Assembly: GCA_030248215.1 (NCBI GenBank)
Contig: JASANG010002365.1
Location: forward strand, 434,001-498,000
Direction: 5' to 3'
DNA: 64,000 nt
Source: Enoplolaimus lenunculus
Taxonomy: Eukaryota
The notes below the pieces were generated by a model. That model did no database searches, was not told the DNA's origin, and was given only the letters and a program-made list of their open reading frames with translations. Both the position numbers and the translations under genes were made by a program. Positions 1-64,000 of this stretch are shown in pieces; within the stretch, counting starts at the first letter, position 1; every line of letters starts with the position of its first letter.

Positions 1-306
1 AACGTTTCAAATCAAATTTTAAACTCTACCTGACCTTATTATATATTTTAAATACCAACCTGACATTTTGAAAATCAAATTGTCAAAATTTTCTCAAAAA
101 TTAATAATTTTTGCTTACACAAAAGGAGACTGCGTGCAGTATTAAATTTTATGTCAACGAAATGCTTCAGAAAAACTGGCTGGTTTAGTTTTAAACTCAA
201 GCTCAACCCGAGGCTAATAAGCAAACGACGCTGTGTGTCTATGGGTGCCGGCTCGTGAATGGAGTTCTTTTCGTCAAAACACAAACTCGAATTTCTGGGA
301 CACTTT

Positions 307-753
307 CTGTATTGACCCGAATAAGAGGGGGACACTGATATTTATTTGGCCTCTCCAGAGGGTACCACCCCCTTCTTATTCGGTTACGGACTGTTATTTA
401 TTTTTAACCTACGCTCAGTCGCCCTTCGTTACTGATATATATCCGGTACTGCAATTATCCTTTGAATTAAACATTTATTTGTCTTGTATCAAAGACTTGA
501 GCGTTGATACAAGGATATACTTAGGAATATACTTTCAAAATTTAAGTACGCTTTAAAGGTTTGAAGTCAAATTATTTGGTGCTGGAGTCATTAATGCGCT
601 GCAATTAGGGATAATTGACACATATGGACTCTAATTAAGGTTTATCAACTCTATCCGCTTACGGACTCTTATTAGGGATACAGACTCCTATTGATTGGGA
701 CTCAAAATGGGGACCCCCCTCTTATTACCCACCTCTTATTCGGGTCAATACAG
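307..753. mobile_element. ~450-bp MITE (TIR CTGTATTGACCCGAATAAGAGG); second copy at ~11582-11997 in the insulin-like gene intron
   Basis: Terminal inverted repeat, and a colinear diverged copy at ~11582-11997. Confidence 0.8.
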
Positions 754-1471
754 TACGCTCTAATTTGAAAACGGTAAAATTTAAGTATTTGAAAACATTT
801 GATAATTTGCTAAATTCAATCCATAAAATGAAAATAATTTTTCTTAAAATCAACTGAAAGTTAGCGAGTTTACCTTCTGCTTGTTAAATCGGCTAATAAA
901 AATATTACAGTTTGGATGAATTGTTGTTTTGCGCTTATAAAGCTTTAACGGCGATCGGACAAACAGTTATTCTATGATACTAAAAGACTACAATCTAAAA
1001 AGTTAAACTTAAATTATAGCTTAACTAAACTTGAATATTAGTGTAAGTAAAACTCAAATGGCTGGACGTACTAACAAAACTGCCATTTAAAGTTTTGCTT
1101 AAACTAACATATTTTTAAGTTTAACACGAGTTTAAGTAAACTTATTTTTGGTCTAAGTAACAAATTCAGCCCAGAAATTATATGTATCGAATAATATATT
1201 AAGCTTGGCTTAAACTAAAAACATATAAGATTTTAACTTAGCTTAAACGTAAACCTACCTGTTAGTTTAGTTAATCATGAAAGTTAGTTTAGTACTGCTT
1301 GATTAGCTTAAGCTTAAATCAAGATTGTTTAAGCGTTTAGAGTGTAAAACTCGCTGTGAACGTTTATTATGCATACGTTTATAATTCTTCAAAATTAGAA
1401 TATATTTTTATTTTCGTTTAATTTGTTTATTTTATTTTTAAATTGTATAATATTTTTTATGATATTTTCAG

Positions 1472-4400
1472 AACTTGGTGTTGGCTATCGAAGGTAAGCT
1501 CGATATATGTGTATTTTAATTGTTTGGGTAATAATTTTGTTATTTGTAATGTTTAATAATTGCAAGTTTTGGTCGTGGCTGTGACTGCAAGATTTGTGTT
1601 TTAAGCGATAGTGCAAACTTTATAATATGACACAACCGCGTCAAACACATACATAATTTACAGCATTTACAGTGCACATTTTCTCAAATGTGTATAGCAT
1701 CTATCACCAGTTAGCGATTGGTTTTCAAACGAAGTCACTCGTGCAACTTTGGATTTCAATAATGACACAGAAGTAAATTAAAGAAAATAATTGCGAAAAG
1801 TGTGCTGGAGTTATAACCGCATCATTCATTGGGCAGAAAACTGCAAGACCTGTCACCAACTGGTGTAAGCTGCTATACTGTAAATTTCAATGAGTTGATT
1901 AATCCATTGAGCTAGCGAGTGAGTTATTTCTGAATTAATATCAGTAAGCATTATCTCACTCTGAGTTAAGTTGACTCTGAGTGAGTTGATTAATTAACTC
2001 AGAGTCAATTGAATCAACTCAAAATTCTGAGCTCTGATAGTCCAAACTCAGACTGAGTGATTCAACTCATTCTGAGGTAACATTAACTCACTTAAATTTA
2101 CAGTGTACACACATTTAAGAACACGGCTCTTAGGAGTTATTAGCATAGGACGTGTAACTTCTAGCCGATGTATAGCAATCAGCAAGAAGCTGTAGTGACC
2201 CAAATAAGAAGGATGTATGCGATATTCGCACTAAAACATAGTTAATTTTTGGATAAATCCTGTACAATAATAAAATGACGTGAATGCACACTGTAAATTT
2301 CAATGAGTTGATTTTAACTCAGAATGAGTTGAATCATTAAGTCTGATTTAGGACTATCAAAACTGAGAATGTTGAGTTGATTCAATTCATTCTGAGTTAA
2401 TCAACTTACCCAGAGTCAACTCAACTCAGAATGAGAATCAACTCAACTCCATCGAATAGAAATAGATTATTCTTACAACGTGTAAATAAAGATTAATAAA
2501 TTCCAGTTCCTTGCTGTTATTCGTGTCACAACAGTAGCTAAGTATTTTGGACTATTACAAAATATACTTTTATCTTTAAATCTGGGCCCATATTTTCAAA
2601 TGTGTATAGCACTATCATCAGTTAGTAATAGGTTTTCAAACTCACTAACTATTGCAGATGTTGAACTGAACTCAAAATTGCTAAACAAGTAGAGTGAATC
2701 AAATGCGAAAAATGTGCTGGATTTTGAAACTTAGCATTTACTGGCTCGAAAGTGATGCGATATATCACCAACTTGTGATAGGTGCTACACACATGTAAAA
2801 GAATACGGGCCCATGTATTAGTAAAAATTAATAAAAGTAAAATTGGCTAAAGTTGCTTGCTTTATGACGAAAATGGATAATATTACAAGTAGGGCTACGC
2901 TAATAAACAAAGTTTGAGTCAAGTCAGCGATAGGCTGTATACACATCAGAGTGAAATATCGTTTTATTTAATGAACAAAACACAAGTTTGTTTTCAAATT
3001 CTTTGCGTCTGTTCTGTGATTTAATTAATAATTCGTTAAATTTCTCACACGTAAAAATTTTAATTGAACCCTCAAAATGCGTCATTGTGTCCCTTCAAAT
3101 ATCATTTTAAATCTTGGCATAATTAACATATGTTTGGGCTTAGCTTCAGTCCTGTATATGTTTGCCTAATTTTCAAAAACTTAAATTCTATAAAGAATCC
3201 AATTTGATTATTGTTTTAATATATATATATTTTAAATAATGATATATAGTTTATTAGAAAACAATTTGATTTGAGGTCTTAAAAATAATATATCAAACCT
3301 ATTTTTCTTATTCCCCATGCGAATAGTAGCGTTGTATTTTTTACACAATATGAAATCCAATTTTAAGCTTAAATTGAACTCAGGATTTTAGGTTACAAAA
3401 AGTGTGGAGTTTGGGTGATGCGATTGGTTCCTAATGTCGTTTGCTCCGAGCGAATCAAATTTTTTTCAAAGCTTAAGCTTACTCCGTTTCAGTTTCGCAG
3501 AACAATACTGATTTTTGCATGGGCTGATTCTTGGAACCATTGGTGCTGCTGATTTAAGTATTTTAATTCCACCGGATGATATTTTTCATTTTTTAACCAC
3601 ACAGTGGTAAAACGCGACAAATACATCGCTTTCGATCAGCAAATATATATTAAATATAATTTTCGAGAAATTTGGCCATCGTCAAGGCATTTAGCATCAC
3701 CACTCAGCTATACGAACTTGACAGAGTCATAATGGCCCACAGGCCAAAACAGTAGTATAAGCGTATTCCTAAGCCTAAGCCAGAGCCTAAGCCTAAACCT
3801 AAAAAGTTAGTCTAAGCTTAAACTGACTCTATTATAGCCCCTCCGGAAAACGGTCCGGCCCTGTTCCATACATGGGTCGTCATAATTATAGCTAATTTCA
3901 GATAATCCACTCGCCAGCGCACCATCAATTCGATTCGTATCGGAAAACGGAAATACACCAAAACTTCTCGGCGAAGGCAGCACCCAAATCATCGATGTCA
4001 AGCCTTTCTCAGACGTCACAATGACTTGTGATGCGTTCGGATCACCGCTACCAGTGGTTATTTGGCAATATTTAGGCCATACCAGAAGATCAAACACACC
4101 GAGCCGACAGCAGCCAATCAGCGCAACAACTTTTAAAGCATACAGCAATTACGAAGAACGCTTTTTGAACGCCGGTCAAAGGAAAAGTTATCAACAAGGC
4201 ACAACGGTTGCAAAAGCATCGATCCCATGTGTTTCGCGTCGAAATACCGGACGATACGTGTGTATGGCTTCAAATGGGCGAACGGTGATATCAAAGTATA
4301 TTTTGTTACGGTTGAACGAAACCGGTCCAGGTGAGTGAAATTAAACATTTTTTTATTTTTTGGCTTATATTTTCTTAAATCTCTGTTAATTTTCATTTTT

Positions 4401-7400
4401 CACGCGCTATTTTTGCTATTTAACAAGAGTGTGCAACTGGGCACATTTTGTGTGGAAAAAATGTACCCGGCAGGCGTTGCGTTTTTGCCTTTCCTCTTTT
4501 ATTTAGATGGGAGTACAACCGGTGCGAACCATGACGCTTTATTTATGCGGCGTAAAACATGCTCCCCATATAGGTTAACTTAGGGTATTCATGTAATAGC
4601 GATACCCCTCTAAATAAGAGGGGGGTCGATCAAAATGCCAAACCCAGTGGTATATTTTGTACCATGCGGGACTCCAAAAGTTGCACACTCTTGTATCATG
4701 CACTCTTGCCTTCAGTAATTAGGATTTTTTGTTTCAATATTAATATTTTACATTGCAAAAACAACAGAAGCAAATGTAAAAAATTCTTATTCTCTCAATT
4801 TTGCAATTGCATGGGAATTTAAAAACAAATTTAGCCAATTCTAAATTCATCGTGCAATTTGTGTATTTTAATGTTTATTTTGTGATCAAAAGTAACTTTA
4901 GTTGAAAACATTTTGTGGTCCAACATTTACGACTTGAAAATTGAACGGTGTTGTTGAACGAATAAAATGCTATTTAATATTGGGAAATTTTTGTAATTTC
5001 AGATGAAGAAATATTTACGACGCGATGCAATCGAAAACAAAGAAAAGGTACCGAAATTTTCAATAAATGTTGCAAAATTAAATTTAACTATAATTGAGTG
5101 AAAAAATTGTCAAATAAACAAGTTGAGATGAAAGCTAAATGTTTAATTTTCGCTTTCGACGGTTGTCTATTTATGTAATACAATTAATATTTTAATTCCT
5201 TGTCTCTTTTTTAATTTTGAATGTTTCAGAAATTTTCAATTCCTCTTTCAAATCAAGAATTTTTTCGTTGAAGTTTTTTCCTTTTCAGAAATTAAAATAT
5301 TAATAAAAATAAGAAAGAAAGAAATAAAAGCAACATTACTAAGAAACAATATAGAGAAAAAAAGATTTTTATTATTTTCGTTTGTAACCAGCAATTTATA
5401 CAAATATATTTGATCTGTTGTGTCAATTTTGAACCATGCTCTGGTATCTTCAAAGTGATTGCAGAACAATATTTGTCATCACGGATTAAGAATCAAAGCC
5501 TATTAATTGGAAGTTCGGCTAAAAAAACCAAAAATTTCACAACTTTTCGGCTGAAAAACCTCCGTCCCGGATTTGGACTCATGTAAAGATTCCGGGGAGG
5601 ACCGTTTCTCCGCCGAACTACAATAGAGTAAACTTAAGCTTTAGACTAATTTTTTTGTAACGCTTGGTTTAGATATATGCTTATTGTTACGCTTTGGCTT
5701 GGGCTTACGAATATACTTATATACTACTGGTACGGTCCTGATCTACGCATTAGAGTATATTTTCTTAACTTTTTTTCACCAATTTTAAAAACTGGTTTAC
5801 GGTCCTGATCTACGCATTGGAGTATATTTTCTTAACTTTTTTTCACCAATTTCAAAAACTGGTTCACGGTCCTGATCTACGCATTGGAGTATATTTTCTT
5901 AACTTTTTTTCACCAATTTCAAAAACTGGTTCACGGTCCTGATCTACGCATTGGAGTATATTTTCTTAACTTTTTTTCACCAATTTCAAAAACTGGTTCA
6001 CGGTCCTGATCTACGCATTGGAGTATATTTTCTTAACTTTTTTTCACCAATTTCAAAAACTGGTTTACGGTCCTGATCTACGCATTGGAGTATATTTTCT
6101 TAACTTTTTTTTTCACCAATTTCAAAAACTGGTTTACGGTCCTGATCTACGCATTGGAGTATATTTTCTTAACTTTTTTTTTCACCAATTTCAAAAACTG
6201 GTTTACGGTCCTGATCTACGCATTGGAGTATATTTTCTTAACTTTTTTTCACCAATTTCAAAAACTGGTTCACGGTCCTGATCTACGCATTGGAGTATAT
6301 TTTCTTAACTTTTTTTCACCAATTTCAAAAACTGGTTCACGGTCCTGATCTACGCATTGGAGTATATTTTCTTAACTTTTTTTTCACCAATTTCAAAAAC
6401 TGGTTTACGGTCCTGATCTACGCATTGGAGTATATTTTCTTAACTTTTTTTCACCAATTTCAAAAACTGGTTTACGGTCCTGATCTACGCATTGGAGTAT
6501 ATTTTCTTAACTTTTTTTTCACCAATTTCAAAAACTGGTTTACGGTCCTGATCTACGCATTGGAGTATATTTTCTTAACTTTTTTTTCACCAATTTCAAA
6601 AACTGGTTTACGGTCCTGATCTACGCATTGGAGTATATTTTCTTAACTTTTTTTTCACCAATTTCAAAAACTGGTTTACGGTCCTGATCTACGCATTGGA
6701 GTATATTTTCTTAACTTTTTTTCACCAATTTCAAAAACTGGTTTACGGTCCTGATCTACGCATTGGAGTATATTTTCTTAACTTTTTTTTCACCAATTTC
6801 AAAAACTGGTTTACGGTCCTGATCTACGCATTGGAGTATATTTTCTTAACTTTTTTTCACCAATTTCAAAAACTGGTTTATATTAATATTTTCAGCAAAT
6901 TATTACAAACCAAATATTGCTATGTGGACCAAAGATCGAATTGAACGGACCGACATGGCAGCGCAGTTGATGTGTCGCGCCACTGGGTACCCGAAACCGC
7001 AAATTTCATGGTTTTTAATGGAAGACGGGGTTAAAGTTAAGCAACAAATTGAATCTACACCAGGTTTTAAGGTGAGTTAAAACTTTTACGAACCGTTTTG
7101 AATGTTCAATTTATATTAAAGTGTTTTAAGCCCTATTCACACGTGCAAGTTTTCGCTACGAGAGCTTGCAGCAGCAAATTGCATGCTGAACTTGCATTTT
7201 TTCATCAGCCAACGAGAAAGCGGATACAATAAATTCAATGAACTTGCATGGTTATTCACACATGTGAACTGAATTCTTAGCTATGATTTTTTAATGTATT
7301 TTGCAGATGCAAGTTTTTCGAACGGGATTTTGGATAAATCTTGCAAGTGCAAGTTACAACTGCAAAAGTTCTCGCAGCAAAAACTTGCACTTGTGAATAG

Positions 7401-9025
7401 GGTTTAAGTGAATTTTTTCTAATCGTAAAATCGTTTTCTGTTCCATTATTTTTACTATCTGTTCGCGCCGTTGAATAAGGAAAGATACTTAAGTTTACTA
7501 AAATTTTTTGCTATGAAAATTAACTAGTCTGCCAACTTTGCGCAATGCGCAAAGTTAGCGAAAACACAAAAATTGCCACGCAAATTTTCTTTTAATAGAA
7601 CGGAGATCAATCAATCACGTGTATTTTTACTGAGAAATTTTTGTTAACAAAGTAATGCTGGAAATTTGCCCAAAATACGCATGTTTGGCGTTCCAGCTTT
7701 AATATATAGATTTGTTAACGGTTTAAGTTGTAAAAATTTTAAATAACGCCTGTTGATTCCAGTCTGTTGCCTGTTGCTTAATTTTGCTAAATTACAAAAA
7801 TTGACGTTTTTTTTCAGGTGATGCCATATGGCGATTTAATAGTTATGAGCAATGCGAATTACAGCAATTCGGACGATTTTAGATGTGTTGCTAAGAACAA
7901 ATATGGGACAGATGTTGTCGATCCATGGTTGTTGAGGGTATGTTTTGATCAAACAGTGTCATTGGCTTTTGTACATTGACCCTGTCGCATTTAATATTAA
8001 CGCTTACGCTTAGACTTACGCTGAAGTTTAGAAAAAGGCTTAAACAACTTATACTCATGCAGAGGTAAGCCGTATAGGCTTAGTCTTAGCGTAAATTTGG
8101 AAAAAATGATCCAAAGCGGCTTTTCTGAATAGCGAGTCAGGTTAAGGATGTTTAGCGGATATCCGTTTCCGGTAAAAATCTGTGTCTGTTTTTGTTTATA
8201 AAACTACCTGGAATTCTGTTGTTATATTATATATTACGGTTATAGTTTTGTTTCCGAATTATTCTAATCCTTTGATAGAAATATATTACGCAATTGTTCA
8301 AATTGAAATAAAAATTACAAAATTCATTTAAAATGGTGAAATTTTTTTTTGCTAAACCGCTTTGTTTTAAACTTTCTGAAAACCTGACAAATATTTGATT
8401 ATTTCAACACTGTAAATGCTCGTGAGTTGATTATTCAAATCAGAGAGTGAATTATAGTCATTTCTGGTTATTTCTGAGTTACGTACAAGAAACATTATGC
8501 TCGCTCTGAGCTGAGTTAATAATTCCGGGTGAGTTGAATAATTTAGTCGGAATAAAAGTTCAATCAATTCAGAGTTCAGAGTTCTGAAAGATCTAATTCT
8601 CACAGCTCAGGCTTCTGAGTGGTTTCATCTAATCCTGAGTTAAAATCAACTCTTTGAAATTTACTGTGAATAAGCTTAAATTGTCGATTTGCCACTGTAT
8701 ACTCTCTAAAAAGCTTAAACTCACTAAACTAGCTTTCTAGAATAACTGAACTAACGGGTAGGTTTACGCTTAAACTAATTTATAATCTTACGTATTTTTA
8801 GTTTAACCTTAACTTAGTGAACTCTTTGATACGGATAATTTCTGGGCTGCACTTGTTACTTAAATCTAAAAATACGTTTACTTAAACTCGTGTTAAACTT
8901 AAAAATATGTTAAGTTTAGTAAAACTTACAATTCTAGTTTAGTTAGTCCGTCCAGCCATTTGAGATTTACTTAAATACTGCACGTTTTGTAATTAATTTA
9001 CTTAAAATTTTAGGTAACTGAATAG
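1472..9025 (+). CDS. Secreted two-Ig-domain protein, ZIG-2/3/4 / Imp-L2-like; spliced, 5' exon(s) with start codon not identified
   Basis: Phase-compatible GT-AG exons: 1472-1493 (NLVLAIE, tentative), 3902-4330 (Ig1: VTMTCDAFGSPLPVVIW...IPCVSRRNTGRYVCMASNG), 5003-5047 (linker with Cys), 6896-7071 (PNIAMWTKDRIE...AQLMCRATGYPKPQISW), 7818-7937 (GDLIV...DDFRCVAKNKYGTD), 9014-9025 (VTE*, tentative; alternatively read-through to TGA at 7977-7979). No transmembrane segment seen. The PxIxMWTxxRxE motif and extra Cys pair resemble nematode ZIG and insect Imp-L2. Confidence 0.8.
1875..2107. mobile_element. Palindromic MITE (ACTGTAAATTT...AAATTTACAGTG), nested in another repeat; relatives at ~2287-2450, ~8406-8669 and ~56376-56628
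   Basis: TIRs and internal GAGTTGA/TCAACTC motifs shared between copies. Confidence 0.72.
2584..2812. repeat. Dispersed TIR repeat family (GGCCCATATTYTCAAATGTGTATAGCA...); other copies at ~1672-2130, ~43400-43660, ~44959-45162, ~53138-53356 and ~59733-59925
   Basis: Shared inverted termini and internal similarity. Confidence 0.72.
3902..4330 (+). CDS. ZIG/Imp-L2-like gene, Ig domain 1 exon
   Basis: tttcag acceptor ends at 3901, gtgagt donor starts at 4331; contains the track ORF from 4021 with the Ig C...W...GxYxC pattern. Confidence 0.9.
4420..4710. repeat. Dispersed repeat family (AACAAGAGTGTGCAACTGGG...CACTCTTG); other copies at ~33198-33490, ~40734-40990, ~45187-45470, ~47815-48068 and ~55485-55740
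   Basis: Recurring CAAGAGTG ends with an internal AAAACGCAACGC/GCGTTGCGTTTT inverted structure. Confidence 0.72.
5730..6880. repeat. ~67-69-bp tandem array, ~17 near-identical copies, intronic
   Basis: Unit GGTCCTGATCTACGCATTGGAGTATATTTTCTTAAC(T)nCACCAATTTCAAAAACTGGTTYAC. Confidence 0.97.
6896..7937 (+). CDS. ZIG/Imp-L2-like gene, Ig domain 2 exons (6896-7071 and 7818-7937)
   Basis: ttttcag acceptors with gtgagt/gtatgt donors; LMCRATGYPKPQISW and FRCVAKNKYG are I-set Ig motifs. Confidence 0.88.
7130..7403. mobile_element. MITE (CCCTATTCACACGTGCAAGTTTT TIR); relatives at ~14646-14918 and ~39555-39818
   Basis: TIRs and near-colinear copies. Confidence 0.78.
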
Positions 9026-9748
9026 AAGCGGATTTTGCAAACGCAAAATATCACAAATTGCAATCATTTCAAACTGCATTCAACGACACAAATTATCAAC
9101 TATGTAAACGAAGCAACTATTGTTTGTGTGTAAAGTTTGATATACAATTGAGACATAATTTGCATACAAATCGTGATCAAATTGGTGAAATTAATATTAA
9201 ATATAAACTTGTTGACTTGATTCGATGTAGAGTGCTCAAATCATCATTTTGCCTTTAATCCGAGTGAACAGAGCCCAAAAGGCTGGCCTTCGAGTTGACT
9301 CGGATTGGAGCGAAACTCGGCCAATCTCAAGCTCGGATCATCCTCCAAAAAATCTTGGGTTTACCACTGTGGCTCATGTAATGATCAGGGGTGGTATGCT
9401 CGTTTGCGTGCCTGCAATAGAGTAGGATTAAGCTTTAGACTAATTTTCCTGCTTAGGTTTAGGCTTTAGGTATAAACTCATTTTCATACTTAGGCAGTGG
9501 CTTAGGATTGGGCTTAGGAATATGTTTATACACTGTTCCGGCCCAGTTTTGTACATTAGCCACCCACCGCTATTGTCGGGTCAGGAGTTTGGTTTTCTGG
9601 CCGTGGCCAAGCAGTATTAGGATCGACCCTGGAGCATAACAAAAATTTTTCTTAATAGAACAATTTTAACATTGTCTAATTATAATTAGGACATGTTCTA
9701 AACCATGTTTTCTAAAAATAGCAGCAGTTATACTTGCTTAAAATAGTG

Positions 9749-10039
9749 GGCCCATGTAAAGATCAAAGGCGGAACGTTTTTCTGTGTGACTAGAAAAGAG
9801 TAAGCTTAAAGCATTTGAGTGATTATTTGCTTTGTTTAGCCTTAGGCTTAGGCTTAGAAATATGCTCATTCTTACGCTTAGGCTTAGGCTTAGGCTTAGG
9901 AATATGCTCATTCTTACGCTTAGGCTTAAGTTTAGGCTTAGGCTTAGAAATATGCTCATTCTTACGCTTAGGCTTAAGTTAGGCTTAGGCTTAGAAATAT
10001 GCTTATAATACTGTTCCGCCCATGTTCTTTATATTGGCC
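9749..10039. mobile_element. MITE with GGCC termini, internal TTAGGC repeats and perfect 8-bp TSD
   Basis: AAATAGTG at 9741-9748 and 10040-10047; GGCCCATGTAAAG...ATATTGGCC. Confidence 0.88.
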
Positions 10040-10693
10040 AAATAGTGTAAGCTGGTAAACGTAAATAATGTACGCCATTTTTTGGAATGCGTTAATGCAA
10101 ACCATTTCAAATCACAAAGCGTTTTACTGTGCAAGACATAGTTGTAACACAGTCGACCACCATTATGCAAACATATAGAGTAACAGCGAACCCAGCTTTA
10201 AGAATAGTTTTTAGAAATCAGTGAAATTTTATAAGATTAATGGCCAATGTTACTTTAAGGGGCGTAACAGTGGATTAAGCGTACTCCTAAGCCTAAACCT
10301 AAGCCTAAGTCTAAGCCTGAGCAAAAAAATGTAATCTAGAATCTAAACCTACTCTTTTAACTACTGATAGATACACACATTTGAGAATACCGGCCCAGGA
10401 AACAATTTAAATGGAACAAGTAAAAAAGGTTCACATCCCTGTGTATTGTCTGATTCAAAAACATTAGCGTAAATTAAAACGTAATATTTTAAATTTTCCT
10501 GTAAGAAATTTATAATAGTATTTGACATCTTTTTAATTTAAAAACAAAATTAATCTGATTGCGTTTCAAGCCAATGACCATCGGTTTCCAAATAGTGCAA
10601 AAATAAAAAAAATTAAAAATATCCAATCACTTTTGTACTTGATTCGTTTTTGAAATACGACTGACCAATCCAGTGCTTGCAGTGAGTTCTTAT

Positions 10694-12679
10694 TTAACAA
10701 CAAAAACTTTTCAAGTCTTCGTACGAACATCCGTCAAGACAGCACATTTGAACGATGCCGCGTTTTGTTGTTCCGGTCGCCGTCTCCAATTTGGTATGCG
10801 GTATTTTTTGTCTTTGATCTGGTTTCCAGTCCGCAGTCGAGTCGTTGTTGTTGGTACGCGCGTCATGCCGTTGGTTACCGTCGCCGTATCGTCCATTAAT
10901 ACCAATCAAAGTTTCGTTGTTATAATGTAACGCTGAATAACGCAAATTCGTCGGTTCGTTTGTTGGTTTTTTCGCGTTCAAAGCCATCAAACGATACCGA
11001 AACGAGTTGTGATTATTAATTTTCGTTTGATTTCTATCTTCAGGTGAAGCAGCATCGCTTGATTCAGCGCTGTCGAGAGTTACGGTGATTCGTTGAGGAT
11101 CGTTGTGGTTTGTATTGGGTTCGTCGGAGCCAATCGTGTGACGCGGAACCAAATTATCGAGCCATTCCAACGTAATTGGTGCAAGACTTGATCCTAAAAA
11201 AATTAATGTAAAACGTTTAAAAAAACTAATTGACCACTTTAAAAACTACGCTCTCAAAGTTAGTGGCTTTTTTTATAATTTTCCTCCCACAGTGTAAAAA
11301 TGTTGTTCAGGCCTGAATTGTTCTCTGGTCGTGTCTTATTTGTCACCCCCAAAAATGGAGTTGTTGACGAAAAATTACGACGATCAATGCAACATTTAGC
11401 AGAATCGTTTTTGACACAAAACCAAAGCTTTGATGTTTATGACCCTCGGTTACCAAATTCAAACGGTAAAAATCGGTTTTGATTCATTATTTTAATTTTC
11501 TCATGGCGTACGCAAGATAAACTGTACGATGCATTATTAAGTGTATACGCAGTACAAAAAAGACTGCATAATACAAGAGTACTATAATGACCCGAATAAG
11601 AGGGGGGAGCGATATTTATTTGGCCTCTCCAGAGGGTTCCCACCTGGTATTCGGTTACGGACTGCTATTTATTTTCAACCAGCCATCGGTCACTCTTCGT
11701 TACTGATGTATCTTCGGTATTGTAACTATTCGTTGAATTAAACACTTGTTTGTCTTGCGTCAATAGCTTGAGCGATAATGCAAGGTTAAAAACTTAAGTA
11801 CGTTTTAAAGTTTCGAACTCAAATTTTTTGGTCGTGGAGTCATTTATGCATTTACAATGAACGATAATTGACATTTATGGACTCTAATTCGGGTTGACTC
11901 AATCCGCTTACGGACTCGTATTGATACGGACTCCTATTGATTGAGACACAAAACGTGGGTCTTCCTTTTATTACCCCCTCTTATTCGGCTCAATACACAC
12001 AAAAAAGTATTTCTGAATTTATTCAGAAAAGTGCTTTCTGTGGCAAATCTAAAAAGTTTTGCTGATATTTAAAACAATTTTTCTTAAAATAATTGAAAAA
12101 CGTTTATTTTCAGACTTTATTTCAAAACATTTTTTGAAAACGTTTCTGTTGTAACAGAAATACTTTTCAAGTGCACCATATTTCTCAAATGTAAGAAATT
12201 TTTTCTTAATTATCAGAAATACTATTTTGAGCGTACAGTGTGCCACTCTTGGGGTTCCGCATGGTACATAACGTACCCGGCACGCGTTGCGTTTTTGACC
12301 GAGTTCCCTCTTATTTAGAATTGGTTACAACCGGTGCGAACCACGACACTTTATGTATCTGGCATCAAAAATACTGCGTTTAGCGTTTAAAGGCGTATTG
12401 CCTGTAACAGCGACCTCCCTCTCTACTTATGAGGGTATCATGCGCTCTTGGTACAAAACTCACACATGAAACATCAACACTCGCAAGTGATTTAAACTTA
12501 CGTTTTGCTGAATTTCCACCAGCCCAGCAGGTGTTGCAAATTTTTTGGGCCAATTTTACAAGACGTTTGCCGCAAACACGAAGCGACACGGCGCCTTGAG
12601 GGTTTACAATCATAAACACAGCAACGGTGAAAAGTATAATTGTCGATTTCGAAAGCCGAATTTGACCAATTATTCGCAT
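10694..12679 (-). CDS. Insulin-like peptide precursor, INS-1-like (8 Cys), 225 aa, two coding exons
   Basis: Exon 12679-12502: signal peptide plus B chain LRVCGKRLVKLAQKICNTCWAGGNSAK, then gtaagt donor. Exon 11193-10694 after a tttttag acceptor: completes KR, then a ~142-aa C peptide, KR and A chain GIVQMCCLDGCSYEDLKSFCC*. Shows the CGxxL...C and CCxxxCx8C insulin signature. Confidence 0.93.
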
Positions 12680-12769
12680 GATTTTACAAAGTTTAATGTT
12701 TATGATAAATAAAATATGAAATATTAATATAAATCTTAAAATAAACGCAAAAAGTGTTAAAACTATTTC

Positions 12770-12928
12770 GGCCCATGTGACTTTAACGGACGTCAAGGAT
12801 TCTGGTAGGTCTATAAAAGAATAGGTTTAGATTCTAGATTACATTTTTGTACTTAGGCTTAGAATGCTTTGGCTTCGGCTTATGAATACGCTTAGTCTAC
12901 AGTTACGCCCCTCAAAGTAACATTGGCC
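12770..12928. mobile_element. GGCC-ended TTAGGC-bearing MITE, ~90 bp upstream of the insulin-like ATG
   Basis: TIR GGCCCATGTGACTTT / AAAGTAACATTGGCC; flanks ACTATTTC and ACAATTTC. Confidence 0.8.
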
Positions 12929-15900
12929 ACAATTTCTATAATACTCGAAAATAGCCGCTGTGGTAACACTAAATTTAGGCAAATGAATTAAAATTAGAAG
13001 ACCAGTTTCAACAAGGAGTAACCGTATATTCGTTTACTTTATGGTACAAGTAGTGGTTCGTTTCTGGTTCCGTTATAGAAATACTAGAAATTCTGTTACT
13101 ATGCGATTATAATTAATTATTACAGATATGCAGCAATCGTTCGTTTGAAGTAAAAATGACGTAATTCATACAAAATCTTACAACAATTTGAGTTTATGCG
13201 CCTATTTTTTAATCATTTTAGAATGCCTGGTAAATTTTTGCATGCTTCAAATGTGCTAAAAGTAAAATGTTTTTAAAATTTTTAAATTTCAAATCCATGT
13301 TTTTTGCTTTGCGCTATTTTGATCACTATCCGTTTTCGTTATTTTTAGTATCTCTACATGTGAATGGGCGTCAGATATTTTTTCATGTCCGGATATCCGA
13401 CAATTCTTACCGAATACTTATCCGGATATCCGATATTAAATCTTTTATTTTAAATATCCGAAACTCGACTTTACGTTTTTTTTCGCGTTTCCGAACCTCA
13501 ATTTTTTGTTTCTTAACAAGTTGTTTTAACTTGTTGTTTTAAGGAAATACAGTGACCCAAAATCTGAGATTGTTATGAGCGTAAAACATACAATTAAAAA
13601 ATTGGTTTGATTTGGTTAGTCTCCGTCCATTTTATTACAAAAAATTCTGATGGGTAAAAAAGCAAGGTAGGGAGGGGCCTTACCATTATATTGCCAAAAA
13701 GTTTTCTGAGGGGAACATTGTATCGTGAAGGTTTACTACGCCGGGGGGCTTACACTTATTAATATGTTTTGGTTGTTGCATTGCTAAAAGTAATATTGGT
13801 CCAAATTTTAAGGACCTGCTATAGTCTTAATATATCGGAACATAATGCCGAATGAATTCCTTATTAAACCTACAATCCTTATTAAACCTACAATGATGAT
13901 TTCAATTATATTATTTTTTAGGTTTGAATACATACTTTCTTTTTTAAAAACTCTTTTTCCATCAAACGAATGAAGCTGTTTAGGACCAAGCTTATGACAG
14001 TATCCAGTTAGATGTAAAAAACGTGTTTTCAATATCATGCTGAATTATAAAAACTTTTCTTTCAGTAGCAATGATTGAAAAAGAAAAAAGTCAAACAGCT
14101 CTAACTTTTACCAATAACATACACCGAAGAACCAAATCTACTGACAAAAACTTATCAAGAAATTAGTTCAATATTTTAACTGAGGTTTGAATACAGAATT
14201 TCTTTTCATCAGCACCAGTCGCTTTAGCGATGAAACGATGTAAATTATTCTAAAACATTTTAAACAATAGCATTTCGAATATCCGGATATCCGGATACGT
14301 ATTTCATTTCGGATACATATCCGGATATTTTTCAAGGCCATATTTTTCAAATCCTGATATTCGTATATATATTTTTCAAATCCGTATATCCGTATATCCG
14401 AATTCTCGGTGGCCATCTATGCTGTTTACTTCTTTGTTTTAACACTTTTTACAGGAACTTAAAGCAAACAAATCAGAAAATAGACAGAGTATAACTCGAA
14501 ATTTTATGCAATTTTACTAATGAAAGATTATTTATAATGTTTTCATTCAAGTAATCGGGCAACGTTTAGTTAAACCTACCTAAATTTAGATTTAATATGG
14601 CTAAAATTATAAAAAATGGGTCAAAACCAAAAAACTGAAAAAAAACCCTATTCACAAGTTCAAGTTTTTGCTGCGAGAACTTGCAGTAGCAAATGGCATG
14701 CAGAACTTGCATTTTTTTCATCAACCAATGAGAAAGCGGCTGCAATAAATTCAGTGAAATTGTATGGTTGTTCACACATGTGAACTAATATCTTAGCTAT
14801 GATTTTTAATGAATTATTTGCAGCTCCAAGTTTTTCGAACGAGGTTTTGGACAAAATTTGCAAGTACAAGTTTCAGCTGCAAGATCTCGCAGCAAAAACT
14901 TGTACGTGTGAATAGGGCTTTACGCTAACTTTTATGCGTAGTATTAAGAATTACTAAAAATTTCTTAAGCTAAATTGTAAAGGCAAACCATATATGTTTA
15001 TTTTCCATGTATTACGAGTTCAAATTAAAATTTTCGAATCGAGATAACTAAAAGTTTCAAAAATGATTATAAAATCAAAGAACATTACCAAATGTGTTGC
15101 TCAAATTAAACATAATTTTGTTTAAAAAACATATTTTCAAAACAATGCTTCAGCCACGTTTACGTCATAGCAGATATGAAGATTGGTCGATGCCATGAAC
15201 CACGCAACTGCGAATTAGCGATTTCCACAACAAACTAAATTGTTTAAAAAACAGAAATAATTGATGAAATTCTGACGAAAAAAAAATTACACAAAATAGT
15301 TCCTAAATACTTTTACGTGGGTTCAGCAATTTAGAAAGTGATTATTAAATTAATTTTTTTACTTTTGTTTGCTACCTGAAAACATTGACAGAAGTATAAA
15401 AGTTTCATTCGAATTACGTAAGGTCATTAGTGTTGTTTTGAGAAAATTAGATATAAACAGCCGTTATTTGTTTATTAATTTTCGGCTATTGCGTGGTTGG
15501 TGACCGAGTGCAACCGGAATTCTGGCTCCGGCTGGGAAATCCAGTATTTTGTACCAGCCGGTTCCGGTAATATATATCCGGTATTTTTCACCGGAATTTT
15601 CCGGCAGTTTCGGAGTTGAAAATTTTTCTCAGTCGAAAAGTTAAGACAACTTGGCATATTATTCTAACTACGTATTTTTCTAAAATTGTCGCGTGTATTG
15701 TCCAAATTTTCGATTCGTGTCATACTGCATAATTTATTGCGTATACCGGTCCAGCTACTGCATTTGTTTCAGGATGTTGGCGTTCTAACTGGTGTGGTTA
15801 CTCCATTGAAAGGGATAAACCAGCGTTAGAAGTGAATACTTCGGTAACAAGTATTTATTATTTTCCGGTTTCGGCTCCGGTATTTTTATGTTTTAACTTT

Positions 15901-16247
15901 CCGGTTCTGGTTTCGGTTCTGGTATTTAGTAATTTCGGCTGCCCCATGGTTGGAGGTAAGCCAAGCCGGAGCAGCTACCGTCTACACAACTGTTTAGGGT
16001 CCATCCAAGATTAGGCTCCCAAATATTGCCTGGTCATACCGAAAAAGTTGTAGCTTCGAAATGCATACTGACCTCAGAGTCCAAGTCAACGAATAACCAT
16101 CCTTCGTTTGTTCGCCAACAATTTTTCTGTAAAATTCTACTCTCCCGAAACGAACAATGGCTACATCCCTGATTGGAACTCAACTCAACAGCGGTAGCAA
16201 ATAAGGTGCGAGTTAAGTGGCGCAACTCTACGCTCACTCGTTGATAT

Positions 16248-16453
16248 GAGCCCATGTTACTTTAAGGGGCGTCCAGGTTTCCGGTGGGTCCATAAAATAG
16301 TAGTTTAGATTCTAGATTACATTTTTACTTAGCCTTAGGCTTAGCCTTAGGCTTAGGCTTAGGAACATATTTTTGCAACGCTTAGGTTTAGGCTTAGGCT
16401 TAGGCTTAGGAATACGCTTAATCTACTGTTACGCCACTTAAATAACATTGGCC
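16248..16453. mobile_element. GGCC-ended TTAGGC-bearing MITE
   Basis: Same family as 12770-12928, ~21838-22013, 32540-32765, ~45668-45851 and 55135-55302. Confidence 0.78.
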
Positions 16454-17529
16454 AAAATGTGTGATGATTGTATCATTGATAATATAAGATTGTCACCGTT
16501 TTTACTTGCTTTAACAAAAGATACCAATAAATTATGCGTTTATCACGAAATTCAGTTTCTTTTAAGGTTCGGTCACCTTAGATTTAGCAAAACTTTTATT
16601 TTGGGTACGTAAAATAAGCACCAATTTAACCGTAAACCTTTGGAGCCCCTGTCAATGATGGAAATATTAAAATAGTTATCCTAATCATGAACAGCTTTGA
16701 ATTTATTTTTGTGAAATCAAAAGTAAATAATTTTAAATTTATCCAAAAATGACAAATTTTCACAAAAAATTGGCTTTTATTTCTCAGTTTCTGTGGTCAA
16801 AATGTCAGGCGCACAAACATTCACAAGAAATGTTAGTAAAAGCAGTATTTACAAAACATTAATTGTAGTTTCCGCTCAAGACCATCGAGAAACTTAAATT
16901 GTAATCTCAAAATTTAAAATTATCGATATTGTTTAAACTACTCCTAGTGTGGGTTTGACATTTCACAAAATGATAAACAGAAGCCATACCTGAACTCATA
17001 AATTCTCACAAAACAAAATGTTTACGCTTAGAAGCCGCCCGCACCACGCGTTTTACGCTAGAAAATAAATAAGCTTAAGTTTTGTTCTATTATCAAAATA
17101 TATATTTTGCAACTTTCTACGCATCTTTACTACAATTTAAAGACTTTTTTGACGTCAACTCGATCCGAAATCTCATTTCCTAGGGTTTCAGCGTTTTATG
17201 CAAGCAAACATTAACAGACCTGGTACGTAAGATTCATAAAAATTGACGTTGAAATTATTTGCTCTGGTTACATTTACATTTGCAAAAATTAATTACTTAT
17301 TTTCACAAAAAATTTATTGATTGAAAATAACTATTTTTGGTCAATTTAAGTAATTTATTTTGTAATTTCAAGGTTGCCCCTGAAAATAACTTTTTGGACG
17401 TTTAGCGGTGGTTTGTTTTTACGCAAGCGCACATAAATAGAAATGTACATTTTTGCAATTAAAGTTCTTAGCCGTACTGGATTCGCAGCCGAAATTGCAA
17501 GGAATGCTTTCATCGTTTAACTAAGAACA

Positions 17530-17732
17530 TACATTGCAAAAAATGGTGAGTCAAATTGACTCTCTCCAAAATAAGCTTTTCCTGACTACACAAACTAAGT
17601 CAAAATTCAACTCCGTCAGAGTCGAATGGAGTCGAATTTGACCAGGCTGAGTCGAATGTTGAATCAGTTTGTGTCGATAGGAAAATCCTATTTTGGAGAG
17701 AGTCAATTTGATTCACCATTTTTTGCAGTGTA
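17530..17732. mobile_element. Palindromic MITE (TACAYTGCAAAAAATGGTGAGTCAAATTGACTC); relative at ~32980-33195
   Basis: ~45-bp TIRs; two copies in the window. Confidence 0.78.
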
Positions 17733-18468
17733 TATTCGCAATTTTACTAACTAAAGATTAAAGTTGAAATATCGCAAAAAAGAATAGTTTTGCTTGTAAC
17801 GTTTTAAATTCTTCTTATAAGAGTTAAATTGTGTTCGTAATTTAACCCCACTTGTTTTTGTAACTTTTTGCTTTTCCTTAAACACCATGAGCACCAGGTA
17901 CCTTTTTAAGTATATAATAAGTGAACAAATATTGCTGCTTTATTTTTAAACTCGGTCCATTTTGGCCAAGATTTCATCCTCCTAGAGAGGCGTAAGTGGG
18001 TAAAGATTTTTTACTGCCCTGCGTTTTTACCCTCATAATTTTTTTTACCCACGGGTATAGCAGCGCACACCTTTCTACCCGTTCTTAGGTTTAGGTTTAG
18101 GAACACTTTTTTGCAACGCTAAAGCTTAAACTTAGGCTTAGGAATACACTTAATCTACTGTTACGCCTCGTAAAGTAGCATTGGCCACATCATGTGTGAT
18201 CAAAGAAAAAAGAACTATAAACTGTCATTTTAAATTTGAAATTTGGAAAATTTTAGTATGAGAAACGCCTTTTTCGTCGCCATCAAAAACTCGTGATCCG
18301 AGAAATTTCAAGAATTTTAAATAAATGATAATTTTGAAATTAGAATTTGGTCAAAATAAACACAACGATTAAAAATGGTTTGTCTTAAAATATTAATTCA
18401 TGTGACTATCGAACGCTAAACTCTTCGTTTAATTATCATGTTTATCATGAGTCGCCGTTAATATATTG

Positions 18469-18745
18469 GGCCAATGCAAAGAATAGGGGCGGTACAGTAT
18501 TATAAGCATATTCCTAAGCCTAAGCCTAAGCCTAAGCGTAAGAATGAGCATATTCCTAAGCCTAAGCCTATGCCTAAAAGCGTAAAAATGAGCATATTCA
18601 AGCCTAAGCCTAAGCCTAAAAGCGTAAAAATGAGCATATTAAAGCCTAAGATTAAACCAAGCAAAAAACAGTCTAAAGCTTAAGCTTACCCTTTTTTAGA
18701 CCCACAGAAAAATGTTCCGCCCCTGATCTTTACATTAAATGGGCC
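18469..18745. mobile_element. GGCC-ended GCCTAA-bearing MITE
   Basis: Reverse-orientation relative of 9749-10039. Confidence 0.75.
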
Positions 18746-19530
18746 ATGTTTTGTTTCAATTGACACGTTGTGGAGGAAAAATTAAGCAGTCAAAATTCAC
18801 ATAACCACCGCTTTATTAATAAAAAAACTTCAAAATTTTGGTTATCATAACAAATTTATTTGAAAAATATTTTTAACCATTTTCAAATCAGTCGAGTAAA
18901 AATTCATGTGACTAATAAACGTGTCAGTCTGTGCTAAATGCAACCTCAGACCGTCTATTACTATTAGCATCAATTTTACACGTGCGCAGAAATGGCACGT
19001 TTCAGTGTCGGACTCCCAAATTTTGGACACGGGACCAAGCGATATATTATGGAAAAAGCTCGCAGACGAAGTAAGCTAGCATTTCAAATGCAATTTTAGT
19101 ACTAAATCTTACTACAAAATTTTATTTATCGCATCTTTATTACCTCAGCAACCCATATTGGACACACATATCATATCCATCTTATTAGAATCAATACATG
19201 ATTCCAATTTTTAAATTCTGTGGATTTCTGATGATTATAAAAATTTTTCAAAATATATTTTTAACATCACACAATACTACTCAATACAAACACGCTTCAA
19301 AGAATATTTTTTTAAACTATATTTTGCTTTGTTGTTTCAAATTTCTCGTGGGTTTCAGCTGAAATACCGTCAAAAACGTAAGAAAATGTAAACATAAACT
19401 AATTTGAATATTTAAAAATGTATCAAAATACAATTTTTCCCCCGATGTTTTAAAAATTTACAAATTTGAAAACATTTGTTTTATGGTTGTCTTTTGAAAT
19501 AATTACTATTTACAACATTCGTTGAATAAA

Positions 19531-19588
19531 AACAAACAAACAAACAAACAAACAAACAAACAAACAAACAAACAAACAAACAAAGAAA
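19531..19588. repeat. (AAAC)n microsatellite
   Basis: Directly visible. Confidence 0.95.
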
Positions 19589-22500
19589 CCGCTTTTAAGC
19601 AGGTTTATTGCGCAGAAAAATATTGCAATTTTGAGTAAAATATCACACGTTTGCTTTTCTCATTTTATAAATAACTTGAGTCAAACCCAGCCAGTTAAAG
19701 TTCGATGAAAAGTTTAAAACAAAAATAAGCTTAAAGATAATTGTGCTTATTTGATAACAGTCAATGCGACATAAATTTGTTAAAATTTGTGACAAAAGTA
19801 AATCGAATTGCGTTTAAGTTTTCAATATAACGACTTAAATCTGTCTCAAACAGCTGTTATAGTTTGAAAATAATACAACCATAACTGTTTGTTTTCTGCA
19901 TTGAACAGTGCTTGAAGATTTTGATATTTGACAAATATTACTGTAATATTGTGCAAGTTTTTCTCGTCATGAAAACCATGAAAACTAAATGTTACAGCGA
20001 ACTTTTATGCGGTGTTCATGTTACCAATTGTAATTCAGGTTTGCTTCGATTTGCGAGAAGAAAACCGGAAATATCTTCTGAAAATGCAGTACTTTGAGTG
20101 ACATTCCACTGAATTTGTGCAAATTAGACGCAATATCGTAAGTTGAAAATATATTATATGATATTCACAGACAATACCTCTAATATTATATGATATTGAA
20201 AAACAAAAGGTGACCTACATATGATAATAACAGACAAATACGAATTATAGTATTTGATATGGGTTTATAAATAGACAAATTGTTAGCCAATAGTCTAACA
20301 GGGGCAAAACATGTCCCAAGTTGCCCCAGTTATAACTGGAACCCCACATTAAAACTGTGGCAGCAGGGAACACGTTTTGTCCATGTTGATTTGAGATCAA
20401 CTTAATATGTTGTGATCTAAAGCGGATATGACGACAAAATGTGAATGTCACAGCCCATTGGCTGCAAAGCCTAGCTATGAAGTGAAAATTGCATACAAAT
20501 AGACATACAGCACATGATACCACGGGATGTTTATGCGAATATCATATGATACTCCAAAATTTTACTAAATATCGCATGATATTGTGCACAACAATGTTAT
20601 TTGTGTACACTAATGAAACAGTAAAAATTAGATATTAGGAAGCTTATAGTGATTTTAAATGCTCACTTACTTTCTGCCAGGGTACAACCGGAGGTCTTCC
20701 TCCGGCCGAAATTCGGCCTCCGGCTGCGGCTCCGTCTCCGGTAGAATTTTTGCCGGAGGTTCCGGCAATTTCGGTAGTAAAATTTTGCATAAGTTTGCAA
20801 AATTTATCTGTTTAGCGCGTTATTTTTTTACTTTCGTCACAGTTTTCAGGAAAGCATTTTCGATATTTCGCACAAAATTAGCATGAAACCAATCGACTTA
20901 ACAACATATTGCGATAAATTAACTAATTAACTGTCGTTTTGCTACCTAATTTCGCCTAACATCCGGCTCCGGCTACGTCCAGTTTCAAGACCTCCGACTT
21001 CGGCTCCTGTATTTTCACTTCCAGTTGCACACTGTCTTCAACGTTTCTGTTTCGGGCGGAAGTTTCCCCTAAAATATATTACTAAGTACAACAAATTCAA
21101 ACTTCGCATTTTAGTATCGTACAAGGTTTACGATAAGTTTGCAAATATTGTCAAACATGTCACGTGATACTGACAGACAATTTTTCTCGAATATCATAAT
21201 TCTTGCACAAACAGTGAATGTCACATCAGGATAGCAGACAATTCAAACTAAACTTTGACATGCTTGTCCAATGCGGGAGCAACAGAGATGAAAATACTTT
21301 TTGATCCAAAAATTTCAAAACAGTGAAAATTTTTTCCCACGTTTGCCCCACTTTTTCCCAGTGCCGATCGGCCTGTCTCATAGGACCCCAATGACAACTT
21401 TTACATCTCAGGGGGAACCATGCTTAATAATTCCAAGAAGGGTTGCGTTGCAGTTGTCGTGCGGCGCTACGTTTCAGCTAAAATCTGTTTCAATTTGAAA
21501 TTTTGGTGTTTTTTCTGCGTTACATTTACTTACTTTTGTGCAAACAAAATTGATAAAATCAGCTAAAACTTAAAATTTCAAACAAACATGCTTTAGAGTG
21601 ACGCAACGTCAGTTTGTTTTACAGAAAAATTTGTCAAAAATCAACAATTTCAAAGTATAATTTGTTTCAGGTGTTAGCGGTGTGATATGTAGGCAGTAAA
21701 TAGGCTTACAAGTGAAATGTTTGCCGCAGTTGATTCGCTGTTTACGATTTCTGTTATAATTGAGTTCATGAAGCAATTTTAAAATAATTAACAATTTTGA
21801 TTAAGAAAAATAACGGATTTTTACTTTTACTTTTACTGTCCATGTAGTTTTAGGGACGTCCAGGTTTCTGGCGGGTCTATTAAAGAGTAGGTTTAGATTC
21901 TAGATTACATTTTTTGGTTAGGCTTAAGCTTAGGCTTAGGAATGCATTTTTGCAACGCTTAGGCTTAGGCTTAGAGATACGCTTAAGCTACTGTTACGCC
22001 CCTTAAAGTAACATAATTTGTTATTTCGAAACTTTAATCAGTTTAAAATTTTCCAGGAAACAAGCAATCAGGCTTAGCAAAAGTGTATTTATTTTAATGT
22101 TTTTAAATTTCTTTTGCTATTTTGACAAATATAAAAATTTATACATCGCAAAACGCAATGCATTATTTCAACAATTTTAGATAAAACAGTGACTTTAATG
22201 TTCGCCTAAAAAACTTAAAGGTCAGTGGTCATCGTAAACGCCTCCCACAAGTGAGACTGGGGATCGAATGTTACCTTGAAATTACGTCTCATTTGAAATT
22301 AAAAATATTCATGTGAGAAAGGGTTAAAATCATAACTTTAAATTACATAAAAATACAAAATATTCATGCAACGAATGGTTTGAGATAACATTCCTGTGAC
22401 GTTTGATTGATCTCGCAGCAGTCGACAATCTTGTTGCAATTACACAACCGAATCAGTCGTTTAATATCAACAGGTTCAAGGACGATTAAAAACAAAACTA

Positions 22501-22699
22501 AAGTAACTTTCTTTAAATTGATTCAAATCGTAATCATTACGTTCTTTCAACGAATGCTTTTTATTAGTAATTTTTAACAAAAATCCAATCTCTTGTCTTT
22601 TTCATAAAGTTAGGTTTTTTAAAACTCATTTTATTGAAATTTATTTCAATTATCTTTTAAATTCGAGCTTAGAATTTTCATAAATTAAAATTTTGTCAA

Positions 22700-25600
22700 T
22701 GGGGAATACACTATTTTCGACACTATCTCTTGGACAGAAAGTTTGTTATTCAGACCGATCACAACCCATTAAAATGGTTGATGTCGATGAAAGACACTTC
22801 TCTTCGTCTTACCCGCTGGGCGTTCATGTTACAAGAATACGATTTCATAATTGAATATCGAAAAGCATCGAAGAATCAAAATGCAGACGGCTTAAGTAGA
22901 AATCCATGCTGTTCTGTAATCACATACAATAAGCCAACCCGTAATGTAGAATTAACGAATACTGAACAACTTCAGGATCAGTGTTGTGTTAAGGTTAGGA
23001 ACCACTTAGCAGGTAATAAGCTATTGATCTTTCATGAAAAAATACCTTTAAAGCATTTCTTCATTTTAATGGTTCGCTGTTCTGCAAAGGGAGACAAGAT
23101 AATTTGCGATACGTTGTTCCCGTTGCACAAAGAAAAACAGTTTTTTTTAAAAATCATAATTCTCCGGTTGCAGGACATCTAGGCTATGAAAAATGTTACT
23201 AAAAATAGCTCCACGTTATTACTGGCCGAAGATGTCCGTTGATATCAGGAATCACTGTTTTTCCTGTAGGTTATGTCAAACACGTAAATATCAACCTAAA
23301 TATGGCAAAGCCCCGATGATACCAATACCCATTTTTGCAAGACCATTTGCACTTGTGGGATGTGATGTAATAGGTCCTTTCCCCCAAACTGTTCGAAGGA
23401 ATAAATTTATATTAGTATTTACCGATTATTTCACTAAATGGTGTGAAGCATAAGTTGCAAAAAGTTGCAAACAATCCATTACCACCCGCAGACTGACGGA
23501 TTAACAGAAAGGTTCAATCAAACGCTAGTGCAAATGTTATCCGCATACACAGATCAGACGGGCCGAAATTGGGATTGGTTTCTTGATCACGCTCTATTTG
23601 CGTACAGAACCTCGGTACAAAAATCGACAGGATTTTCACCGTTTGAAATGTTATATGGCAGAAAACCAAGATTGCCATCCGATATTTGTGTGGACGAGTA
23701 CACACACCAATTTGAAAACTTGACAGAATATACAAACAATTTAGTTGAATCTATACAAAAAATTTATAAAAAAGCCAGTCAGCATATACAACAAGCACAA
23801 CAAGTACAGAAGCAATATTATGATGCACACGCAAAACCGCGCTATTTTAATATTGGAGACCATGTTTTTTTAAAAATAGCACCTCCAAAAGTTTCCAAAT
23901 TCGGTCCTCGCTGGTACGGACCGTTTGTGATCCACTATAAGGTAGGTTACCCTGGATCGAAAGTCCTTGCCACCCATCCTTGGCGAGTACCCCTTATGGA
24001 TTGATCGAAGCCGGCTACTGTGTCTAGTTATGCTACTCCGCCCGATCATGTCCGGGATGGGTTTCCCATCTCGCGCTCGCAGTGTATGCACCATCTGAAC
24101 GCGAATACTTATCGTCACCGGACTATTAAATAAAGTATAGCGCATAATTCCGTTTGGTAAAAGTTACTCGCCGGCTGCAAGCCGGCGAACGCTTCCAGAA
24201 TACCATTCGTCCTGAAAAAGATTTGGGGCTAGGAGACTCCTATCCTCGCGCATTCCTGCCTCCAGGTAAGATTTCTGACCACCGCGGCAAAACTATATTG
24301 ACCATCCAGTGGGCAGGCAAAATTCGGAGTGCGGGGAAAAACAAATTCTTGGTAAAAAGGAGTTGGTCAAAAAGGAAAAAGAAAAATGGGAACCCGCACC
24401 GCCCATTTCTAAGGCTGTAGAAATTTTTACTATATGCAATAGTCATTCCATACTCAGGGCCCAAAAATCACCCGGGAAAAGAAAAATGAAAAAGGAAAAA
24501 GGAAAATATCCATCCCTAGTCCGGACACGATAACAAATTCCGACCCAGACTTGCTCGGTGCGACCCGCGCAGGTCTGAGTCCGAAATAACAACAACCATC
24601 CCGTCCCGCGGGAATCCAACAGAAATAATAGCGCGCTAATTCGGTAAAATAGGAATCTCAGAGTCAGTACTGAAACAGAATTTTCGAACATTCTCAAAAT
24701 CGTCAGGCTACTATCCCTTACAGAATTGGACACCTGCACTTTATTATGAAGTTATAACTCGGTAACACATTATGCATTATTCAATATATCCGTGTCATGT
24801 ATAAACGTTTAGCCATACCTAATGTTCCTAGATTCCACCTACAAACTCGACTAGAACATGGCTCTTTACCTGTTCCGCCTCTCGCCGTAGCGTGGTCTCC
24901 CATGCTGCGAGGTCTTCCCGAGCCGGTGGACTTGCCGCCCACTGGCCCCCTTCCGGTGTTGCCGGACGAAACTCTTCAGCGAGTGGATTCAACCGGGCCG
25001 ACGTTTTAGGTGACACTGGAATCGTTTCCGACGTTGAAGACGCCGACTTCGTCGGTGGAGGAGTTCGCGGCGGGCTATCCCGAGCATTTTGGTCCATGTT
25101 TGAGCCAAGTTCGTTGGTTTCGTTGTTTGAAATAAAAATTTGAACGGTTTCGACGTTGCTAATAGGTAAATTGCATCAGCCGAATTAATACACTTTATTT
25201 CGTAATGAACCTGAATGCAATTGGGTTAAAACCACGGTTGAGTCGAGCTAGACTCAACCGGAGTCTAACCCAACTCGAAAATCGCTTTCACAATTAATTT
25301 TTCTCCTAGATACACACGTCGAGAAATTTCAATTGGAAAACCGCGTACAGCCACCCGTACCGGAACAGCCCGTACGGCGCTTGTACCGGCCACCCCGGTA
25401 CGAGCGCTAGTTTTCACCAAAAAGGAAAACACAAATTACGAGTTTACAAGAAACAAATCAACCGTCAAACCCAGCAGTCACTTAGCAATACGTTATTTTT
25501 ATGGAAACTGAGTATTCTTTCAGTGGAATTTTCAAAATAAACCCATAATCGCCATCCTGATAATACATTACAAAGAACGTTAACACACCATTTTTAAAAA

Positions 25601-26478
25601 GCCAAGAAACTAACAACAAGCTAAGAAAACTCACACAACTACTAGCTAACTAACTTTATTCAATACAAAAATGTTAGATAGTTTTCCTCCACATTCAACT
25701 AAACTCAGACGAAAATAGCGTCATTCCGTTGGAAACTAACTAAAATAAAACCGCAACTACTCAAATTTATCCTCCCTTCGGCTCTTCAAAGAACTAGAAA
25801 CTCGCCAAAACACCTTAGACCGCCAAATTTGAACTCAACATTTCAAATATTTGCAAAACAAATTCCAAATAAGTTCAAACAACAAAGCGCAACCGCCAAT
25901 CAGTTCACAAAACAGTATTAACGTGAACTCAATAATTTATAACATTCCACAGGTAAGTTTCAAAAATATAAATAACATACACCACATACTTTGCCCTGAA
26001 AATTCAAAATTTCAAAAATTCCAGTTTCGATACCACTAATAACATCCTAATCAAGCCGGCAAAAGACAGAAAAGACCACCCCGGGCTAAAAAACACTCAA
26101 ATCCAGCTCAATTGAACCTTTTCTACTCCTTTCACTCATCTGCGCTCTCCCTTCATACCCCTAGATCTCAAATTTGAAACCACCAAACCCCACGCCTACG
26201 GAGTACTACACCCAGGGGTCACACACTTGGATCCCCCAGGTGAATACCCCGCTACGGCTCCAAAAACATTTCAACCAGTGGTTTTCCAACCCGACACGCT
26301 CAAATTTCGCGCCTCTCGGGTTTCCCCAGAAAATTACAACTCAGCGGAGTCACGGATCCAGTGGTATCCCTACATCCACAACCAAAACTCGGATGTTAAT
26401 TATACAATTAGCAAACTCGAACGACAAAGTCCCAAATTTGTAGTTCATGTTAACAATTTGAAAAGATATTTTGAGTAA
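22700..26478 (+). pseudogene. pol: Degenerate Ty3/gypsy pol 3' part (RNase H C-terminus plus integrase), interrupted at 23936-26374
   Basis: TDHNPLKWL...RLTRWAFMLQEYDF...NADGLSR (RNase H); HNSPVAGHLG...CRLCQ (HHCC zinc finger); VGCDVIGP...DYFTKW; YHPQTDGLTERFNQTL; SPFEMLYGR; WYGPFVIH joins NQNSDVNYTI...VVHVNNLKRYFE* once the insertion is removed. Has frameshifts, a stop, and a deletion of the integrase core near 23455. Confidence 0.92.
23936..26374 (-). mobile_element. 2.4-kb solo-LTR-like insertion (TGTAGGG...CCTTATA), copy 1, inserted in the gypsy integrase
   Basis: TCCAC is duplicated at 23931-23935 and 26375-26379; removing the insert restores the integrase frame; an inverted homolog lies at 34678-36808. 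Confidence 0.88.
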
Positions 26479-26526
26479 AAATAGGTTTTCTAATACCGGA
26501 TCTAACTTTATAGGAAATTATTTTAG

Positions 26527-27459
26527 ACCAATATCAATCGAATTGCATTCTTTAGTCGACATTACGAATATCGATGGCTTTCAAATTTTTACGATACCGC
26601 AATATATTTCAAAGAACAGACCTACAAGTCTAGTGAACAGTTATATCAGTGCATGAAAATAACATTCGCCTTAATGTTTTGCGTTCATTTTGCGGTTGAC
26701 AAAATTTTGGAATGCGAAAGACTTTTAAAGAACTGTAAATTAGCTCAACATCCGGCTGATTCAAAGAAAGCTGGGGCTAAATGTTTGAACAACAATGAAA
26801 AATTTACCGAATTATGGAATAAGCTAAAAGTACCATGCATGCTAACGGAATTATTTCTGAAGTTTTCTCAATGTATGAAACTTAAGAAGCTACTGTTGGA
26901 TACAAAGGATATAGCGCTTTACGAAGCAAATCCTTTCGATGGTTTTTGGGGATGCAAAGCATCACGTTTTCAAATATACTCTCCGAGTTGGGAGCTAACT
27001 GCTCGAAATGAGCTTGGAAATTGTTTACAAAATGTACGAGCCTATTTGCGTGGTGAAAACATTCAGTTTCCGCAAATATGTCTGGGTGATGAATTCATCC
27101 ATAGTATTAATCAAAGTGTAAAAAACACACAATATATTTATCTTCCAAACTTTGATTTACGCCAAGTTTTTGAAGTGGTGACACTAATTTCGTTTCCGGG
27201 TATAACAAGAATGTAGGTCATAATGATTTTACCCAAGACATGTACTAATCCCAACAGAGTTAGAGCAGTTTCGCACGTTACAAATACGTTGCGAACAGCA
27301 TGTTGCAATCTTTATGGCACTGAAGTGACTATACTTCGTATACCTTCTGCTGCAAACCTTAAATTCTGTAATTCACAAAAAGTTGAACGCCTTATTGTGG
27401 AGTTTAATAAAGCTTTAGACGATATTACTAAAACGTTTTCTCACATTTTTATAAATTAA
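26527..27459 (+). pseudogene. Retrotransposon-borne NADAR (YbiA/DUF1768-like) domain plus SGNH-like domain ORF, with one internal stop at 27214-27216
   Basis: Frame open from 26527, after ttattttag: WLSNFY...YKSSEQLYQCMK...W...KFSQ..LKKLLLDT...LYEANPFDGFWG...RNELGNCLQNVR, matching NADAR motif order. Then ICLGDEF...VTILRIP...IVEFNKALDDI..FI, which is SGNH-like (lower confidence). Confidence 0.85.
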
Positions 27460-27477
27460 ACTTTGACCAGGAAGTCG

Positions 27478-27645
27478 TGTGAGCATAGGATCCGACTGAT
27501 TTGTAATTAATAACCTGTTGCTTGGACCGGTGAAAGAAGGAGTAACTGGTCTAGGTGTCGGGTTTATTACGCCATATTTATGCTTTTAGAATAAAATACT
27601 CTTAGCATGTGACTCGGTTCCTTAGTTTGGGTTGTGGTTATCACA
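27478..27645 (+). mobile_element. Candidate 3' LTR (168 bp) of the gypsy element
   Basis: Starts TGTGA, ends TCACA, contains AATAAA at 27590-27595, and follows a weak purine tract (aggaag) just after the last ORF. No partner LTR in the window. Confidence 0.55.
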
Positions 27646-27826
27646 CTGAATCAATTCTCGTTGCAGCACATTTTTATAAATGGGATAGGAAAATGTGATA
27701 AAATTTTAATTTAAGAAAATTCTAAGCTCGAATTTATAAAATAATTGAAATAAATTTCAATAAAATGAGTTATAAAAAACTAACTTTATGAAAAAGACAA
27801 GAGATTGGATTTTTGTTAAAAATTGC

Positions 27827-30800
27827 GGCCAATGTATAGCACAGGGGGTTCCAGTTTTCTACGGTGGAAAACTTATAACCAGGAGTGCAGCGCAGCCACT
27901 CCTGCATGACGGCTAAATTTTCCGCTGATTTGGTGGGAAAATTAAAAAAATTTAGTGCCTAGATTTTAATCTGAAGCATAGGTTTTGGTTGGAAAACGGG
28001 AAAAGTGGAAAATTCTAATGCCTAGATTTGTCCCCTGGGTTGGTTGGGAAATCTGAAGCATGGGTTTTGGTTGGAAAACGGGAAAAGTGGAAAATTCTAA
28101 TGCCTAGATTTTTCCCCTGGGTTGGTAGGGAAAATCAGAAGCGTAGGTTTTGGTTGGAAAACGGGAAAAGTGGAAAATTGAAATGCCTAGATATTTTCTT
28201 GGTCAGTAAGAAATATCTGAAGCAAAGGTTTTGGTTGAAAAGCGGGAAAAGTGGAAAAGTGGAAAATTCAAGCGTAGGGCATAGGTTTTGGTTGGAAAAC
28301 GGGAAAAGTGGAAAATTCTAATGCCTGGATTTTTTCGCTGGGTTGGTAGGGAAAATCTGAAGCATACGTTTTGATTGGAAAACGGGAAAAGTGGAAAATT
28401 CCAATGCCTAGATTTTTATCCTGGGTTGGTAGGGAAAACCTGAAGCAAAGGTTTCGGTTGGAAAACGGGAAAAGTGTAAAATTCTAATGCTTGGATTTTT
28501 TCGCTGGGTTGGTAGGGAAAATCTGAAGCATACTTTTTGATTGGAAAACGGGAAAAGTGGAAAATTCCAATGCCTAGATTTTTATCCTGGGTTGGTAGGG
28601 AAAATCTGAAGCATAGGTTTTGGTTGGAAAACGGGAAAAGTGGAAAATTTTAATACTTAGATTTACCCTGGCTTGGTAGGGAAAGTCTGAAGTATAGATT
28701 TTGGTTGGAAACGGGAAAAGTGGAAAATTTAAAGGCCTAGATTTACCTTAGGTTGGTAGGAAAAATCTGAAGCATAGGTTTTGGTTGGAAAACGGGAAAA
28801 GTGGAAAATTTAAAGGCCTAGATTTACCTTAGGTTGGTAGGGAAAATATGAAGCATAGATTTTGGTTGAAAAATGGAAAAAGTGGAAATTTTTATAGGCC
28901 TAGATTTACCTTAGATTGGTAGGGAAAATCTGAAGCATAGGTTTTGGTTGGAAAACGGGAAAAGTGGAAAATTTAAAGGCCTAGATTTACCTTAAGTTGG
29001 TAGGCAAAATCTGAAGCATAAGTTTTGGTTGGAAAACGGGAAAAGTGGAAAATTTAAAGGCCTAGATTTACCTTAGGTTGGTAGGAAAAATCTGAAGCAT
29101 AGGTTTTGGTTGGAAAACGGGAAAAGTGGAAAATTTAAAGGCCTACATTTACCTTAGGTTGGTAGAGAAAATCTGAAGCATAGTTTTTGGATGGAAAATG
29201 GGAAAAGTGGAAAACCTCAATGCCTAGATTTACCCTGGGTTGGTGGGGAATATCTGAAGCATAGGTTTTGGTTGGAAAACGGGAAAAGTTGAAAATTTTA
29301 ATGCCTAGAGTTACCCTGGCTTGGTTAAGAAAATCTGAAGCATAGGTTTTGGTTGGAAAACGGGAACAGTGGAAAATTTTAATACCTAGATTTTTACGCT
29401 GGGTTGGCAGGGAAATCTGAAGCATAGGTTTTGGTTGGAAAACGGGAAAAGTGGAAAATTCTAATGCCTAGATTTTTATTCTGGTTGGTAGGAAAATCTG
29501 AAGCACGGGATTTGGTTGAAAAACGGGAAAAGTGGAAAATTCTAATGCCTAGATTTCTACCCTGGGTTGGTAGGGAAAATTTGAAGCATAGATTTTGGTT
29601 GGAAAACAGGAAAAGTGGAAAATTGAAATGCCTAGATACTTTCTTGGTTTTAAGAGAAATCTAAAGCGATGGTTGGAAAACGGGAAAAGTGGAAAATTCA
29701 AGCGTAGGGCATAGGTTTTGGTTGGAAAACGGGAAAAGTGGAAAATTCTAATGCCTAGATTTTTCCCCTGGGTTGGTAAGGAAAATCTGAAGCATAGGTT
29801 TTGGTTGGAAAACGGGAAAAGTGGAAAATTCTAATGCCTGGATTTTTTCGCAGGGTTGGTAGAGAAAATCTGAAGCATAGGTTTTGGTTGGAAAACGGGA
29901 AAAGTGGAAAATTTTAATGCTTAGATATACCCTGGCTTGGTAGGGAAAATCTGAAGTACAGATTTTGGTTGGAAAACGGGAAAAGTGGAAAATTTAAAGG
30001 CCTAGATTTACCTTAGGTTGGTAGGGAAAATATGAAGCATAGGTTTTGCTGGGAAAATGGGAAAACTGTAAAATTTAAAGGCCTAGATTACCTTAGGTTG
30101 GTAGGGAAAATCTGAAGCATAGGTTTTGGTTGGAAAACGGGAAAAGTGGAAAATTTAAAGGCGTAGATTTACCTTAGGTTGGTAGGCAAAATTTGAAGCA
30201 TAGATTTTGGTTGGAAAACGGGAAAAGTGGAAAAGTGGAAAATTCAAGCGTAGGGCATAGGTTTTGGTTGGAAAACGGGAAAAGTGGAAAATTCTAATGC
30301 CTAGATTTTTCCCCTGGGTTGGTAAGGAAAATCTGAAGCATAGGTTTTGGTTGGAAAACGGGAAAAGTGGAAAATTCTAAAAGGCGTAGATTTACCTTAG
30401 GTTGGTAGGCAAAATTTGAAGCATAGGTTTTGGTTGGAAAACGGGAAAAGTGGAAAATTTAAAGGCCTAGATTTACCTTAGGTTGGTAGGGAAAATCTGA
30501 AGCATAGGTTTTGGTTGGAAAACGGGAAAAGTCGAAAATTTAAAGGCCTACATTTACCTTAGGTTGGTAGGGAAAATCTGAAGCATAGTTTTTGGTTGGA
30601 AAATGGGAAAAGTAGAAAATTTAAAGACCTAGATTTACCTTAGGATGGTAGGGAAAATCTGAAGCATAGATTTTGGTTGGAAAACGGGAAAAGTGGAAAA
30701 TCTCAATGCCTAGATTTACCCTGGGTTGGTGGGGAATATCTGAAGCATAGGTTTTGGTTTGAAAACGGGAAAAGTTGAAAATTTTAATGCCTAGACTTAC

Positions 30801-32049
30801 CCTGGCTTGGTAAAGAAAACCTGAAGCATAGGTTTTGGTTGAAAACGGGAAAATGGAAAATTTAAAGGCCTAGATTCACCTTAGGTTGGTAGTGAAAATA
30901 TGAAGCATAGGTTTTTGTTGAAAAATGGGAAAAGTGGAAAATTTAAACGCCTAGATTTACCCTGGGTTGGAAGTCAGCGACGACCAAATTTGATATATTT
31001 ATGTTTCCTCGGCTTTCCGGCCATAGCCAACAACGTCTTTAAAACAAATTATAACTTTTTTACAACCTTAAGGCGTCACTCAAAGCGTCGACTTTGTTAA
31101 CAGACTTATGTTCTGATAATACTGGGCCACTCGGTGGTATCTTGTTTTGACCAATCTTGTGCTGGGACTATCATAATCTGATATATTTAATAGTCATGTA
31201 TTATTTCGGGTAAATGCTCTGCTCATTTAGGTTTAACTATGTAAAGTAGATTTTGTTCCTTGCACTGTTCCGCTCCGCGGTTTCTTGTTTTGACCAGTGT
31301 CGAAATATATTGCCTGTTAGTTTGTAGGATGCAACCGGAGGTGAAAAATGCCAGATCCGGAGCCGGAAGTGAACAAAAGTAGCCGGAACCGGAGATGATG
31401 CCGCAGGTGAGGTGAAATCAGGTCGATGAAATGATATTTAACTTGTTAATTTTAGCAAATATCTGCTATGTATTGTTTAATCGTTCCATTGGAATTTTCT
31501 ACTTTTCCCATTTTCCAAACAAAACCTATGCTTTAGATTTTCCTTTCCAACCAAGGGGAAATCTAGACGTAGAAATTTTCCACTTTTCCCGTTTTAAAAA
31601 CAAAACCAATGCTTCAGAATTTTCCTACCAACCCAGGGTAAATTTAGGCATTTAAATTTTTCAATTTTCCCGTTTTCCAACCAAAACCTATGCTGCAGAT
31701 TTTCCCTACAACCAAGGGAAAATCTAGGCGTTTAAATTTTCCACTTTTCCCGTTTTCCAACTAAAACCTATGCTTCAAATTTTCCCTACCAACCCAGGAA
31801 TAATGTAAGCTTTTAAAATTTCCACTTTTCCCGTTTTCCAAACAAACTTTACACTACAGATTTTTCCTACCGAACCAGGGAATATGCACGCTTATGAATT
31901 TTCCACTTTTCCACAGCAAAATCTATGCCCGCGATTTTTCCTACCAACCAGTGAAAAATCAGGTCGTCATACAGGAGTGGCTGCGATGCACTCCTGGTAG
32001 TAAGTTTTTCACCCTGGAAAAGTGGAAACCCCTTATCTATACATGGGCC
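27827..32049. mobile_element. Foldback-type non-autonomous DNA transposon (GG...CC termini, 8-bp TSD, Merlin-like) with inverted subterminal ~68-bp arrays
   Basis: GGCCAATGTATAG... and ...CTATACATGGGCC termini with ~110-bp imperfect TIR; flanks AAAATTGC (27819-27826) and AAAATTAC (32050-32057); arrays at ~27970-30970 (+) and ~31490-31950 (-). No transposase seen. Confidence 0.8.
27970..30970 (+). repeat. ~68-bp tandem array (GAAGCATAGGTTTTGGTTGGAAAACGGGAAAAGTGGAAAATT...), roughly 40+ copies
   Basis: Directly visible periodic repeat with diverged subvariants. Confidence 0.95.
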
Positions 32050-32539
32050 AAAATTACTAATAAAAAGCATTCGTTGAAAGAACGTAATGATTATGATTTG
32101 AATCAATTTAAAGAAAGTTAGTTTAGTTTTGTTTTTAATCGTCCTTGCAACAAGATTGTCGACTGCTGCGAGATCAATCAAACGTCACAATTCCAAACTG
32201 CATTGGACGTTCACGCAAACAGTTGTCACCCCTACTTTAACACTTTAGTTTAGTTTGCCTACGCAATACTAAAAATTTCGAACAATTTGTTTACTCTATT
32301 GCATGTCAACTACCAAGTTCCATGGGCGTTTGTTTCTATTCCTAGCAGTATAATGAAATAATTGTTCGTATATATGTGTCAACTTATACGATCTTTAGTA
32401 TGATTTGTAAATTTAAATCATTAATCATGGCGGATGGCTTAAAATTAGATAATTTCAAAAAACTTTTGCGTCGGCGATTTAAAGCAATTCATTTGAAATA
32501 CGAAAAATATAAACAATAAACATTTAAAATGGATAGCAT

Positions 32540-32765
32540 GGCCCATGTTACTTTTAGGGCCGTTCCGGTTACTGGCGGGTGTGTAAAAGAGTAGCCTTAC
32601 ATTCTAGACTACATTTTTTGATTAGGCTTAGGCTTAGTCTTAGGAATACGCTTTTGCAACGCTTAGGCTTAGGCTTATGAATACATTTGTATAACGCTTA
32701 GGCTTAGACTTAGGCTTACGAATAAGCTTAATTTACTTGTTACGGCCCTAAAAGTAACATTGGCC
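32540..32765. mobile_element. GGCC-ended TTAGGC-bearing MITE
   Basis: TIR GGCCCATGTTACTTTTAGGGCCGT / ACGGCCCTAAAAGTAACATTGGCC. Confidence 0.82.
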
Positions 32766-34143
32766 GCTATCCAGATGGTGTTTTTATATATTTTAGAACT
32801 GCCTATATTCTCAAATCGTTTGTGCGAAAATAGGAAAACTTGGATAATTGAAGAAAATTGAAGCTTTATACCTACACGCTTAAAAGAAAATGCCCGGTGA
32901 ATTTGTACATGAAATAGTTTAAACATAAATGTCTTTTATATTCAAGAAATTAATATTACCAGTAGTAGTGACTGATGCATACACTGCAAGAAATGGTGTG
33001 TCAAATTGACTGCCTCCGAAATAGGCTCTAGAGGACTACATAAACTGAGTCAAATTCGACTCCGGCAGAGTCAAATTCGACTAACTGAGTCGCACGTTTG
33101 ACTCTGGCGGAGTCGAATTTTGACTCAATTTGCGTAGTCCCGAAAAGCCTATTTCGTAGAGAATCAATTTGACTCACCATTTTTTTGCAGTGTACTTCAA
33201 CAAGAGTATACAACTGGGTACATTCTGTATAGAAAAGAATGTACCCGGCATGCGTTGCGTTTTTGGCCTACCAACCATTTTATTTACAGAGGTACATTCT
33301 GTTCGAAACATGACACTTTATGGATCCGGCAACAAAAATGATACGCTTATAGTTTAATTTATGGTTAATGCATGTGACAACGACCCATCCTCTAAACAAA
33401 GGCGGTCGGTCCAAAACGCAACGCCTGGTCGTACATTTTGTACTTGAAAACCTCCAAGAGTTGCACACTCTTGTATTATGCACTCTTGTATTACCAATTT
33501 ATACAGAAACATATTTGTTCCTTTCAAGAAATAGTTGTCTTATATTCAAGAATTAATCTTCTGATTCTATTGTAAGTACCTAAACGAGTTATTCCGTTTA
33601 TAATCTTAAAAGTAAATAATCAAATTTCAATGATATGTCGAATTAAGGTCAGGCTCACCGCAACCTACAGTTTTCGTCGACATATTTTAGGTTGTTAAAT
33701 TACGGAATTTGGTTAAGCATAGCTGCCAATTTTGGATTCTGCTTGTCTGGCAAATTTGTTTCAAAATCATGTCTGGGAATTTAACAAAACGAGTCTTTTA
33801 TTTCAATCAAATTTGTCTTAAACGTGTATCAAAAAAGTGTTTCATTTCAAACATTTAAGGCTTGGAAATATTGCATCCATATTTCTGAAAACTTACAGAA
33901 ATTTAAGTCCGGATTACACGGCATAAGTCTGAAGACTGTATATCAATTAACATATAATTGTCTTAAATATCAGATAAATGTCTTAAATATCAGATAATGC
34001 TTCTTGAATATCAGACAATTTGGTTTGTGTGTAAGGGTTGATTGAAAATTTAAACGCGGACTCAACGTAGCGTTATAACCAAAAGCGATGGCTGTTCAAT
34101 TTTTCCCGCATGAAAACTGTCTATTTCAAGATCTAATTTAAAC

Positions 34144-34206
34144 CTGGGATTTGAACCTGCGGCACTCAACTCGAAGACGACTACCGCGAACCGCTTGACG
34201 AAAGGT
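34144..34206 (-). repeat. Degenerate tRNA-derived (SINE-head-like) sequence
   Basis: The minus strand has B-box-like GGTTCAAATCCC and an A-box-like segment; I could not fold a clean cloverleaf. A similar remnant is at ~49620-49682 (-). Confidence 0.3.
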
Positions 34207-34677
34207 TTAATTTCGACAGAAATTGGCGGAAACCACGACACCAAATTATACGGATGAACCAGACACACAATTCCGGTTGCACGCAGTCTGGTTTGCATTT
34301 TCAGATATCTGTAGCATCTGGCGACATGGGACAGGCAGATTACGGTTTGATCCAAGTTGATTCAACGTCAACGTTAAAATTCGAGCACTCATATCAGGTG
34401 AACAGGCGAAACTCGAATGTCATATGAGTTTTGCTTACAAACCACCGCTCTTAGAAGATCAATGTGTACTAAAAAGAGTTGTAATATCACGTGATACTGT
34501 GGGACATTTATGCGGATATCATATGATATTCCAAAATTACGATTATCTTAAGATATTCAGCGGGACAGCGTAATCTTCGCGTACTTATAAATCAATAGAA
34601 AGTCGGGCGACAGAGGCACTTATAATACCAAAAACACACCGAAAAAATTTTCCCCACACAAAATCGCTAGAACTACA

Positions 34678-36808
34678 TGTAGGGATACCACTGGATCCGT
34701 GACTCCGCTGAGTTGAAATTTTCTGGGGAAACCCGAGAGACACGAAATTTGAGCGTGTCGGGTTGGAAAACCACTGGTGGAAATGTTTTTGGAGCCGTAG
34801 CGGGGTATTCACCTGGGGGATCCAAGTGTGTGACCCCTGGGTGTAGTACTCCGTAGGCGTGAGATTTGGTGGTTTCAAATTTGAGATCTAGGGGTCTGAA
34901 GGGAGAGCGCAGGTGAGTAAAACTAGGGGAAAAGGTTGAGTTGAACTTGATTCGAGTGTTTTGAGCCCGGGGCGGTCCTTACTGTCTCCTATTGGCTTTG
35001 ATAGTATGGTGAAAATTATGTGGATTTTCAAATTTTTGAAATTTGGAGTTCTGGAGGTGAAATTTATAATATATATATTTTAAATGACTGGAATGTATTT
35101 GTGTGGATGTGTAAAGCGGTTATGTTAGTTTGATCTTGTTAGTTTTGAACTATTTGACGTTTATTTCGTATAATTTGAACTCTGTGAAATTTGTTATCTA
35201 ATATTTGAAATGTTGAGTTCAAATTTGGCGGTCAGAGGTGTTTTGACGAGTTTCTAGTTGTTTGAAGAACCGAAAGGGCGATAAATTTGAGTAGTTGCAG
35301 TTTTATTTAGTTGGATTTAACAGAATGATGCTATTTTGTCCGAATTTAGTTGAATGTGAAGAAAAGTTACTTTAATTCTTGGTATTGAATAAATTTAGTT
35401 AGCTAGTGATTGCTGTGCAAGTTTCTCGGCTTAGTTTTTAGTTTTCTAGTTTTCCTTTCATGGAATGGTGCGCTAATGTTTTTCTGCCTTTTCAACGTAT
35501 TATTCTGATGATGACTATGAGTTTGCCTTAAAAATTTCACCGGAGGAATATTTGGTTTTCGTCTAATGACATGGTTTTGGGTGAATGATAGGTGTGGAAA
35601 ATAAATCGGTGTTTATGGTAACTTCGCAGTTTATGTTTTCCTTTTTGGTGAAAATTTGCGCTCGTACCGGGGTGGCCGGTACAAGCGCCGTACGGGCTAT
35701 TCCGGTACGGGTGGCTGTACATGTTTTTCTGATTGAAATTTCTCGATGAGTGCATTTAGGCGGAAAACTATTTGCAGACGCGATTTCGAGTTGGGTTAGA
35801 CTCCGGTTGAGTCTCCCGGCTCGGGAAGAAGTAGCAGCATGGGAAACCACGCTACGGCGTGAGGCGGAACAGGTAAAGAGCCATGTTTTGGTCAAGTCTG
35901 TAGGTAGAAACCTAGGAACATTAGGTATGGCTCAATGTTTAAACATGACATAGATATATTGAATAATGCATAATGTAATACTGGGTTATAACTTCATAAT
36001 AAACCAAAGGTGTCCGATTTGATAAGGGATGCTAGCCCCTATGATTTTTGAGTTGTTTGGAAATTCTGTTTCAGTACTGACTCTGAGATTATTGTTTTAC
36101 CGAATTGGTACCATTGTTTTTGTTGGATTCCCGCAGGACGGGAATATTTCTGTTATTTCGGACCCAGACTTGCGCGGGTCGCTACCGAGCAAGCCCGGGT
36201 CGGAATTTGCTATGGTGTCCGGACCGGAGGTGCATATTTTTCTTTTTCCTTTTTCCTTTTTCTTTTTCCCGGGTGATTTTTGAGTGCTGAGTATTGAATG
36301 ATTATTGCGTATAGTAAAAATTTCTACAGCCTTAGAAATAGGCGGTGCGGGTCCCCATTTTTCTTTTTCCTTTTTGACCAACTCCTTTTTACCAAGAATT
36401 TATTTTTCCCCGCACTTCGAATTTTTCCTGCTCACCGGATGGTCAATGCAATTTTGCCACGGTGGTCAGAAATTTTACCTGGGGGCAGGAATGCGCGAGG
36501 ATAAGAGTCTCCTAGCCCCAAAGCTTTGTCGGGATAATCTGTGTTGCAACGGCGTTCGCCGGCTTGCAGCCGGCGAGGAACTTTTACTAAACAGAATTGT
36601 AGGCGACATTTTATTCAACGATCCGGTAGCGATGAAAATTTGCGTTGAGAAGGTGTATACATTGCGAGCCCGAGATGGGAAACCCATCCCGGACGTGATC
36701 GGGCGGAGTAGCATAACTAGACACAGTAGCCAACCTCGATCAAACCATAAGGAGTACCCGCCAAGGATGGGTGGCAAGGACTTTCGATCCAGGGTAACCT
36801 ACCTTATA
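34678..36808 (+). mobile_element. 2.1-kb solo-LTR-like insertion, copy 2
   Basis: Same termini TGTAGGG...CCTTATA; CTACA is duplicated at 34673-34677 and 36809-36813; ~330-bp internal deletion near 35815 relative to copy 1. Confidence 0.88.
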
Positions 36809-38935
36809 CTACAGTTTCCTGATTCAAAAATTCAAATTTCAAATCCTATTATATGATATTCAACAGAACAATATGGGTATGTTACGTCAAGTATGAAGTA
36901 ATATATCATATGATATTCGCAAACAATACATAAAATATCATATGATTTTGGAGAACAATTTGGCCTATACACGACGATTGCAGACAAATACGACTTTTTG
37001 AACACGATATATGGTCTATAAATAAGCAGATAAACATGTTACCCAATAATCTAATAGGGACAAATCATATCCCAAGCTGTCCCAGTTATAACGTGAACCC
37101 CGCAACAGGTCGTCGTTTTCGAACCAGCGAGTGGCGATGTTCGACCTTTATTCCAACTTGACTTGAACATGAATACTTCTAGCTGTATATACGGGATGAT
37201 CAGGTTTACTTTCTATAGAATGTGCCTATGTTGCATACAATGGCCCATGTATAGATCAAAGGCGGGCTGTTGTTTCGCGGGGTTCCAAAAGTGTTAGCTT
37301 AATCGTTAGGCTAAATTTTGCCTAGACTTTAGCTTACTCTTAGGCTTAGGCTTAGGTATAAAAAGAATTATCCTTACACTACAGGCATAGGCTTTCAACG
37401 TCAACAGTACTTTTGACACAACTACACAACCAATTCGATATGCGTGAAAATTTATTAGCGAAAAGTAAACGAACATAGTAAAGCACTTAAAGTACAAATA
37501 TTGTCTAAAATTTTAGAATGTCAGTAAAAAATAGTTGAACTCTGCCGAAAATAGGACATTTGTCGGTTAAAAGATGCCGTCTATTCATTTATGAATATTC
37601 GCAACTAAAGTTATTAATTATATTTTTAATTTCATTAACAATGGCCCATGTAAAGATCAAGGGCGGAACGTTTTATGCAGGACTGTAATAGAGTAAAAGT
37701 TAAGCGTTTGACAACTTTTTTGCTTAACCTTAGGCTTAGGCTTAGGGCTAAGCTCATTTTTACGCTTAAGCTTAGGCTTAAGCTTAGGAATACGCTTATA
37801 GACATTTCTGTTACTGTCTCCTTTGCTTATATACTACTGTTACTGTCCTGTCTTATACGTTGACTCAAACTGTCAAGAATTTTTCACATTTACAATAAAG
37901 GTCAGTTTTAAAGCTACCGAATCGTTCATTTATGATAATTTGAAAAATTATACTTCAAAGTTTAATTTTAGTTAAAATCAGCTATATTTGTTGTGTGCCA
38001 TTTTGAAAATTTCAAGCAAAAAATATCACTATCGTATGTTACGATTCCACAAATTGTATCATATTCTTCCGTTGTTTTGCGCTCCAAAATGATGTTTGCC
38101 GTTACAAATTCCAAACATAAATTTAATATTACAACTATTTTATCACAGCCAATTTTCTTCATTGAATTCACCGTTGAACTGAACCACAACAACCACTCAC
38201 GAACGGTACACGACGCCAAAGTCAACTTGAATTTTTTTACATTATGTGATTAAAATTATTTAAAATTACCCGTCCATAGCGCAATGGCACAGTACTAAAC
38301 TAGTTTCTGAGTCTAAAATTTATTAAAGTTAACATAATACAATTATTAGGATAATAAATAACCGGTATACGGAACAAACAGCTGTGTTATTGTTTAAATC
38401 CTTAACCAGCCTACATTATTGTTAATTGTTTTAAATAATAATTATTATTATATTATTATTATCAGTAGTAGTATTATCATTAATGTTTCTTAAATTCAAA
38501 TAACGAAAAACTATTTTTCAGCTCAAAATTCATACAAAACGGTTTTAACATTAATATTAAAATTTGTGTATTTTTCAGCCAATCAGCATCTCGCACTCAG
38601 TTATCGATGCTTTAAAAAACCACAGTAAAACCATATTTTGCGTTGGATCCAATAGCGTTGAACACACCCCACAAAAACCTTAATATTAATCAGGATTTTC
38701 AAATTTTGCACTATCCACTATGCCGACACACACACTCCACTGCTAAAAACGTCCACCAACTGGGATTCGACCAAAAATTATAAAACAAATCGTTTGTGCC
38801 CTGAGGCAGCAAAAATTCTACGTTTCGAAATCTGCAAATATGACAGTTTTCCGTTTGATTTACAATTATTGTCTTCCGGTCAAATTAATAACATTTTGAG
38901 CACTGAACAAATTTACCAGCAAAAAACGTATTTAA

Positions 38936-64000
<25,065 letters not shown>

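Follow-up and report, generated by a model that had tools for sequence, protein, structure and literature searches.

A NADAR gene with an SGNH-like tail behind the integrase of a decayed Ty3/Gypsy retrotransposon in Enoplolaimus lenunculus

RESULTS

Features of the locus

The window, by which we mean the whole 64,000-nucleotide stretch of Enoplolaimus lenunculus DNA analyzed here (contig JASANG010002365.1), contains the 3' part of a Ty3/Gypsy retrotransposon and, behind its integrase on the same strand, a reading frame encoding a NADAR-domain protein, with two inverted-repeat arms enclosing both (Table 1). The element is a dead, decayed fragment. No gag, protease, reverse transcriptase, or 5' LTR lies within the 64-kb window; the RNase H remnant has no start codon and is severed by the inverted arm; and the integrase, in which the H2C2 finger, the first Asp motif, the Glu motif, and a GPY/F-type motif can be recognized when all three frames are viewed together, is broken by frameshifts and by an internal deletion within its catalytic core. 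An earlier, sequence-only reading had assigned the frame ending at 26478 to a Gypsy integrase, which is right as to identity, but no more than the final ~33 integrase codons are in that frame, and the remainder is 2.4 kb upstream, past an insertion. The inserted repeat has a second copy in the window, reversed (34678-36808) and with a 5-bp duplication of its own. This 2.1- to 2.4-kb repeat ends in CA, has no Pfam match in the one frame tested, and is possibly a long solo LTR or a nonautonomous element.

Table 1. Features in and around the Gypsy fragment (window coordinates)
Feature	Position	Strand	Evidence and remarks
Left inverted-repeat arm, ~300 bp, starts TGTGA	22395..22698	+	Self-comparison; ATTCC outside at 22390-22394
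Ty3/Gypsy RNase H, C-terminal end, cut at inverted repeat	22700..22900	+	Pfam RT_RNaseH E 2.3e-14; Ty3 RT/RNase H 4OL8 E 4.6e-8
Gypsy integrase remnant	23170..23935	+	Pfam Integrase_H2C2 E 2.7e-9; Ty3 Gag-Pol 7Q5B E 3.3e-13
High-copy repeat, 2,439 bp, inside integrase, 5-bp target duplication TCCAC	23936..26374	.	Self-comparison, read depth
Last integrase codons and stop	26377..26478	+	Pfam Integrase_p58_C E 3.1e-8
Possible splice acceptor (predicted): CTAAT/CTAAC branch-point-like words, TTTTAG	26490..26526	+	Motif only
YbiA-family NADAR domain	26527..27060	+	Pfam, fold, active-site alignment
Decayed SGNH/GDSL-like tail, one TAG at 27214-27216	27067..27459	+	Family-tail profile, motif alignment
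Candidate 3' LTR, 168 bp, TG..CA ends, AATAAA at 27590	27478..27645	+	End motifs only
Right arm, inner part, 95% to left arm	27696..27824	-	Self-comparison
Right arm, outer part, followed by ATTCC at 32190-32194	32050..32189	-	Self-comparison

The arms delimiting this region (22395-32189) are 95-100% alike and low-copy, terminate in TGTGA..TCACA, and are bordered by a 5-bp direct repeat, ATTCC; the outer part of the right arm has been displaced by an insertion bearing an 81-bp satellite. That insertion (27825-32050), which splits the right arm, is made up of 81- to 83-bp tandem units in two opposed arrays. The arm-bounded piece looks as though it had been inserted as one unit, with ends that are LTR-like yet inverted, and it may have originated by capture by a TIR element, from aberrant cDNA, or through a local inverted duplication.

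A 3' LTR, for which the sequence-only reading had named 27478-27645 as a candidate, was not confirmed. It has no partner in the window, the purine run preceding it is weak (8 of 12), and five different TG..CA pairs of at least 100 bp, each agreeing at 5 of 7 end bases, occur in the 237 bp searched. Because the fragment is dead, is enclosed by inverted repeats, and has no gag, reverse transcriptase, or 5' LTR, a 3' LTR remains unproven. The possible splice acceptor ahead of the NADAR frame consists of a TTTTAG, whose AG belongs to the stop preceding the frame and ends directly before it, and of words resembling branch points at 21 and 33 bases upstream; this reading is weak, since TTTTAG is common in the window (0.84 per kb per strand).

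Elsewhere, the window contains an insulin-like peptide gene (10694-12826, minus strand), whose A-chain exon matches Pfam Insulin and ends with an extra CC, as well as an Ig gene. Exons resembling, by eye, a receptor guanylyl cyclase with a Gln/His-rich end occur at 51000-54300 and 38936-39517 (both minus strand) and have no Pfam match in the two frames tested. There is also a dispersed family of short repeats with runs of TTAGGC (e.g., 9749-10039 and 21836-22014). TTAGGC is the telomere unit of nematodes, and it occurs 82 times in the window versus 14 times for TTAGGG; together with the insulin-like and Ig genes, these runs suggest a nematode-like invertebrate.

The frame encodes a YbiA-family NADAR

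The frame (26527-27216, plus strand) runs for 229 codons without a stop and opens 48 bp past the TAA at 26476-26478; in 2,000 shuffles of the 933-bp region, no frame of at least 229 codons arose. Pfam NADAR (PF08719) matches over its whole profile at codons 8-175 (26548-27051), with an E value of 3.4e-22 and a score of 79.9 bits against a cutoff of 35.1. A structural model built from an alignment of 72 sequences (mean pLDDT of 85; a single-sequence fold reached a pLDDT of 39.5 and was not used) most resembles the Phytophthora NADAR (PDB accession number 8BAU; Z score of 20.6, rmsd of 2.6, 163 aligned residues), followed by Escherichia coli YbiA (2B3W; Z score of 16.4), the two being far ahead of other folds. 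Foldseek returned a match at an E value of 1.5e-8, and among viral structure models, the best matches were NADARs as well. The sequence-only reading had described a stop-free frame 48 bp behind the integrase stop with NADAR motifs in a given order, all of which was confirmed, and the Pfam search and structure prediction that it proposed bear out the NADAR identity.

Excerpts of the paper on 8BAU (PMC11543638) name 11 residues that contact ADP-ribose or belong to the active site. The window protein is identical at seven of them (E43, K50, K75, W89, E125, D130, and W133), is conservatively changed at two (R93 and D86), and differs at two contacts (R79 to Ala and Y84 to Asn); these assignments use the paper's numbering, which, judging by the pattern of residues, is offset by two from the 8BAU chain. 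E37, K44, and E133 of the window protein are the counterparts of the catalytic E43, K50, and E125, and the position of R79 is variable throughout the NADAR-SGNH family described below. Presence of the last-strand Glu marks the protein as YbiA-type (by the part of PMC11125620 that deals with subtypes). We conclude that the frame encodes a genuine YbiA-family NADAR and that, judging from the alignment and the model, its active site is plausibly competent.

An SGNH-like tail and a family of fusion proteins

Past its single TAG, the same frame is open to 27459, a stretch that had been missed in the sequence-only reading. A HMMER search with the window frame yielded 1,133 representatives at an E value of ≤0.001, and the best 150 of these include eight uninterrupted fusions of a NADAR and an SGNH domain (ranks 1, 5, 6, 20, 58, 83, 113, and 140), three of which fall within the top 6 matches. 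The fusion homologues are 234 to 379 residues long, with the NADAR at the extreme N-terminal start and the SGNH/GDSL tail after it. The GDS, G, and GTN of blocks I, II, and III are invariant in all eight, and the His of block V is present in five, which are all that extend so far; Pfam GDSL matches two of the eight, both below the cutoff. The catalytic Glu, Lys, and Glu of the NADAR are kept in 7 to 8 of the eight, at 25 to 38% identity. Unlike the window frame, in which no in-frame ATG occurs before codon 43, these proteins start with a Met at the edge of the NADAR domain.

Seven of the fusions were chosen by eye, and a profile was built from their tails. Among 155 proteins, this profile recovers the eighth fusion at an E value of 1e-25 and ranks the window tail next (E value of 3e-4; best domain, 5e-3), followed by an unrelated protein at 0.19. 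In a profile comparison, the window protein aligns unbroken over 216 columns, from the NADAR through SGNH blocks I and II. The tail itself has Glu in place of the block I Ser and lacks the GTN of block III, and its frame stops before block V; its predicted fold is alpha/beta, matching SGNH enzymes with Z scores of 5.6 to 6.0 versus up to 6.7 for unrelated folds. With motif blocks missing and an unspecific fold match, the tail is best regarded as a decayed or remodeled SGNH relative and not as an intact esterase. On these sequence comparisons, the tail likely derives from an SGNH/GDSL esterase, and the window protein likely belongs to a NADAR-SGNH fusion family that we have not found described.

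All eight fusion homologues are singletons from contigs of 1.2 to 3.8 kb in read or metagenome assemblies and are known here as proteins only. Two of them have as their nearest ESM Atlas cluster (scores of 0.98 and 0.95) one with a length of 361 amino acids and 51 members, all NADAR and all eukaryotic, with Nematoda the commonest source, these taxa not giving the range of the family. Further searches added little. When homologues were sought by words from the window frame, none of 176 candidates passed; a search with the family alignment at 1e-20 passed 10 of 4,276, only two of which are family members; and a weak search of longer proteins passed 10 of 4,685, none with a reverse transcriptase or integrase domain. 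Insensitive pattern scans of viral contigs, 36 of 64 metagenome parts, and prokaryote genomes produced 98 loci, all generic NADARs, none of them with an SGNH tail or a match to the window pol. A quickly computed tree of 70 of 167 NADAR domains, in which 7 of 67 branches are supported, names no donor and speaks neither for nor against a single origin of the fusion family.

Two other arrangements of NADAR were encountered: four proteins (P0005, P0057, P0110, and P0156) have it at the end of a sequence resembling, by eye, LINE ORF1 (compare the oyster case below), and one (P0117) is an RNA-virus polyprotein.

A second, diverged copy

Contigs from three runs (two samples, one study), possibly of the same organism, were compared with positions 21800-28000 at 80% likeness, and the results given here concern 24 listed pieces, with 61,836 further pieces outside that list. 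Some of the 24 are nearly identical to the window (one has 5 differences over 430 letters), and others are diverged versions of each part of the locus: RNase H (60 differences in 354 and 55 in 421, or 83-87% alike), integrase (63 in 405, 84%), NADAR (88%, with 79 differences and a further 13 gap letters over 680), and the 3' end (84%, 58 in 373). The roughly equal divergence of all parts (83-88%) suggests a single paralogous copy with the same layout. No diverged contig among the 24 joins integrase and NADAR, and the diverged NADAR and 3' pieces each continue into unlike sequence.

Read depth over pol and over the NADAR frame is low and similar, and that of the nested repeat is ~100-fold higher in most bins. 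Counting only the best-supported rows, 8 of 15 listed differences over the compared region are synonymous, as are two of the three within the NADAR frame, numbers too small to reveal selection. Neither a repeat nor a duplication was seen at the junction of integrase and NADAR.

DISCUSSION

Our preferred reading of this locus, which we advance tentatively and at slightly less than even confidence, is that the frame is a decayed ORF3 of an invertebrate Ty3/Gypsy element, occupying the place of env, and that its product, a NADAR with an SGNH-derived tail, would erase guanine ADP-ribose from the RNA or cDNA of the element. LTR elements usually express an ORF3 by way of a spliced message (PMC5408684, in excerpt), and the product here would be a protein of its own, perhaps translated from a subgenomic RNA spliced at the acceptor-like site at 26526; the missing start at the domain edge could reflect either decay of the start codon or splicing of the gene. 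If a host or microbial transferase attached ADP-ribose to these molecules, reverse transcription or translation would be blocked, and the NADAR would counter this by stripping ADP-ribose off guanine bases so that the nucleic acid stays readable. The SGNH part may have served in targeting to the particle or membrane, a role proposed for esterases of other retroelements, its catalysis having presumably been lost in this lineage.

That the NADAR gene is part of the retrotransposon we regard as very probable. The sequence-only reading had already proposed that the gene is cargo, which position, strand, and the second, diverged copy of all parts now support indirectly, an intact LTR-gag-pol-ORF3-LTR copy forming no part of this support. 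The gene could instead be an intronless NADAR-SGNH gene of foreign origin (from another mobile element, a retrocopy, or an endogenous piece of RNA virus) that ended up behind a dead integrase by chance. Compatible with such an accident are the many nested insertions of the region, the presence of host NADAR genes in nematodes, the lack of a partner LTR in the window and of a bridging contig among the listed pieces of the second copy, and the fact that the fusion homologues are known only as proteins from short contigs. The 48-bp spacing, shared strand, and clean junction nevertheless speak against it, as does a second copy about equally diverged in pol and NADAR and, weakly, the lack of any NADAR-SGNH fusion at the 98 viral, metagenome, and prokaryote loci, and we consider chance adjacency quite improbable. 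Still less credible, to the point of being very improbable, is that the mobile unit is the arm-bounded piece, in the manner of a Ginger DNA transposon whose integrase is of Gypsy type and whose cargo is the NADAR-SGNH gene. Its inverted arms of ~300 bp, TGT..ACA ends, and 5-bp direct repeat invite this comparison, and excerpts of PMC2836005 give TGTNR ends as typical of Ginger and note that Ginger1 bears extra enzyme domains. By the same source, however, those extra domains are fused to the transposase, unlike here, and the duplications of Ginger1 and Ginger2 are 4 bp versus the 5 bp seen here. The RNase H remnant ahead of the integrase, cut by the arm and without a start codon, also argues against this, as do the low copy number of the arm and the diverged RNase H contig (that with 55 differences in 421), which extends past the cut point in the window by 164 letters on the upstream side. 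Membership in Ginger was rejected on the RNase H remnant, the 5-bp duplication, and the low-copy arms, the ends conforming to TGTNR.

If the gene does belong to the element, it is, by analogy, about as likely as not that it counters a host or microbial transferase that ADP-ribosylates bases. In the parts of the literature covered here, guanine ADP-ribose on DNA was cleared in vitro by every NADAR subtype assayed, such activity not being predictive of protection in cells (PMC11125620); NADARs also removed it from RNA and were inactive on ADP-ribosylated phosphate ends (PMC11833690), and some clear cytidine marks as well (PMC12945103). Guanine-modifying CARP-1 homologues occur among eukaryotes in bivalves, cnidarians, sponges, and other bilaterians (PMC12945103, in excerpt). 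NADAR and Macro domains seldom occur together in animal RNA viruses, where it has been proposed that they counter host ADP-ribosylation (PMC9503650, in excerpt). The activity on guanine marks, together with this proposal for RNA viruses, makes an eraser the most likely role of the window NADAR by analogy; against it stand the altered R79 and Y84 contacts, the absence of an identified host writer, and a published RNA-processing hypothesis. Under that hypothesis, in print for the NADARs of Gypsy and LINE elements (PMC12477816, in excerpt), the domain would still belong to an ORF3 of the element and would perform housekeeping in its replication cycle, such as processing or binding RNA intermediates or ADP-ribose by-products or, together with the SGNH part, assembling particles. 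In C. elegans, SNA-3, a protein with NADAR, takes part in trans-splicing (excerpt of PMC11125620), the fused type of esterase is thought to be active in RNP assembly or membrane transport (excerpt of PMC5408684), and the adenine and phosphate contacts are altered in the window NADAR. Against a housekeeping role stands the retention of the catalytic residues in the window copy and in nearly all of the fusion homologues, and the inactivity of NADARs on ADP-ribosylated phosphate ends argues against end processing in particular; we find housekeeping somewhat unlikely. Extending the preferred eraser reading to a widespread, old, largely nematode lineage of invertebrate Gypsy elements that swapped env for a NADAR-SGNH eraser, and thereby marks an undescribed anti-transposon defense by base ADP-ribosylation, is a broader proposition that we deem unlikely.

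NADAR domains now appear in retrotransposons at three places, namely, the N terminus of Pol, ORF1 of LINEs, and, likely here, an esterase-fused third gene. That one and the same eraser has been captured more than once suggests that the nucleic acid of invertebrate retroelements encounters base ADP-ribosylation, which would be an undescribed host defense. For assays, an ORF3 of its own is more convenient than a domain of a polyprotein, and eight natural NADAR-SGNH proteins exist.

The sequence-only reading had suggested that a NADAR in animal Gypsy elements might be undescribed, a suggestion that was too wide given the Gypsy NADAR published for Ectocarpus (PMC12477816); what we did not find in print is the separate, SGNH-fused gene of an animal. 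Neither a NADAR-SGNH fusion nor NADAR as an ORF3 was found in the literature searched (a scope outside which Repbase and subscription journals fall), and NADAR is not mentioned in PMC6338049 or PMC13524379. What is likely new is an animal element in which NADAR has a gene of its own, past the integrase and joined to an SGNH domain, this type of cargo itself having already been published.

Comparisons with known systems, drawn from excerpts of the papers cited, place the window protein as follows. The Phytophthora nicotianae (8BAU) and E. coli (2B3W) enzymes share its fold, its YbiA-type Glu, and most of its active-site residues, but they are stand-alone cellular proteins of 27 to 29% identity, and the equivalents of R79 and Y84 differ in the window protein. 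Parasite-borne NADARs are also known from the polyproteins of invertebrate RNA viruses, where they are proposed to counter host ADP-ribosylation (PMC9503650), and from phages, whose AdfN/gp30.3 is reported to do so (PMC11825919); these are not retroelements, no SGNH fusion was seen in them, and the phage subfamily has His where the window protein has Glu. An SGNH enzyme in the env position has a counterpart in bdelloid rotifers, in which a GDSL/SGNH esterase forms ORF3 of the LTR retrotransposons Vesta and Juno (PMC5408684) and one ORF3 fuses two enzymes, DEDDy and GDSL. The rotifer ORF3 is without NADAR, and its SGNH motifs are intact, as they are in the eight homologues, whereas those of the window copy are decayed. 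The closest precedents for a retrotransposon-borne NADAR of the YbiA type, with a function that is predicted only, are a single Ectocarpus Gypsy lineage, IV (e.g., Gypsy-12_Ec32), and the Tx1 LINEs of Crassostrea gigas (PMC12477816). There, the domain sits at the N terminus of Pol or in ORF1, respectively, whereas in the window it forms a separate frame past the integrase of an animal Gypsy element and continues into an SGNH-like tail.
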